NCBI GenBank assembly: GCA_028873125.1
Contig: JAGWMQ010000004.1
Coordinates: 1 to 63,023 of the forward strand
DNA length: 63,023 nucleotides
Reading direction: 5' to 3'
From: Verrucomicrobiota bacterium
GTDB taxonomy: Bacteria; Verrucomicrobiota; Verrucomicrobiia; Limisphaerales; UBA11358
The notes under the pieces are model-generated. The model made no database searches. It was not told the DNA's origin and saw only the letters and a list, made by a program, of their open reading frames with translations. The translations under genes and the position numbers were made by a program. The stretch's first letter is position 1. Each line of letters begins with the position of its first letter. Below, piece after piece: positions 1 to 63,023 of the stretch.

Positions 1-122
1 AGCTGCACGACCCGCGTTTGATTCCCCACTCACCCTTGGCCAGAACTTATCATGCCTTCGAGCGTCAACTAAGTGACTACTTCCAAGCCCATTTCGCCGC
101 CTGAAAACCTGACCTGTCTACT

Positions 123-332
123 TCAGATTTTAATTTTCAAGGATTCTAGAGCACCTTGATGGCATTCCGATGTGTAGAGACTGTCCAGACGAAGTAATTC
201 GGATGCCCGCTTCGGATCAGTCGTGTGCAGGCTTTCGCGCTCTCCGGTCTGATTGTCGTGGATGTAGTAATTGCCACCGCGCAGGCGATAGCAGATGATC
301 CGGAATCGGTCCTTCATTTCCATGTCTCCCAT
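123..332 (-). pseudogene. Truncated phage-type integrase N-terminal fragment (~69 aa)
   Basis: Internal Met of ORF 123..458(-). MGDMEMKDRFRIICYRLRGGNYYIHDNQTGERESLHTTDPKRASELL resembles the N-terminal part of tyrosine integrases. The frame stops after ~69 aa and no catalytic domain follows. Confidence 0.35.
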
Positions 333-1120
333 GATAACTCCGACCGACTCCCATGTGTGAGCCCGATGGTGCCAACCGACACGACCAGGCGCGCATGGGG
401 GTGAGCGTTCGCGTGGTTGGCTACCGGCCTGGCCTCCAATCGGCAAGACCGGTGCCAATCACGCGAACGCGAAAGGGGAATGTTTTGCGTCGTTTGGTGT
501 CGGCCAACCGGACATTTGAACAGCGGAGACACCCCGCTGTCGAAAAACGGAAGGAGAATGCAGGGCACATTTTTGTAACCATCCGGTTACTTGTGCGTCT
601 GGTGTTAATGGTTGAGTTAAGGAAGCATGAGAACAATCATTTCGACCTATCCGGGCTTTCGGTCTTTGCCCAAAGGCGTCAAGCAACTGCTGGTGGTCTC
701 TGAAAGCCATTTCTTCGATGGAGCAAATCTCGAGTTTTTGGGGCCGGGTGGGCAGAGGCCGAGGCAAATAAAAGAATGGCGTGCGATCCGGCCGGAGAAC
801 AAGTCTGCCGTCAAGGTGGGTTTCGGGTTGATTCGGGCGATGACCACGCTCATCACGCTCGGGCGTGAGGCGGCACACTGGCACAAGGGCTAAATTTTAC
901 CATGGGCAAGTCGCAGGGCAAAAATGGTTGATTTTGTTGGCAAAAATGAAGTGGCCGCGAACATGACCTTAAGAGATCGGTGCTGGATTTTGTGCTGGCG
1001 CCGTGTGCTTTCCGGTGAGCCCGAGGGACACAGGGCGAAAGTCGTTGAAGATCATTGGGTGAAGACCGTCGCCTTGCGGCACGGCCCCCAATCGCAAGCT
1101 CCAATTGCCCGGCGGCAGCC

Positions 1121-2548
1121 TCATCCCGCCAGGACCTCGCGGCAGGCGGATTGGAGCTTCTTCAAATTCGCCCTGGACCTGGCCTCGATGTAGCAGCGGA
1201 GGAGCGGTTCCGTGCCGCTGGCGCGGAAGGCGACCCATTCGTCGTTGGGCAGCAAAAATTTGTAGCCGTCGGTGGTGATGAATTTTTCCACCTTGAACGG
1301 GCCGATGTTCTGCAGGCCGCCGCCGAGCCGGGCCAGCAGCGCGTCCTTTTTCTCCGGCGCAAAACCGACGTTGAGCCGGTCGGTGTAGAAATTCCCGATC
1401 TGCTTTGACAACTCGCGCAGGATCCGGCCAAGCGATTTCCTTTCCACGGCCAGCAGTTCGGCCATCAGCAGGCAGGCCAGGATGCCGTCCTTCTCCGGCA
1501 CGTGACCCTTGACGCTCAGGCCGCCGGATTCCTCGCCGCCGACGATGATCGGCTCGCTTTCCATCAGCGCGCCGATGTATTTGAAGCCCACGGGCGTTTC
1601 GTGGACTTTCACGCCGAGCCACCGGGCGACGGCGTCCACCTGATGGCTGGTGGGCACGGTGCGCACGACGGCGCCGGTCCAGCGCCGGTTCTTCTTCAAA
1701 TGATACAGCGCGAGCGCCAGGACCTGGTTGGGCGTCAGCCAGGCGCCGTCCTGATCCACGATGCCGAAGCGGTCAGCGTCGCCGTCCAGGCCCAGGCCAA
1801 GTTGCGCCCCGCCACGGCGGACGAATCTGCTCACCGCGGCCATGTTCGCGGCGTTCGGTTCGGGATGGTGCCCGCCGAAAAGGGGATTCAATTCGTTGTG
1901 AAACAGGGTCACCTTGGCGCCGACGCCCTCGAGCAACGTGTCCAGATAGCCGTGCCCGGTGCCGTAGCTCAAATCCACGGCCACTTTGAGCCGGGCCTTT
2001 TTGAGCGCGGCAAAATCCACCAGCCGATGAAGCTGTTTGAAGTAAGCCGGCTGCGGATTGAACGTCCGGCACCGGAACGTGCCGATGACCGCGCCTTTGA
2101 ATCTCCATTGCCGCGGTTGGAGCCGCGCGATGCCGGCCTCGATTTGGCGGGTGACTTCCGGCGTGGCGGGCGCGCCGTTGGCCGTGGAAAACTTCAGGCC
2201 CTGATACTCCGGGGGATTGTGGCTGGCGGTCATGGTGATGCCGCCCAGCGCGCGACGATGACGGATGGCGTGGGCGATGACCGGTGTGGGCGTATCGCGG
2301 TTGCACAACAGCGGCTCCAGGCTGGCGGCGGCCAAGACCTCGGCGGCGGCCAGGGAAAATTCGCGCCCGAGAAACCGGGTGTCATGGCCCAGGATTACGA
2401 GCGGTTTGCGTCCGTGGACGGCCGATTCCGGATTTCCGATTTTGGCCTTCAAAAAGCCGGCGATGCCCTGCGTGGCGAGCCGGACGTTGTCGAAGGTGAA
2501 ATCGCGCGCGATGAGGCCGCGCCAGCCGCTGGTTCCAAATTTAATCAT
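1121..2548 (-). CDS. Phosphoglucomutase/phosphomannomutase family protein (alpha-D-phosphohexomutase)
   Basis: 475-aa ORF. FGTSGWRG N-terminus, TASHNPPEYQGLK active-site Ser loop, GLDGDADR metal loop, GGEESGG sugar loop. Confidence 0.93.
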   Translation of the reverse strand: MIKFGTSGWRGLIARDFTFDNVRLATQGIAGFLKAKIGNPESAVHGRKPLVILGHDTRFLGREFSLAAAEVLAAASLEPLLCNRDTPTPVIAHAIRHRRALGGITMTASHNPPEYQGLKFSTANGAPATPEVTRQIEAGIARLQPRQWRFKGAVIGTFRCRTFNPQPAYFKQLHRLVDFAALKKARLKVAVDLSYGTGHGYLDTLLEGVGAKVTLFHNELNPLFGGHHPEPNAANMAAVSRFVRRGGAQLGLGLDGDADRFGIVDQDGAWLTPNQVLALALYHLKKNRRWTGAVVRTVPTSHQVDAVARWLGVKVHETPVGFKYIGALMESEPIIVGGEESGGLSVKGHVPEKDGILACLLMAELLAVERKSLGRILRELSKQIGNFYTDRLNVGFAPEKKDALLARLGGGLQNIGPFKVEKFITTDGYKFLLPNDEWVAFRASGTEPLLRCYIEARSRANLKKLQSACREVLAG

Positions 2549-2556
2549 CCGCTACA

Positions 2557-2613
2557 GCGTTGAAGCGTTGAGGCGGAACACGTTCTGACGCTTCACGCTT
2601 TAACGCCTCAACG
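2557..2613 (-). terminator. Imperfect inverted repeat / stem-loop between the nuoA stop and the phosphohexomutase start
   Basis: Perfect 10-bp arms CGTTGAGGCG (2566-2575) and CGCCTCAACG (2604-2613). Extra partial pairing GCGTTGAAGCG with CGCTTCACGC. No clear U-tract. Confidence 0.35.
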
Positions 2614-2617
2614 AAAT

Positions 2618-3010
2618 TCAACTTTTCCAGTCAAACGCCTTTTTCTTCAACGCGTAAAGGTAACCCACGAACAAAATCACCAGAAACGAAACCATCGAAC
2701 CGAGGATGAGGTTGCGCGTGGCGTGCTCGGCGAGCATCTGCTTGTAAACCACCGCCCACGGATACATGAAGACCACCTCGATGTCAAACAGGATGAACAG
2801 CATGGCCACCAGGTAGAATTTCACGGAGAAGCGCGCGCTGCCCTCGCCGATGGGGTCCTTGCCGCATTCGTAGGGCGCGTCCTTGGCGCGGGTGCGCCGC
2901 CCGCGGCTGCCGAACAGGACCGACACCATGAGCGTCCCGGCCGCGAAGCCGACGGCCGCCACGAGGAGCATGAGCACCGGGATGTACTGCGCCAGTTGCG
3001 AATTCGCCAT
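2618..3010 (-). CDS. nuoA: NADH-quinone oxidoreductase subunit A
   Basis: 130 aa with three TM segments. PYECG and FDIEVVFMYPWAV motifs are typical of NuoA/ND3. Confidence 0.9.
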   Translation of the reverse strand: MANSQLAQYIPVLMLLVAAVGFAAGTLMVSVLFGSRGRRTRAKDAPYECGKDPIGEGSARFSVKFYLVAMLFILFDIEVVFMYPWAVVYKQMLAEHATRNLILGSMVSFLVILFVGYLYALKKKAFDWKS

Positions 3011-3067
3011 GGGCGGAATTTAGAAACGGCCGGAAAGAATTTCAACACCAAAACACCGCGCGCGACT

Positions 3068-3280
3068 TCATTTTCTGAACAGCCACAGCGCCAGCGTCAG
3101 GAGCGCGCCCAGAAAGAGACAGGTGGTGATGGGAAAATAAAAATGAAAATCGCCCCTGGAATAATGGAAGTCGCCCGGCAGCCGGCCCAGCCAGCCCCGG
3201 CCCAGCCCGGACCACAGCCACGCCCCGGCCAGGATCAGCAGCAGGCCGGCCAACACCAGCATTTTCCCCGCCTCGTTCAT
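3068..3280 (-). CDS. DUF2905-type small membrane protein
   Basis: Internal ATG (3280) of ORF 3068..3388. LPGDFHYSRGDFHFYFPITTCLFLGALLTLALWLF matches the DUF2905 signature as I remember it. Confidence 0.65.
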   Translation of the reverse strand: MNEAGKMLVLAGLLLILAGAWLWSGLGRGWLGRLPGDFHYSRGDFHFYFPITTCLFLGALLTLALWLFRK

Positions 3281-3408
3281 TTCCTCGGAATATAATCCCC
3301 CCGGACGCGCGGGGCAAAAGCCGGATTGCCAAAAGGCAATCTTTGAAATTGATTTTTGCATAAGATGCGCCAACTTAAAGCCAATCACTCGGGAATCAGC
3401 CGCACTTT

Positions 3409-4278
3409 ATGGTTCAGAAAGATTTGACGAACGACCCGACGGCGGTTGCCACGCAGGTGCAGGCCGCGTATCTGGCGATGTTCCCGCAGGCCGACACGCG
3501 GTTTGTGCCGCTGGCGTTCGGCTGGGCGCTGGACTGCTTTTGCGGCCACTACGCCGGCTACCAGGCGGTGGACACGCGTTACCATGACTTCGAACACACG
3601 TTGCAAGGGACCCTGTGCATGGCCCGCCTCCTGCACGGCCGGCACATCGCGGGGGCGCAGCGGCCGCTGCCCCGGCGGCTGGTGGAGCTGGGTTTGTTGG
3701 CCATTCTGCTGCACGACACCGGTTATTTGAAGAAACGGGACGATACCAAGGGCACCGGCGCCAAGTACACCGTCACGCACGTCCAGCGCAGCGCCGCCTT
3801 CGCCGCCCAACTGCTCGGCCAAAAAGGCTCCGACCAGCACGACATCATCGCGGTGCAAAACATGATCCGTTGCACCGGCGTGGATGCGCTGCTGAGCACC
3901 ATCCCGTTCCAGGATGATCTGGAGCGGACCGCCGGTCGCGCGCTGGGCACGGCCGATTTGCTCGGCCAGATGGCGGCCGACGACTACGTTGAAAAACTGC
4001 CGATCCTCTACGCCGAATTCGCCGAGGCCGCCGCCTTCACCAAGGACCGGACGCACCTGATCTGCCTGTTCACCAGCGCCGACGATTTGATGCAAAAGAC
4101 GCCCATCTTCTGGGAGAAATACGTGAGGATGAAGCTGGACCGCGAGTTCGGCGGGCTGCATCAGTTCTTGAAGTCGCCCTATCCCGACGGTCCGAACCCT
4201 TATCTCAAGCGCATCGAGGCCAACATCGAGCGCGTCCGTCAGGCGGTCGCCGCCAAAAGGCAAAGCAACTCTCGGTGA
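3409..4278 (+). CDS. HD-domain metal-dependent phosphohydrolase family protein
   Basis: 289 aa. YHDFEHTL and LLHDTGY (H...HD) motifs. Sits 30-50 nt upstream of uvrD on the same strand. Confidence 0.8.
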   Translation: MVQKDLTNDPTAVATQVQAAYLAMFPQADTRFVPLAFGWALDCFCGHYAGYQAVDTRYHDFEHTLQGTLCMARLLHGRHIAGAQRPLPRRLVELGLLAILLHDTGYLKKRDDTKGTGAKYTVTHVQRSAAFAAQLLGQKGSDQHDIIAVQNMIRCTGVDALLSTIPFQDDLERTAGRALGTADLLGQMAADDYVEKLPILYAEFAEAAAFTKDRTHLICLFTSADDLMQKTPIFWEKYVRMKLDREFGGLHQFLKSPYPDGPNPYLKRIEANIERVRQAVAAKRQSNSR

Positions 4279-4308
4279 ACCTGATAATTTCCTTTTGCCG
4301 GGGCCGGT

Positions 4309-6411
4309 TTGGCGGTTCAATGGCCGGTCATGTCGCGTGAATACGTGCTGGAACGGGCGTCGCCGGAAGTCCATCTGCAGATTGACTATCCGCGCGAGCT
4401 CAATCCGCAGCAACTGGCGGCCGTCACCGCGCCGCCCGGGCCGGCGCTGGTCATCGCCGGAGCCGGCTCGGGCAAGACGCGCACGCTCATCTACCGCGTC
4501 GCCTATCTGCTCGAACAGGGCATTCCCGCCGACCGGATCCTGCTCCTGACCTTCACCAACAAGGCTGCCGGCGAAATGATGCGCCGCGTCGCCGATTTGC
4601 TGGGCCGGCCGCTGCCGGCGCTCTGGGGCGGCACGTTTCATTCCATCGGCGCGCGAATTCTGCGACTGCACGCCGACGCCCTCGGCTACCGCCGCGATTT
4701 CACCATCCTGGACCGGGACGACGCCAAGGACCTGATCAAGGCCTGCCTCGCCGAGGCCGGCATTGAAACCAAGCGCAAACGCGGCGCGAAGGGCGCGCAC
4801 TTTCCGAAACCCGAGGTGCTCGGGGAAATTTTTTCGCTCGCCGTCAATACCCACCAGACCGTGGGCGCTGTCCTGGAGGCGCAATTCAACTATTTCGAGC
4901 CGTTTGCCGAAGCCATCGCCGACGTGGCGCGGCGCTACGTCCAGCGCAAACGCGCGGCGAACGCGATGGATTTCGACGACCTGCTGGCGCTCTGGCTCAA
5001 GCTGCTCCAGGAGAACACGGACCTGCGCGAGCGTTACCAGCGCCGTTTCCAGTTCCTCCTCGTGGACGAATACCAGGACACCAACAAGCTGCAGGGCGAT
5101 TTGATTGACCTGCTGGCGGCCCGGCACCGCAACGTCATGGTGGTGGGCGACGACGCGCAGAGCATCTACGCCTGGCGCGGCGCGAATTTTCTGAACATCC
5201 TCGAGTTCCCGAAGCGGTACCCGGGCGCGCAGGTGTTCAGAATCGAGACCAACTACCGGAGCACGCCGGAGATCCTGCGCGTGGCCAACGCCGCCATCGC
5301 GTCCAACAGGGAGCAATTCAAAAAAAACCTCGCGCCGGCGCGCAAATCCGGCGTGAAGCCGGCGGTCGTCGCCTGCCAGGACGCCGCGCAGCAATCCGCC
5401 TTCATCGCCCAGCGCGTTCTGGAGTTGCGCGAGGAGGGCACGAACCTGAACCGGATCGCCGTGCTGTATCGTTCACATTTTCACGCGCTGGAATTGCAGC
5501 TTGAACTGACCCGGAGGCAAATCCCGTTCTCCATCACCAGCGGCATCCGGTTCTTTGAACAGGCGCACATCAAGGACGCGGCGGCGTATCTCAAGCTCGT
5601 CGCCAATCCGCGGGACGAGGTTTCCTTCAAGCGGCTGGTCCAGCTTCTGCCGGGCATCGCCGCGAAAGGCGCGGACAAGCTTTGGGGAAAATTTCAGGAA
5701 ACCTTGGCTGCTGGCGTCCCGCTTCCGAAGAACGAACAGGGCGCGCCATCCAAATTACAACCCCGGACGCCAGACGCCAGGCGCCATTCCCTCGCCACGA
5801 CGCTGCAAGGAATTTCCAAATCCGTTCCGGCGAAGGCGGCTGCCGCCTGGGCGCAGTTCGCCGCCACCATTTCCCAGCTCGAGGATGAGGCCCTTCGCAA
5901 AAGCCCGGCCAAAATGCTGCGGCTGGTGATGGACGCGGGCTACGACGATTATCTCAAGGAAAATTTCGCCAACTACCGCAACCGCCTGGACGACCTCGAA
6001 CAACTGGCCGTGTTCGCCCACCCGTTCGACTCGGTCGAGGATTTCCTCACGCAACTGGCGTTGCTCACCAACGTCGAGGCCGAGGACAACCAGGCCGCCG
6101 GGAGCGACGACGAGTGCCTCCGGCTCTCGACGATTCATCAGGCCAAGGGGCTGGAGTTCGACTCCGTATTTGTCATCATGCTTTGCGACGGGCTGTTTCC
6201 GTCCGCCCGTTCGATGGAGAGCATCGAGGGCGAGGAAGAGGAGCGCCGGCTGTTTTACGTGGCCATCACCCGCGCCCGGAACGAGCTTTACCTGAGTTAT
6301 CCGCTGATGCGCGCCGGCTTCGTCAATTCCGGCGGCGAGGCCATGCAACTGCCCTCGCGCTTTCTGTCCGAAATCCCGCGCGATTTGCTCGACGAGTGGC
6401 GGCTGCGGTAG
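4309..6411 (+). CDS. uvrD: ATP-dependent DNA helicase, UvrD/PcrA/Rep family
   Basis: AGAGSGKT Walker A, LLVDEYQDTN, VGDDAQSIYAWRGA, TIHQAKGLEFD, YVAITRAR. The true start may be the ATG at 4330 (MSREYV...). Confidence 0.93.
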   Translation: MAVQWPVMSREYVLERASPEVHLQIDYPRELNPQQLAAVTAPPGPALVIAGAGSGKTRTLIYRVAYLLEQGIPADRILLLTFTNKAAGEMMRRVADLLGRPLPALWGGTFHSIGARILRLHADALGYRRDFTILDRDDAKDLIKACLAEAGIETKRKRGAKGAHFPKPEVLGEIFSLAVNTHQTVGAVLEAQFNYFEPFAEAIADVARRYVQRKRAANAMDFDDLLALWLKLLQENTDLRERYQRRFQFLLVDEYQDTNKLQGDLIDLLAARHRNVMVVGDDAQSIYAWRGANFLNILEFPKRYPGAQVFRIETNYRSTPEILRVANAAIASNREQFKKNLAPARKSGVKPAVVACQDAAQQSAFIAQRVLELREEGTNLNRIAVLYRSHFHALELQLELTRRQIPFSITSGIRFFEQAHIKDAAAYLKLVANPRDEVSFKRLVQLLPGIAAKGADKLWGKFQETLAAGVPLPKNEQGAPSKLQPRTPDARRHSLATTLQGISKSVPAKAAAAWAQFAATISQLEDEALRKSPAKMLRLVMDAGYDDYLKENFANYRNRLDDLEQLAVFAHPFDSVEDFLTQLALLTNVEAEDNQAAGSDDECLRLSTIHQAKGLEFDSVFVIMLCDGLFPSARSMESIEGEEEERRLFYVAITRARNELYLSYPLMRAGFVNSGGEAMQLPSRFLSEIPRDLLDEWRLR

Positions 6412-6490
6412 GCTGCGGGGTTTCAACGAGGCCGGGCGCCAGGCCATTTGCGACCGCTCCATTTCAGAGTCCGCCCTCGCATGTGGTGGG

Positions 6491-7621
6491 TCATTCCGGC
6501 AGCCCGCGCCATTGCCGCCAGGCCACGTAGGGATCGATCCGGTCCAGGAGAAAGTAGGCCCAGCGCTGTTTGAGTTTCTGCCAGACCGTGCGCGACCGGC
6601 GCCACTCTTCGCGGGTCACCCGCCGGCACAGGCGCAGGGTCTCCGTGAAAATTACCCGCGCTTGTCTTGCGATTTCTCCGTTGTCAAAACGGATCATCAG
6701 TTCGTAATTGATCTGCAGACTGCGCGGGTCGAGGTTGCTGGAGCCGGTGTAAACCGCGTCGTCCACCAGAAACAGTTTGGCATGGAGAACCTGCGGTTGA
6801 TACTCGTAGATTTCCACGCCGGCGTTCAAAAGCCGCCGGTAGAGGCTCTGGGCGGCGAGCTTGGAAAGCTGCACGTCGGTTTTGCCGGGCAGGATCAATT
6901 GCACCCGTCCGCCCCGTTTGACGACGCGGACCAGGTCGCGCCGCAGCCGCCACGAGGGCAGAAAGTAGGCGGTCATGATCTGCGCGCTTCTTGCGCCCGC
7001 CAGGTCCCTTCGCAAGGCCCGCCGGAAGGGGCTTTGGCCGCGGCCCGGACCGCTGAACAGAATTTGCTCCGGCGGCACCGCCACCGTCTGCTTGGCGCTG
7101 AATTTGCGCCAGCGCGTGAAATGCCGGTGGCGGAACTCGGCGCGCGCGAACATGTCCTCGAACGACGCGGCCAGCCGCGCCGCCAGGGGACCTTCAATTT
7201 TCAATCCCATGTCGCACCAGCCGCTGGTCACGCCGTCGCCGTGGTAGGCCGGCGCGACGTTGAAGCCGCCAACGAACGCCACCCGGTGGTCGCACACGAG
7301 CAGCTTGCGGTGGTTCCGGATGGTCGCCCGTCTCAAGGTCATGGGGTTGAACCAGCGCACCTCGCCGCCGGCCCTCCGCAGCGGCTCCCAAAAATCGTCC
7401 GGCAGGAAGAGCGAACCGAGCGCGTCCACCAGGACCCGCACGCGCGCGCCGCGTGCGCAGGCGTTCTTCAGGGCCGATCGGAAGGCGCGTCCCAGCGGGC
7501 ATTCCTCGAACGTGTAGATTTCCAAACAAACCGATTGGGTGGCGACGTCAATGGCCGCGAGCATTGCGGGAAAGGCCGCGTCGCCGCCGCGCAACCAGTG
7601 ATAAGCCGAATTTGATTCCAT
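6491..7621 (-). CDS. Phospholipase D family protein (ClsB-like cardiolipin synthase)
   Basis: Two HKD motifs: HRKLLVCDHRVAFVGGFN and HAKLFLVDDAVYTGSSNLD. No N-terminal TM segment. Confidence 0.87.
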   Translation of the reverse strand: MESNSAYHWLRGGDAAFPAMLAAIDVATQSVCLEIYTFEECPLGRAFRSALKNACARGARVRVLVDALGSLFLPDDFWEPLRRAGGEVRWFNPMTLRRATIRNHRKLLVCDHRVAFVGGFNVAPAYHGDGVTSGWCDMGLKIEGPLAARLAASFEDMFARAEFRHRHFTRWRKFSAKQTVAVPPEQILFSGPGRGQSPFRRALRRDLAGARSAQIMTAYFLPSWRLRRDLVRVVKRGGRVQLILPGKTDVQLSKLAAQSLYRRLLNAGVEIYEYQPQVLHAKLFLVDDAVYTGSSNLDPRSLQINYELMIRFDNGEIARQARVIFTETLRLCRRVTREEWRRSRTVWQKLKQRWAYFLLDRIDPYVAWRQWRGLPE

Positions 7622-7813
7622 CCGCTTTAATGTTACAGGAAATTACCGCGTTCCACCGGCCGGCGCATCTTTTTTTCCGCCGTGTTGCGGTGATGCCGTT
7701 GCGACTGACGACGGTTTTTGCAAAGGTCCGTCGAATTCTGCTCGACAATTTCCGCCTTCCGCCGGGATATTCCCCGGCGCGCCGGAGGGTCTGGCGCGGA
7801 GCAGGAATGTTGC

Positions 7814-9175
7814 ATGTCTGAACTCGAAAAACCGGCCTCCGCCGCCGCCTTTCCGCCGGGGATGCACCACGCCTGGCTGTTCTCGCTGTTCAACGGCCTG
7901 TCGTTTCAGATCGTGCTGGGCAGTCCGATGATCCTCTACGCCAAGACGCTGCACGCCAGCGCCACGGTGCTGGGCATCATCGCGGGCATGATGCCGCTGC
8001 TGGTCATCTTTCAAATCCCCGCCGTCAACTACATCAATCGCGTCGGCTACAAACGCTTTGTGCTGAGCGGCTGGGGCACGCGCACGGTGTTCATCTTTGG
8101 CATGGCCCTGGCGCCGCTCACGGCGGGCTTTCTGAACGCCACCACGCGCCTGGCGTTGATGCTGATGCTGCTGTTCGGGTTTAACCTGGTTCGCGGCATT
8201 TCCAGTTGCGCCTGGTTGCCGTGGATCACGCATCTGGTGCCCGATACGCTCCGCGGCAAGTATGTCTCGCGCGACGCCGGCATGTCCAATCTCGGCAGCT
8301 TCCTGACGGTGCTCATTGCCGCTACGTGCCTGGGCCAGGCTCCAAAGCCGTGGCAGTTCTCCGTGATCTTCGCGTTCAGCGCGGCCATGGGCTGGGTGAG
8401 CCTGGTGTTTCTCAACCGGGTCCCGGACGCGCCCATTCCCGAGGAAATCCGCAAGTCGCGCCATCCTGTGCCGTGGCTGGCCATGCTGCGCCATCCGCCG
8501 TTTCAGAAGCTGTTGCGCGCGGTCGTGTCCTGGTCGGTGGCCTACGGCGGCATGACCGCCTTTGTCGTCGCGTTTTTGAAAACCGCCGCGGGCATGAGCG
8601 ATGGGAAAATCCTGTTTGTCACTTCCGTGACTTTTCTGGGCGGGTTAAGCAGCCTGTGGTTTCTTGGCCCGCGCCTGGACCATTTGGGCAGCCGGCCGGT
8701 GCTGCTTTTCTCCTTCATCGTGTGGCTGGCGATTCTTGCCGGCTGGATCGCTGTGGCGGGCGGCGCCGTAAGCGCCGGACTGCCGCTGGTTCTGGCGTTG
8801 GAGTTTTTGATGGGCCTCTTCGCCGCGCTGGTGGGCATGGCGGCCAACCGCCTCGCCATGGCCGTCATCCCGCCGATGGGCCGTAATCATTTCTTCGCGC
8901 TTTACTCGGTGTTTGCCAACGTCACGCTCGGCCTGGCGCCCGTGGGCTGGGGACTGCTCATTGACGCCGTCGGCGAACATCAGGCGAAGTGGCTGGGCTT
9001 GGCCTGGAACCGCTACACCGTCTTTTTCGCGGCGGCGGCGCTGGCCTTTTTCATCACGCTCCTGATGGCCCGGCGGCTGGACGAACCCGAGGCGGTCAGC
9101 ATGGAAACGCTGCTGACCCGGCTACTGGTCGAGTCGCCGCAGCGCTTCTGGCTGCGCTTCTGGCCTCGAAGCTGA
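7814..9175 (+). CDS. MFS transporter
   Basis: About 12 predicted TM segments. Start taken at the internal ATG 7814 (MSELEKP...) of ORF 7718..9175. Confidence 0.82.
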   Translation: MSELEKPASAAAFPPGMHHAWLFSLFNGLSFQIVLGSPMILYAKTLHASATVLGIIAGMMPLLVIFQIPAVNYINRVGYKRFVLSGWGTRTVFIFGMALAPLTAGFLNATTRLALMLMLLFGFNLVRGISSCAWLPWITHLVPDTLRGKYVSRDAGMSNLGSFLTVLIAATCLGQAPKPWQFSVIFAFSAAMGWVSLVFLNRVPDAPIPEEIRKSRHPVPWLAMLRHPPFQKLLRAVVSWSVAYGGMTAFVVAFLKTAAGMSDGKILFVTSVTFLGGLSSLWFLGPRLDHLGSRPVLLFSFIVWLAILAGWIAVAGGAVSAGLPLVLALEFLMGLFAALVGMAANRLAMAVIPPMGRNHFFALYSVFANVTLGLAPVGWGLLIDAVGEHQAKWLGLAWNRYTVFFAAAALAFFITLLMARRLDEPEAVSMETLLTRLLVESPQRFWLRFWPRS

Positions 9176-9246
9176 AATGCCACCCAAGCCGGCGTTTGAA
9201 AAATGAGGGAAACGCGCTTAATGTCTGACGCCACACTGGAAAATTT

Positions 9247-10269
9247 ATGAAATACCAACTGCTCGGCCGATCGGGCTTGCGCGTTTCGGAACTGTGCCTG
9301 GGGACCATGACCTTTGGCGAGGAGTGGGGGTGGGGCGCCAACAAGGACGAATCCAAGGCTATCTTCGACGCCTTCGTGGCGGCGGGCGGCAACTTCGTTG
9401 ACACCGCCGACGGATACACCAAGGGCACCAGCGAAAAATTCGTCGGCGAATTCATCCGCGCCGACCGCGAACATTTTGTCGTCGCCACGAAGTATTCCTT
9501 CAACCAGCGCCACGGGGACCCGAACGGCGGCGGCAACCACCGCAAGCACATGATCGAGGCATTGCACGGCTCGCTCCAGCGGCTGGGCACGGATTACGTG
9601 GACCTCTACTGGATGCACGCCTGGGACGAACTGACGCCCGTCGAGGAAGTCATGCGCGCCCTGGACGACGTGGTGCGCGCGGGCAAGGCGCTGTACGTGG
9701 GCGTTTCCGACACGCCAGCCTGGTGGATTGCGCGCGCGAACACGCTGGCCGAACTGCGCGGCTGGACGGCCTTCGCCGGCCTGCAAATCGAATACAACCT
9801 GATTGGACGCACCCCGGAGCGCGAATTATTGCCGATGGCCCGGGCGATGGGCCTCACGGTTACGCCGTGGTCGCCGCTCGCCGGCGGCTGGTTGACGGGG
9901 AAATACACCGAAAAATCCGGCGAACCCAAGCGGCTGGACCAGACGCCGCAGTTCGCCCGGCCGACCGAACGCAACAAGGCCATTGCCGCCGAGGTCGTGA
10001 ACGTCGCGCACGGCGCCAGCAAGTCGCCCGCGCAGGTCGCGCTCAACTGGCTGCGCGGCCGGCCGCACATGATCCCGATTCTCGGCGCTCGCAAGTTGCC
10101 GCAGTTTCAGGGCAACCTCGACTGCCTCAACTGGTCGCTCGACGCGGAGCAACTTGCGCGGCTTGACGAGGTGAGCCGGATCGAGCCGGGTTTTCCGACC
10201 GATTTTCTGGAACGCCCGTTCGTGCGCGATTATCTTCACGGCGGCACCTACGACCTGATCGAGCGCTGA
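9247..10269 (+). CDS. Aldo/keto reductase
   Basis: 340 aa. LGTMTFG, DTADGY and YLDLYWMH-type motifs characteristic of the AKR family. Confidence 0.92.
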   Translation: MKYQLLGRSGLRVSELCLGTMTFGEEWGWGANKDESKAIFDAFVAAGGNFVDTADGYTKGTSEKFVGEFIRADREHFVVATKYSFNQRHGDPNGGGNHRKHMIEALHGSLQRLGTDYVDLYWMHAWDELTPVEEVMRALDDVVRAGKALYVGVSDTPAWWIARANTLAELRGWTAFAGLQIEYNLIGRTPERELLPMARAMGLTVTPWSPLAGGWLTGKYTEKSGEPKRLDQTPQFARPTERNKAIAAEVVNVAHGASKSPAQVALNWLRGRPHMIPILGARKLPQFQGNLDCLNWSLDAEQLARLDEVSRIEPGFPTDFLERPFVRDYLHGGTYDLIER

Positions 10270-10391
10270 GGGCGCAGGTCAGGTGGCGGGCCGGGGACGA
10301 GGCGGCTCGGATTTCGTGCAACCCCCCGGATGTTTGAGCCGGATGGAGGTTTCCGAAATGATTTCAAACTTTTCCGGATTTGTGGCATCTA

Positions 10392-12572
10392 ATGAATGTG
10401 CGACGCATCGGAATCATCCTGGCTTGCCTGCTTTGTCTCGCGGCGTTTAACGCAACTGCGGCGCACACGCAGGCGCGGTTGATCCTGTCCGCCGACACGC
10501 CCAAGCCCGGCGGCACGGTTTGGGCGGGCGTGGAGTTGCGAATGGAGCCGGGCTGGCACACCTACTGGAAGAATCCCGGCGCCGCCGGCATGGCCACCAA
10601 AATCGAATGGCAACTGCCGCCCGGAATTTCCGCCGGCCCCATCGAATGGCCGTTGCCGGAAAAATTGCCGCCCGCCGAAGTCACGACCTACGGTTATGAC
10701 AATGAAGTCGTCCTGCTCGCGCCGCTGAAACTCGCCGACGACTTGAAGCCCGGCCTGCTGAAGCTGAAGGCGAACGTCTCCTGGCTCGAATGCAAGGATG
10801 TTTGCATTCCCGCGGGCACAAATGTCCAGTCCACGCTGAACATCGGCAATGAAACCAGACCTTCCGCCGACGCCGCGTTGCTGCGACTATGGCAAACCAA
10901 AATTCCGCAAACCAACGCCCCCTTTTCTTTCCGGGCATGGTTGGAACAGCCGACCGCCCCGGATCTGCGCCCCCTGGTCATTGAAGGAGACCAGACTCCG
11001 GTCCTCACCAAGCCGCCTGGCCGGGTGGATTTCTTTCCCGACGCCGCCAACAATTTTGAGGTCAGGGCGGCGACGGACAGAGTCCCCATCCCGGCCGGTT
11101 TCTGCCTGCGCAAGCTCGTCAAAAAATTCTCCGGCAACTGGCCCAAGGAAATCAGCGGGGTGATGGTGATGGATGACAACGGCCGGCGGAAAGGCTACGC
11201 CGTGCATTTGCTCGTGGCCGACAAAATGCCGGTCGCCGCCACAATTCCCGCAGCAGCCCCCGGATCCATGACGGGTTCCCGGCCCGACCTGCCTTTGATG
11301 CTTCTCTACGCCTTTATCGGCGGATTGATTCTGAACGTCATGCCCTGCGTCCTGCCGGTCATCGCGCTGAAAATCCTCGGCTTTGTCAGCGAGGCGCGCA
11401 GCGAACCGCGCCGCGTCCGCAATCTCGGTTTGCTTTACGCGCTGGGCGTGTTGGTTTCGTTTCTGGCGCTGGCCGGCATCGTCATCGGCGTCAAAGCCGC
11501 CGGACATCGGGCCGGCTGGGGAATGCAGTTTGGCAGCCCAATCTTCATCGTCTGCCTCACCACGCTGGTCACGCTGGTGGCGTTGAATCTGTTCGGGGTT
11601 TTTCAAGTCACCCTCGGCGGCAGGGCGTTGAACTCCGCGGGCGAACTCGCCTCGCGGCATGGCGCGCCCGGGGCATTTTTCAACGGGGTGCTGGCCACCG
11701 CGTTGGCGACGCCCTGCACCGCGCCGGTTTTGGCCACGGCCGTCGGGTTTGCGTTGTTGCAGGGCAACCCGGCGGTGGTCATCCTGATTTTCCTGGCCGT
11801 TGGCGTTGGTCTCGCCGCGCCTTACGTGGCGTTGATCTGCAATCCGGTCCTGTTGAAATTTCTGCCCAAGCCAGGCGCGTGGATGGAACGATTCAAAATC
11901 GCCATGGGATTTCCGATGCTCGCCACGGCGGTCTGGCTTTTCAATCTGGCCTACGATGACTATGGCAAAAACGTCCTCTGGCTGGGCGTGTTTCTGGTCG
12001 TCGTCGCGCTCGCCGCGTGGATTTTCGGCGAATTTGTCCAGCGCGGCCGCCGCCACCAAAGCGCGGCGGCCCTGGCGGCCCTCATCGTGCTCCTCGGCGG
12101 TTACCTGTTCGCGTTGGAGAGAGAATTGGACTGGCGCGCGCCGGTCGTTCAAACCGCTTCCTCGGTTTCACTCAAGGATTCAACGGACGGAATTAACTGG
12201 CAGCCGTGGTCGCCCGAGGCGGTGGCCCAGGCGCGCGCGGCGGGACATCCGGTGCTCGTGGATTTCACGGCGGATTGGTGCCTGACCTGTCAGGTCAACA
12301 AGAAGCTCGCCCTCGAAGCTCCGTCGGTGGCCGCCAAGCTGAAGGCCCTCGACGCGGTCGCGCTGGTCGCCGATTACACGCATTTTCCCGAACGCATCAC
12401 GGCGGAATTGAACCTCTACCATCGCGCCGGCGTGCCCCTGGTCCTGATCTACCCAAGGGATGCCGGAACGCCACCCCTGGTGCTGCCGACGGTTTTGACT
12501 CCAGGCATCGTGCTGACCGCGCTGGCGCGCGCCGCCGGCCCGGGTCCATCCGCGAGCGCCAACCCGCTCTGA
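10392..12572 (+). CDS. dsbD: Thiol:disulfide interchange protein DsbD-like (protein-disulfide reductase)
   Basis: Signal peptide, N-terminal periplasmic domain, CcdA-like core with NVMPCVLPV and TPCTAP, C-terminal thioredoxin fold with DWCLTC. ATG at 10392 within ORF 10380..12572. Confidence 0.9.
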   Translation: MNVRRIGIILACLLCLAAFNATAAHTQARLILSADTPKPGGTVWAGVELRMEPGWHTYWKNPGAAGMATKIEWQLPPGISAGPIEWPLPEKLPPAEVTTYGYDNEVVLLAPLKLADDLKPGLLKLKANVSWLECKDVCIPAGTNVQSTLNIGNETRPSADAALLRLWQTKIPQTNAPFSFRAWLEQPTAPDLRPLVIEGDQTPVLTKPPGRVDFFPDAANNFEVRAATDRVPIPAGFCLRKLVKKFSGNWPKEISGVMVMDDNGRRKGYAVHLLVADKMPVAATIPAAAPGSMTGSRPDLPLMLLYAFIGGLILNVMPCVLPVIALKILGFVSEARSEPRRVRNLGLLYALGVLVSFLALAGIVIGVKAAGHRAGWGMQFGSPIFIVCLTTLVTLVALNLFGVFQVTLGGRALNSAGELASRHGAPGAFFNGVLATALATPCTAPVLATAVGFALLQGNPAVVILIFLAVGVGLAAPYVALICNPVLLKFLPKPGAWMERFKIAMGFPMLATAVWLFNLAYDDYGKNVLWLGVFLVVVALAAWIFGEFVQRGRRHQSAAALAALIVLLGGYLFALERELDWRAPVVQTASSVSLKDSTDGINWQPWSPEAVAQARAAGHPVLVDFTADWCLTCQVNKKLALEAPSVAAKLKALDAVALVADYTHFPERITAELNLYHRAGVPLVLIYPRDAGTPPLVLPTVLTPGIVLTALARAAGPGPSASANPL

Positions 12573-12678
12573 CTGAGACGAGGGGAGGCTGGCGCCGGCG
12601 GCGGCACATTTTTTTGAACCCAGCCTATTTGACGAGGGTCTATTCCGCGGCGAGATTTAAGAGGAGTTTAACAAACCT

Positions 12679-13275
12679 ATGAAAAAGGCAGTCGTTTTAT
12701 TGAGCGCCATGGCGCTGGCGGCGAGCACCTGGGCGGTGGAAGTTGGCAAGCCGGCGCCAGACTTCACCGGCACCGACATCAACGGCAAGACCATTCATCT
12801 GAGCGATTACAAGGACAAGATCGTCGTGATTGAATCCTACAATCAGGATTGCCCCTATTGCCACAACCAATACAAGACCGGCGCGATGCAGGCCCTGCAA
12901 CGCGATCTCCGGGCCAAGGGCGTGGTGTGGCTGCTGGTGGATTCCGTGAATCCGAAAAACATGAGCTACCGGACGCCGGAGCAGGCGCGCAAGGAAATGG
13001 CCGCCGAAAAAATGGACGTGACCGCCTGGATTGACGACAGCTCCGGCCAGATCGGACGTCTCTACGACATGAAGACCACGCCGGACATGTATGTCATCAA
13101 CCAGGAGGGCATCCTGGTCTATCACGGCGCCATTGACAACAAACCCGATCCGTTTCACAACCCGCGCTCGGCGGACAATTACGTCCGGGACGCCGTGAAC
13201 GCTCTGCTCGCCGGAAAACCCATCCAGGTTTCAGAGACGAAACCCTACGGGTGCAGCGTGAAATACGCGGATTGA
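12679..13275 (+). CDS. Secreted thioredoxin-fold redoxin (TlpA/AhpC-TSA-like)
   Basis: Signal peptide, CPYC active site, AGGAG Shine-Dalgarno upstream. Lies directly downstream of the dsbD-like gene. Confidence 0.87.
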   Translation: MKKAVVLLSAMALAASTWAVEVGKPAPDFTGTDINGKTIHLSDYKDKIVVIESYNQDCPYCHNQYKTGAMQALQRDLRAKGVVWLLVDSVNPKNMSYRTPEQARKEMAAEKMDVTAWIDDSSGQIGRLYDMKTTPDMYVINQEGILVYHGAIDNKPDPFHNPRSADNYVRDAVNALLAGKPIQVSETKPYGCSVKYAD

Positions 13276-13332
13276 AGGCCAGCCCCCTAAAGCCGCCGGC
13301 GCGAACCGGCTCAACTCCTTGGGGAAGTCCTG

Positions 13333-13350
13333 AGCGAACCGACGTTCGCT
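13333..13350. terminator. Hairpin between the convergent redoxin and rluA-type genes
   Basis: AGCGAAC-cgac-GTTCGCT, a 7-bp stem with a 4-nt loop. Ends 1 nt before the rluA-type stop codon. Confidence 0.35.
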
Positions 13351-13351
13351 G

Positions 13352-14122
13352 CTACGATCGGGGAGCAAAACCAAACCTTTCCAGAAATTCGTCTGTTGCC
13401 GCGTGGATGTCCACGCACCGTTTGTTGAACGGATCCACGTAAGCCAATCGCACCGCGCGCAGGCCGAGCGTGAAATCCCTCTCCCGACATTCGGTCACCC
13501 TCTCCCCGCCGCGCGGGGAGAGGGACGGGGTGAAGGGTTTTTCATAAAGCTGATCGCCGACGATCGACAGACCGGATTCCGCAAGATGCACGCGGATTTG
13601 ATGAGTGCGGCCCGTGATCGGTTCGGCCTCGACCAATGAAAACCCGCCCCGCGCCTCCAGGATCCTGAAACGCGTTTCCGCCGGCTTGCCGTGGCGCTCA
13701 TCCACCTTCATTTTGCCGATCCGCCGCGGGTCGGGCGCCAGTTTGAGCCGGCACGTCCATTCGCCTTGACCCGGTTTGCCGGCCACGATTGCCAGATACG
13801 TCTTTTTCATCTTCCGGCTTTCAAACAAATCCGAAAAGGTCTTCACCGCGCCGGGGCTTTTGCCGAACAGCAGCACGCCGCTCGTGTCGGCGTCGAGGCG
13901 GTGGACATGTCGCAGAAATTTCAGGCCCCGCGACCGCGCCCAAAAGTCGCGCGCGGCGATGGACGAGGTGATGGCCGCCTGCAAATTGCGCGAGGTCTTC
14001 TGCCACGAGTGCGGCACGAGCATCCAGCCGCGCGGCTTGTCCAGCGCGAGCACCGAGCGGTCCTCGTATAAAATGGGAATCGGCTCGCCGCCGGGCAGGA
14101 CGATGAAGTCGGGTTTGGGCAT
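13352..14122 (-). CDS. RluA-family pseudouridine synthase
   Basis: HRLDADTSGVLLF catalytic motif. Start taken at internal ATG 14122 (MPKPDFIVLPGG...) of ORF 13352..14236. Confidence 0.87.
   Translation of the reverse strand: MPKPDFIVLPGGEPIPILYEDRSVLALDKPRGWMLVPHSWQKTSRNLQAAITSSIAARDFWARSRGLKFLRHVHRLDADTSGVLLFGKSPGAVKTFSDLFESRKMKKTYLAIVAGKPGQGEWTCRLKLAPDPRRIGKMKVDERHGKPAETRFRILEARGGFSLVEAEPITGRTHQIRVHLAESGLSIVGDQLYEKPFTPSLSPRGGERVTECRERDFTLGLRAVRLAYVDPFNKRCVDIHAATDEFLERFGFAPRS
13498..13524. repeat. Perfect 12-bp-arm palindrome embedded in the rluA-type CDS
   Basis: CCCTCTCCCCGC-cgc-GCGGGGAGAGGG. Read in frame it gives ...SLSPRGGERV... Confidence 0.85.
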
Positions 14123-14229
14123 CAGCCAACTGTAGGTGAATCTCAAACTGCCGGCAAAATATCTTCGCTCAGGCCCTGGCTCGTGGCGCCAATTGCCAGC
14201 GCAGATATTCTGCGACAAAAAAACCAATA

Positions 14230-14258
14230 TGGACAAAAATGAAAGGTATCGATATAAT
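14230..14258 (+). promoter_or_regulatory. Sigma70-like promoter candidate for the beta-barrel protein gene
   Basis: TGGACA (14230-14235), 17 nt, TATAAT (14253-14258) in an AT-rich patch about 45 nt upstream of ATG 14306. Confidence 0.45.
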
Positions 14259-14305
14259 TATCTTGTTTAATCGGCGTTGTTGAAGTGAACAACCTTTATT
14301 GACTT

Positions 14306-15208
14306 ATGAACAAGCCCCGCTTGGATAGTCGCCTTTTGGTCGGGATATTGTCTTTTGCCATGTCCGGCGTCTCGCTCGCGCAAACCCCGCCCGCGGTTTC
14401 CGGCTTGAACGGCAAGTTTGATTATGCCGGAGGCATGATGAATTCGTTCGCGGGCCACAATTTTGACGCCAGCCTCGGGCTTCCGGTCGCGCATCAATTT
14501 GGCTTTCAAGCCGACGGGCTTTACAGCCGGATCTCCAATCTGGATTTTTACGGCGGCGCCGGGCACCTGTTCTGGCGCGATCCAAACATCGGATTGCTCG
14601 GCCTCACGGGAGGCTACCTCAACCGGAACGGCTCTGATGCTGTGAACACCTTTCAAGCCGGCGTCGAAGGCGCGTATTACCTTAAACGTTTCACGTTTGG
14701 CGCTTTTGCCGGTGTCGGACAAATCAAATACGCCAATCCGGCGCCGTTCATCAACACGCATCCCACCCGCTTCGTCGGGACGGTGTCCGCCGGTTTCTAC
14801 CCGATTGATGACCTCCTGGTCAGCGCCTCCTATATGACGGCCTTCCGGAACAATCTGGTCGAAGGCGCCCTGGAATTCCAAACGCCCATCCGCGGCTTGG
14901 CGTTGACGGGCGAAGCGGCCCTGGGCGACCACGGCTACGACCATTTGTTGTTTGGCATCCGCTACTATTTTGGCGCCAAAAAGTCCCTGCGCGCACGCCA
15001 TCGGCAGGACGACCCGCCCGGGCTGATGCATCAGATTTTGTATGGACTCGGCCTTTACGGGGCTGAATTCGGCCGTAAGGAAAACGCTTACTTGTCAGCC
15101 AATCCGGGATCAGGAAGCTCGGAAGGTGGCGGTTATGGCGTCATCACCACGACGTATAATCCACCAATCCCTCCGATACAGGTGCTTCCGCCGTCTCCAA
15201 GCCCATAA
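14306..15208 (+). CDS. Secreted hypothetical protein, probable outer-membrane beta-barrel
   Basis: Signal peptide (…SFAMSGVSLAQ), alternating aromatic/Gly-rich strand-like segments, Pro-rich C-terminus. No family recognised. Confidence 0.6.
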   Translation: MNKPRLDSRLLVGILSFAMSGVSLAQTPPAVSGLNGKFDYAGGMMNSFAGHNFDASLGLPVAHQFGFQADGLYSRISNLDFYGGAGHLFWRDPNIGLLGLTGGYLNRNGSDAVNTFQAGVEGAYYLKRFTFGAFAGVGQIKYANPAPFINTHPTRFVGTVSAGFYPIDDLLVSASYMTAFRNNLVEGALEFQTPIRGLALTGEAALGDHGYDHLLFGIRYYFGAKKSLRARHRQDDPPGLMHQILYGLGLYGAEFGRKENAYLSANPGSGSSEGGGYGVITTTYNPPIPPIQVLPPSPSP

Positions 15209-15270
15209 GATCAAGCAAACTGGATAGCGTTAGCGGAGCTTTGCTGAATGGCCGATGGCGGCTGATTACT

Positions 15271-16236
15271 TCACCGCCGTCCCTTCCATTCCGTTTTAGG
15301 CGGTTCGGGCAGACCCTGCGCGCGCAGGGCGGTGCGGAAGTGCATCTTGGCGACCTTGCTCAGATTTTCCGCGCCCCGCTCGGCAAGAAATTTTATCGCC
15401 GCCTCGTCCACCGCCGAGGACGCCCCCTTGGGCAGTTTCATTCCAAATTGTTTTTCCACCTTCGCCAGGCCCTTCACAAACTCGTCCCGCGCCAGAATCG
15501 AGGCGGCCGCCACGGCAAGGTCCTCCTCCGCCTTGTGCCGCTGGACCAGCTCAATTTCCCGCCCGCCGCTCATCAGCGCCTTTTCGATCACCGTTTTGTT
15601 CGAGGCAAATTGGTCGCTGATGACGCGCGCCGGCGGCGGATTCATCAGGAGGCGCCGGGCCAGGAGGTTTTCGATCACGCGCGCGTGTCCCCAGGCGAGG
15701 ATGGTGTTGACGCTTTTCATCTTCGCGTACAGCCGGTTGTAGGCTTCATTGCCAATCGTCACCGTGTCCACCAGGCAGCCGGGCGTCTGGCGGATCCTTT
15801 CCGCCAGTTCGGCGATTTTTTTGTCGCTGGAAATGTTTTTGGAATCCCGAATGCCCGAATCCTGCCAGGCCCGGACGACGCTTTCATTGACATAGGCGCC
15901 GGCGATGCACAACGGTCCGAAAAAGTCGCCCTTGCCGCTTTCGTCCACGCCGAGGCGGGGCAGGAACAAATCGGGATTCAATACGCTTTCGTAGCCCAGG
16001 CGCGCCTGCTTGAGGATTTCCGGTTCGAGGAGAAATTCGATGAACTCCTGCGTGCCCTTGCCCTGCGCGACGAGCTTGCCGCTCTCGTAAAGCACGGCGG
16101 TGCATTGGTCGGAGTCAAAGGCGAATCGCGCGTAGGGCACTTCGCGCGGTTTCCAATTCCGCGCGCGCAAGGCGGTCTCGAGCGCCGATGCCTGATCGTC
16201 CGTCAGTTGGCACGTGTAAGAAGTCAGCGGCTTCAC
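15271..16236 (-). CDS. rnhC: Ribonuclease HIII
   Basis: GVDESGKGDFFGPL catalytic motif preceded by the N-terminal RNase HIII-type domain. Start uncertain: GTG at 16236 preferred over the ORF-track start at 16341. Confidence 0.84.
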   Translation of the reverse strand: MKPLTSYTCQLTDDQASALETALRARNWKPREVPYARFAFDSDQCTAVLYESGKLVAQGKGTQEFIEFLLEPEILKQARLGYESVLNPDLFLPRLGVDESGKGDFFGPLCIAGAYVNESVVRAWQDSGIRDSKNISSDKKIAELAERIRQTPGCLVDTVTIGNEAYNRLYAKMKSVNTILAWGHARVIENLLARRLLMNPPPARVISDQFASNKTVIEKALMSGGREIELVQRHKAEEDLAVAAASILARDEFVKGLAKVEKQFGMKLPKGASSAVDEAAIKFLAERGAENLSKVAKMHFRTALRAQGLPEPPKTEWKGRR

Positions 16237-16282
16237 AAAATGGGAAAATAGCCGCAAAAGAACCCAAAGAACACAAGAGATT

Positions 16283-16310
16283 TTTGCGGTCTTTGCGGTC
16301 ATTTGCGGCC
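16283..16310. repeat. Three tandem copies of TTTGCGGTC in the rnhC/mutY divergent spacer
   Basis: TTTGCGGTC (16283-16291), TTTGCGGTC (16292-16300), ATTTGCGGCC (16301-16310). Confidence 0.75.
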
Positions 16311-16325
16311 ATACTCCGGCGGCAA

Positions 16326-17489
16326 ATGCGGCGGAACTCAAAATTCAAAATTCATAATTCAAAATTGGCGAAATTGGTTCCGCCTTTGCTGGACTGGTTT
16401 TCCCAAAACGCCCGCGACCTGCCGTGGCGCCGCACGCGCGACCCCTACGCCATCTGGATCTCCGAAATCATGCTCCAGCAGACGCAGGTCAAAACGGTCA
16501 GGCCGTATTGGGAGCGATGGATGCGTGAATTGCCGATCCTCGAGGCGGCCGCCAGCGCCGGGCCGGACAAAATCCACAAGCTTTGGGAGGGCCTCGGCTA
16601 TTACACCCGCGCCCGGAATTTGCAGAAGGCGGCCCGGCAAATCATGGAGCGGCACGGCGGGAAATTTCCGCGGAATTTTGAGGACGTGCTCGCCTTGCCG
16701 GGCGTCGGACGTTACACCGCCGGCGCCATTTGCAGCATCGCCTTCAACCAGGCGACGCCGGTCCTCGACGGCAACGTCATGCGCGTGTTGACGCGGATTT
16801 TCGGGATCGAGGATGACCCGCGGGAGCGGAAAACGGGCCAATGGCTCTGGCAGATCGCCGGAGATTTGATCGCCCAGGCGAAGGCCGCGGAAACTGCGAA
16901 ACGGAAAACATGCGGCCGCTCTGGGCGCGGGACAAATTCTTGTTCTTGTCTGAATCAGTCGCTCATGGAACTGGGCGCGGTGGTTTGCACCCCGCGAAAT
17001 CCGGAGTGTCAAATTTGTCCGGTCCAAAGGCTTTGCGTCGCCTTTCTCCAAAATCGCGCGGATAAACTACCGGCCCTCCGGAGGCGCGTGACGGCAACTC
17101 CCAGGCGCTTTGCCGCGCTGGTGGTCGAGCGCAATGGGAAATTTCTTGTCCGGCGGCGGCCGGCGGGCGTGGTCAACGCGCATCTCTGGGAGTTTCCCAA
17201 TGCAGAAATCGGAGCGGGGCTTCGCGGGCCGCGGCACACCAGCGCAATCGCCGAAGCCGCGACGGAAATTCTGGGTCTGGCGCCGGCGGAGATCAAACCG
17301 CTTTGTCAGATCAAGCATTCCATCACGCGCTACCGCATCACGATGGAGGCGTTTCGCGTCCGCTTGAACGGTTTTCCATCCACCCCGCCGGGCGTCTGGA
17401 TGTCTGCCGAGGAATTCGATTCGCTGGCGTTTGCGGCGGCGCACAAAAAACTCGCCTTATTCGCCGCGGGTTGTATGCTTTCCGGCTGA
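16326..17489 (+). CDS. mutY: A/G-specific adenine DNA glycosylase
   Basis: PWRRTRDPYAIWISEIMLQQTQV, HhH LPGVGRYTAGAI, 4Fe-4S Cys cluster CTPRNPECQICPVQRLC, NUDIX-like C-terminus. ATG 16326 within ORF 16188..17489. Confidence 0.9.
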   Translation: MRRNSKFKIHNSKLAKLVPPLLDWFSQNARDLPWRRTRDPYAIWISEIMLQQTQVKTVRPYWERWMRELPILEAAASAGPDKIHKLWEGLGYYTRARNLQKAARQIMERHGGKFPRNFEDVLALPGVGRYTAGAICSIAFNQATPVLDGNVMRVLTRIFGIEDDPRERKTGQWLWQIAGDLIAQAKAAETAKRKTCGRSGRGTNSCSCLNQSLMELGAVVCTPRNPECQICPVQRLCVAFLQNRADKLPALRRRVTATPRRFAALVVERNGKFLVRRRPAGVVNAHLWEFPNAEIGAGLRGPRHTSAIAEAATEILGLAPAEIKPLCQIKHSITRYRITMEAFRVRLNGFPSTPPGVWMSAEEFDSLAFAAAHKKLALFAAGCMLSG

Positions 17490-18637
17490 TGATTTATTTC
17501 GATCACAACGCCACCGCCCCCGTCATGCGCGAGGCGCGCGAGGCGTGGCTCGACGCGACGGAACGGTTCTCCGGCAATCCGTCCAGCCCGCACCAGATCG
17601 GTTCGTGCGCCGGCGCGGCGCTGCGCGAGGCGCGTGAAAAGATGGCCCACTTCCTCGGCTGCCATCCGGGCGACATCGTCTGGACCAGCGGCGCGACCGA
17701 GGCCAACAACACGTTGATGCACCATTTTGGGCGGACACTCGACGCGAAGATCGAGGTTTGGGTTTCCGCCATCGAACACCCGTGCGTCGTGGAATCGGCT
17801 CAACTTTACTTCGGACGGCGGTTGAAATGGATTCCGGTCACACACGACGGCGCAGTTGATCTGGATTGGCTCACGGCGGAGTTGGCCGACGCGCGACCGG
17901 GCCTAGTCGCCGTCATGGCGGCGAACAACGAGACCGGCGTTATTCAGCCGTGGCGCGAAATCCTCGCCATCTGCCGGAGTTACGAAGTGCCGTTTTTCAC
18001 CGACGCGGTGCAGTGGCTCGGCAAAATGCCGGCCAAGAGCCTGGGCGAATGCGATTACGTCAGCGGCGCGGCGCACAAGTTCGGCGGGCCGCGGGGCATC
18101 GGCTTTTTGAAGGCGCCGCACCGCAAGCCGCTGACCCCGCTGCTGGTCGGCGGCAAACAGGAGTCCGGCCATCGCGCCGGCACCGAAAACGTGGCCATGG
18201 TGGTGGCGCTGCTCGCCGCCCTGGAATTCCGGGAACGCCAGATGGCGCGAGGCGAACACACGCTGCGCTCGGTCTGGCGGGAGAATTTTGAAAAGACCTT
18301 TTTGAAAAACCTGCCCGGCGCGACGGTCGTGGGCGCCAACTCTCCGCGTCTGTGGAACACGGTTTCGGCGTTGATGCCCGAGGGCGCGCAACTGCGCTGG
18401 CTGTCCAAGCTGGACAAGGCGGGATTCGCCGTGAGCACCGGCTCGGCCTGCACCACGGGCAAGGAAGAGCCGTCGCACGTGCTGGCCGCGATGCACTTCA
18501 AGCCGGCGGAGGCCCACCGCGTTCTGCGGTTCAGCAGCGGCTGGGAAACGACCGAGGCCGATTGGGACGCTTTGAGCAAGGCCCTGATCAAGGTCCACGG
18601 CGAATTGCATCACGCCAAGGCGACCGTCGCCGCCTAA
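17489..18637 (+). CDS. Cysteine desulfurase (class V aminotransferase, NifS/IscS-like)
   Basis: MIYFDHNATAP start, PLP-Lys context SGAAHKFGGPRGIGF, active-site STGSAC. The ATG overlaps the mutY TGA (TGATG). Confidence 0.9.
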   Translation: MIYFDHNATAPVMREAREAWLDATERFSGNPSSPHQIGSCAGAALREAREKMAHFLGCHPGDIVWTSGATEANNTLMHHFGRTLDAKIEVWVSAIEHPCVVESAQLYFGRRLKWIPVTHDGAVDLDWLTAELADARPGLVAVMAANNETGVIQPWREILAICRSYEVPFFTDAVQWLGKMPAKSLGECDYVSGAAHKFGGPRGIGFLKAPHRKPLTPLLVGGKQESGHRAGTENVAMVVALLAALEFRERQMARGEHTLRSVWRENFEKTFLKNLPGATVVGANSPRLWNTVSALMPEGAQLRWLSKLDKAGFAVSTGSACTTGKEEPSHVLAAMHFKPAEAHRVLRFSSGWETTEADWDALSKALIKVHGELHHAKATVAA

Positions 18638-19470
18638 CTGTTGTTCAGCAACCGCACTTCGCGCTGCGGGAAGGGAATGGAGATGTTGGCGGCGCGGAGT
18701 TGTTCCGCAATGGCCTGGTTGATTTCCGCCTGCGCCGGAACGAAATCGTCCACCTTCACCCACGGTTTGACGGCGATGTTGATGGAAGAATCAGCCAGCA
18801 GGGTGACGCCGACGATGGGCGCTGGTTCACGGAGCACGCGCGGGTTGGCGTCCAGCACGCGGCGGACAATGGCCGTGGCCTCGTTCAGGTCCGTCCCGTA
18901 GGCCACGCCAACGGAAAGCTCAAGCTGCCGGACGTTGCCGTAGTTGTGCAGGATTTCGCCGATGATTTTGCGGTTGGGAATGACGACGCGCGACAAATCG
19001 GTGCGCAACAGCGTGGTGGAAAAGAGTTCGATGTTCTTGACCTGTCCGGACACGCTGGCGATTTCGATCCATTCGCCGACGCGGAACGGCTTGGTGAAAA
19101 TGATGGTCAGCCCGGCGAAGAGATTGCCGAGGACGTGTTGCAGGGCCAGGCCGATGCCCACGCCGGCCACGCCGATCCCCGCGAGGGCCGGGCCGATGGG
19201 CACGCTCAATTTTTCCAGCGCCTGGAGCAGGGCCACCAGAAAGATGAGCAGTCGGAGAACCCGGACGCCCAGCATGACGATGGGCGGCTCGATCTGTTTC
19301 TTTTCCAGCCACACCCGCAGCGCGCGGCCCACCCACCAGGCGATGGCGAATCCAATAGCCAGGATGATGAGCGCGCCGAAAATTTGCAGGCCGTAGTCGG
19401 TGAGAAAGTCCACGACTTTTGTTTGAATCTGATCAATGACGTTGATGGTTTTGTCGGTTGTTTGTCCCAT
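18634..19470 (-). CDS. Mechanosensitive ion channel, MscS family
   Basis: Three N-terminal TM segments and FRVGEWIEIASVSGQVKNIELFSTTLLRTDLSRVVIPN. Its stop overlaps the stop of the convergent desulfurase gene. Confidence 0.9.
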   Translation of the reverse strand: MGQTTDKTINVIDQIQTKVVDFLTDYGLQIFGALIILAIGFAIAWWVGRALRVWLEKKQIEPPIVMLGVRVLRLLIFLVALLQALEKLSVPIGPALAGIGVAGVGIGLALQHVLGNLFAGLTIIFTKPFRVGEWIEIASVSGQVKNIELFSTTLLRTDLSRVVIPNRKIIGEILHNYGNVRQLELSVGVAYGTDLNEATAIVRRVLDANPRVLREPAPIVGVTLLADSSINIAVKPWVKVDDFVPAQAEINQAIAEQLRAANISIPFPQREVRLLNNS

Positions 19471-19567
19471 TTTTACCTCGCGTCTGGAGGATGGGGTAAT
19501 CCCATCTGCTGGCCCGCGTCAACTCTTGAATGGTTGACCGCGGCCGATTTTTTGCCAATCTGCCCCC

Positions 19568-19774
19568 ATGACGAAGAGATTCCGCAACCGGATCCTCACG
19601 CTGTTCATCCTGGTGTTTCCCTTCGCCCTATTTCTTGCCTTTCTCGTTTCCAATCTCACCCGGCCTTTGCCGCCCGTGAAGAAAACGGACGCCGCCGGCC
19701 CTCCCGGCGGGCAGCCTGTTGAGACGACAAACCCCGGCTTGCGGGCTGCGCCGCCATCGTCTGAGAATAAGTAA
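19568..19774 (+). CDS. Small hypothetical single-pass membrane protein
   Basis: 68 aa with one hydrophobic helix (ILTLFILVFPFALFLAFLV) and a Pro/Gly-rich tail. No family recognised; it could be spurious. Confidence 0.3.
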   Translation: MTKRFRNRILTLFILVFPFALFLAFLVSNLTRPLPPVKKTDAAGPPGGQPVETTNPGLRAAPPSSENK

Positions 19775-19923
19775 GGCCAGGTTTTGGGCCACTGCAAATG
19801 GCAAAGGCGTATCCGTCTGTGCTGCGCCAGCGGCCCAGTTTCAATGGGGGCAGCCGCGGAATGACAACCTGTGCGCCAAAATTTTCTGTTCCCTTTTTGG
19901 CTTTGGCGGACATTTATTGGTAG

Positions 19924-21390
19924 ATGCCCGAACCGGACGACATCGGATTGCTTGGGGAATACGCGCGGCGCCAGTCCGAGGACGCCTTCGCCGCGCTCGT
20001 GGAGCGGCACGTCGTTCTCGTTTATTCCGTCGCGCTGCGCAGCGCCGGCAACCCGCAGACCGCCGAGGAAATCACCCAGGCCGTCTTCATCATCCTCGCC
20101 CGCAAGGCGCGGAGCCTGCCCCGCCGGACCGTGCTCTCCGGCTGGCTTTACCAAACCGCGCGGCTGACGGCGGCAAATTTCCTGCGGGCGGAAATCCGGC
20201 GGCAGAAACGCGAACAGGAGGCTTACATGCAATCGCGGGTCAATGAACCGGAACCGGAAGTCTGGCCGCAAATCGTGCCGCTGCTGGACGCGGCGATGGA
20301 ACGCCTCGGCAAAAAGGACCGCGACGCCATCGTGCTGCGGTATTTTGAGAACAAGAACCTGCGCGAAGTGGGCGCGGCGCTGGGCGCCAGCGAAGGCGCG
20401 GCCAGAATGCGCGTCGCCCGCGCGCTAGAAAGGCTGCGGAAATTTTTCACCCGGCGCGGCATGACGCACTCGGCCGACGCGATTGCCGGAGCGGTTTTGG
20501 CCCACTCGGTCCACGCCGCGCCGATTGGGTTGGCCAAAACGATTACCGCCGTGGCGCTGGCGAAGGGCGCGGCGGCGGGCGGTTCCACTTTAACCCTCGT
20601 GAAAGGAGCATTGAAACTTATGGAATGGACAAAAGCAAAAACGGCAGTTGTGGCAGGAATTGGAGTTCTCGCTGTCGCAGGCATTACCACAATTATCGTC
20701 AAGGACATTGACGCGCACCGTGTTTACGACTGGCAGACATGGGCAGACCAATCAACATTGAATAAAGCGCCGCCGCAAGCCACGATCCGGCCTGCGCCGG
20801 CTTCCCGACATCTTTCTGACGCCTACATTTCCTCGGGCGGAAAGATGGAGGGGCTTGGATACGATTTCCGCGAGGTGGTGTTGACGATGCTTCAAATTGA
20901 TCCGGAGCATTTGATCGTTACAGCGCCCCTTCCGAGTGGAAAGTTCGACTATATCGCCAATTTCGCGGCCCCTGGTGGCGACGCTTATGAACGCAACTGT
21001 AGGGCGCTGATAAACGATATGGAAAATCAGTTTGGTCTTGCAATCAGACCTATTCAAGTCGAGACCAACGTCCTCTTTCTCAGGGTTCAGTCCGCCTATG
21101 CTCCCGGATTAAAGCCCAATTCCGATGCGGCTCAAAACGGCCCAGTTATTACAAGAACAAGCTTTTCGTCGCATGGCGGCATCTGGATGCTGGTTCAGTC
21201 GCTTGAAGTAGATATGGGAACTGTCGTGGTTGACCAAACTGGCCTCTCAGGCCACTACGACATCAACTTAAAGTGGAATGGAACCGCGGATGGTTTGGAG
21301 CAGGCATTGCGTGAAGAACTCGGTTTGGAATTGGTGTCAAGCGATAAACTTGTCACGGTCCCGATGTATGTAGTGGAAAAGGTGAAATGA
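19924..21390 (+). CDS. ECF-type sigma-70 factor fused via one TM helix to a TIGR03435-type extracytoplasmic domain
   Basis: aa 1-178 carry sigma regions 2 and 4 (AFAALVERH..., DRDAIVLRYFENKNLREVGAALG). TM helix AVVAGIGVLAVAGITTIIV. The C-terminal domain has VVDQTGLSGHYDINLKW and LEQALREELGLELVSS...VPMYVVEKV, typical of the TIGR03435 family. Confidence 0.85.
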   Translation: MPEPDDIGLLGEYARRQSEDAFAALVERHVVLVYSVALRSAGNPQTAEEITQAVFIILARKARSLPRRTVLSGWLYQTARLTAANFLRAEIRRQKREQEAYMQSRVNEPEPEVWPQIVPLLDAAMERLGKKDRDAIVLRYFENKNLREVGAALGASEGAARMRVARALERLRKFFTRRGMTHSADAIAGAVLAHSVHAAPIGLAKTITAVALAKGAAAGGSTLTLVKGALKLMEWTKAKTAVVAGIGVLAVAGITTIIVKDIDAHRVYDWQTWADQSTLNKAPPQATIRPAPASRHLSDAYISSGGKMEGLGYDFREVVLTMLQIDPEHLIVTAPLPSGKFDYIANFAAPGGDAYERNCRALINDMENQFGLAIRPIQVETNVLFLRVQSAYAPGLKPNSDAAQNGPVITRTSFSSHGGIWMLVQSLEVDMGTVVVDQTGLSGHYDINLKWNGTADGLEQALREELGLELVSSDKLVTVPMYVVEKVK

Positions 21391-21443
21391 TTTGAGCCTG
21401 AAATTCGTCGCCCGTTGTCAATTGGAACAAGAAAACTCAAATC

Positions 21444-22334
21444 ATGCAGAGAAGACGCACAGATCCGATGAAATGGTATGGTTTTACGCTGCTTGAGCTG
21501 CTCGTAGTCATCGCCATTATCGCGATTCTGGCGGCGCTGCTGTTCCCAGCATTGGCCAGGGCCAAGGAAAAGGCCCAAGGCGTTTCTTGCATTAACAACC
21601 TCAAGCAATTGATGACCGCGATGACGCTTTACACCGGCGACAATCACGAGCTCTTTCCGCCCAATCCCGACGACGGCAACACCATCCCCGGTTACAACTG
21701 GTGCTCCGGAAACGCGGGCATCGGCCAGCCCCAGGAATTTGATCCAGATGTGCTCGCGGACCCGACCCGCTCGCTGCTCATCACTTATATGGGTGGCAAC
21801 GTGAAGGTTTTCCGCTGTCCAGCGGACCGTCGGCAGGGGATTTATCAGGGCAGCAATCCGGCGCTGGCGGGCCGGACGGTTCCGGCAGCGCGAACGTATT
21901 CGATGAATCAGGCGGTCGGCACCGTGGACCCAGGCTTTGAAGGAATCGGCTCATCCCATTCTGGCGTTCCGAATCTGCCCGTCAGCGGCCCGTGGCTCTC
22001 TGGCACTTATCTTTCCAATCATCACAACGACCCGTGGGCCACTTGCGGCAAGGCCTCCTCAATCGGGCCGCTGGGTCCTTCGATGCTTTGGGTGCTGGTG
22101 GGGGAGAATGCCAGTGGTTTGAACGACGCGGCGTTTGCCTTTGAAATGGTGGATCCCGGATGGCTGGACGCGCCCGGTTCCTACCATGCCGGCGCGTGCG
22201 GCATTGCCTTTGCGGACGGCCACGCCCAAATTCACAAATGGCTCAAGAAGCCCCAGGACCATTCGAGCGCCAACGCCACGGACTGGGGCTGGATGCAGCA
22301 GCGCACTTCGGCGCGGGTCGGGAATGATCACTGA
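21444..22334 (+). CDS. Pseudopilin-like protein with a prepilin-type N-terminal cleavage/methylation domain and an H-X9-DG C-terminus
   Basis: [34 protein letters not shown]-terminus. C-terminal [13 protein letters not shown] fits H-X9-DG. Confidence 0.85.
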
Positions 22335-22431
22335 ACCTTCCCAAACGGTCCACTACCAACAGCACACGCGCGCCGTGCCGGCAATTGAATTTGCGCCATC
22401 CGTCCAGCGTGGAATCGGCCATCACACCCAC

Positions 22432-23871
22432 TCAAGGGTGTTTTGCCGGACGAACGTAGGGCACGGCCTGGGTGCCCTGGTCGGGCGGGGGAGCCGGATG
22501 GGGCAATTCAGTCAGCGGCGGATAAACTTTGTGCACCTTTTCCAAATGGGATTCGACATGTGCCGGAACAGGGATCGTCAGCGTCGGCGCGGGCGGCTGG
22601 TTGAAGTCGAAACAGTCCCACATGTCGTTGGCCCGGTCGTCCCGCGCCGTCAGGTGCTCCAGATGCCAGCGGTCCTCGATGAACTTGAGCACGGAGGTGA
22701 AATCATAGGTGTAGTGCGAGACGTGATGCCGTCGGGCATAGGGCGAGATCACGATCATCGGCACGCGCGGCCCGTAGCCGTAGGCGTCCACCTCCGGCGG
22801 CGGCACGTGATCATAAAAGCCGCCGTAGTCGTCCCAGCAAAGAAAGATGACGCTGTCCTTCCAGTATCGGCTTCGCATCACCGCATTGATCAGCCGCGTC
22901 ACATACCACATGCCCTGCCGCAGCGCCTCGGGCGGGTGCTCGCTGTCCTGGAAGTCCGGGATCAGCCAGGACACCTGCGGCAGCCCGTCGCCGGTCTTGA
23001 GCGCGCGGCAAAATTCCGTTTCCGGCATCAGGCGCGCCATCAGGGCCGGATTGTCGCGAATCTCCTTGAACCCGGGCATCGGGTTCCACAGCGTGAAGGT
23101 CTTGGGGTCGGGATAGGCCAGATTGGACAAATGCGCGTTGACCTGGCGCGCATCGGGCGGGGCCGGCAGGGTTTCCACATAATATGCCCAACTCAGGTTC
23201 CGGCCCGCAAACCTTTTGACAATCGAGATGAAACTGAACCCGTCGTCATCATCCATCACCCGCTTGAGGGCGTCGAGGGAGCCGACGTTGTTGAGTTCCT
23301 TGGATTGCGCGGCGACGGTATAGACGTGGTTGGGGGAACTGCCGCTCATCTCGGAGGAAAAAAACTGGTCGCACAGCGTGTAGGCCCGGGCATATTTCCA
23401 GTAGTTGGGAATGTCGGTTTGATCGTAATAACCCATGGTGTACGGGGTGCCTTCGGCCCACACGAACCCGTCCATCCGGCCGTTGTCATAGCAGGCGTGG
23501 GCGGACTCCCAACTGTGCTCCAGGTCAATGATGGGTTGCCCGGCGGGCATATGGAACGGTTTGGCGCGCGCGCGCCCCGAGGGACGTTCGGGCAGGCAGG
23601 CGCGCGGCGGAATGCCGTCGGCTCCCGGAAAGGTGCCGAAATAATTGTCGAAGGAATGGTTTTCCTGGATGATCCAGATGACGTGATTTATCCTGTCAAT
23701 GTCCCGTTCCGGCGCCGGCCCGGGAGCCGACGGCGAGGACTCCAGTGATAAAGGTTTTGCCCAGCCCGTCGCGCTGCCCGCCAGCGTCAACCAGCCGGCC
23801 ACAGCCAGCATCGTCACAAGGTGGTGCGCTTCCGGCAATCTCGGCCGGCGCACATTGGTCGTTTTCACCAC
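22432..23871 (-). CDS. Phosphoesterase family protein (non-haemolytic phospholipase C / acid phosphatase type)
   Basis: Signal peptide; [20 protein letters not shown] and [13 protein letters not shown] motifs. Confidence 0.88.
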
Positions 23872-23959
23872 GCGGAGGTATGGCAGGTCAAGGGGAAGGC
23901 GTAAAGCAGATAACCAAACAAATCACCGGCAATCCTGAAGCGCCATGGGTCCGATTCAA

Positions 23960-24292
23960 TCAAATCCCGAGGTTCGCCAGGGTATTGCTGATGGCGTTGA
24001 CGATCTGGACCAGCCGCGGGTGGGTCTTCTCAAAGCCTTCAACGGAGGAACGCAAGCCCGCCAGCGAATGCTCCAGCAGTTCCGGATTCTGCTCTTCGCG
24101 CGTGGCCTCGTGCGCGGAAACGTTGGCGAAGCCGGCGATGCTTTGGGCCTGTTCGCCGTGCGTTTTTTCCAGGGCGCCAATCTCGGTTTTGAGGGTGCCC
24201 AGCAGTTGGAGCAACTCGCCTTTGCGCTCGTCGCCGATGGCGTTTGCGCCGCGGATTTTCGCCTCAATTTCCCCAATGGTTTTTTCGATCAT
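23960..24292 (-). CDS. DUF4404-type small protein
   Basis: 110 aa from internal ATG 24292 of ORF 23960..24601. ...EGFEKTHPRLVQIVNAISNTLANLGI C-terminus. The upstream part of the ORF runs through hairpin repeats. Confidence 0.65.
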   Translation of the reverse strand: MIEKTIGEIEAKIRGANAIGDERKGELLQLLGTLKTEIGALEKTHGEQAQSIAGFANVSAHEATREEQNPELLEHSLAGLRSSVEGFEKTHPRLVQIVNAISNTLANLGI

Positions 24293-24382
24293 GCCATTTT
24301 GCCTCTGCCCAAGCCTACTCGCTTTCGACCATTCGGCAAGCCGGGATGAGGCCGGGTTGGTCCTGATTTCAAAATCGGGCAG

Positions 24383-24441
24383 GGCGGGCAGTCCCCTGCC
24401 CGCCGTAAAGGCAAAGAACGGCGCGCACGGAGTGGCGCGCC
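24383..24441 (-). terminator. Two GC-rich hairpins downstream of tmk (terminator candidate / repeat element)
   Basis: GGCGGGCAG-tccc-CTGCCCGCC (24383-24404) and GGCGCGC-acggagtg-GCGCGCC (24420-24441). On the minus strand the first is followed by ...GATTTTG. Confidence 0.45.
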
Positions 24442-24482
24442 CCACCGAAATCAGACATGACGCAAGGCAGGGCAGGGGAGCG

Positions 24483-25136
24483 TCACCAACGGCCGATTTT
24501 GGGCAATTGCGGCTGGACGAACGGCCAGATTTTGAGGCAGACGCTTTCGAGCGAGCCGGAAGAGTCCACGGCGCGCACGCGCTCCGGTTCGGCGGCGGCA
24601 ATGGCTTCGTAGCCGCGGGCGACGCGCTCGAAAAAGGACTTGTCCGCTTCTTCCATGCGATCGCGCAGAAACGGCAGGCTGGCCTGGCGCGCGGCTCGGC
24701 GCCTCTCGCCGACTTCCGACGGCACCGTCAGGAGCAGCGTCAAGTCCGGCCGCGTATCTCCAACGGCGATTTCGATGACGGTCCGGACCACGTTCAAATC
24801 GAGCTGGCGGCCGTAGCCTTGATAGGCAGTCGTGGAATCGTAAAAGCGGTCGCACAGGACAATTTCGCCGGCGGCGAGCGCGGGACGAATGGTTTCCCGG
24901 ACGAGCTGCGCGCGGCTGGCGTTCATGAGCAGCAGTTCGGCTTCGGCGGTCATCGCCTGGTTGTGCTGGCTGTGCTTGAGGGTGTGGCGGATTTCCTCAC
25001 CGATGGAGGTGCCGCCCGGCTCGCGAAGCGTCCGCACGCGGTGCCCGAGGGCGCGCAATTGCCGGGCCAGCAGTTCCACCTGGGTGGACTTGCCGCAGCC
25101 TTCCGCGCCTTCAAAGGTGATGAACAGACCCTTCAA
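24483..25136 (-). CDS. tmk: Thymidylate kinase
   Basis: FITFEGAEGCGKSTQ P-loop and DRFYDSTTAYQG. TTG start with no in-frame ATG upstream. Confidence 0.93.
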   Translation of the reverse strand: MKGLFITFEGAEGCGKSTQVELLARQLRALGHRVRTLREPGGTSIGEEIRHTLKHSQHNQAMTAEAELLLMNASRAQLVRETIRPALAAGEIVLCDRFYDSTTAYQGYGRQLDLNVVRTVIEIAVGDTRPDLTLLLTVPSEVGERRRAARQASLPFLRDRMEEADKSFFERVARGYEAIAAAEPERVRAVDSSGSLESVCLKIWPFVQPQLPKIGRW

Positions 25137-25139
25137 TTT

Positions 25140-25168
25140 GCGATTTACGATTTCGGATTTACGATTTT
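25140..25168 (-). repeat. AATCGTAAATC-type A/T-rich repeat units abutting the tmk start codon
   Basis: The minus strand reads AAAATCGTAAATCCGAAATCGTAAATCGCAAA then TTG (start). Same unit family as 31250, 60898 and 61075-61147. Confidence 0.8.
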
Positions 25169-25217
25169 AGCTCCGCTTTCCATGCCCTGTGTCGTCGCGC
25201 GACCGCGCGGATCGCGA

Positions 25218-26636
25218 TCAAATCTTTTTCAGTTTCGGGCCTTTCGGCGTGTCTTCAATAGCCCAGCCTTTGGCCTTCAATTCGTCGCGGATTTCGTCGG
25301 CGCGCTTGAAGTCCCTGGCTTTGCGCGCCGCCTGGCGGGCTTCGAGCAACGCCAGAATTTCCGCCGGCGCCTCCGCTTCCGTTTTTGCGCCGACGCCGAG
25401 GACGGAGTCCATTTTCTCCCAGGCGGCCAACGCGTCGGCGGCCTCGTCCGGGGCCAGGGAATGATCCGCGAGGCGCCTGTTCATTTCACGGACCCAGCCA
25501 AACACCACGCCCCAGGCGGCGGAAATGTTCAGATCATCGTCGAGCGCGTCGTTGAACCGTTGAAGCGTTGAAGTGTCCGGCCTTGGACTTTGGGGTTTGG
25601 ACTTTGGACTGGTTGCGATTTCGCGCAGCTTGCCGAGGCATTCGTCAATCCGCCCCAGCGCGGCTCGCGCGCCGAGCAGGCCGTCGAGCGTGAAGTTGAA
25701 CGTTTCGCGGTAATGCGCGGTGAGCAGCAGATAACGGACTTCGCGGCCGGTGAAACCCCTGGCCAGCAGATCGCGCAGCGTGAAAAAGTTGCCAAGGCTT
25801 TTGCTCATCTTCCGGCCTTCGACCAGCAGATGCGCCCCGTGCAACCAGTGCTTCACAAAGGGCTGGCCCGTGGCGCCCTCGCTTTGGGCGATCTCATCCT
25901 CGTGATGCGGGAAGACCAGGTCCTCGCCGCCGAGATGGAGATCAAAGCTCGGCCCCAGGATTTTCATGCTCATGGCGCTGCACTCCACGTGCCAGCCGGG
26001 GCGTCCTTCGCCAAAGGGACTGGGCCAAAACACCTCGCCGTCCTCCGGCGCCCGCGCCTTCCAGAGCGCGAAGTCGGCCACGGATTCCTTGGCGTATTCG
26101 TCGCTTTGGACGCGTTGGCCGGGGCGCATTTCGTCAAATTTCAATTTCAAGAGTTGGCCGTAGCGGCGGCCGGTCGCCTGGTAATGTTCGATGGAGAAAT
26201 AAACCGAGCCGTCGGCGGACCGGTAGGCGACGCCCCGCGCCAGGAGTTTTTCGATGAGGGCAACGATTTCGGGAATGTGCTCGGTGGCGCGCGGCGTGTG
26301 GTGCGGCATCCGGCAGTTCAGGGTTTTGAGATCCTCGAAAAATGCGGCCTCGAACCGGGCGGTGAATTCGCACAGCGACGTCCGGGTTTCGCGGACGCGC
26401 CGGATGATCTTGTCGTCCACGTCGGTGATGTTCATCACGTGCGTGATGGAGCAACCCTTCAGTTCCAGGGTGCGGCGGACGAGGTCGCCCAGCACGAAGG
26501 TGCGCCAGTTGCCGATGTGGGCGAAGTCATAAACCGTCGGGCCGCAGCAATAGAAGCCGACGGGGTTTTGTCCAGGATGGAGCGGCGTGAAGTCCTGGAC
26601 CGACCGTGACAGCGTGTTGAACAATTTCAGTCCCAT
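25218..26636 (-). CDS. cysS: Cysteine--tRNA ligase
   Basis: HIGN (class I HIGH) and KMSKS motifs; 472 aa. Confidence 0.95.
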   Translation of the reverse strand: MGLKLFNTLSRSVQDFTPLHPGQNPVGFYCCGPTVYDFAHIGNWRTFVLGDLVRRTLELKGCSITHVMNITDVDDKIIRRVRETRTSLCEFTARFEAAFFEDLKTLNCRMPHHTPRATEHIPEIVALIEKLLARGVAYRSADGSVYFSIEHYQATGRRYGQLLKLKFDEMRPGQRVQSDEYAKESVADFALWKARAPEDGEVFWPSPFGEGRPGWHVECSAMSMKILGPSFDLHLGGEDLVFPHHEDEIAQSEGATGQPFVKHWLHGAHLLVEGRKMSKSLGNFFTLRDLLARGFTGREVRYLLLTAHYRETFNFTLDGLLGARAALGRIDECLGKLREIATSPKSKPQSPRPDTSTLQRFNDALDDDLNISAAWGVVFGWVREMNRRLADHSLAPDEAADALAAWEKMDSVLGVGAKTEAEAPAEILALLEARQAARKARDFKRADEIRDELKAKGWAIEDTPKGPKLKKI

Positions 26637-26871
26637 CTGCGTGCGCGCAAGTTAAGCCGCGCCGCAAGCAAGCAAAAGCGGAAAGTCGGACCGCGCGCGA
26701 AAATTCTGCACGTTTTTTCGGCGGCGCTTACCGTGGCGGCGTGAACCCCGCGTAATCTGGAAAGTGAACAGCATGGAACCAAATTGGCGAAATTTTCGTT
26801 TCGCGTCTTGCCATTGTTTCCGTTTAACGTCAAATTCTTCAAAACAAGATTCATTCACGGGACAAGACAAC

Positions 26872-28170
26872 ATGAGCAAAGAGGCAAAACTGGAACTGGA
26901 TGGAAAGGCTCACACCCTGCCGGTCATCGTCGGCAGCGAGGGCGAAAAGGCGCTGGACATTTCGTCGCTGCGCGCGGACACGGGTTGCATCACCTTGGAC
27001 GAGAGCTACGGCAACACCGGCTCCTGCACCAGCCGGATCACGTTCATTGACGGCGAGAAGGGCATTTTACGCTACCGCGGCATTCCGATCGAGGAATTGG
27101 CGGAGAAGTCCACGTTTATCGAGGCGGCCTACCTGATCATCTACGGCGACCTGCCGACGCGCGACCAGTTGCGGCAGTTTTCCGAGTTGTTCACCGAATA
27201 CCAGTTTTTGCACGAGGACATGAAGTATCACTTCGAGAGTTTTCCCTCGGGCGCGCATCCGATGGCCATCCTCTCGGCGATGATCAATGCGGCCAGTTGT
27301 TTCGACGACGAATTGATGCACTGGCGCTGGGGCAAGGCCAACAGCCAGTTCAACATTTATGCGGCGAAATTGATGTCGCAGGTGAGAACGATTGCCGCGT
27401 ATTCCTACCGCAAATCCCGCGGCCTGCCCCTCATCTATCCCAAACGGGCCTACAAATACACGGCCAACTTCCTGCACATGATGTTTTCCTCGCCGTATGA
27501 GGACTTCGAGTTGAGACCGGAGGTCGTCAAGGCGCTGGACTTGATTTTCCTGCTGCACGCCGACCACGAGCAGAATTGCTCCACCTCCACCGTGCGCATG
27601 GTCGCCTCCTCCCAGGCCAACCTCTTCGCCAGTGCCTCGGCCGGCGTCTGTGCGCTGTGGGGGCCGCTGCACGGCGGCGCCAACCAGGCGGTGATTGAAA
27701 TGCTCGAGGAAATCCACCGCGAAGGCGACGACGGCTCGAAGTTCATCACCGCGGCCAAGGACAAGGGCAGCGGACGCAAGCTCATGGGTTTTGGGCATCG
27801 GGTCTATAAAAATTACGATCCCCGCGCCAAGATCATCAAAAGGGCGTGCGACGACGTCCTGTCCAAATTGCACGTAACCGACCCATTATTGGACATCGCC
27901 AAGCATCTGGAGGAAGCGGCGCTCAAGGATTCCTATTTCGTCGAGCGCAAGTTGTATCCCAACGTGGATTTTTACAGCGGCATCATCATGCGCTCCCTGG
28001 GCATCCCGGTGGAAATGTTTCCCGTCATCTTCGCCATCGGCCGGATGCCCGGCTGGATCGCCAATTACAAGGAAATCATGGATGATCCCAAGAGCCGGAT
28101 TTCCCGTCCCCGGCAGATATACATCGGACGCGCGCTCAACCACTATGTTCCGCTGGAAGAGCGGAAATGA
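26872..28170 (+). CDS. gltA: Citrate synthase
   Basis: GFGHRVYKNYDPRA signature. ATG 26872 (MSKEAKLELDGK...) within ORF 26764..28170. Confidence 0.95.
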   Translation: MSKEAKLELDGKAHTLPVIVGSEGEKALDISSLRADTGCITLDESYGNTGSCTSRITFIDGEKGILRYRGIPIEELAEKSTFIEAAYLIIYGDLPTRDQLRQFSELFTEYQFLHEDMKYHFESFPSGAHPMAILSAMINAASCFDDELMHWRWGKANSQFNIYAAKLMSQVRTIAAYSYRKSRGLPLIYPKRAYKYTANFLHMMFSSPYEDFELRPEVVKALDLIFLLHADHEQNCSTSTVRMVASSQANLFASASAGVCALWGPLHGGANQAVIEMLEEIHREGDDGSKFITAAKDKGSGRKLMGFGHRVYKNYDPRAKIIKRACDDVLSKLHVTDPLLDIAKHLEEAALKDSYFVERKLYPNVDFYSGIIMRSLGIPVEMFPVIFAIGRMPGWIANYKEIMDDPKSRISRPRQIYIGRALNHYVPLEERK

Positions 28171-28264
28171 ATTTCACCGCGCCGGCGGGCCGGTGTCCGG
28201 GCCGACAGCAGCCAAACTGTCAATTTACGGCACGATAAATGCTCCTTTTTAGGACGCTTTATCC

Positions 28265-29383
28265 ATGAAAAAAATCCTGGTCATAGACGATGAGGAATGG
28301 CTGCGTGAGATGGTGCACATGGCGCTGCGGCAGAAGGGGTATGAAGTCGTCGAGGCGGGCAACGGCGCGGACGGCATTGAAATCGCCCGCAAGGAACTGC
28401 CCGATCTGATCCTCTGCGACATCAACATGCAGAAGGTGGACGGCTATTTGACGCTGTCTTCGCTGCGCAACGAATCCCCGACCGCCGCCATTCCCTTCAT
28501 CCTGATGACCGGCCTGGCCGACAACGCCGGCATGCGGCACGGCATGGAGCTGGGCGCCGATGACTACCTGGCCAAGCCGTTCACGACGGACGACCTTTAT
28601 GCCGCCGTGGAGGCGCGCCTCAAAAAGGCGCAGGCCGTGCGCGAGGAGGCCGAGCGCAAGCTCGCCACCCTGCGCGACAACATCAGCCTGATGCTGCCGC
28701 ACGAATTGCGCACCCCGCTCAACGGCATCCTGGCCTACGGCGAAATCCTCACTGAAGACGCCCCGTCCCTCAAAACCGACGACATCGTCGAGATGGGGCG
28801 GGTGATCCATCAGTCGGGCAAACGCCTGGAACGGCTCATCGAAAACTTCCTGATTTACGCGCAACTCGAAATGGTTGCGGCCGACCCGCAGAGCGTCAGC
28901 GCCCTGCGCATTGGCCGCACCGGGCACGCCGCCCCGCTCGTTGAGAAGCGCGCCACGGCGCAGGCGGCGCTGGCCAACCGTTCCCAGGACCTGACCAGCG
29001 AACTGGCGGACGTGGCCGTGCCGATGGTCGAGGAATATCTGGGCAAGATCGTGGATGAACTGACCCAGAACGCCTTCAAGTTTTCCAAGGCCGGCTCGCC
29101 GGTGACCGTGCAGTTGAGCGAAACCTCCAATACTGTCATTCTTACCTTCAGCGACCGGGGCCGGGGTTTTTCGTCCGAACAAGCCAGCCGGGTCGGCGCC
29201 TACATGCAGTTCGACCGGAAGATGCACGAGCAGCAGGGGCTGGGATTGGGACTGACCATCGCCAAACGGCTCGTCGAACTGCACGGCGGCTCGCTGGCCA
29301 TCGAGGGCCAGAAGGACGTCGGCGCCACCATCATCGTCAAGCTGCCCCAACCCAAGCCGGACGAAACCGCTCCGGCCGATTGA
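28265..29383 (+). CDS. Soluble hybrid sensor: N-terminal receiver followed by a HisKA/HATPase histidine kinase
   Basis: REC (ILVIDDE...DINMQKVDG...KPF), H-box LPHELRTPLNGI, G-boxes DRGRGF and GLGLGLTI. No TM segments. Confidence 0.9.
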   Translation: MKKILVIDDEEWLREMVHMALRQKGYEVVEAGNGADGIEIARKELPDLILCDINMQKVDGYLTLSSLRNESPTAAIPFILMTGLADNAGMRHGMELGADDYLAKPFTTDDLYAAVEARLKKAQAVREEAERKLATLRDNISLMLPHELRTPLNGILAYGEILTEDAPSLKTDDIVEMGRVIHQSGKRLERLIENFLIYAQLEMVAADPQSVSALRIGRTGHAAPLVEKRATAQAALANRSQDLTSELADVAVPMVEEYLGKIVDELTQNAFKFSKAGSPVTVQLSETSNTVILTFSDRGRGFSSEQASRVGAYMQFDRKMHEQQGLGLGLTIAKRLVELHGGSLAIEGQKDVGATIIVKLPQPKPDETAPAD

Positions 29384-29417
29384 TGCCGCCGGCGAAATGG
29401 CGCGCCGACCCGTCCCG

Positions 29418-30248
29418 TCACTGCGGCAGGCGCGCGTAGAGCAGGCTGAGACCGCGTCCGGCAAACTGGGCGATGAAAAAGACAAGGACGATTCCCGCCA
29501 CAGGCGCAAAATCCACCTTGCCCACGCGCAGCGGGATCTTTCCCAGCGGCTTCAACAGCGTTTGCGCCGTCGCGCTCACGTAAATCCAGAACGGGTGTCT
29601 GCCGAAGTAGATGTAGCTGTTCAAAAGACGCAGCGCCAGCAGCGCGCCGATGAGGAATTTCCAGGTCAGATAGCCGGCCAGCCCGATGAGGAGCGACTCT
29701 TCCGGGCGGTGGGCGGCCGAAACGGGTCCGGGCAGGACGTGCAGGCGCTCCAGGAGCCAGCTCGCCGGCCACCAAAGAACCGCGGCGCCGAGGAGCGGCA
29801 GACCGCATTTCATCGCGGCCGGCCAGCGGTCCATTCCCCCCAATTGCATCCGCACCAGTTGGTGAAACGGCTCCGGCCCCTTCAGGATGGATAGCAGCAG
29901 GAGCCACAGATAAAAAATGCCGAGCGTCAGCCCGAAGCTCAAAAGCGAGAACACAAGGATTTTGGCGAACCAATCGCTGCGGAACGAAAGCGCGATCACG
30001 CCCAGGTCCAGCGTCCCGGACCAGTGCGCGGCGGGCCCGATCTGCCAGTAAAGCAGCGCGCGAAAAAAAAGCAGCGCGACCAGGGCGAGGGGCTGGCGCC
30101 AGCGCCGCAGTCGGCGCGTGTCCGCGCTCCGCAACGTGCCGATCAACGTGGCTGGCCGCCGCCTGCCCAGCGGATCGAAGCGCGCGGAACGCCAGTTCAT
30201 CCACAGCAACAGACCGGCGAGGTTCAGGATAAGGTCAATCAGGCTCAT
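29418..30248 (-). CDS. Polytopic membrane protein, YggT-like C-terminus
   Basis: 276 aa with multiple TM helices. The C-terminal ...LLKPLGKIPLRVGKVDFAPVAGIVLVFFI resembles the YggT repeat. Confidence 0.55.
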   Translation of the reverse strand: MSLIDLILNLAGLLLWMNWRSARFDPLGRRRPATLIGTLRSADTRRLRRWRQPLALVALLFFRALLYWQIGPAAHWSGTLDLGVIALSFRSDWFAKILVFSLLSFGLTLGIFYLWLLLLSILKGPEPFHQLVRMQLGGMDRWPAAMKCGLPLLGAAVLWWPASWLLERLHVLPGPVSAAHRPEESLLIGLAGYLTWKFLIGALLALRLLNSYIYFGRHPFWIYVSATAQTLLKPLGKIPLRVGKVDFAPVAGIVLVFFIAQFAGRGLSLLYARLPQ

Positions 30249-30323
30249 GAAAGGGACAAGCGATGGATGTCCGGTGGCAGGAACGGAATGTTGAGCCTTG
30301 CCGTTCCAGTCACGAGTCGCGCG

Positions 30324-31226
30324 TCACATCATCCGCAGCAGTGTGTCAGCCATTTCGCTCGGCGTGGCGGCCACGCCAACGCCCGCCTCCCGGAACGCCG
30401 CGATTTTGGCCGCCGCCGTGCCCTTGCCGCCGCTGATGATGGCGCCCGCGTGGCCCATGCGGCGCCCAGGCGGCGCCGTGGCGCCGGCTATGAAGCCGGC
30501 GACCGGTTTCTTGCAATTCGTCTTGATCCATCCGGCGGCCTCTTCCTCGGCGCTGCCGCCGATTTCGCCAATCATGATGATGCCGTGCGTGTCGGGATCC
30601 TCGTTGAACAGCTTGATGATGTCCAGGTGGGACATGCCGGGCACCGGATCGCCGCCGATGCCGACGCAGGTGCTTTGGCCCGCGCCGCGGCAGGTCAATT
30701 GCCAGACCGCTTCGTACGTCAGCGTGCCGCTGCGCGAGACGACGCCGACGTGGCCCTTTTTGTGGATGTAGCCCGGGGCGATGCCGATGCGGCAGCCGCC
30801 ATGCGAATCCTTGCCGTCGCCGGGCGTGACGATGCCGGGACAATTCGGCCCGATGAGCCGCGTGTTGGCGTTGCCGGCCATTGCGCGCTTCACCCGGATC
30901 ATGTCGCGTGTCGGAATGCCTTCGGTGATGCAGACGACGATTTCGAGTCCGGCGTCCACACTTTCCAGAATGGCGTCCGCGGCAAACGCCGCCGGCACAA
31001 AAATCGCGCTCGCCGTGGCGCCGGTCTGTTTCACGGCGTCAGCCACCGTGTCAAAGATGGGAACGCGCCTGCCGCCGTGCTCGAAAAATTGCCCCCCTTT
31101 GCCGGGCGTGACCCCGGCGACGACCCGTGAGCCGTAATCAATCGAGAGTTGCGCATGCCGGGCGCCAAAGCTGCCCGTGATGCCCTGGATGAGAACCTTG
31201 GTGTCGGGTTTGACGAGGATGGACAT
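30324..31226 (-). CDS. sucD: Succinate--CoA ligase subunit alpha
   Basis: 300 aa. [19 protein letters not shown] (phospho-His loop), GIGGDP. Confidence 0.95.
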
Positions 31227-31249
31227 GGGAGATAGGTGATTTCAGACTG

Positions 31250-31266
31250 GCGATTTACGATTTTCG
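31250..31266 (-). repeat. AATCGTAAATC-type unit in the sucD leader
   Basis: The minus strand reads CGAAAATCGTAAATCGC about 20-40 nt upstream of the sucD ATG. A related TAATTACGATTTCGG lies at 31373-31387. Confidence 0.7.
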
Positions 31267-31413
31267 TTTGTGAATGAAAATTCTGTTTCCGTCCGGATCG
31301 AAAATGACGGCAAACCGGCAGACCCTTCGCAAAAGGCGCGGGCGCGTTGGATGTTGGTGACCGGCGCGCCGGTAATTACGATTTCGGTGATCATTTCAGC
31401 CTTCCGGACATTG

Positions 31414-32619
<1,206 letters not shown>

Positions 32620-32754
32620 TGCAAAACGAAGCGGCATTAAAAACGATTGCCGGCGGAAATCAAACTTTTGTTCGTGGAAAAATTGAAGCATCCACGCGTC
32701 CGGACAGGCTCCGGTCCGCGGTTTCCTGCTTCAACTCGCGGGCGCCGCGGTGGT

Positions 32755-33600
32755 TCAGCGTCCCTTCGCGGAAAGCGCTTCTTTCAGCCAGCCAACCAGC
32801 TCCTGCTGACAGGCCGGATCCAATTTTGCCCAATTGGCGATGTTGTGGCCGGCGCCTTTGATGAAATAGAGTTCACAAGGCACGCCGTCGGCCTTGAGCC
32901 GGGCGGCAAAATTCCGGGTTTGCGGCGGCGGAACGGTTTTGTCCGCGTCGCCCTGCATCAGGAGAAACGGTGGCAACCCGGGTTTGACGTGCTCGATCGG
33001 CGAGAGTTGTCGGAGCAGTTTCCACGTTCCGGCATCCAGGGCGTCGCGGCCCAGGACATTGCGCATGGCGGACCATCGGCCAATCTCACCGCGGCGTTTC
33101 ATTTCCGTGACCAAGTCCGTCGGCGGCGCGAGGCCCACGACCGCCTGCACGCGCGTGGCCGGGGTGGCGAGTGTGGCGGCCAGGCAAACCAGATGGCCGC
33201 CCGCCGAATAGCCCAGGAGTGCGATGCGTCCGGGGGCGCCTTTATACTCGGCGGCGTGGGCCTTGACCCAGCGGATGGCGGCCTGCACGTCGTCGAAGCA
33301 GGCGGGCCAGCGGTTTGTGGGCGCGAGGCGGTAATCAATCGAAAACCAGACAAACCGGTGAGCCGTCAGCAACTTCAAGATCGGCGCGAAATCGCCTTTG
33401 CCAGATTTGTCGCCGACACACCAACCGCCGCCATGCACGGCGAGGACCACTGGAAACGGCCCCATGCCATCCGGCACGTTCGCGTCCAGCCGCAAGACCC
33501 GGCCGCCGACTTTCTCGTAGGGGATGTTCCGTTCGAGGCCGGCGTGAACGGTGCCGGCCAGGAGCGTCGTGGCCAGGAAGAAGATCGAGGCGGATTTCAT
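32755..33600 (-). CDS. Secreted alpha/beta hydrolase (esterase; HGGGW / GYSAGG type)
   Basis: Signal peptide from ATG 33600. HGGGW oxyanion motif and GYSAGG nucleophile elbow. Its start overlaps the stop of the upstream pectinesterase (ATGA). Confidence 0.85.
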   Translation of the reverse strand: MKSASIFFLATTLLAGTVHAGLERNIPYEKVGGRVLRLDANVPDGMGPFPVVLAVHGGGWCVGDKSGKGDFAPILKLLTAHRFVWFSIDYRLAPTNRWPACFDDVQAAIRWVKAHAAEYKGAPGRIALLGYSAGGHLVCLAATLATPATRVQAVVGLAPPTDLVTEMKRRGEIGRWSAMRNVLGRDALDAGTWKLLRQLSPIEHVKPGLPPFLLMQGDADKTVPPPQTRNFAARLKADGVPCELYFIKGAGHNIANWAKLDPACQQELVGWLKEALSAKGR

Positions 33601-34676
33601 AAATTTGTGGCGGAAAGACTTTTCGTCGCACGAGCAGGAGAAATCACCGGCGGAAACTGCGCGAGAACGGCTTGCGGATTCCAGCCGTCCGCGCCACCCA
33701 GAACCTTTTCCACGGTGACGGCCCTGGCTTCCTGCGCCGTCAACTGTCGCGCCCACGGCGCGCGTGCCTGCGGATCGGCGCCGGGACCGCGGCTGTTGAA
33801 TTCGGCGTAGCGCGCCGTTTTTTCACGCGCCGGGTCTTGCCAATTGTTCCAGCCCACCGGCCGGACGGCGCCGGACATTTCCGTGTTCAAAAAGGTGACG
33901 CTGGCAAAGGCCCGCCACGGGCGGCCCAAATAGGTTTTCACACCGGGATTGGCGCCGGTGATCTGGCAGTGCGAGAAGACGTAGCCGAAGGGATGGCCTG
34001 CCGGCGTCGAAGCCGCGGTGATGTAGCCGTTGCCCAAGCAATCAATCCGGCAATGGTCGTAAAATTCCGTGGCTGCGCCAAAAATGAAATCCACCGCCCC
34101 GGCGACGAAGCAATTCGTGAAATACTGCCGCCCGCGGTCGCAAAAAATCGTGTCCTGCCAGCCCGCAAACCGGCAATTGCTGAAGACGAGGCGGTCCCCG
34201 TCCAGCCGCACCGCCAGTGCCTGGCCTTTGGGGCCGGCGGAGTTCTGGAAGGTCAGGTTTTCGGCGACAAAATTGTCGGCATCAATCACCGTCGAGGGCG
34301 TGCGGAAGGTGCCGATGGGCTTGCCGTCGGCCCCGGGCAGGTTCGCATGCAAGCCATAGGTTAGCTCGGTTTTCTCCGGGTCTTCGCCCACAAGCCGGAC
34401 GAAGTTTTTTTCGCGCTGGACGTAAATCAGTTCCTTATAGACGCCCGGCTTGATGCGAATGACGCACCAGTTGTCAGGACCGGTGTTTTGCGGCGCGGGA
34501 TCAATCGCCGCCTGCACGCTCCGGAACTGTCCGCTGCCGTCGGCGGCGACGACCAAAGTAGTCTCCGCGCGGCCGTTCCGAGCGCCGAACAGCAGCATTC
34601 CCGTCGCCAGCCCCGCGCACCAGACGCATGAAAGGGGCATTTGGTTTTTGCCGGGAATCCGTGTCGAACCAGTCAT
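33597..34676 (-). CDS. Pectinesterase (carbohydrate esterase family 8)
   Basis: GQALAV, GWQDTIF and GAVDFIFG catalytic-region motifs, plus a signal peptide. Start uncertain (ATG 34676 or 34640). Confidence 0.87.
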   Translation of the reverse strand: MTGSTRIPGKNQMPLSCVWCAGLATGMLLFGARNGRAETTLVVAADGSGQFRSVQAAIDPAPQNTGPDNWCVIRIKPGVYKELIYVQREKNFVRLVGEDPEKTELTYGLHANLPGADGKPIGTFRTPSTVIDADNFVAENLTFQNSAGPKGQALAVRLDGDRLVFSNCRFAGWQDTIFCDRGRQYFTNCFVAGAVDFIFGAATEFYDHCRIDCLGNGYITAASTPAGHPFGYVFSHCQITGANPGVKTYLGRPWRAFASVTFLNTEMSGAVRPVGWNNWQDPAREKTARYAEFNSRGPGADPQARAPWARQLTAQEARAVTVEKVLGGADGWNPQAVLAQFPPVISPARATKSLSATNL

Positions 34677-34879
34677 TGCACTTTCATAAACGCTCGCCAG
34701 AGTTTTGCGGGCGACAATTTCCGGCCTTCGTCCGCCGCTTGGCAAGGCAATTTACCAGCGTGAGACCCATTTCGCGCGGGATTTTTCGTTGCCGTCCGGG
34801 CCATCCAGGGCCAATTTGATGGCGAACAGGCCTTCAAAGGAATCTGAGCCTGGGAACAAGGCTTAACGACTTAACGACG

Positions 34880-36346
34880 TTGGAAAGGCAGGGGACTGCC
34901 GTGAGCACACTCGACAAACGATCAGGCCGGGCCGAAGACGCCTTGCGCGAAAGCGAAAAGCGGCTGCGGGCCATCTGGGAGACCGCCGTCGAAGGGATCA
35001 TCACCATTGACGAGCAGGGCGTCATCGAATCGCTCAATCCCGCCGCCTGCCGCATCTTCGGTTACACGCCGGTGGAAGTCATCGGACGCAACGTCAGCAC
35101 GTTGATGCCGTCGCCCGACCGGGAGCGGCACGACAGTTACCTGGCGAACTATTTGCGCACCGGACACGCCAAGATCATCGGCATCGGCCGCGAAGTGACC
35201 GGCCTGCGCAGGGACGGCACGACCTTTCCGATGGACCTGTCCGTGAGCGAAGTGCGGCTGGGTGAGCGGCGCCTCTTCAGCGGCCTGGTGCGCGACATCA
35301 GCGAGCGCAAACAGGCGGAAGCGGCGCTCCGTGAAGGCGAACAGCGGTTGCGGGCCATCATGGAGACCGCGGTTGACGGCATCATCACCATTGACGAGCG
35401 CGGCCTCATCGAATCGCTCAACCCGGCGGCTTGCCGGATTTTTGGCTACGAACTGCGGGAATTGCTCGGGCGGAACGTGAAGGTGTTGATGCCTCCGCCC
35501 TATCACGAGCAGCACGATGGCTATTTGACCCGGTATCTGCACACCGGCGAAGCCCGGATCATCGGCATCGGCCGCGAGGTGACCGGCCTGCGCCAAGACG
35601 GCACGACGTTCCCAATGCACTTGTCCGTTTGCGAGGTGCGGCTGGGCGAGCGCCGCCTGTTCACGGGGTTTGTCCGCGACATTTCCGAGCGCCGGCAATT
35701 GGAGCAGGCGGTGGCCGCGGCCGCGGAGCAGGAGCGGGCACACCTCGCGCGGGAGTTGCACGACGGCCTGGGACAGCAACTCGGCGGGCTGCTGTTCATG
35801 ATGAACGGATTGTGTCGTGATCTGCAGTCGGCCCGCGCCCGAGAAGCGGAAACCGCGAAGCAGCTTTCCCAGGAACTGGCCACCGCCATCGCCCAGGCGC
35901 GCGCCTTGTCCCACGAACTCTACGCCGTTCCGCCGGAGCCGGACGGTTTGGCGGAGGCGCTCGGCAATCTGGCCGACCGCGTTGCCGGCGATGGCGGCGT
36001 CGCGTGCGCCTTTAAGGGTGAAACGTCCATTCTGGTGCATCAGCCGGCCACGGCGAGCCATCTTTACCGCATCACCCAGGAAGCCGTGCAAAACGCCCTC
36101 AAGCACAGCCGCGCCACGCGGATTGAAATCGAGATGGCCCTGTCTGCCGGCGGCCTGACCCTCGCCGTGCGCGACAACGGCATCGGATTTCCAGCGCAAC
36201 GCAGTTCGCAGGGCATCGGCCTCCACACCATGGAACAACGCGCCAAACTCATCAGCGGCCAGTTGACCGCCCGGGCCCGGCCGGAAGGCGGGGTGGAAGT
36301 GATTTGCTCCGTCCCGGAAACGATGCTCGCAAAGACAGCGAAATGA
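34880..36346 (+). CDS. Cytoplasmic PAS-PAS sensor histidine kinase (HisKA_3/NarX-like)
   Basis: Two near-identical PAS modules, H-box ARELHDGLGQQL, HATPase_c (VRDNGIGF, GIGLHTM). TTG start. Confidence 0.92.
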   Translation: MERQGTAVSTLDKRSGRAEDALRESEKRLRAIWETAVEGIITIDEQGVIESLNPAACRIFGYTPVEVIGRNVSTLMPSPDRERHDSYLANYLRTGHAKIIGIGREVTGLRRDGTTFPMDLSVSEVRLGERRLFSGLVRDISERKQAEAALREGEQRLRAIMETAVDGIITIDERGLIESLNPAACRIFGYELRELLGRNVKVLMPPPYHEQHDGYLTRYLHTGEARIIGIGREVTGLRQDGTTFPMHLSVCEVRLGERRLFTGFVRDISERRQLEQAVAAAAEQERAHLARELHDGLGQQLGGLLFMMNGLCRDLQSARAREAETAKQLSQELATAIAQARALSHELYAVPPEPDGLAEALGNLADRVAGDGGVACAFKGETSILVHQPATASHLYRITQEAVQNALKHSRATRIEIEMALSAGGLTLAVRDNGIGFPAQRSSQGIGLHTMEQRAKLISGQLTARARPEGGVEVICSVPETMLAKTAK

Positions 36347-37080
36347 GCCGCCCGGAAACAACGTCAAACCGTGCCGCGTCCGGAGCCAGGCGGCAAAAGG
36401 AAGCCTCCTCAAACTCCGGGAAACGACGGAGGGTTCTGCTGGTGGACGATCATCCCCTGATGCGGCGTGGGCAGGCCGATCTGCTGAACCGCGAGCCGGA
36501 TTTGGAGGTGTGCGGCGAAGCCGGGACGGCGTGCGAAGCGATGGAGGCGATTGCCAGGCTCAAACCGGACCTGGTGCTGGTGGACATGGCGCTCCCGGAC
36601 AAAGATGGCTTGGAACTTATCAAGGACATGCAAGCCTTTCATCCCGGGCTGCCCACCCTGGCCATGTCCATGCAGGACGAAACCCTCTACGCGGCGCGCG
36701 TCCTGCGGGCCGGCGGCCGGGGCTACGTGATGAAACAGGAAGGGCCCGAGCGGCTGGCGGCGGCCGTTCGCACCGTCTTGAGCGGCCAGGTCGCGCTGAG
36801 TCCGCGCATGTCGGCGCAGCTTCTTGAATCCATGGTCGGCCCGCCGGGCAAAACGGGCGGCGGCCCCGAAGCCAGGTTGACCGACCGGGAATTGGAGATT
36901 CTGCGCCAGTTTGGCGGCGGTTGGAGCACGGAGGAAATCGCCCAACGCCTTCATCTCAGCCCCAAGACCGTGGACGTGCATCGCGCCCACATCAAGGAAA
37001 AGCTGGGCTTCAAAACCACGCCGGAATTTCAACGTTTCGCCATCCGGTGGGTCGCCTCGCAAGGCGGGCCGGTGGCGTAG
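36343..37080 (+). CDS. NarL/LuxR-family response regulator
   Basis: REC (VLLVDDHPLMR...DLVLVDMALPD) plus LuxR HTH (LTDRELEILRQ...KTVDVHRAHIKEKLG). The ATG overlaps the kinase TGA. Confidence 0.92.
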   Translation: MSRPETTSNRAASGARRQKEASSNSGKRRRVLLVDDHPLMRRGQADLLNREPDLEVCGEAGTACEAMEAIARLKPDLVLVDMALPDKDGLELIKDMQAFHPGLPTLAMSMQDETLYAARVLRAGGRGYVMKQEGPERLAAAVRTVLSGQVALSPRMSAQLLESMVGPPGKTGGGPEARLTDRELEILRQFGGGWSTEEIAQRLHLSPKTVDVHRAHIKEKLGFKTTPEFQRFAIRWVASQGGPVA

Positions 37081-37273
37081 CTGGCGGTCCCGCAACTGCC
37101 GCCCCCGCTGCATTTCACCCGGAAGCTCCTCAGGCGGGCCAGGCTCCCGTGACCCTTGGAGAATCGCCCGGAGCGCATAAGCAATTCCTTTAGGCGTGAT
37201 GGCTTCCCAGCCCTATCTGCGTTTCGCGTTCCCACCAATAGGCGGGCGTTGATTTTCGCCGTAAACTGTCCGC

Positions 37274-38320
37274 ATGAATTCGAGGAAAACTCAAATGGAT
37301 TTCAGTGATCCGGTCACGCGGACAATGGCGCATCCATGCTTGACGCCGTTCCCGCGGCGCGGCGCTCAGGAGGTCATCGAAGTGGATTTTAACCGAAATT
37401 GCGCCCCTTCCACGGATGCGGCGCCGGCCTCCATGTCCAATGACCAACTGGTCGAGGCGCTGGCTGCCTCCATCACGTTCCGCGAGTACCGGCGCGCCTT
37501 CGAGGAGGCCACGGGAATGCCGCTGGCCTTGCGCGCCGTGGGCGGCTGGCAACTGGCTCATGGCGGCAACCGCCGCCAGAATGCCTTTTGCGCGTTGATG
37601 TCCCGGACAAGCCGGTCCTGCGCCGCCTGCCTGCGGGCCCAGCAACGGGTCTGCGACGGCGTCAATGGCGTGCCCTGCACGTTGAACTGCCCCTTCGGCA
37701 TCACCGAAACGGCGGTGGGGGTCAAAATCGGCCGGGAAATCATCGCTTATCTCCAGACGGGACAGGTCCTTTTCAAACCGCCGACGCCGCGGCAGACCGG
37801 CCGGGCCATTCAGCAACTGCGGGAATGGGCGCCGGACGTGGACCTGAACGAAGCGGGGCGGCGCTACAACGAAACCCCCGTGGTGCGCCGGAACGAGTAT
37901 GAGGCCGTGGTGCGGCTGCTCCAATTCTTCGCCGACCAACTGGGCGCGCTGGCCAACCAGATTGTCCTGCAGCAGAAGGACGTCGAACCGGCGCAAATCA
38001 CGCGGGCGCGCCAGTTCATTGAAACCCATTACCAGGAAGACCTTTCGCTGACCGCCGTGGCCCGCGAGGCCGGGATGAGCCAGTTCTACTTCTGCAAAAC
38101 GTTCAAGAAGGCTACCGGACTCAAGTTCAGCCATTACGTCTGCCGCGTGCGCGTGGAAAAGGCCAAGAACCTTCTACTCAACCCCAATTACCGGATCAGC
38201 GAAATCGCCTACGAGGTCGGCTTCCAGTCCCTGACGCATTTCAACCGCGTTTTCAAAACCATCGCCGGCTGCTCGCCCACGGAATTTCGCCGGCAACTGC
38301 CCGGCGCCTCAAGGCCGTGA
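37274..38320 (+). CDS. AraC-family transcriptional regulator with a PocR-like sensory domain
   Basis: Cys-rich PocR-like N-terminal domain (FCALMSRTSRSCAACL...CTLNCPFGITE) and a C-terminal AraC HTH pair (SLTAVAREAGMSQFYFCKTFKK..., ISEIAYEVGFQSLTHFNRVFK). Confidence 0.87.
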   Translation: MNSRKTQMDFSDPVTRTMAHPCLTPFPRRGAQEVIEVDFNRNCAPSTDAAPASMSNDQLVEALAASITFREYRRAFEEATGMPLALRAVGGWQLAHGGNRRQNAFCALMSRTSRSCAACLRAQQRVCDGVNGVPCTLNCPFGITETAVGVKIGREIIAYLQTGQVLFKPPTPRQTGRAIQQLREWAPDVDLNEAGRRYNETPVVRRNEYEAVVRLLQFFADQLGALANQIVLQQKDVEPAQITRARQFIETHYQEDLSLTAVAREAGMSQFYFCKTFKKATGLKFSHYVCRVRVEKAKNLLLNPNYRISEIAYEVGFQSLTHFNRVFKTIAGCSPTEFRRQLPGASRP

Positions 38321-38321
38321 A

Positions 38322-38777
38322 ATGAAGGCCGCCCCAAAGCCTCCAGCGCCCGCCAAGGCACGACGCGTGAAGCGCCGGGTCTTTGTCATCGAGGATCACG
38401 CCTTGATGCGGCGCAGCATCGTCGGCGCCATCCAGCGCGAACCGGATTTTACGGTCTGCGGCGAGGCGGAGGACGCGCCGGAGGCGTTGCCCGCCATCCT
38501 GTCCCTGCAACCCGACCTGGTCCTGACCGACATCCGGCTCAAATCCTCCAGCGGCTTGGACCTGATCAAGGCGCTTCGCGAGCGGCACCCGGAAATTCCG
38601 ATCATCGCCACCACGATGTTCGATGCGCGGCAAACCGAGCGGCTGGCCCGGGCGGCGGGCGCCTCGGCCTTCGTGGCGAAACAGGATGGCGCGGAACAAT
38701 TGGTGGCAATCGTCCGCCAAACCCTGGACGCCGCCAAGGACCAGGGCGACCGCCCGGAGCTGCGCGGCGCGCCATGA
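38322..38777 (+). CDS. Stand-alone response-regulator receiver protein
   Basis: 151 aa. VFVIEDHALMRR...DLVLTDIRL...SAFVAKQ. Paralogous by eye to the receiver domain at 36343. Starts 1 nt after the AraC stop. Confidence 0.85.
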   Translation: MKAAPKPPAPAKARRVKRRVFVIEDHALMRRSIVGAIQREPDFTVCGEAEDAPEALPAILSLQPDLVLTDIRLKSSSGLDLIKALRERHPEIPIIATTMFDARQTERLARAAGASAFVAKQDGAEQLVAIVRQTLDAAKDQGDRPELRGAP

Positions 38778-38949
38778 CCACGCCTGCGAAGGCAACCAAA
38801 GATTTCGCGTGATTTTTGCGTCGGCGGGGTAGAATTAAAACCGTCGCCGCCATCCCGCCGTCCGGGCGTGAACAACGGCCGGCAAGAATTGGCGTGAAAA
38901 TGCCAAAAACGGCCGGGCGGACTTCGGCTGACTGGTTGACAATCAAAAC

Positions 38950-39279
38950 GTGAAAACGGCGCTGGTCATTGTTTGCAGCCTCTTGTTGGCCTGGGCGCCC
39001 GGCATTTCCGCGCTGGCGCCGGCGCCCGCCGCATGTGCCGCGTGCCATTGCGCCTGTGGCAAGAAGTGCTGTGACGCCCCGGCTTCGCCGAGTCCCCAGC
39101 CGATCACCGCGGCGCCAGTTCCTTCATCGCCGCCAACTCCGATTTTGACGCTCGCACCCGCCGTCTTGGCCTGGACTTTGGCGGATGCGCCTGTGCGTGA
39201 GTTCTCGCTTTTCGCTTCTTCGCCCCTAACGGCCAACGCCGCGCCCCTTTTTGCGCGGGATTGCGCCCGGCTGCTCTGA
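38950..39279 (+). CDS. Secreted Cys-cluster mini-protein (CAACHCACGKKCC), family unknown
   Basis: GTG start. Clean signal peptide MKTALVIVCSLLLAWAPGISALA, 6 Cys and 1 His within 13 residues, Pro/Ala/Ser-rich linker. The coding status of a 109-aa ORF in GC-rich DNA is not certain. Confidence 0.5.
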   Translation: MKTALVIVCSLLLAWAPGISALAPAPAACAACHCACGKKCCDAPASPSPQPITAAPVPSSPPTPILTLAPAVLAWTLADAPVREFSLFASSPLTANAAPLFARDCARLL

Positions 39280-39390
39280 TTTTTCCCCGCCCACGCCCTT
39301 AGTGTGCCCGGATGCGGGCATGCGCCGGGTTTTTCCGTCTGTTTTCTTACGGTGAAGCCGAAAGTTGAATTCATGCGTTGAAGATAAACA

Positions 39391-39419
39391 TTGCAATGAA
39401 ATTTATAAAATCGTATAAA
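39391..39419 (+). promoter_or_regulatory. Sigma70-like promoter candidate for the CxxC protein gene
   Basis: TTGCAA (39391-39396), 17 nt, TATAAA (39414-39419) in a strongly AT-rich spacer. A GAGG Shine-Dalgarno lies 6-7 nt before ATG 39479. Confidence 0.45.
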
Positions 39420-39478
39420 GAGAAAGTAATGGTGGCCGCGCCGGTCACTGGCAGTCAACATTAGAAAGTGAGGTAAAA

Positions 39479-39910
39479 ATGAAAAAAGCGATTGAACTCC
39501 GTAAATGTCTCATAGGCTCCACTTTCGCGTTAGCCGTCGTCGTTTTGGCCTGGCTCCCCAACCAGGTGCTGGCGCAAGAGAAGGGGGCCCAAAAGCTAAT
39601 GAGAGTCCAGACGGTGGAGGATCTCCAAAAACTCGACGTGGGAGACATCATCGTCATGTCTTGCCCGAAGTGCAAGGAATCCTATGCGCAGGTCGTGGAA
39701 AAAACCTACAAGTCCGTCAAACCGGAGGAATTGAAAAACGTGACGATCCACCTCTGCTCGACTTGCGACACCCGGGTGGTGACCAAGGGTATTGGCAAGC
39801 GAGCCAAAGCGGTGCTCGTCCATACCTGCAAAATGTGCGGCAGCAAGAACGTCACTTGCTTTGCGATAAAGAAAGGGAGCCTCCGGACGGAAGGCATGGA
39901 GGAACACTAA
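39479..39910 (+). CDS. Secreted protein with three CxxC motifs, family unknown
   Basis: Signal peptide, then CPKC, CSTC, CKMC and one extra Cys. Shine-Dalgarno present. Visibly lower GC than its neighbours. Confidence 0.65.
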   Translation: MKKAIELRKCLIGSTFALAVVVLAWLPNQVLAQEKGAQKLMRVQTVEDLQKLDVGDIIVMSCPKCKESYAQVVEKTYKSVKPEELKNVTIHLCSTCDTRVVTKGIGKRAKAVLVHTCKMCGSKNVTCFAIKKGSLRTEGMEEH

Positions 39911-39916
39911 GCCGGC

Positions 39917-39946
39917 GCGAACGCCTCATCCCGGCTAGGCGTTCGC
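39917..39946 (+). terminator. Hairpin after the CxxC protein gene
   Basis: GCGAACGCC (39917-39925) pairs with GGCGTTCGC (39938-39946): 9-bp stem, 12-nt loop. A second pair is GGCGGCGG (39952-39959) with CCGCCGCC (39984-39991). No U-tract. Confidence 0.35.
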
Positions 39947-40027
39947 ACATTGGCGGCGGCGCTGGGGGGTATTCGAGTCAACACCGCCGCCGGATGGCAG
40001 ATTTAGCCCGGCCAGTCCGTTGATCGC

Positions 40028-41443
40028 ATGAATTCAAATAAAAAAAACCGCAGGCGTTCGTGGTTTGCCAGCGTAGCAGGCGCGCTGCTCATCGGCTTGC
40101 TCCTCACCGGCTGCAAGGGCGTTCCGACCAAGGGCGAACGCGAGGCGCGCCGGCAATTGTCAGCCGTGGCGAAAATCTATCGGCCTGGCGACCATCCGGC
40201 CCGGCCGCCTGAATTGACGACCAACTCGCCGCTCGGCGATTTCCTCACCTACGCCATGTTCAATGAGCCGCAGGTCAGGGCGGCTTATTTCGATTGGGCC
40301 GCCTCGGTTGAAAACATTACCGTCGCGCGCTCGCTGCCTGATCCGCAACTGACGTTCCAGATGGACATCCAGGACATCGTGACGTCAATCATGCCGGGGC
40401 TGATGCAGGAATTTCCCGGTCCTGGCAAATTGCGCGTGCGCGGCGACGTGGCGTCGGCGGACAGTCAGGCCAGATACTTCATCTTCGAGAACACGGTGCT
40501 GCAAACCGCCGACGCGGTGAAACAGTCCTATTATCAAATTTGGTTTCTCGACGAAAAAATCCGGGTGGATCGCCAACTTCTGCAATTGCTGGCGGAGGCG
40601 GAACGGGTCGCGCGGGCCAAAAACGCGGCGGGTCTGGCCACCTTGCAGGACGTCTATGACGCGCAAATCGCCGAAGACCGGATGCGCACCGACATCGCCA
40701 ATCTCGAAGACTCGCGCCGCCCATTGATTGCGCAGTTCAAGGCGGCTCTGGGATTGACGCCAGACCAGCCCGACCCGCCGCTGCCCGGACGTTTTGAACC
40801 TACCGTGGTGAATCTTTCGCCGGAGCAGCTTTTGGCGACGGCCTACGCGCGCAATCCGCAACTCAAGGTGATGGCCGCCGAAGTGCAACAGGCCGAAGCG
40901 TCACTGGAACTGGCTTACAAGACCAGAGTCCCCAACTTCCACCTTGGCCTGATGGCCGACGCAAAGATGGCGCCGGTGCTGTATCGTCCGCTGGCGGGCA
41001 TGTCGCTGCCGATCTGGCGCGACAAAATCTCCGCCGAAATCGCCGCCGCCCAGGCCGGCAAGCGCGCCGCCGCCGCGCGGCTGACGGCCGCGCAAATCGT
41101 CGTGGCAGTCGCCTTCGCCGAGAAAAGTTTTGATTACCGCCTGGCGCTGCGCAATCTGGCGCTCTTCGATGATTTCGTCATTCCCAAGGCGCGCCAGTCG
41201 CTGGAAATTGCGCGCGCCAGTTATCTGGCGAACACGGTGGATTACTCTCATCTCGTCGCCGCCGAGCAAGCGCCGTTGAATTACGAATTGTCGGCCATCG
41301 AGGCGCGGCAGCAGCGCGAACTGGCGCTGACGGATCTCTCGTTGCTCATCGCCGGCGTGCCGCCGAAAGGCGCGCCGGTGTTCCCCGGCGGCGCAACGGG
41401 CCGTTCGATTTCAAACAAAATTTCAAAATTACAAACGCCATGA
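40028..41443 (+). CDS. Outer-membrane efflux protein (TolC/CusC family), probable lipoprotein
   Basis: 471 aa. Lipobox-like LLLTGC. Two OEP repeats. Its stop overlaps the start of the adaptor gene. Confidence 0.9.
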   Translation: MNSNKKNRRRSWFASVAGALLIGLLLTGCKGVPTKGEREARRQLSAVAKIYRPGDHPARPPELTTNSPLGDFLTYAMFNEPQVRAAYFDWAASVENITVARSLPDPQLTFQMDIQDIVTSIMPGLMQEFPGPGKLRVRGDVASADSQARYFIFENTVLQTADAVKQSYYQIWFLDEKIRVDRQLLQLLAEAERVARAKNAAGLATLQDVYDAQIAEDRMRTDIANLEDSRRPLIAQFKAALGLTPDQPDPPLPGRFEPTVVNLSPEQLLATAYARNPQLKVMAAEVQQAEASLELAYKTRVPNFHLGLMADAKMAPVLYRPLAGMSLPIWRDKISAEIAAAQAGKRAAAARLTAAQIVVAVAFAEKSFDYRLALRNLALFDDFVIPKARQSLEIARASYLANTVDYSHLVAAEQAPLNYELSAIEARQQRELALTDLSLLIAGVPPKGAPVFPGGATGRSISNKISKLQTP

Positions 41444-42888
41444 ATTCGAAAATGAAAATCACTTCGACCGCTCTTTGGTTCGTGATGGCAATCATCGCCG
41501 GATTGCTCGTCGCGGGCTGTTTCAAGCCGTTTGAAAAAACCGCCGCCGCAAAGCAAACCAATACGCAAACCAAAACACTTTACACTTGCGGCATGCACCC
41601 GTGGGTCATTCAGGATCATCCGGGCAACTGCCCGATTTGCGGCATAAAACTCGAACCGATTCGCCGCACCGCCGCCAATCCCCAATCGCCCGCCGGCCCG
41701 CGCAAAATTCTATATTACAAATCCACGATGATTCCTGGCGAAATCAGCCAGAAACCGGGCAAGGACAGCATGGGGATGGATATGGCGCCGGTTTATGAGA
41801 ACGAAGCGGCGTCAGCCAATTCTTCCGTCATTGAGGTTGACCCAGTGACGATGCAGGACATGGACGTCGTCACCACCCCGGTCGTCAGCGGCCCGTTGCG
41901 CCGGACGGTGCGCACGGTGGGCCTGGTGGATTACAACGAACCGAAGGAGACGGACGTCACCACGAAATTCAAAGGCTGGATTGAAAAACTGTATGTGGAC
42001 TACACCGGCGAACTGGTGCATCGGGGCGAACCGATGTTCAAGATTTATTCGCCCGCACTGTATGCCGCCGAGGTGGAATATCTCACAGCCTTGAGCCACA
42101 CCTCCAGCGCGGACCCGGATTCATCCAATCTCTTGACCGCCGCCGCCGAGAAGTTGCGGTTCTTCGACATTTCGGACGAGCGGATTGCCAAACTGGCCAA
42201 GACGCGGACGCCGCACAAGGCAATGGTTATTCTGTCGCCCGCGGACGGGTTCGTGATTCAAAAGAACGTCTTCGAAGGCCAGGTGGACGCCGGGACCACA
42301 CTCTATCATCTGGCCAACCTCAACACCGTCTGGGTTTATGTGGAAATTTACGAGCAGGACCTGCCTTACGTCCGGCTCGGCCAGGAGGCGACCATGACGC
42401 TTTCGTATCTGCCGGATCGCGTGTTTCACGGGCGCGTCACTTACATATATCCGACCGTGAATGAACAAACGCGCACGGCGAAAGTGCGGCTGGAATTTGA
42501 AAACCCGGATTATTTCCTCAAGCCGGGCATGTTCGCGCAGGTAACGTTGACGCATGAATTGGCGCCGTCGGCCTTGTTGGTGCCGGATTCGGCCATCCTG
42601 CGCAGCGGCGAGAAAAACACCGTCTTCGTCGCACTGGGAGGCGGAAAGTTTGAGCCGCGCACCGTGGTGCTGGGACCGGAAGCCGAGCATGACATGTGTC
42701 AGGTCGTCAGCGGAGTGAGCGCCGGCGAGCGGGTGGTGACGTCGGGCGAGTTCATGCTCGATTCGGAAAGTCAGTTGCGCGAAGCCATCCAAAAGATGCT
42801 CGAATCAAACCAAGCCGCCGCCGTGACCAATTCTTCGGCTCCCGCCACGAATGCCATGCCGGCGGGGATGACCATGCCTGCAAAATAA
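41440..42888 (+). CDS. Efflux RND periplasmic adaptor (CusB-like) with an N-terminal heavy-metal-binding domain
   Basis: YTCGMHPWVIQDHPGNCPICGIKLEPI motif followed by HlyD/MFP barrel-sandwich domains. Confidence 0.92.
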   Translation: MNSKMKITSTALWFVMAIIAGLLVAGCFKPFEKTAAAKQTNTQTKTLYTCGMHPWVIQDHPGNCPICGIKLEPIRRTAANPQSPAGPRKILYYKSTMIPGEISQKPGKDSMGMDMAPVYENEAASANSSVIEVDPVTMQDMDVVTTPVVSGPLRRTVRTVGLVDYNEPKETDVTTKFKGWIEKLYVDYTGELVHRGEPMFKIYSPALYAAEVEYLTALSHTSSADPDSSNLLTAAAEKLRFFDISDERIAKLAKTRTPHKAMVILSPADGFVIQKNVFEGQVDAGTTLYHLANLNTVWVYVEIYEQDLPYVRLGQEATMTLSYLPDRVFHGRVTYIYPTVNEQTRTAKVRLEFENPDYFLKPGMFAQVTLTHELAPSALLVPDSAILRSGEKNTVFVALGGGKFEPRTVVLGPEAEHDMCQVVSGVSAGERVVTSGEFMLDSESQLREAIQKMLESNQAAAVTNSSAPATNAMPAGMTMPAK

Positions 42889-42972
42889 CGACTAATTCTC
42901 AAATCCGAACGACGAAGGACTTTTCAATGACCAATTCCACAGAGCGTGTCTTGGACCGCGGCGGCAAGCAGA

Positions 42973-43019
42973 GCGCGACGCCGCTTTGGAATCGCGCCAG
43001 CCAGAAAAGCGGTGTCGCG
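42973..43019. repeat. 14-bp-stem hairpin element in the cusB-cusA spacer
   Basis: CGCGACGCCGCTTT (42974-42987) pairs with AAAGCGGTGTCGCG (43006-43019), with one G-T pair and an 18-nt loop. Translation gives the GGKQSATPLW...SGVAATALH shadow peptide. Confidence 0.8.
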
Positions 43020-43117
43020 GCCACCGCACTCCATGACGACCAGCGCCATCCACAATCGTTGTTCGAGCTTTGTCATTCTTTAGTCATTAAAATTTTGTCA
43101 TTAGACATTCCAAAAAT

Positions 43118-46100
43118 ATGCTCCAACGCATCATAGATTATTCCCTCAAGAACAAGTTTATTATCCTGCTGTTCACGGTGGTGCTGGTGCTGGGCGGCAT
43201 TTACGCCGTCAAAAACATCCCGCTGGACGCCATCCCCGACCTGTCGGACGTGCAAGTCATCGTTTATACGCCGTGGGAAGGCCAGGCGCCGCAAATCATC
43301 CAGGACCAGGTCACTTATCCCATCACGGTCAAGATGCTGTCGGTGCCCGGGGCCACGGTGGTGCGCGGTTACTCGTTCTACGGTTATTCATTCGTGTATG
43401 TCATTTTCAAGGATGGCACGGACCTTTACTGGGCGCGCAGCCGGGTGCTCGAGTATTTGAGTGGGTTGAGCGGCCAACTGCCCCAAGGCGTAAGTCCTCA
43501 ACTTGGCCCGGACGCCACCGGGGTGGGCTGGGCGTTCATGTACACGCTCAACTCGACCAACCGCGACCTGGCGCAACTGCGCACCTATCAGGACTGGTAT
43601 GTGCGCTACGCGCTGGCGTCCGTGCCGGGCGTGTCGGAGGTTGCTTCCATCGGAGGCTTCCAGAAGCAATATCAGGTGACGGTGGACCCCGTCAAACTGC
43701 GCGCCTACCACCTGTCGTTGAGCCGGGTGGCCGAGGCGATCAGGCGCAGCAACAACGAGGTGGGCGGGCGTTCCATTGAACTTGCCGAAACGGAATTTCT
43801 CCTGCGCGTCAAGGGCTACATCGAAAGTGTGGACGACCTGCGCAAAGTGGCGGTGGGCGTGGGGCCGGGCGGCGTGCCAATCCTGCTGCGCGACGTGGCG
43901 ACGGTGGCGATGGGGCCGGAAATGCGGCGGGGCATCGCCGAACTTAACGGTCAGGGCGAAACCGTCGGCGGCATCGTCGAGGTGCGTTATGGGGCCAATG
44001 CCTACAAAGTCATCCAAGCGGTGAAGAAAAAGCTGGCCGAGGAGATGAAATCGCTGCCGCCGGACGTGAAGGTCACTGTGGTGTATGACCGCACGTCGCT
44101 GATTGACCGCGCCGTCAAGACCCTTGAAGAGAAGCTGCTGGAAGAAAGTCTCGTGGTGGCGCTGGTGTGCATGGCGTTTCTGTTTCACCTGCGCAGTTCG
44201 CTGGTGGCCATCGTCATTCTGCCGGTGGCGGTGTTGATTTCTTTCGTCATCATGTTCGAGCAAGGCTTGAGCGCCAACATCATGTCGCTGGGCGGCATTG
44301 CCATCGCCATCGGCGCGATGGTGGACGCGGCCATTGTCATGATCGAAAATGCCCACAAACATCTGGAACACGACGCGGGCAAAAAACCGCATTGGGACAT
44401 CATCCGCGACGCAGCGGTGGAAGTCGGTCCCACGCTGTTCTATTCGCTGCTGGTGATCACGATTTCGTTTTTGCCGGTTTTCACCTTGGAAGAGCAGGAA
44501 GGGCGGCTATTCAAGCCGCTGGCCTTCACCAAGACCTATTCCATGGGCGCCGCCGCGCTCCTGTCCATCACGCTCGCGCCGATTCTGATGGGTTGGTTCA
44601 TCCGCGGCAAGATTCCCAAAGAGGAAAAAAATCCGATCAATCGTTTTCTGATTTGGATTTATCATCCGGTGGTGGAATGGGTGATCAAATGGCGCTGGGC
44701 GCTGATCACTACCGCCGCCGTGGCCGTCATCTGGGTTTTTCTCCCATGGAATCAACTCGTCACCCGCGTGCTGCCCGAAGGCAAAGTTCAGCAATGGGCC
44801 TTGAAAGCCGGCGTTCTGTTCCCCTACCAAAACATCGGCTCCGAATTTATGCCCCCGCTTTACGAAGGCGATTTGCTTTACATGCCGACAACCTTTCCGA
44901 GTCTTTCAGTGACAAAGGCTCGCCAAGTTCTACAGGTCACCGACAAAATCATCAAATCGTTTCCCGAAGTGAAAACGGTTTTCGGCAAGGCGGGCCGCGC
45001 CGAGACTGCCACCGACCCGGCACCGATGGAGATGTTTGAAACGACCATTCAGCTCAAGCCGGAGTCGGAATGGCCGGCGGTGGACATCAAGGGCGCCAGC
45101 GGCCGGGTCATCGCTCACCGGCCCTACACCCATCAGGAATTGGTGGACGCCATGAACGCCGCCATCGAAATTCCCGGCTTGGCCAACGCCTGGACCATGC
45201 CCATCAAGACGCGCATTGACATGCTCTCCACCGGCATCAAAACGCCGGTGGGCATCAAGGTCGCCGGGCCGGACCTGACGAAAATCCAAGACATCGCCGA
45301 ACAGATTGAAGGCGTCATCAGCCCGTTGCCGCATACGACCAGCGCCTTTGCCGAGCGCGTCATGGGCGGACACTACATCGTCTTCAACATCAACCGCGAC
45401 GCCATCGCGCGCTACGGCCTGACCATCGGCGACGTGCAGGACGTGTTGCAAGTGGCGTTGGGCGGAATGCCATTGACCACCACGGTTGAAGGCCTTGAGC
45501 GTTACACCATCAATCTGCGTTACGATCGTGATTTTCGTTCCAACTTGAAGGCACTGCGGGACGATGTCGTCATCCCCACGCCGACCGGCGCGCAGGTGCC
45601 GTTGGGCGAACTGGCCGACATCAAGGTTGAAGACGGGCCTGGCTCCATCAAGACCGAGGGCGCCGTGCCCCAGGCGTGGATTTACGTGGACATTCACGGC
45701 ATTGACGTGGGCACCTACGTCAAAGACGCCCAGCGCGCCGTCAACGACGCCGTTGGCAAAGGAGAAATCCAGTTGCCGCCCGGTTACAACATTTATTGGA
45801 GCGGCCAATATGAATACATGGTCCGCGCCCAGCAACGCCTGATGGTGGTCGTGCCAGTGACGTTGCTCATCATCATGCTGATTATTTATCTCAACACGCG
45901 CTCCGGCGTCAAAACCGCCATTGTCATGCTGTCGGTGCCGTTCTCGCTGGTCGGCTCATTCTGGACGCTTTACTGGCTGCACTACAATTTAAGCGTGGCG
46001 GTATGGGTGGGGATGATTGCGTTGGCCGGCGTCAGCGCCGAAATCGGCGTGGTCATGCTCCTTTACCTTGACCTCGCCTACGAGCAGTGGAAACGCGAAG

Positions 46101-46387
46101 GCCGGCTGCGGACGACAGCGGACTTGCGCGAGGCGATTTACCACGGCGCGGTCAAACGTCTTCGCCCCACGGCCATGACCGCGTCGGTCATCATCGCCGG
46201 TCTGCTGCCGATCCTCTGGAGCCATGGCACCGGCGCGGACGTGATGAAGCGTATTGCCACGCCCATGGTCGGCGGCGTCGTCACCGCCACCTTGATGGCC
46301 CTGTTGATTTATCCGGCGGCCTTTTACCTGTGGCGGTCGCGCGCCTTGACGAAAGGATCTGACGCTGTCTCACGCGCCGGATTGTAG
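43118..46387 (+). CDS. cusA: CusA/CzcA-family heavy-metal efflux RND transporter
   Basis: 1089 aa. The N-terminus ...IPLDAIPDLSDVQVIVYTPWEGQAPQIIQDQVTYPI closely parallels CusA. 12-TM RND architecture. Confidence 0.95.
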   Translation: MLQRIIDYSLKNKFIILLFTVVLVLGGIYAVKNIPLDAIPDLSDVQVIVYTPWEGQAPQIIQDQVTYPITVKMLSVPGATVVRGYSFYGYSFVYVIFKDGTDLYWARSRVLEYLSGLSGQLPQGVSPQLGPDATGVGWAFMYTLNSTNRDLAQLRTYQDWYVRYALASVPGVSEVASIGGFQKQYQVTVDPVKLRAYHLSLSRVAEAIRRSNNEVGGRSIELAETEFLLRVKGYIESVDDLRKVAVGVGPGGVPILLRDVATVAMGPEMRRGIAELNGQGETVGGIVEVRYGANAYKVIQAVKKKLAEEMKSLPPDVKVTVVYDRTSLIDRAVKTLEEKLLEESLVVALVCMAFLFHLRSSLVAIVILPVAVLISFVIMFEQGLSANIMSLGGIAIAIGAMVDAAIVMIENAHKHLEHDAGKKPHWDIIRDAAVEVGPTLFYSLLVITISFLPVFTLEEQEGRLFKPLAFTKTYSMGAAALLSITLAPILMGWFIRGKIPKEEKNPINRFLIWIYHPVVEWVIKWRWALITTAAVAVIWVFLPWNQLVTRVLPEGKVQQWALKAGVLFPYQNIGSEFMPPLYEGDLLYMPTTFPSLSVTKARQVLQVTDKIIKSFPEVKTVFGKAGRAETATDPAPMEMFETTIQLKPESEWPAVDIKGASGRVIAHRPYTHQELVDAMNAAIEIPGLANAWTMPIKTRIDMLSTGIKTPVGIKVAGPDLTKIQDIAEQIEGVISPLPHTTSAFAERVMGGHYIVFNINRDAIARYGLTIGDVQDVLQVALGGMPLTTTVEGLERYTINLRYDRDFRSNLKALRDDVVIPTPTGAQVPLGELADIKVEDGPGSIKTEGAVPQAWIYVDIHGIDVGTYVKDAQRAVNDAVGKGEIQLPPGYNIYWSGQYEYMVRAQQRLMVVVPVTLLIIMLIIYLNTRSGVKTAIVMLSVPFSLVGSFWTLYWLHYNLSVAVWVGMIALAGVSAEIGVVMLLYLDLAYEQWKREGRLRTTADLREAIYHGAVKRLRPTAMTASVIIAGLLPILWSHGTGADVMKRIATPMVGGVVTATLMALLIYPAAFYLWRSRALTKGSDAVSRAGL

Positions 46388-46546
46388 CTCCTTGGGCTTC
46401 GCAACACGACCAGCAGCCGTCCGCCTTTCAATGGATGCGATTTTCCGGCGGCAAACGACATTCGGCGGACAATTTTTGGAGCAGCACGGGGTGGAGTAGG
46501 GCGGGCGAGGGTTGTGCGCGCTTTTTGGTCTCCGACCGACCTCGCG

Positions 46547-46783
46547 TCATTCTCGGGCGGGTTTGTCGGCCGCGGCTGTTGCCGCCGAAATAAAATTTTG
46601 CGTAAACGCGGTTTCCGCGCCCTGCTTCCATAGCACGCCGACGGAAATCGTTTCGTGTCTGGGACGCAGCGGAATGATCTCCAATCGCGGTCCAGCCATA
46701 CAGATCAGGGAATCCGGCATGAGCGCGACGCCGCGGCCGGCTTCGACGGCGGCAATCCGCTGTATGTCGCCGCCGTGATGAAT
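46547..46783 (-). pseudogene. LysR-family regulator C-terminal fragment
   Basis: Open frame with no start codon: ...IAAVEAGRGVALMPDSLICMAGPRLEIIPLRPRHETISVGVLWKQGAETAFTQNFI... An in-frame TGA lies at 46784-46786. No HTH domain is present. Confidence 0.5.
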
Positions 46784-47035
46784 TCAATGATTGGTCGCTG
46801 GCAAACACGAATGCTTGTGACTGGTTCGGCGCAAGTTGAACTTTATTCCGGTGACATTCGACGTTTCGTAATTCCATTCATCGGCAAAAAAGGCGAAGAA
46901 GAAGTCGCATCAGCAATAAAAGGCGCGCACGCCGCCCGCGCCCGCGTGCGGGAGTTGCTGGACCGGGCCAAGCGCGCCGTGGGAATCGCCATCAAGCAGG
47001 ACGAAAAGGCCGCGATGGAAAGTTTGGAAAAATGA
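46778..47035 (+). pseudogene. Possible C-terminal remnant of a restriction-modification specificity/methylase-type protein
   Basis: ...FVIPFIGKKGEEEVASAIKGAHAARARVRELLDRAKRAVGIAIKQDE... looks like the helical tail of RM specificity domains. The assignment is weak. Confidence 0.25.
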
Positions 47036-47041
47036 AATCGC

Positions 47042-47366
47042 ATGAGCAAAAGACGCGATATTCTATTTGAAGCCCGGACGCCGCTCGGTTTCACCGTGCG
47101 CGTGACGCGGGAAGTATTGGAATATCATCACCACCGTCAAACATCCGGTCACGGCTGGATGTGAGGCGGAAGTGCAAGCGGTCCTGGAGTCGCCGGAAGA
47201 AATTCGGCGTAGCAAAAGTGACGCGAACGTGTATCTTTTCTATCGCAGCCGACGGAACCGGCGTTGGGTCTGCGCCGTAAGCAAACAGGAAGGCCACATG
47301 GGTTTTCTCATCACGGCGTATCCGACCGGCGCCATTAAAGAAGGCGGCAAAATATGGCCGAAGTAA
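47042..47366 (+). pseudogene. Small gene disrupted by a 1-nt frameshift (partner of the DUF2283 gene)
   Basis: ATG 47042 gives MSKRRDILFEARTPLGFTVRVTRE..., stopping at 47162. The continuation YWNIITTVKHPVTAGCEAEVQAVLESPEEIRRSK...GFLITAYPTGAIKEGGKIW runs in another frame (track ORF 47172..47366). The frame switch lies between 47106 and 47117. Confidence 0.45.
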
Positions 47367-47572
47367 ATGTTTATTACGATCCGACGGGCCGCACGCTGAC
47401 CGTGTGGTTTGGCCGCCCGCAGGCGGAGTATGTCTGCGAGGAAACCGGCGAGGAAGTGATCTTGATGAAGGACCGCAAAGGGCATGTCATTGGGTTCGAG
47501 CGTTTAAATTATCCGGCCAAGGCGGCGCAGCCGTTGCGGATGGCGTTTGAAACAATTCCGCAACCCGCGTAA
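47354..47572 (+). CDS. DUF2283-type small protein (antitoxin-like)
   Basis: 72 aa. VYYDPTGRTLTVWF...GEEVILMKDRKGHVIGFE pattern. Overlaps the end of the upstream frameshifted gene by 13 nt. Confidence 0.6.
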   Translation: MAEVNVYYDPTGRTLTVWFGRPQAEYVCEETGEEVILMKDRKGHVIGFERLNYPAKAAQPLRMAFETIPQPA

Positions 47573-47591
47573 AGGCCGACAAGGTAAAAAT

Positions 47592-48026
47592 ATGGCTCCC
47601 GAATTGAAGATCAGGATGGAGGAAGAGTTGGTTGTAAAAAAAGTGAAGCGCCGTCCGGCGGTATTGATTTTGCGCGATGGCTGCGATCCGCGAAAAATGG
47701 CGACGCGTATTTCAGGCATTGGTGCAAGGCCAAATCCAAATTTCCACATCTTCGCGCCGATTGTTTCACTTAGGGAGGAGGATAATTTGGGAAATGACTA
47801 TCCGCAGCCGTTCATGGACAAAGTGGTTGCCGCTGAATTGCCGGAATTTATTCATCTGCCCGCCGAGGGGACGGCCATCAAAAAGGAATCCATGGCAGTG
47901 CTGACACAATTGCAGTCGCACACCGAAAAGGCAATCGAGGAAACGGATTCAGCGCCGGCGCAAGATTATCTAGGCACCGCGCTTGAAACCTTTTGGCAGG
48001 ATTTGGAGGGGCAAATAATGCAGTAG
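47592..48026 (+). CDS. Hypothetical protein
   Basis: ATG 47592 preceded by AAGG. 144 aa, lower GC. No family recognised. Confidence 0.35.
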   Translation: MAPELKIRMEEELVVKKVKRRPAVLILRDGCDPRKMATRISGIGARPNPNFHIFAPIVSLREEDNLGNDYPQPFMDKVVAAELPEFIHLPAEGTAIKKESMAVLTQLQSHTEKAIEETDSAPAQDYLGTALETFWQDLEGQIMQ

Positions 48027-48179
48027 ATTCCATCCGCGGATGAGTCCGCGGGCGATTATCGGTGCCTCTTTCCGTCTTCGTTACACTTCGCCGCGAGAGG
48101 CCGAGGCTTTCAATCCGCGTGAGTTCGTGGAATCCGTGTCTTTTTGGCATTTTTTGCGGTTTTGCTGGGATTTTGAAGC

Positions 48180-48285
48180 GATTTTATCCATCCGTTTGGA
48201 GGTTTTATCCGTTTGGTCGTGGATTTTATCCATCCGGAAATGGACTTTATCCTTTCGGACCGGAACTTTATTCGTTCGGAAACCT
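48180..48285 (+). repeat. Five head-to-tail direct repeats with exact 21-bp phasing (core TTTTATCC)
   Basis: Cores at 48182, 48203 and 48224 (TTTTATCC), 48245 (CTTTATCC) and 48266 (CTTTATTC). A weaker sixth lies at 48288 (GTTCATCC). Confidence 0.9.
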
Positions 48286-48385
48286 GTGTTCATCCGTGGT
48301 TACAAAACCGACCATAGTTAAAAGTTATTACGAGGCAAGAAACATGGTATTTCACCGAATCCGGTTCGCGCAGTAGAGTCGTTCC

Positions 48386-49081
48386 ATGATGAATATACGA
48401 AAAGCATCCGAACGGGGCCACGCCCAACACGGCTGGCTGGACACGTATCACACTTTCAGCTTCGCGGATTATCACGATCCGCAATGGATGGGGTTCCGCA
48501 GCCTGCGCGTCATCAACGACGACCTCGTGATGCCGGGCGCGGGCTTCGGCACGCATCCGCACCGCGACATGGAAATCATCACCTACGTCCTGCGCGGCGC
48601 GCTGGAGCACAGGGATTCGATGGGCAACGGCAGCATCATTCGCGCCGGCAACCTGCAATACATGTCCGCCGGCGCGGGCGTCCAGCACAGCGAATTCAAT
48701 CCGTCAAAGGACGAGGCGGTCCAGCTGCTGCAAATCTGGATTTTGCCGGACACCCGGGGCGCGAAGCCGCGCTACGCGGAAAAATCATTGCACGACGCGC
48801 CGACAGGCAAATGGCATTTGATGACCAGCAAGACCGGCCGCGACGGCTCGATTGCGATTCACCAGGACGCCGACTTGTGGCTGGCCAAACTTGAGGCCGG
48901 CCAGCGGATCGCGTACTTGCTGGCCAGGGGCCGTCATGCGTGGATTCACGTGGCCGAGGGCGAGGTGGAGTTGGACGGAAGGACGTTATCGGGCGGCGAC
49001 GCCGCGGCGGTGAGTGGCGAATCGCAACTGGCATTGTCGGCGAAGCAGTCGTCACGGGTTTTGCTGTTTGATTTGAGTTGA
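48386..49081 (+). CDS. Pirin family protein
   Basis: 231 aa. HPHRDMEIITYVLRGALEHRDSMGN cupin metal-site motif. Confidence 0.93.
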   Translation: MMNIRKASERGHAQHGWLDTYHTFSFADYHDPQWMGFRSLRVINDDLVMPGAGFGTHPHRDMEIITYVLRGALEHRDSMGNGSIIRAGNLQYMSAGAGVQHSEFNPSKDEAVQLLQIWILPDTRGAKPRYAEKSLHDAPTGKWHLMTSKTGRDGSIAIHQDADLWLAKLEAGQRIAYLLARGRHAWIHVAEGEVELDGRTLSGGDAAAVSGESQLALSAKQSSRVLLFDLS

Positions 49082-49186
49082 CACCCGCTCCAACCGATCA
49101 AACTCAACCAAAACAAACATGGCAGCGGTATCCGTCATCTGCTTCATGCCCACCTGGAAACCATCCGTTCCCGTTTCGTACGGAAC

Positions 49187-49359
49187 CTCGACGATTCTGA
49201 AATCGCGCATCGAGGCCATGAACTTCGCGTCGTCCGTAACGCAGGCGTCCTCGCCTGCGGGTTCACCCGGCGTCTCGCAGGGTGTTGGGGGCTGGCGGCG
49301 AGACGCCGCCGCGAGCCGCAGTCGGGGACGACTGCGCTACGAGGTTGATGGAAAGAGGC
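49187..49359 (+). repeat. About 170-bp structured dispersed repeat, copy A
   Basis: Aligns by eye along its full length with 58206-58377 (most positions identical, same orientation). Conserved 11-bp stem CGGCGTCTCGC (49268-49278) with GCGAGACGCCG (49298-49308). Confidence 0.88.
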
Positions 49360-49375
49360 CTGGAACGTTCCGCGT

Positions 49376-52300
49376 TCAAGGTGCAAAACGCGCTTTGAGC
49401 GTCAGCGGGGCGAACGGCTTGAGCGGAACGGTGACCGTCCTGCCGTCTCCCTTCAACGGGTGCGCGTCGGTCTCCACCAGATTGCATTGGGACACTTCGC
49501 GAGCCGGCGCGGGAAAAGTCAGTGTCGCCATTCCGCCGGCTCCGGAAAAATCGCAGCAGCGGAAAACAAACCCGTCACCGGCCTCGGCCTCCTTGATGGC
49601 CGTCAGAGGCAGCCCGACGGGTTGGATTCCCACCAGCGACCCGGCGGCCGAGGAAAACACCGGCGTGTGCTGGCTTTCCCCGTGTTGCGCGACCGGCGGA
49701 CAAAACAGGCCCCATCCGTCCTCCACGGCCTGGGGTTTGGAGAAGGCGCCGGCGCGGGAGGTGATCGAGTAGCGGAAGAGGAACCGGCCGCCTTGCTCCG
49801 CCTTGTAGTTGGTGTGCCAGTAATTGTTCATGACGTAGGCGAAGACATGCCCGCGCTTCAGCGCCATCTCGCGCGGCCAGGTGGACGCAGTCATGCCGCC
49901 CAGCGTGAAGAGCGGCGTGTCCAGCGCCGAAAGCTCCACCGTGTCGGCGCCGTCGGAAACGGCCAGCCACTGCTGCACCGCATACCAATCGCGGCAGGCG
50001 GAGGCATGCTGGTCGCGGAGCGGATTGGTGATTTCATCCGGGTATTGGAGCCACAGGCCGCCCTTGCGCGCGTCGAACGCGAAAGGAAAGGCGAGATAAA
50101 CGGCCTCCTTGTTGAGCGTCTCCGTCTTGTCCAACCCGAAAATCAGGTCCAGTTGCTTCAAGCCGCGATACAGCCGGACGCGCAGGGTGATTGCCGGGAA
50201 ATTGACGTTGGTTGACAGGCTGACCAGTTCGCCGAAAACCGGACCGTTGACGGCTTTGATGCCGGTGCAGGTCTGGCGATGATATTCGAACTTCGGCGGC
50301 GGCAGATTATTCAAGTCAGAATGCACGGCATACGTGCCTTCGCCGCCGGTGACGTAAATCAGTTCACCCAGATCGAATTCACCGTTGGTGTCCACCAGTT
50401 CGCGGCCGAGTTGCTTGTCGTAGATGGACTGGATGCCGCCCGTTTTGGGATCGAGTGTCACGCGGTAAAACTCGTTTTCGATTTGATCGCCGGAAATCCG
50501 CACGGCCTCCGCAGGCGCTTGGGATGTGGTGGCCACGCGATAACAGCGGTAACCAATCGAAGGCAGGTCGTCGGCCACAAAACAACTGCCACCTCCGGGT
50601 AGCGGCTGGCAGGGGACGATCCGTTTGGTTTTGAGGTCCTCCACCGCGGCGATTGTTTCCGGGATTTGCACCGCGGCATTACGCGACCAGGCCAGCGGGT
50701 TGAACACCACCCAGTCCGCCGCCGGCGCCATCGTTGCCAACTCGGCCATGGCAGAGGCCTGCAGGGCGTGCGACTCGGCGTCGGCGTCCAGCGCGTAACC
50801 GCGTTTGACCGCCCATTGCTTGACGGTCTGCTCGGAGTCGGGATGGGAAGTGCTTTCCCAGGCGCCCCAGGTGTGTTCGTTGTAGAGCAGGATGTTGTGC
50901 CAGAGTTGGTCAAAATTGGTTTTGGGGTAGGCGGCGCCGGCCAGGATGCCCGCCAACGAATGCAGCATTTCGGCGCTGACCGCGCGTTCCTCGGCGCGGC
51001 GGCTCAATGCCGTCGCCCGCGCGGTGGAACCGGCGCCGTCGGCCCACCAATCACCAAAGTCGGTCTTGAGCACGGGAATGTTGTTGGAGAAATTCTTTTC
51101 GATGTAGCCGAAAAAGTCATCGGGCTGGGCGAAGATCAGTTTGGGATAGGCCCATTCTGCGTTCCACTCCCTGACCACCTTGGGCAGCCACGACTCCACC
51201 GGACGGTTGTCCACAAAGGCGCCGTTGACGAGCACGGCGTCATAGGGGTAATCGGCCGTTTCAAACCGTGCCAGGAACGGCGGGAGTTGCTCCATGGCGC
51301 GCTCCACGCTGGGCAGCAGATCGCCGGCGGCGGCGTAGCCGGGCTGGGTGGTGATGTCGGCCAGCACGCGCGAGCCGTCCGCGCCTTCCCAGTAAAACGG
51401 GTTCGGCACCTCGCCGGCGTAAGGCGCGCGGTCGTTGTTGGCGCCTTCGATGAAATACTTGACGCCGGAATTGGCCAGCACCATGGGCAGGCTTCCGACG
51501 GCGGACGGCACGTCGTCCAGAATGACCGAGTCCAGTTTGAAGCCGCCGCGGTTGGCGAGGTCGCGCGAGTCCAGCTCAAGGCGATTGAGCGCCTCCGAAG
51601 AGCAAAGCCCGGTCAGCATGTTGGCGTAATCGCCGGACAATCCCCATCGGTTCCGGCGCAAGAGCGAAAACACGTCGTCCGTCACCTCCGGATGCAGTTG
51701 CAGCAGGGCGTCCAATTGCCAGAAGGTCTCGGAATACCATTTGAAGAACGGACCGGCGTCCAGGAGCTTCAGCGCGCGCAGGCCGTTGTTGGCGTGGCGG
51801 ACGCGGACCCGCTGCTGAAAATCGGTGTAGCCAATGTCGGTGTGCACCGTGGGCACGATATACACCCGCCATTTTTTCGCGGGCGGCAGCAGGAGCGGTT
51901 GATGGACTTCGCGCCGCGCCGCGCGCAAGGTCAGTTCCACCCGGTGCATGTCCGGCACGGTGATCAGAAAGCTGTTTTCGCCAAAGCGCAAATCGAACTT
52001 TTGCGAGCCGGAAAGGGCCCCGGCTTTCCAGACCAGCACCGCCGGCGCGGCGCCCGCCTCCAGATTGTCAATCGAAACTCTTACCGCCCGCCGCAATCCC
52101 TCCGGCGTGCGTTTGAAGAAGGGCAGCGGCCCGGCTTTCACGCTCAACGTTTCCGACGGCGGGGGCACACCGCTCTCCAACCGGACGTCATCGAACAGCG
52201 CCCAGCTTCCGTTGTTGTCGCTCAGCGCGATGGTGTTGTCGCCGGCGCGGAGCAGCGCCGAGGGGATGATCTGCCGGAGAGAGCAGTGTTTTCCAACCTT

Positions 52301-52753
52301 CGGGTGGGTCAGCGCGTCGTCGGTGCTGCCGCGCGGGAGTTGGCGCTCAATTTTTTCACCGTTGATGGCAATGGCCAGACGGGGCGGCGCGGCCGGATGC
52401 GTGCTGACGAAGTCCAAAGCCAGTTGATAATAACCGGGCGCCGGCTGCGGAATGCGGAAATGGATCGTGAAGGTGTGCGGCTTGTTGCCGGCCCAGGCAT
52501 CGGCCGGTCCCGGCAGAACGTAAGGCCAATCCCGCGCGGGATCGCTCCGGCCCACGACAAAATCGGTGTCGTGTGGAAATTGCTTCGGATACGCCGCCCA
52601 GTCTCCGGCGATGGCAAACTCGTGGTAATCGCCGTCGGCAACGCCGATTTGAAAAACCGCCGGCCCGCCGGTCGCGCGGAAGGCGAGACAACCAACGCCG
52701 AAACAACAAAGCAGGGCGGAACGAATCGTCTTATTCATAACTCGGCTCGACAT
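49376..52753 (-). CDS. Large secreted glycoside hydrolase, GH38 (alpha-mannosidase)-like, with an N-terminal accessory domain
   Basis: Signal peptide from ATG 52753/52738. VYIVPTVHTDIGYTD and YNEHTWGAW motifs as in the GH38 N-terminal domain. A domain of about 290 aa (VFQIGVADGDYHEFA...) precedes the catalytic part. The GH38 family call is less certain than the coding call. Confidence 0.8.
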   Translation of the reverse strand: MSSRVMNKTIRSALLCCFGVGCLAFRATGGPAVFQIGVADGDYHEFAIAGDWAAYPKQFPHDTDFVVGRSDPARDWPYVLPGPADAWAGNKPHTFTIHFRIPQPAPGYYQLALDFVSTHPAAPPRLAIAINGEKIERQLPRGSTDDALTHPKVGKHCSLRQIIPSALLRAGDNTIALSDNNGSWALFDDVRLESGVPPPSETLSVKAGPLPFFKRTPEGLRRAVRVSIDNLEAGAAPAVLVWKAGALSGSQKFDLRFGENSFLITVPDMHRVELTLRAARREVHQPLLLPPAKKWRVYIVPTVHTDIGYTDFQQRVRVRHANNGLRALKLLDAGPFFKWYSETFWQLDALLQLHPEVTDDVFSLLRRNRWGLSGDYANMLTGLCSSEALNRLELDSRDLANRGGFKLDSVILDDVPSAVGSLPMVLANSGVKYFIEGANNDRAPYAGEVPNPFYWEGADGSRVLADITTQPGYAAAGDLLPSVERAMEQLPPFLARFETADYPYDAVLVNGAFVDNRPVESWLPKVVREWNAEWAYPKLIFAQPDDFFGYIEKNFSNNIPVLKTDFGDWWADGAGSTARATALSRRAEERAVSAEMLHSLAGILAGAAYPKTNFDQLWHNILLYNEHTWGAWESTSHPDSEQTVKQWAVKRGYALDADAESHALQASAMAELATMAPAADWVVFNPLAWSRNAAVQIPETIAAVEDLKTKRIVPCQPLPGGGSCFVADDLPSIGYRCYRVATTSQAPAEAVRISGDQIENEFYRVTLDPKTGGIQSIYDKQLGRELVDTNGEFDLGELIYVTGGEGTYAVHSDLNNLPPPKFEYHRQTCTGIKAVNGPVFGELVSLSTNVNFPAITLRVRLYRGLKQLDLIFGLDKTETLNKEAVYLAFPFAFDARKGGLWLQYPDEITNPLRDQHASACRDWYAVQQWLAVSDGADTVELSALDTPLFTLGGMTASTWPREMALKRGHVFAYVMNNYWHTNYKAEQGGRFLFRYSITSRAGAFSKPQAVEDGWGLFCPPVAQHGESQHTPVFSSAAGSLVGIQPVGLPLTAIKEAEAGDGFVFRCCDFSGAGGMATLTFPAPAREVSQCNLVETDAHPLKGDGRTVTVPLKPFAPLTLKARFAP

Positions 52754-53241
52754 TTTGACCAACGGATTTGTATGAACATTGGCATGATTCAAACGCAGGG
52801 GGGAAAGCCCGGGGAGCCGCACCACCCCCGGCCGGGGCGCGGTGGAATGCGGATCGGGCTGAGAGTGAAGCCGGCATATGCGCGATGGTGGCAATTCCCA
52901 CGCACGTGTCAAATCGAATTCCGAAAGTGCGAAACTGCGCGGCTTGAGGACGCGGCACCTCCGCCGAGACACGCGGCCACGGGCAATCCGGTCCAGGCCA
53001 ACTTCATTCCGCATGCCGGCCGGCCAGCCGGCCCGCCTCCCGTCGGCAAGAAGCGCAGAAAGCGCAAAATTCCTGGCAGTTTTCTGATTATAGTTTTGTG
53101 TTCCGGGTTTTAAGCTGGGGCCTGTGCCAAACCGTTTGCCGGAATCCATTCCGCCCGCGCTCGAAAAGCCGGCCGCATTTTGTCCCGGTCCGACGCACAC
53201 AGGCGGGGTGGGTGCGCGGTCAAAATGATCTTCTTCAACGT

Positions 53242-54323
53242 ATGAAAAAACTCGGGTTGGGCGTGCTGGGTCTTGGCGAGGGGCGCAGCATCATTTCCGC
53301 GGCCTTGAACAGCCGGCTTTGGAAGGTGGCGCAAATCTGCGATCTGGATCAGGAACTGGGCCGGGCGCGCTGCCGCGAATTCAATCTGGACAACTTCACC
53401 GCATCGTTTGACGAACTGCTGGCGAACAAGGAGGTGGACGTGGTGGGCATCTACACACCGGACCCTTTGCACGCCGGGCACGTCCTCCAGGCGTTGCGCG
53501 CCTCCAAACACGTCATCTGCACCAAGCCGTTCCTCAACGATCTGTCCCGCGCCAGGGAGGTGATCGAGGAGCAGCGGCGCAGCGGCAAGGTGGTCCTGGT
53601 TGGACAGAGCACGAGATTTTTCGCCCCCTTCATGCGGCAGCGGCGGCACTTCGAATCCGGCGCGTTCGGTGAAATTGCCACCGTGGAGGCCTGCTACAAC
53701 GCCGATCACCGCTGGTTTCTTAAAAAGGGCTGGGCGAAGACCGAGGCCTTCAAATGGCTTTACGGGGGCCTGAGCCATCCCGTGGACCTGGTGCGCTGGT
53801 ATCTGCCGCACATCGTCGAGGTCATGGGCTATTCGTCGTTGAGCAAAAACGGGCGCGAACTGGGCCTGGCGCACCCCGACACCTTCCAGTTTGTTTCAGG
53901 TCCGGGACCGGAATTCCGGCGCGCGTCAGCGGCACGTACAACAGCCCGGTGATCCCGCTCGAACGCGGCAGCCACATGAGCTGCATTCTGCGCTGCGCCA
54001 GCGGCGCCAGCCAGGCCGACTACTTCGATTTGCGGTACGCGTGGAGAATTGGCGACCAATCCGTCATCGAAACATTTGAGGACCAGGACGATTATTATTT
54101 CCGTTTCGGCGGCCACTCGCACCACGCCGGCGAATATCAGAATTACATCGAGTACTTCGCGCGCTGCCTCGAATCGGGCGAAACACCCAGGCCCGATGCG
54201 GCGGAGGGCGTCGTCACCGTGGCGCTGATGCAGGCCATGGAAGAATCCGCGCAGACGGGCCTGCCGGTAAGATTGGGGACCGTTCTGGCGCGCCATGGGC
54301 TGACGGGGGTGCAGCCGGCATGA
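53242..54323 (+). pseudogene. Gfo/Idh/MocA-family oxidoreductase interrupted by a 1-nt frameshift
   Basis: The Rossmann N-terminus (LGLGVLGLGEGRS) in track ORF 53098..53952 continues in ORF 53754..54323. The junction reads ...HPDTFQFV|FRSGTGIPARVSG... and needs one extra T in TTTGTTTC (53890-53897). Confidence 0.8.
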
Positions 54324-55723
54324 CTGCGAACACCGCCACGACCTCCTACACCAAGCGCTTCAGCTACGCCGCCAGCGACACGGCCGGACAGCTTGTTTTC
54401 TGCGTCATCTCGTTTTATCTCCTGAAGTTTTACACGGACGTTTACGGCCTGTCCGCGGCCGCAGCGGGGACGATCCTGCTGGTGGCCCGCTGCGTTGACG
54501 CCGCGGACGCGCCGGTATGGGGCGTCATTTTCGACAAGACCCACAGTCGCTGGGGCAAAAGCCGTCCCTGGTTTCTGTGGCTGAGCGCGCCGTTCGCCAC
54601 CTTCGGCGTGCTGACGTTTGTGGCTCCCAACCTGGGTTACACCGGCAAGGTGATTTACGCCGCAACGACGTACATCGCGTGCAGCGTCCTTTACACCGGC
54701 ATCAACACGCCGGTGACCTCCATCCTGTCGGCGCTGACCGGCGACCCGCGCGAACGCGTGACGCTGACGTGTTTCCGGATGTTCGGCTCGAAGCTCGGCG
54801 TGCTGCTGGTCAACCTCACGGCGCTGAAACTGGTCGCCGTCCTCGGCCATGGCGACGACCGGAGAGGATTCATGCTCGTCCTGCCGATTTATGCGACGGG
54901 GACCCTGATGTTGTATTTGACGGCCTTCTGGAACCTGGTCGAGACGGTCAAAGAGGAGAAGAAATCCCTGCCCATCCGGGACTCGCTGCGCGCGATGCGG
55001 GGCAATTGGCCGTGGATGATCGTTTTTGCGAGCAGCCTTTGTTTCTGGATCGCCTTCATCGCGCGGATTTCCACGGCGCCTTATTTCTTTGAATACGTGC
55101 TGCAACGCCCGGACCTCATCGGACTGGCGAACGGCCTCGATTTCATCTCGCTGGCCACGGTTTTTTTTCTGCCGTTCCTGTGCCGGTGGACCTCCAAGCG
55201 GAACGTGTGGATGTCCGGGCTGCTCGGCATGGTCGTTGGACAGATCATCGTCTATTTCGGTGTGCGCCAGAAAATGTCCCTCGGCATCATCCTGGGGGGC
55301 TGGGCGTTCGGATTTCTGGCCAGCGGCGCGGCCATGGCGATGCTTTTTTCGCTGATCTCCGATTGTGTGGATTATGGCGAATGGAAGACCGGCATCCGCG
55401 CCGCGGGTTTCTTGACCGCCATCGGCGCGGCGTTTTGCCTGAAAGCCGGCAGCGGGATCGGCGGCGCCCTGCCGGCGTGGATCCTGGCCGCCGGCGGCTA
55501 CGTGCCAAACGTGACCCAGACGGCCGCCTCGTTGAACAGCATCGAAATCAGCTTCATCTGGCTGCCGGCCGCGTTCTTCGCCGTCAGCATCCTGCCCGTG
55601 CTGTTTTACAAGGGCTTTGAAAAGCTCGAGCCTCAAATTCACAGCGACCTGCAAAACCGCCGGAAACGGGCAAGGATTGTTGATGGGCACGATGGGCGAC
55701 GGCAATGTTCATCGGCGGGTTGA
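54320..55723 (+). CDS. Glycoside-pentoside-hexuronide (GPH):cation symporter family transporter
   Basis: SYAASDTAGQLVF...LKFYTDVYGLSAAAAGTILLVARCVDAADAPVWGVIFDKT.SRWGKSRPW. 12 TM segments. The ATG overlaps the upstream stop. Confidence 0.9.
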   Translation: MTANTATTSYTKRFSYAASDTAGQLVFCVISFYLLKFYTDVYGLSAAAAGTILLVARCVDAADAPVWGVIFDKTHSRWGKSRPWFLWLSAPFATFGVLTFVAPNLGYTGKVIYAATTYIACSVLYTGINTPVTSILSALTGDPRERVTLTCFRMFGSKLGVLLVNLTALKLVAVLGHGDDRRGFMLVLPIYATGTLMLYLTAFWNLVETVKEEKKSLPIRDSLRAMRGNWPWMIVFASSLCFWIAFIARISTAPYFFEYVLQRPDLIGLANGLDFISLATVFFLPFLCRWTSKRNVWMSGLLGMVVGQIIVYFGVRQKMSLGIILGGWAFGFLASGAAMAMLFSLISDCVDYGEWKTGIRAAGFLTAIGAAFCLKAGSGIGGALPAWILAAGGYVPNVTQTAASLNSIEISFIWLPAAFFAVSILPVLFYKGFEKLEPQIHSDLQNRRKRARIVDGHDGRRQCSSAG

Positions 55724-55818
55724 AGACCGGAAGTCCGGTCCCGCAGGCGTTGAACCCGGCACGGCTGGTTCATGTTCTTCAAGTCGTCGGTCCGGCCGCG
55801 TCCACGGCGACACTGTGG

Positions 55819-57465
55819 TCAGCGCGCCGGCGGCCCGGCTATTAATTCCCGCGAACGCGGGAAACAGACTCGTTGAAGGGCGTTGGCCACGGAAACGACC
55901 TTTTCCCGCGGGCATTCGCCCATGAGACAGATCTGAATCCAGTTTCGACGCCGCAGATAATCGCTGTTGTAGCTCAAGAGGTAGCCGGCGTCCTGCATCG
56001 CCTGGCCGATTTTCACCGAGTTCAGTTCCGGCGGCAGGCCGATGGTGACCACGGCGGGCGAGACCGGCGCGCCATTGCCGACCAAAGGGAACCCGGCCGC
56101 ATCCAGACGCGCGCGCAACCACGCGGAAAGTTCCGTCAGTTCGGCAAACCGCTTTTCCCAATTCACCCGCCGCACCGCCGCGTGCAGGGCGTGAAACAGA
56201 TTGGAGGAGAAGGTGAAGGGAATGCCTTCGTGCGCCGCGCCATGGCCCAGATCCAAATATCGCGGCAACCGGTCGGGCGCGGGCGCCACGGCATGATGGT
56301 GGAAAACCATCGAAAGTCCCGGATACGAACGCAGCCCTTTCCCGCTGGCGGAGGACGCGAGATAGACGCCGCTCAAATCCACCGGCAGGGTGCCGATGCT
56401 GCTGATGCAGTCCAGGCATAACCGGGTTCCGGCCCGCGCGCACAACTCTTTGAGCGCGGCCAGGTCTGTCAGGATTCCGGTCGAGGTTTCGCATTGCACG
56501 CACCAGAGCCAGGCCGGTGGCGCGGCCAATCTCTTCGCGACTGCAGCCAGGTCAATCGGCTCGCCCCAGTCGAATTCCAGCGCGTCGAATTTCAATTGGA
56601 AGCGCCGGACATGGTCGAGCAGCCGTTCGCCGAACTCGCCGTTGCTCAGGACCAGGCCGCGCCCGCCCAGCAACGAAAGCTGGCCCGCCACCGCGTCGTT
56701 GGCCAAGGTGCCGGAGCCGAGGAGCAGCTCGACGTTTCGGGCGTTGGCCAGTTCGCACAGGATCTGCCGGGCGGCCTGGAAATCCTTTTTGAAACCTTCG
56801 CCGCGGTGCGACTCGGGCGCCTGCTCGAAGGCGCGACGAACCTCGCGCCGGACGGTGACGGGGCCGGGCAGGAAATTCACGGCGCTGGGATGAAAGGAGC
56901 GGGCAGGGGAGGAGCGCAAAAATTCCCGCGCGGTCACTTCAAACGTTTCCAACGTGACGTACATCGGCTGAAACTGCGCCTCGCCGGCGCCCACGAGCGG
57001 GCCGAAGGGCACAAAGCCGAGGTGCTGATACAATTTCTGCTGGCGCGCGGTGCCGGAAATGATCGCCAGGTCATAGCCCTTTTCGACACCGTGCTGCCAG
57101 AGCAGGGCGAGGATGCCCTGGAGCACCTGGCCGCCGCGCGCGCCCCGGTATTTTTTGTCAATGGCCAGCAGCCGGATTTCGCAAATGGTCCGGCCGCGCG
57201 GCAGATGCGAGTCCAGGTCGGGCAGTTTTTGGTCGAGCGAAAAGGGCCGGTCGCCGCGCACGGCCAGCATCCCGACCAGCCTCCGGTTGTGCAGGCAGAT
57301 CAGGTAGGTGTTCTCGGCGTGGAATTTGTCCACGAGCCGCTGGGCGGCCGACGGCTGGTGCTGCGGGATTTCCTCGACGAAGGTCTTGTAGTTGAGCCGG
57401 TGAACCTGCTCGAATTCCCAGTCTTCGGTCGCAAATTTGAAAATGAGCGGTTCGTGCGTGTTCAT
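55819..57465 (-). CDS. Fusion protein: N-terminal GNAT-fold N-acyltransferase plus C-terminal class V aminotransferase
   Basis: aa 1-190: VDKFHAENTYLICLHNRRLVGMLAVR and LLAIDKKYRGARGGQVL. aa ~200-548: FLPGPVTV..., GSGTLANDA, SSASGKGL (PLP Lys), AGXT/PhnW-like. Confidence 0.85.
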   Translation of the reverse strand: MNTHEPLIFKFATEDWEFEQVHRLNYKTFVEEIPQHQPSAAQRLVDKFHAENTYLICLHNRRLVGMLAVRGDRPFSLDQKLPDLDSHLPRGRTICEIRLLAIDKKYRGARGGQVLQGILALLWQHGVEKGYDLAIISGTARQQKLYQHLGFVPFGPLVGAGEAQFQPMYVTLETFEVTAREFLRSSPARSFHPSAVNFLPGPVTVRREVRRAFEQAPESHRGEGFKKDFQAARQILCELANARNVELLLGSGTLANDAVAGQLSLLGGRGLVLSNGEFGERLLDHVRRFQLKFDALEFDWGEPIDLAAVAKRLAAPPAWLWCVQCETSTGILTDLAALKELCARAGTRLCLDCISSIGTLPVDLSGVYLASSASGKGLRSYPGLSMVFHHHAVAPAPDRLPRYLDLGHGAAHEGIPFTFSSNLFHALHAAVRRVNWEKRFAELTELSAWLRARLDAAGFPLVGNGAPVSPAVVTIGLPPELNSVKIGQAMQDAGYLLSYNSDYLRRRNWIQICLMGECPREKVVSVANALQRVCFPRSRELIAGPPAR

Positions 57466-58112
57466 AATTTCGGTTCGCCGGGTTTGGGCGCGACCTCATG
57501 CCGCGCCACCGCTGCCGCCATTTCATCCGCAAAATTCCTGCGGTGCGCAAACAAAATCATCACCGCCAGAACAATCAGCAGCGTCGCCGCCAGCCCGCCG
57601 CCTTCGAACCACCAGCCGGCCACGGGCAGTCCGGCGAAGGCGAACATGGCCGGCAGAAAGGTTTTTCTCGAAGCGGCGAATCCGGCCAGAAACAGGACGG
57701 CAAACGTCAGGGCCAGCCGGTAATCGAGCAGCAACAGCGCGCCCAGCGCGGTGGCGACGCCCTTGCCCCCGCGGAAATGCAGCGGGGCGGGCCAGATGTG
57801 GCCGGCGACCGCGGCCAGCAACGCCAGCAGCGCGGGCAGGGGGGCGTCGCCGTTGAACTCGAAAGCCAGCCACACGGCCAGCGCGCCCTTGCTGAAATCG
57901 CCCAGCAAGGTGAAGAGAAAGCCGGACCGTCCCAGAACGCGGCCCACGTTGCGTGCGCCGGTGACGCCGCTGCCCAGTTCGCGGACGTCCCCGCCGGCGC
58001 GGAGGCGGACCAGCCAGTAGCCGGTCGAGAAGCAGCCCAGCAAATAGCCCGCCGCGGCGCATCCGGCCGCCCGGCTCCAGTTCACGGACTGCAAATGTTC
58101 GATCCAGACCAC
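57462..58112 (-). CDS. plsY: Glycerol-3-phosphate acyltransferase PlsY
   Basis: GSGVTGARNVGRVLG and FRGGKGVATALG motifs with 5-6 TM segments. Its stop overlaps the downstream start (ATGA). Confidence 0.9.
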   Translation of the reverse strand: MVWIEHLQSVNWSRAAGCAAAGYLLGCFSTGYWLVRLRAGGDVRELGSGVTGARNVGRVLGRSGFLFTLLGDFSKGALAVWLAFEFNGDAPLPALLALLAAVAGHIWPAPLHFRGGKGVATALGALLLLDYRLALTFAVLFLAGFAASRKTFLPAMFAFAGLPVAGWWFEGGGLAATLLIVLAVMILFAHRRNFADEMAAAVARHEVAPKPGEPKL

Positions 58113-58205
58113 GGGGCAATCGCGTTCCGATGAATTGAGGCAATCTTAACATAAGACGGACCTGCTGTGAATCAAAAATTTCGAGCCGCAAAATGCCGGG
58201 GGAGG

Positions 58206-58377
58206 CTCGACGATTTTGAAATCGCGCATCGGGACCATGAACTCCGCGTCGTCCGTAGCGCGGGCGTCCTCGCCGGTGGGTTCACCCGGCGTCTCGCGGG
58301 GTGTTGAGGCTGCTGGCGGCGAGACGCCGCCGCCACCCGCCGTCGGGACGACTGCGCTACGATTCATGGAAAGGCGG
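58206..58377 (+). repeat. About 170-bp structured dispersed repeat, copy B
   Basis: Counterpart of 49187-49359. Stem CGGCGTCTCGC (58287-58297) with GCGAGACGCCG (58319-58329). Accounts for track ORFs 58146..58391(-) and 58216..58536(+). Confidence 0.88.
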
Positions 58378-58411
58378 AGTGTTCTTGACAAACTCCTGCG
58401 CCGGATTAGGA

Positions 58412-59677
58412 ATGGAGGCGCAACCTGTCAAACTCGAGGCCATGCGCCGGCTGATTGTCAATCCCGGAACAGCAAGCGCCTGGGAAATTCCGCTCGCGCC
58501 GGGCGTGATCTCCCTGGGACGCAACGCGGAAAATAATTTTCCCATCGAACATGACTCCGTCTCGGGCGCGCATTGCCTGCTCACCGTGACTGACTCGGGC
58601 GTGCTCATCAAGGACATGGGTTCGACCAACGGAACTTTTGTCAACGACGCCCCGGCGGACGAAGCGGTCTTGTTGCCCGGCCAAACCCTCCGGCTGGGCG
58701 ACGTGCTGCTGCGGCTGGAGTCGGACGCCGAACCGACGGCGGCAATTCCATTGCCGGCCGGCGCCAAGGCGGACGCGCCCGCCGCGGCGTTTTGCAAGAT
58801 CCACCCCCGGGCGTTGGCGCGGTTGCATTGTCCGCGATGCCAGCGGAATTTCTGCGACGCCTGCGTGAGCATGAGGCAGGGCCGCACCTTCTGCCGCGCC
58901 TGCGGCGTGGAGTGCCAGCCGCTGGAAACGGCGCCGGCGTCTGCCGGACCCGAACCGTCGTTTTTCAGCATGGCGCGAGGCGCGTTTGCCTATCCACTCC
59001 AGGGCGACGGCGTGATTCTGCTGGTGGGCGGGACGATTTTTCTGCTGGTGATTGACGGGGCGAAGTATGTGCTGAGGTTCGTCCCTGGTTACGGATGGGT
59101 GCTTCTTCTTCTGCTGACGGTTTTTGGGACCGGTTATCTGGCGGCCTATCTGCGGCGGATTTTGACGGACACGGCCGCGGGCGAAAAAGCCATGCCCGAC
59201 TGGCCGGAATTCACGGATTTTAGTAGCATCACCTCGCCGTTTTTTCAACTGGTCGGCACGGTCGTCTTCAGTTTTGCCCCGGCGATTGCGCTGACAATTT
59301 ATGCGATGACGGCCAAGGAAGGCGGGGCGTGGCTGGGGTGGGCGACAACGGCGTGCATCCTTTTTGGATGCGCTTATTTTCCGATGGCCTTCACGGCAGT
59401 GGCGATGTTCGACTCGATCGGCGCAGTCAATCCGTTGTTGATCGTCCCGTCCATTTTGAGAATTCCGCTGGAGTATTTGTTCACGGTGGCGTTGTTCGCC
59501 GTCATTCTGCTCGTGCGCTGGTTGGGCCGGACTTTTTTGCCGGACATTTTGCCGGTGCCGGTGTTGCCCGCGGTTCTGTCTGGTCTGCTCGGATTGTATT
59601 TGCTGGCGGTCGAGGTGCGCGTCCTCGGCCAGTTGTACTGGGCGAAAAAGGGCGAATTAGGCTGGTTCAGGCGGTGA
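58412..59677 (+). CDS. FHA domain / B-box-like zinc ribbon / polytopic membrane protein
   Basis: FHA (ISLGRNAENNFPIEHDSVSGAHCLL...GSTNGTFVN). Cys/His cluster FCKIHP...HCPRCQRNFCDACVSMRQGRTFCRACG. About 6 TM helices with a DUF4013-like PDWPEF loop. Start at ATG 58412 or 58442. Confidence 0.85.
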   Translation: MEAQPVKLEAMRRLIVNPGTASAWEIPLAPGVISLGRNAENNFPIEHDSVSGAHCLLTVTDSGVLIKDMGSTNGTFVNDAPADEAVLLPGQTLRLGDVLLRLESDAEPTAAIPLPAGAKADAPAAAFCKIHPRALARLHCPRCQRNFCDACVSMRQGRTFCRACGVECQPLETAPASAGPEPSFFSMARGAFAYPLQGDGVILLVGGTIFLLVIDGAKYVLRFVPGYGWVLLLLLTVFGTGYLAAYLRRILTDTAAGEKAMPDWPEFTDFSSITSPFFQLVGTVVFSFAPAIALTIYAMTAKEGGAWLGWATTACILFGCAYFPMAFTAVAMFDSIGAVNPLLIVPSILRIPLEYLFTVALFAVILLVRWLGRTFLPDILPVPVLPAVLSGLLGLYLLAVEVRVLGQLYWAKKGELGWFRR

Positions 59678-59685
59678 ATTCAGAT

Positions 59686-60846
59686 TCATCGCGGACGCAA
59701 CAGCCTCCCGACTTTTTCCATTTTTTCGACGTCGCTCTCGTTGATTTTCGGCACCGGATTTGTCAACACGATGAAGTCGTGCTTGTCGGGGAGACCCGCC
59801 CATTTCGCCTCCAGCCAGGCGATCCGGCGGTCCAGGGATGGATGGCTGTCGAAGGCCGATCCCTTTTGCGAGAGGCCTTTCGCCGATTCGTAATTCCTGA
59901 GCTTCTGAAATATGTCAATCATCCCATGCGGGTTGATGTGCGCCGCCACCAGGTAATCCCAGCCCACGTCGTCGGCCTCGCGTTCGTATTCCTGAGAGAA
60001 GCTTTCATAAACGAGTTTCTCGGACGGATACGCCAGCGCCTCGAGCAAACGGCTCCGTCCGCCCATGAAAATCCGGAGTATGAAGACCGGACCCTCGCCA
60101 GCGATCAAATGCCGGAAGGCGTGCCTTCGAGTCACGTGCGCCGTCTCGTGCGCGATGACGCCCAGCAATTCGTCGGGACCGCCGGCCAATCTCAGCAACC
60201 CGGTGGTGACGACGATGTGACCGCCCGGCAGGGCAAAGGCATTGGGCGACGGATCGGTCAAGATGTGGAAGTGGAACGGGACCTTTTTCACGGGAATGGC
60301 GCGCAGGAGCGGCTGTGCCAGGGCGGTCAATTGCGCCACCGCGTTGGAGTCCTCCACAAACGGGAGTTTCGCCTCCAGCTTTCCCATCAGCGAATCGCCC
60401 GTCTTGATCTCCCAGGCCGGCGGGATTTCGTTGACGAAGGAGCGCACCATCGCGCCGGCCGCCAGCGAGCCCAGCCAGGCCACCAGGCCGCACCCGGCGA
60501 AAAAATAAACCGTCAAACGGATCCGGCGCATGAGTTCCCGGCGGCCCAATTCGGCCTCCAACTGGCGCCTCAGGTCGCGCGATTGCACGAAGGAGGCGCA
60601 CGCAAGAACGGAATCGTCCTCGGTGAAAAGACTCAAGGCGGGCTGTCGCCTGTCCCGGAAATAAATCCGCGCGTCCCTTCGGCGGCCCAGTTTGACCTCG
60701 ATCTGATCCAGCGGAATTTCCAATTCAGCCGACGCCGAACGGAACTGCAGCCGCCAGCGGTCCACGGAAAGTTTTCCCGGAACGGCCGGAGAGTCCCGGT
60801 CCGTGTGGGCCAGAAATGCCTCGAACTCTGGGTTTTCGACTGGCAT
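59686..60846 (-). CDS. M48-family zinc metallopeptidase with an N-terminal cytoplasmic extension and a TM anchor
   Basis: HETAHVTRRH (HExxH), EREADDVG, SHPSLDRRI. ATG 60846 within ORF 59686..61161. The upstream part of the track ORF is translated repeat DNA. Confidence 0.87.
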   Translation of the reverse strand: MPVENPEFEAFLAHTDRDSPAVPGKLSVDRWRLQFRSASAELEIPLDQIEVKLGRRRDARIYFRDRRQPALSLFTEDDSVLACASFVQSRDLRRQLEAELGRRELMRRIRLTVYFFAGCGLVAWLGSLAAGAMVRSFVNEIPPAWEIKTGDSLMGKLEAKLPFVEDSNAVAQLTALAQPLLRAIPVKKVPFHFHILTDPSPNAFALPGGHIVVTTGLLRLAGGPDELLGVIAHETAHVTRRHAFRHLIAGEGPVFILRIFMGGRSRLLEALAYPSEKLVYESFSQEYEREADDVGWDYLVAAHINPHGMIDIFQKLRNYESAKGLSQKGSAFDSHPSLDRRIAWLEAKWAGLPDKHDFIVLTNPVPKINESDVEKMEKVGRLLRPR

Positions 60847-60897
60847 GCGCACCTGCGATTGACGGTTGGCGGGCAGCCCGCCCAAACCAACCGGCGT

Positions 60898-60930
60898 GAA
60901 TCGTAAATCCGGCGATGAAAATCGTAAACC
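60898..60930 (+). repeat. Two AATCGTAAATC-type units in the M48/dnaX divergent spacer
   Basis: GAATCGTAAATCC (60898-60910) and AAAATCGTAAACC (60918-60930). Confidence 0.8.
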
Positions 60931-61074
60931 ATGGATTTGTCCTTGAAGCCGCGCGCCGGCTGCGGCAGACTTTCTTTCGCCAGGGCCCATGGAATGTGGA
61001 CTTACGAACCCCGCCAGGGCCGGAAGGCAGCAACGGTAGTTTGCTCGACATCTGCCGTGGTCGCCCTGGCCTTT

Positions 61075-61147
61075 GAATTTACGATTTATGATTTGCGATT
61101 GACGATTGGCACCGAAAAGCCGACGCGCGCGTAAATCGAAAATCGTG
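61075..61147. repeat. Cluster of inverted and direct AATCGTAAATC-type units just upstream of dnaX
   Basis: GAATTTACGATTTATGATTTGCGATTGACGATTGG (61075-61109, opposite orientation) and GCGTAAATCGAAAATCGTG (61129-61147) ending 8 nt before the dnaX ATG. Confidence 0.8.
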
Positions 61148-61154
61148 TATCTAA

Positions 61155-62927
61155 ATGTCATACCAAGTCATTGCACGCAAATACCGGCCGCAACGGTTTG
61201 CCGATGTGGTGGGGCAGGAGCACGTCACCCGGACGCTGGCCAATGCGGTCGCCCAAAAACGCATCGCGCACGCCTACCTCTTTTGCGGCCCGCGCGGCAC
61301 CGGCAAGACCACCATCGCCCGGATTTTCGCCAAATGTCTGAACTGCGCCGGCGGGCCGAAGATTGATTTTGACGACCAGGACCCGCGCTGCGTCGAAATC
61401 GCCGAGGGACGTTCGCTCGACGTGCTGGAGATTGACGGCGCCAGCAACAACGGCGTCGAGCAGGTGCGCGAGCTGCGCGAGACCTGCAAATACGCCCCCG
61501 CCAATTCCCAGTTCAAGATCTACATCATTGACGAAGTGCACATGCTCTCGACGGCGGCCTTCAACGCGCTGCTCAAGACGCTCGAAGAGCCGCCGGCGCA
61601 CGTGAAATTCATGTTCGCCACCACGGACCCCGAAAAAGTCCTGCCGACCATCCTTTCGCGCTGCCAGCGGTTTGATTTGCGCCGCATCCCCGCCGCCCTC
61701 ATCGTCAAATACCTCGCCCACATCGCGAAGAAGGAAAAGGTGAAGGTTGACGAGGCCGCGCTCCACGCCATCGCCCGCGGGGCCGACGGCGGGATGCGGG
61801 ACGCCGAATCCACACTCGACCAGTTGATCAGCTTTTGCGGGGACAAAATCGAGGAAAGCGACGTGCTCTCGATGTTCGGCCTGGCCGCGCAGCGGCAGAT
61901 TCTTGCCCTGAGCGGCGCCGTGTTGAGCGGCGAAATCCAGACCGCCCTGACGCTGCTGAACGATCTGGCGCAGAACGGCAAGGACCTGGGCCGCCTGCTT
62001 TCCGATTTGCTGGGCCATGTCCGCAACCTGCTCATCTTTCAAGTCTCGCGTGGCGATTTGAGCCTGCTGGAAGTGTCCGAGGCCGAGATCGGCGCGCTGA
62101 AGGAACAATCCGCCAAAGCCGATGCGGATTCACTCACGCGAATTCTCGAAACACTCGCCGAGGCCGAACTGAGTTTGCGCGACGCCACGTCCCGGAAAAT
62201 CCTGCTCGAAGTGGCGCTGCTCAAAGCCATCGAAGCGCGCAAGGCCGCGCCGATTGACGCCGTGTTAAAACAGTTGAACCAGTTGCGCGGCGGTCGGGGA
62301 AACGCAGGCTCGTCCATTGTGCCGAAACCGGCTTGCGGCGCTTCGGCTGCCCCGGAGCCGGGCGACGAGGCGGCAAGCGTCCTCCAGGCCCGGGAGGTTC
62401 ACGGCATTCATCCTGTCCGGCAGGCACCCGCCACACCGGCGCCGCCCACAGAGGTTGCGCCCGTTTCCGCGGATTTGGCCGGCATTTGGACCAAGCTCAT
62501 TGAAGCAGTCGGGCGAGTCAGCCCCTTCACGCGCAGCTACCTCGTGGACGCCCATCCGGTTTCCTTTGAGAAGGGCACCTTGGTCATCGGCTTCGATCCC
62601 GAATTTGAAGACCATCTGGGTCTCGTGGACAACGCGCGGAACCACACGCTGCTCCAGACCAAGCTGACGGAACTGGGACATGCAAATTGCCGAGTCAAAT
62701 TCGTCAGGGCCGGAGCGCCGGCGAACCCGCCGTCGGCGGTCGGAAGCCCCTCGCGTCCGGAAGCCGGAACCGATGCAGCGGCAAAACCTCCGCAGCCTGG
62801 GCCTGCGGCGGCCCGGGTCAAACAAGCGCCGCCGTCCCCGCCTGGCAAAAATGATTTCAAGGACGATCCGCTGATTCAGAAGGCGCTGGAGATCTTCAAA
62901 GGCCGGATTGTCGAAGTGCGGGCCTGA
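61155..62927 (+). CDS. dnaX: DNA polymerase III subunit gamma/tau
   Basis: GPRGTGKTT Walker A, IIDEVHMLS, SRCQRFDL sensor motif, Pro/Ala-rich linker and tau C-terminal domain. Confidence 0.95.
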   Translation: MSYQVIARKYRPQRFADVVGQEHVTRTLANAVAQKRIAHAYLFCGPRGTGKTTIARIFAKCLNCAGGPKIDFDDQDPRCVEIAEGRSLDVLEIDGASNNGVEQVRELRETCKYAPANSQFKIYIIDEVHMLSTAAFNALLKTLEEPPAHVKFMFATTDPEKVLPTILSRCQRFDLRRIPAALIVKYLAHIAKKEKVKVDEAALHAIARGADGGMRDAESTLDQLISFCGDKIEESDVLSMFGLAAQRQILALSGAVLSGEIQTALTLLNDLAQNGKDLGRLLSDLLGHVRNLLIFQVSRGDLSLLEVSEAEIGALKEQSAKADADSLTRILETLAEAELSLRDATSRKILLEVALLKAIEARKAAPIDAVLKQLNQLRGGRGNAGSSIVPKPACGASAAPEPGDEAASVLQAREVHGIHPVRQAPATPAPPTEVAPVSADLAGIWTKLIEAVGRVSPFTRSYLVDAHPVSFEKGTLVIGFDPEFEDHLGLVDNARNHTLLQTKLTELGHANCRVKFVRAGAPANPPSAVGSPSRPEAGTDAAAKPPQPGPAAARVKQAPPSPPGKNDFKDDPLIQKALEIFKGRIVEVRA

Positions 62928-63023
62928 CCAAGGACGGCGCCGGCTGTTCAGGCGGCAGCAAGGCTCAAAGGCCCGGCCGCCGACCTTCATCCCGGGTCAA
63001 CACGGGGCGACGACTCCCGCAAA

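Follow-up and report, generated by a model that had tools for sequence, protein, structure and literature searches.

We report here a pair of adjacent genes from a soil Verrucomicrobium, plsY2 and a gene fusing an N-acyl synthase to an aminotransferase, which are strong candidates for the genes for membrane lipids built on serinol instead of glycerol. Substrates and product are those we infer, and it appears rather probable that the module builds the backbone of a serinol phospholipid, in which case dihydroxyacetone phosphate (DHAP) would be converted into serinol phosphate and the latter N-acylated by the fusion protein and O-acylated by PlsY2.

Organization and distribution of the two-gene unit

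The two genes lie on the minus strand of the window, the whole stretch of 63,023 nucleotides that was analysed (Table 1). Reading of the sequence confirmed the two open reading frames and the ATGA overlap described in the first-pass annotation: the minus strand reads ...AAA TTA TGA, so that the ATG of the fusion gene (57465-57463) and the TGA of plsY2 (57464-57462) give a 4-nt overlap. The promoter-like site preceding plsY2 is a match to the consensus only, with 1 site seen for 0.3 expected from shuffled sequences. The unit is limited to two genes, since neither the MFS_2 transporter gene on one side (54320-55723, convergent) nor the FHA protein gene on the other (58301-59677, divergent) has a counterpart in any related locus.

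Table 1. Positions in the window of the two genes, their predicted domains and the residues discussed in the text
Feature	Position	Strand	Description and basis
Candidate promoter	58143..58171	(-)	TTCACA-17-TAAGAT with TG extension; ~30 nt 5' of the plsY2 start
plsY2	57462..58112	(-)	216 aa, GTG start; PF02660, 1.7e-39; diverged paralogue of the PlsY family of acyl-phosphate acyltransferases
ATGA stop/start overlap, plsY2-fusion coupling	57462..57465	(-)	Sequence reading
Fusion gene	55819-57465	(-)	548 aa, ATG start; FeeM-type domain and class V PLP aminotransferase
FeeM-type long-chain N-acyl synthase domain	56917..57465	(-)	Residues 1-183; Pfam FeeM, AF2, fold matches
Inter-domain linker, low confidence	56887..56916	(-)	Residues 184-193; pLDDT <50
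Class V (AGXT/PhnW-like) PLP aminotransferase domain	55819..56886	(-)	Residues 194-548 and stop codon
Lys376 codon, predicted PLP Schiff-base lysine (SGK)	56338..56340	(-)	Invariant in 38 homologues
Gln511 codon, position of the substrate-anchoring Arg of PhnW/AGT	55933..55935	(-)	Alignments to solved relatives
PlsY2 Arg54 codon, position of aaPlsY Thr41	57951..57953	(-)	Alignment; residue role from PMC5700162
PlsY2 Ala155 codon, position of aaPlsY Ser142	57648..57650	(-)	Alignment; residue role from PMC5700162

The gene order was followed in two sets of loci. PlsY2 is encoded directly 5' of the fusion in all 22 loci of one set of homologues, and in 132 (plus one partial) of the 151 loci of a second set having enough upstream DNA. 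Because the adjacency holds in 22/22 and 133/151 loci, the linkage is not due to chance, and this synteny check establishes that the association noticed by the first-pass annotation is conserved in relatives. In a sample of the host order, where about 30% of the genomes carry the module, two or more PlsY genes were present in 41 of the 44 genomes bearing the fusion versus 4 of the 97 genomes without it. In four cases PlsY2, the FeeM-type domain and the aminotransferase (AT) domain are even joined in one polypeptide, one of these having 739 aa. The module occurs in at least 580 species-level genomes, the carriers including Verrucomicrobiota, Planctomycetota, Bacillota, Chloroflexota, Acidobacteriota, Methylomirabilota, Desulfobacterota and Dadabacteria, and it was also found on a conjugative plasmid of Bacillus toyonensis and on a megaplasmid of Cytobacillus spongiae. 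Among the carriers available in culture are Cytobacillus firmus AMY 5.1.1, Pseudalkalibacillus decolorationis DSM 14890 and Oceanobacillus jordanicus. The parts occasionally occur apart: PlsY2 is absent from 18 of the 151 loci, where a search for a replacement acyltransferase found none, some fusion-bearing genomes possess one PlsY or none, and two loci have PlsY2 and the FeeM-type domain and no AT domain.

The acceptor site of PlsY2 and the domains of the fusion protein

PlsY2 matches the PlsY family of Pfam (PF02660, 136 bits for a cut-off of 24.1, E 1.7e-39) and falls under the equivalog cut-offs of NCBIfam (TIGR00023, 119 vs 137.2 bits; NF001254, 98.5 vs 199 bits). The host genome contains a further PlsY gene on another contig (C160:6770-7318), which scores 180 bits versus 136 for PlsY2. 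The gene on the other contig is the housekeeping PlsY and PlsY2 a second, diverged paralogue. In 151 genomes the PlsY bit scores are bimodal, with housekeeping enzymes at 170-197 and paralogues at about 136-149, and in the PlsY tree one branch (support 100/99) splits 28 paralogues from 16 housekeeping PlsY. The PlsY2 clade spans phyla, the paralogues of Bacillota being nested among the verrucomicrobial ones. The first-pass annotation took this gene for the enzyme forming lysophosphatidate; it belongs instead to a separate cross-phylum clade of paralogues whose acceptor-site residues have changed.

The nature of these changes can be read against the PlsY of known structure, aaPlsY, in which Thr41 binds the carbonyl of the acyl phosphate and Ser142 the 2-OH of glycerol 3-phosphate (PMC5700162). 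Thr41 is conserved in 15 of the 16 housekeeping PlsY and replaced by Arg in 23 of the 28 paralogues, including PlsY2 of the window (R54). Ser142 is present in 16/16 housekeeping enzymes, and becomes Gly in 22/28 paralogues and Ala in PlsY2 here, while the position of Asn37 carries Ser, Gly or Val among the paralogues. The other 2-OH ligand, His177, is retained in 28/28 paralogues, as are His92 and the GG(K/R)G loop of the acyl-phosphate site; together with Ser35, Gly39, Ala40 and Asn42, these elements are kept in 27-28 of the 28. The phosphate clamp (Ser35/Arg45/Lys104/Asn180) is conserved to various extents (S in 27/28, R in 22/28, K/R in 28/28 and N in 17/28) and is complete in PlsY2 here (S48, R58, K117, N193). 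This pattern fits a phosphorylated acceptor that would differ at C2.

Compared with the ordinary PlsX/PlsY/PlsC pathway, PlsY2 has the fold family of PlsY, its acyl-phosphate "phosphate hole" (His92 and the GGKG loop) and most of its phosphate clamp, in a genome where PlsX is present (aaPlsY 5xj5, PMC5700162). It differs in its partner, which is not PlsC but an N-acyl synthase/aminotransferase to which it is coupled or even fused, and in forming a separate clade below the equivalog cut-off, with the positions of Ser142, Thr41 and Asn37 changed.

In the fusion protein, residues 20-156 match the FeeM family of Pfam (PF21926, 1.1e-10, 42 bits for a cut-off of 27), and this match outranks those to Acetyltransf_5 (3.6e-8, 34.5 bits) and Acetyltransf_1 (6e-5, 23.7 bits). 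An AF2 model of the N-terminal domain (pLDDT 90) was compared with known structures: it resembled the AHL synthases BjaI (5w8e, TMq 0.77), LasI (0.72) and TofI (0.71) and then FeeM (2g0b, TMq 0.65-0.67), small acetyltransferases covering less of the domain (TMq 0.57-0.63). When the whole domain is considered, AHL synthases and FeeM are therefore the nearest to the predicted fold. The HMM check and the model agree in supporting the suggestion made at the first reading that the domain is closer to N-acyl synthases than to ordinary acetyltransferases. That reading would have been weakened by a profile match to ordinary acetyltransferases and a plsY linkage lost in relatives; a FeeM profile and a conserved linkage were found.

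The C-terminal part matches Aminotran_5 (26.1 bits for a Pfam cut-off of 21.5), and Foldseek aligned it with 1iug, 2dr1 and 7e7g (E about 1e-26, TMt 0.85-0.88). K376 of the SGK motif and D352 are invariant in 38 homologues; K376 falls on the lysine of the SGK, SQK or ANK motif in relatives of known structure, and D352 would be the Asp that contacts the pyridine nitrogen in this fold. The pair His220-Arg221 of the fusion protein is invariant as well. Profile, fold and SGK lysine agree that this half is a complete class V PLP enzyme, as had been proposed. Its substrate site is unusual. The C-terminal Arg which anchors the carboxylate or phosphonate of the substrate (Arg340 in PhnW, Arg360 in AGT) is replaced by Gln511, the segment fRiGxmG having become WIQICLMG in alignments to 1iug, 1vjo, 1m32, 2dr1 and 2yri. 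This Gln is found without exception in 38 homologues from Verrucomicrobiota and 10 from Bacillota, and because it replaces the canonical anchoring Arg, the substrates of the aminotransferase are unreadable from its relatives. PDB entry 9os7, a 555-aa chain with an aminotransferase domain from residue 198, was considered as a homologue of the fusion and discarded, being the Met-tRNA synthetase of Mycoplasma penetrans with ancillary domains.

Proposed route and its probable link to serinophospholipids

In the scheme that we propose, the C-terminal PLP domain would transaminate DHAP into serinol phosphate, which is glycerol 3-phosphate with an amino group instead of the 2-OH. The FeeM-type domain would transfer an acyl chain from its carrier to this amino group, in a role similar to that of PlsC, and PlsY2, a membrane acyl-phosphate acyltransferase presumably fed by PlsX (encoded by a single copy in the host genome), would acylate the free primary hydroxyl, the N- and O-acylations taking place in either order. 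The predicted product, N,O-diacylserinol phosphate, is an amide-linked analogue of phosphatidic acid and could pass to the ordinary head-group enzymes. By analogy, the amine-forming PLP domain, the N-acyl synthase and the O-acyltransferase may be regarded as parallels of GpsA, PlsC and PlsY. Where the first-pass annotation had suggested an aminolipid, N-acyl amino acid or head-group pathway, a replacement of the backbone itself, in which serinol phosphate would substitute for glycerol phosphate, now seems more likely.

The transamination step has precedents. [quoted passage not shown] With glutamate or alanine as the amino donor, they carry out the step that our scheme assigns to the AT domain, and the likeness is one of reaction; in contrast to the proposed lipid, the products of these enzymes go to rhizobitoxine and to capsule amidation. 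Relatives annotated as RtxA-like were sought on plasmids and none was found.

More recently, serinophospholipids were reported by Vyssotski et al. (2025, J Nat Prod 88:373, doi 10.1021/acs.jnatprod.4c01141; cited in PMC13388977). Going by the title of that article and its co-citation in PMC13388977, their source is apparently Limisphaera ngatamarikiensis. This bacterium encodes an orthologue of the fusion (WP_165106257.1, 71% identity) with PlsY2 9 nt upstream, and the module is present in 4/4 genomes of the genus Limisphaera. As far as the title and the citation tell, the published compounds resemble our predicted product class in being membrane phospholipids with a diacylated backbone derived from serine or serinol; the published work concerns lipid chemistry. 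The lipid class, which was called uncharacterised at the first reading, is thus probably not so, given this 2025 report and its apparent origin in a carrier of the module. In the literature we found no genes assigned to serinophospholipids, the article of Vyssotski et al. being known to us by its title and citation, and the connection of the module with these lipids is new in this analysis. We give an even chance to the proposal that the "third type" of phospholipid reported recently is genetically determined by the PlsY2-fusion module.

Alternative products and wider meaning

The module could also serve to make another amide-linked lipid, on an amino-alcohol or amino-acid scaffold different from serinol phosphate, which we consider unlikely without being negligible. 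Such a product may be an N-(3-hydroxyacyl) amine resembling ornithine or glycine lipids, whose hydroxyl would be esterified by PlsY2 as OlsA and GlsA do, or a lipid whose backbone comes from some other phosphorylated keto compound. The OlsB/OlsA and GlsB/GlsA systems combine an N-acyltransferase similar to Acetyltransf_5/FeeM with a second, O-acylating enzyme, and amino-acid N-acyl synthases are found among the relatives of these families; Gln511 prevents the substrate of the aminotransferase from being read off the sequence, pairs of PlsY2 and FeeM exist without AT domain, and the clamp residues Arg45 and Asn180 are missing from some paralogues. The acceptor of OlsB and GlsB is an amino acid and their O-acylating partner belongs to the PlsC family; here a paralogue of PlsY takes the part of this partner, and the N-acyl synthase is fused to a transaminase. 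Against this alternative, common amino acids would not need such a dedicated enzyme. The clamp and His177 are moreover kept in most paralogues, including PlsY2 here, and this speaks for a small acceptor bearing a phosphate over a lyso-aminolipid, and L. ngatamarikiensis, the apparent source (by title and co-citation) of lipids with a serine or serinol backbone, has the module.

Rather less probable still is that the fusion produces a free, diffusible N-acyl serinol or a similar amide acting as signal or surfactant, with PlsY2 as a co-transcribed isozyme of glycerol 3-phosphate acyltransferase. The model for such an activity is the nas gene of Gemella haemolysans, which belongs to the N-acyl serinol type of human-microbiome N-acyl synthases (Cohen et al. 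2017, Nature 549:48). Its product is reportedly a two-domain protein made of an N-acyl synthase and an aminotransferase. By this description it follows the same logic as the fusion; it differs in that its product is a free amide and not a phospholipid, and that no PlsY partner is reported. Sequences from Gemella were absent from the top matches of our fusion protein searches and pattern scans. In E. coli, the nas gene alone is enough for N-acyl serinol (N-oleoyl serinol) to be made (bioRxiv 10.1101/2025.04.11.648385). A free amide would also agree with the 18 loci having the fusion without PlsY2, with its presence in genomes without any PlsY, and with the four clamp residues of PlsY2 here, because of which this enzyme might still accept glycerol 3-phosphate. 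Against it, several lineages have PlsY2 covalently fused to the enzyme, the two travel together on plasmids, a second PlsY is rare without the fusion (4/97 genomes), and PlsY2 forms a clade of its own in which a 2-OH ligand and Thr41 are systematically replaced. The aminotransferase domain has PhnW/AepZ enzymes as its top matches in NCBIfam and among PDB sequences, which would suggest instead the formation of 2-aminoethylphosphonate (AEP) and, after N-acylation, of a phosphonate-containing lipid, for which we see hardly any chance. AEP has no hydroxyl that PlsY2 could acylate, and this reading was rejected since no PEP mutase (PF13714) was found in the 94%-complete host genome, the score for PhnW-AepZ (TIGR03301) is 132.7 bits vs a cut-off of 360.8, and Gln occupies the position of the phosphonate-binding Arg.

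The serinol-phospholipid route would have consequences beyond this host. According to textbooks, natural phospholipids are built on one of two backbones, glycerol or a sphingoid base. Serinol is a third, reported chemically in 2025 and, as the title and co-citation of that report suggest, from one thermophilic Verrucomicrobium. If the route is correct, amide-linked membranes with a serinol backbone would constitute an alternative to glycerophospholipids that is widespread, can be passed on by horizontal transfer and is not confined to one thermophile, and genomes alone would predict them among hundreds of bacteria from soils, sediments and hot springs. Amide-linked backbones are resistant to hydrolysis, a property which bears on membrane stability, on biomarker geochemistry and on alternative membrane chemistries. 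As a pathway of two genes, the scheme would be testable in cultured Limisphaera, Pseudalkalibacillus, Cytobacillus and Oceanobacillus.

Our search of the literature and databases found no name for the PlsY2 and fusion genes. The PlsY2 subfamily is currently annotated as "glycerol-3-phosphate acyltransferase" and the fusion as "aminotransferase class V-fold PLP-dependent enzyme", and both would gain a function in place of these generic annotations if the serinol route is confirmed.

The two-gene unit and its fusion protein

The first-pass annotation had described plsY as sharing an ATGA with a 548-aa ORF, and this observation is confirmed by the coordinates of both genes. The pair lies between a convergent MFS_2 transporter gene and a divergent FHA-domain gene, neither of which recurs in related loci, and the unit therefore consists of two genes. 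About 30 nt separate the plsY2 start from a promoter-like site upstream. Elsewhere in the window, a GFO/IDH/MocA oxidoreductase is seemingly split over two overlapping frames; the cause may be a frameshift or an assembly error, or the gene may be a pseudogene.

Coordinates of the features in the window and in compared loci
Feature	Sequence	Positions	Strand	Remarks
plsY2	window	57462-58112	minus	216 aa, GTG start, PF02660 1.7e-39
fusion gene	window	55819-57465	minus	548 aa, ATG start, two domains
ATGA overlap of plsY2 and fusion gene	window	57465-57462	minus	
split oxidoreductase	window	53098-54323	plus	N-terminal Rossmann part 53098-53952, C-terminal part 53754-54323
PlsY2-FeeM-AT gene	L010	856-3072	plus	739 aa
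pair, Bacillus toyonensis plasmid	L313, NZ_CP126528.1	268768-270905		
pair, Cytobacillus spongiae megaplasmid	L312, NZ_CP089998.1	203023-207073		
MarR-GNAT-AT	L044	5708-7778		

In a Pfam profile search at the domain level, the top match of the N-terminal domain of the fusion was the N-acyl amino acid synthase profile FeeM (42 bits vs. a cut-off of 27), ahead of Acetyltransf_5 and Acetyltransf_1, which upholds the earlier view that this domain is closer to N-acyl synthases than to ordinary acetyltransferases. The C-terminal part is a class V aminotransferase (AT), for which the closest named profiles, PhnW/AepZ, score far under their cut-offs. The AlphaFold model of the fusion (pLDDT 87.5) presents two well-folded domains and a disordered linker at residues 184-193, and the predicted AT domain superposes on AGXT/PhnW-type enzymes with a TMt of 0.85-0.88. 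Modelled by itself (pLDDT 90), the N-terminal domain as a whole most resembles acyl-homoserine-lactone synthases (TMq 0.71-0.77) and FeeM (0.65-0.67), and small acetyltransferases cover less of it. The predicted PLP lysine, Lys376, and Asp352 are invariant among the homologues aligned. The Met-tRNA synthetase of Mycoplasma penetrans (PDB 9os7_A) has an N-terminal ancillary region including a class V aminotransferase-like domain, which begins at residue 198, a boundary as in the fusion.

The linked PlsY as a paralogue

The earlier proposal of an acylation pathway coupled to plsY is partly supported and has been sharpened: the linked PlsY is a paralogue, and the source genome (3.74 Mb, 94% complete) has a second PlsY on another contig, contig 160, scoring 180 bits vs. 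136 for the window copy. The latter is also under the PlsY equivalog cut-off (119 vs. 137.2). PF02660 scores from 151 genomes in the window's order have a bimodal distribution (housekeeping 170-197, fusion-adjacent about 136-149), and at least two PlsY occur in 41 of the 44 genomes with a full-length fusion, against just 4 of the 97 without a fusion match. In a maximum-likelihood tree, the 28 paralogues and the 16 housekeeping PlsY lie on either side of one branch (100/99). Two Pseudalkalibacillus species (Bacillota) have paralogues nested among the verrucomicrobial ones, and housekeeping PlsY that fall in the housekeeping set. Two Pseudalkalibacillus genomes and three of Limisphaera have two PlsY each, the lower-scoring of which abuts the fusion.

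Active-site residues (Aquifex PlsY numbering) in 16 housekeeping PlsY and 28 paralogues, with roles as assigned in PMC5700162, on Aquifex PlsY structures
Residue	Role	Housekeeping	Paralogues
Ser35, Gly39, Ala40, Asn42, His92, GG(K/R)G loop, His177	acyl-phosphate site and part of clamp	kept	kept in 27-28/28
Arg45	phosphate clamp	Arg 16/16	kept in 22/28
Asn180	phosphate clamp	Asn 16/16	kept in 17/28
Ser142	glycerol 2-OH ligand	Ser 16/16	Gly 22/28; Ala in window PlsY2
Thr41	acyl-phosphate carbonyl ligand	Thr 15/16	Arg 23/28
Asn37	motif 1 (GSGN) position	Asn 16/16	Ser/Gly/Val

Judged from sequence, this pattern fits an enzyme that would still use acyl-phosphate and would act on a small phosphorylated acceptor unlike G3P at C2.

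Distribution and linkage of the module

The fusion family gave over 5,700 matches in a word-index protein search, its cluster representatives at E < 1e-30 exceed 1,100, and a pattern scan found it in at least 580 species genomes. Among its named carriers are Verrucomicrobiota (Limisphaerales, Pedosphaera), Planctomycetota, Bacillota, Chloroflexota, Acidobacteriota, Methylomirabilota/NC10, Desulfobacterota, Sumerlaeota, Dadabacteria and Kiritimatiellae, with a cross-phylum identity of about 50%. The module is patchy in the window's order (about 44 of 151 genomes) and present in one of the two other genomes of the genus. No functional name is given to the family in the sequence-database annotations searched, and what the window holds is an ordinary example of a module that is very widespread and has no functional name. 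Copies 72-84% identical to the verrucomicrobial gene occur in MAG records assigned to Bifidobacteriaceae, Bifidobacterium or Chthonomonas (loci L086, L091, L093, L149 and L150 among others); these labels are probably wrong.

Linkage to plsY proved to be conserved in related genomes: PlsY2 is immediately upstream of the fusion in all 22 sampled loci (11/11 phylum-wide, 11/11 in the order) and in 132, plus one partial, of the 157 named loci from two pattern scans, being absent in 18, while 6 had too little upstream DNA to judge. PlsY2, FeeM and AT form one polypeptide in several lineages, namely in L010 and in proteins P0124 (734 aa), P0131 (768 aa) and P0331 (756 aa; precomputed PF02660), and P0200 is a 641-aa partial match. 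Such natural polypeptides have their soluble domains at the cytoplasmic C-terminus of the membrane enzyme. The pair was also found on two plasmids, with overlapping stop and start on the conjugative one of B. toyonensis; in C. spongiae, a TIGR02206 membrane protein stands ahead of it and an LTA-synthase-family gene comes next, stop and start overlapping. RefSeq labels the plasmid pair 'glycerol-3-phosphate acyltransferase' and 'aminotransferase class V-fold PLP-dependent enzyme', nothing more specific.

The fusion occurs without PlsY2 in genomes G341, G416 and G418 and in some Acidobacteriota, NC10, Dadabacteria and Thermodesulfobacteriota. A PF02660 search returned zero matches in two fusion carriers, G459 (Dadabacteria, L201) and G461 (Thermodesulfobacteriota, L221), from which we infer that their phospholipid synthesis must be started by another route; O-acylation of an amide product, if any, would need a different enzyme there. 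PlsY2 accompanies a stand-alone FeeM domain without AT in L039 and L041. In L044, L045 and L046, which hold a more distant relative (33-35% identity, no PlsY nearby), GNAT and aminotransferase are separate genes behind a MarR regulator. This form may make another product, or its split state may be ancestral.

A candidate route to serinophospholipids

In PMC13388977, the description of Limisphaera ngatamarikiensis and Vyssotski et al. 2025, on serinophospholipids, are cited for the same statement. The fusion is present in 4/4 genomes of this genus; the one identified by exact sequence match as WP_165106257.1 of L. ngatamarikiensis is 71% identical to the window protein, with the end of PlsY2 lying 9 nt ahead of it. 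The module is a strong and directly testable candidate for serinophospholipid biosynthesis. Our literature search found no paper tying PlsY, or any gene, to serinol lipids, and the link that we draw between the module, L. ngatamarikiensis and the 2025 lipid is new to the present work.

In the proposed mechanism, the AT domain would transaminate DHAP to serinol phosphate, a reaction known from RtxA (PMC3222319) and Cj1437 (PMC12096443). The FeeM domain would N-acylate the amine, and PlsY2 would use acyl-phosphate supplied by PlsX, which is present in the genome, to O-acylate the primary hydroxyl that is left, giving N,O-diacylserinol phosphate. The nas enzyme of Gemella is presumably an N-acyl synthase/aminotransferase two-domain protein too. 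N-acyl serinol was formed in E. coli from this single gene (bioRxiv 10.1101/2025.04.11.648385). Taken together, the genes of the module are candidates for a novel version of phospholipid backbone synthesis.

That the product is instead a lipid of a different amino alcohol or amino acid is unlikely, though it deserves consideration. In PhnW and AGT, a C-terminal arginine anchors the acid group of the substrate; in all alignments to solved relatives this position is Gln511 in the fusion. The glutamine is shared without exception by 38 verrucomicrobial and 10 Bacillota homologues, and because it replaces the anchoring arginine, substrate binding by the AT domain probably differs from that of characterised relatives. 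A free N-acyl amide, with PlsY as an unrelated isozyme, has a slimmer chance, and a phosphonate lipid is highly improbable: a search of the 94%-complete genome for PEP mutase had no match, which counts against a role in aminoethylphosphonate metabolism. Finally, rows 23-27 of the ESM Atlas results are clusters of proteins of about 570-600 aa from Actinomycetota, Bacteroidota and Thermoplasmatota in which a GNAT/autoinducer-synthase-like domain is combined with a class I/II (histidinol-phosphate-type) aminotransferase; with a score of just 0.82, they are a lead to what may be a convergent 'make amine, acylate it' architecture.
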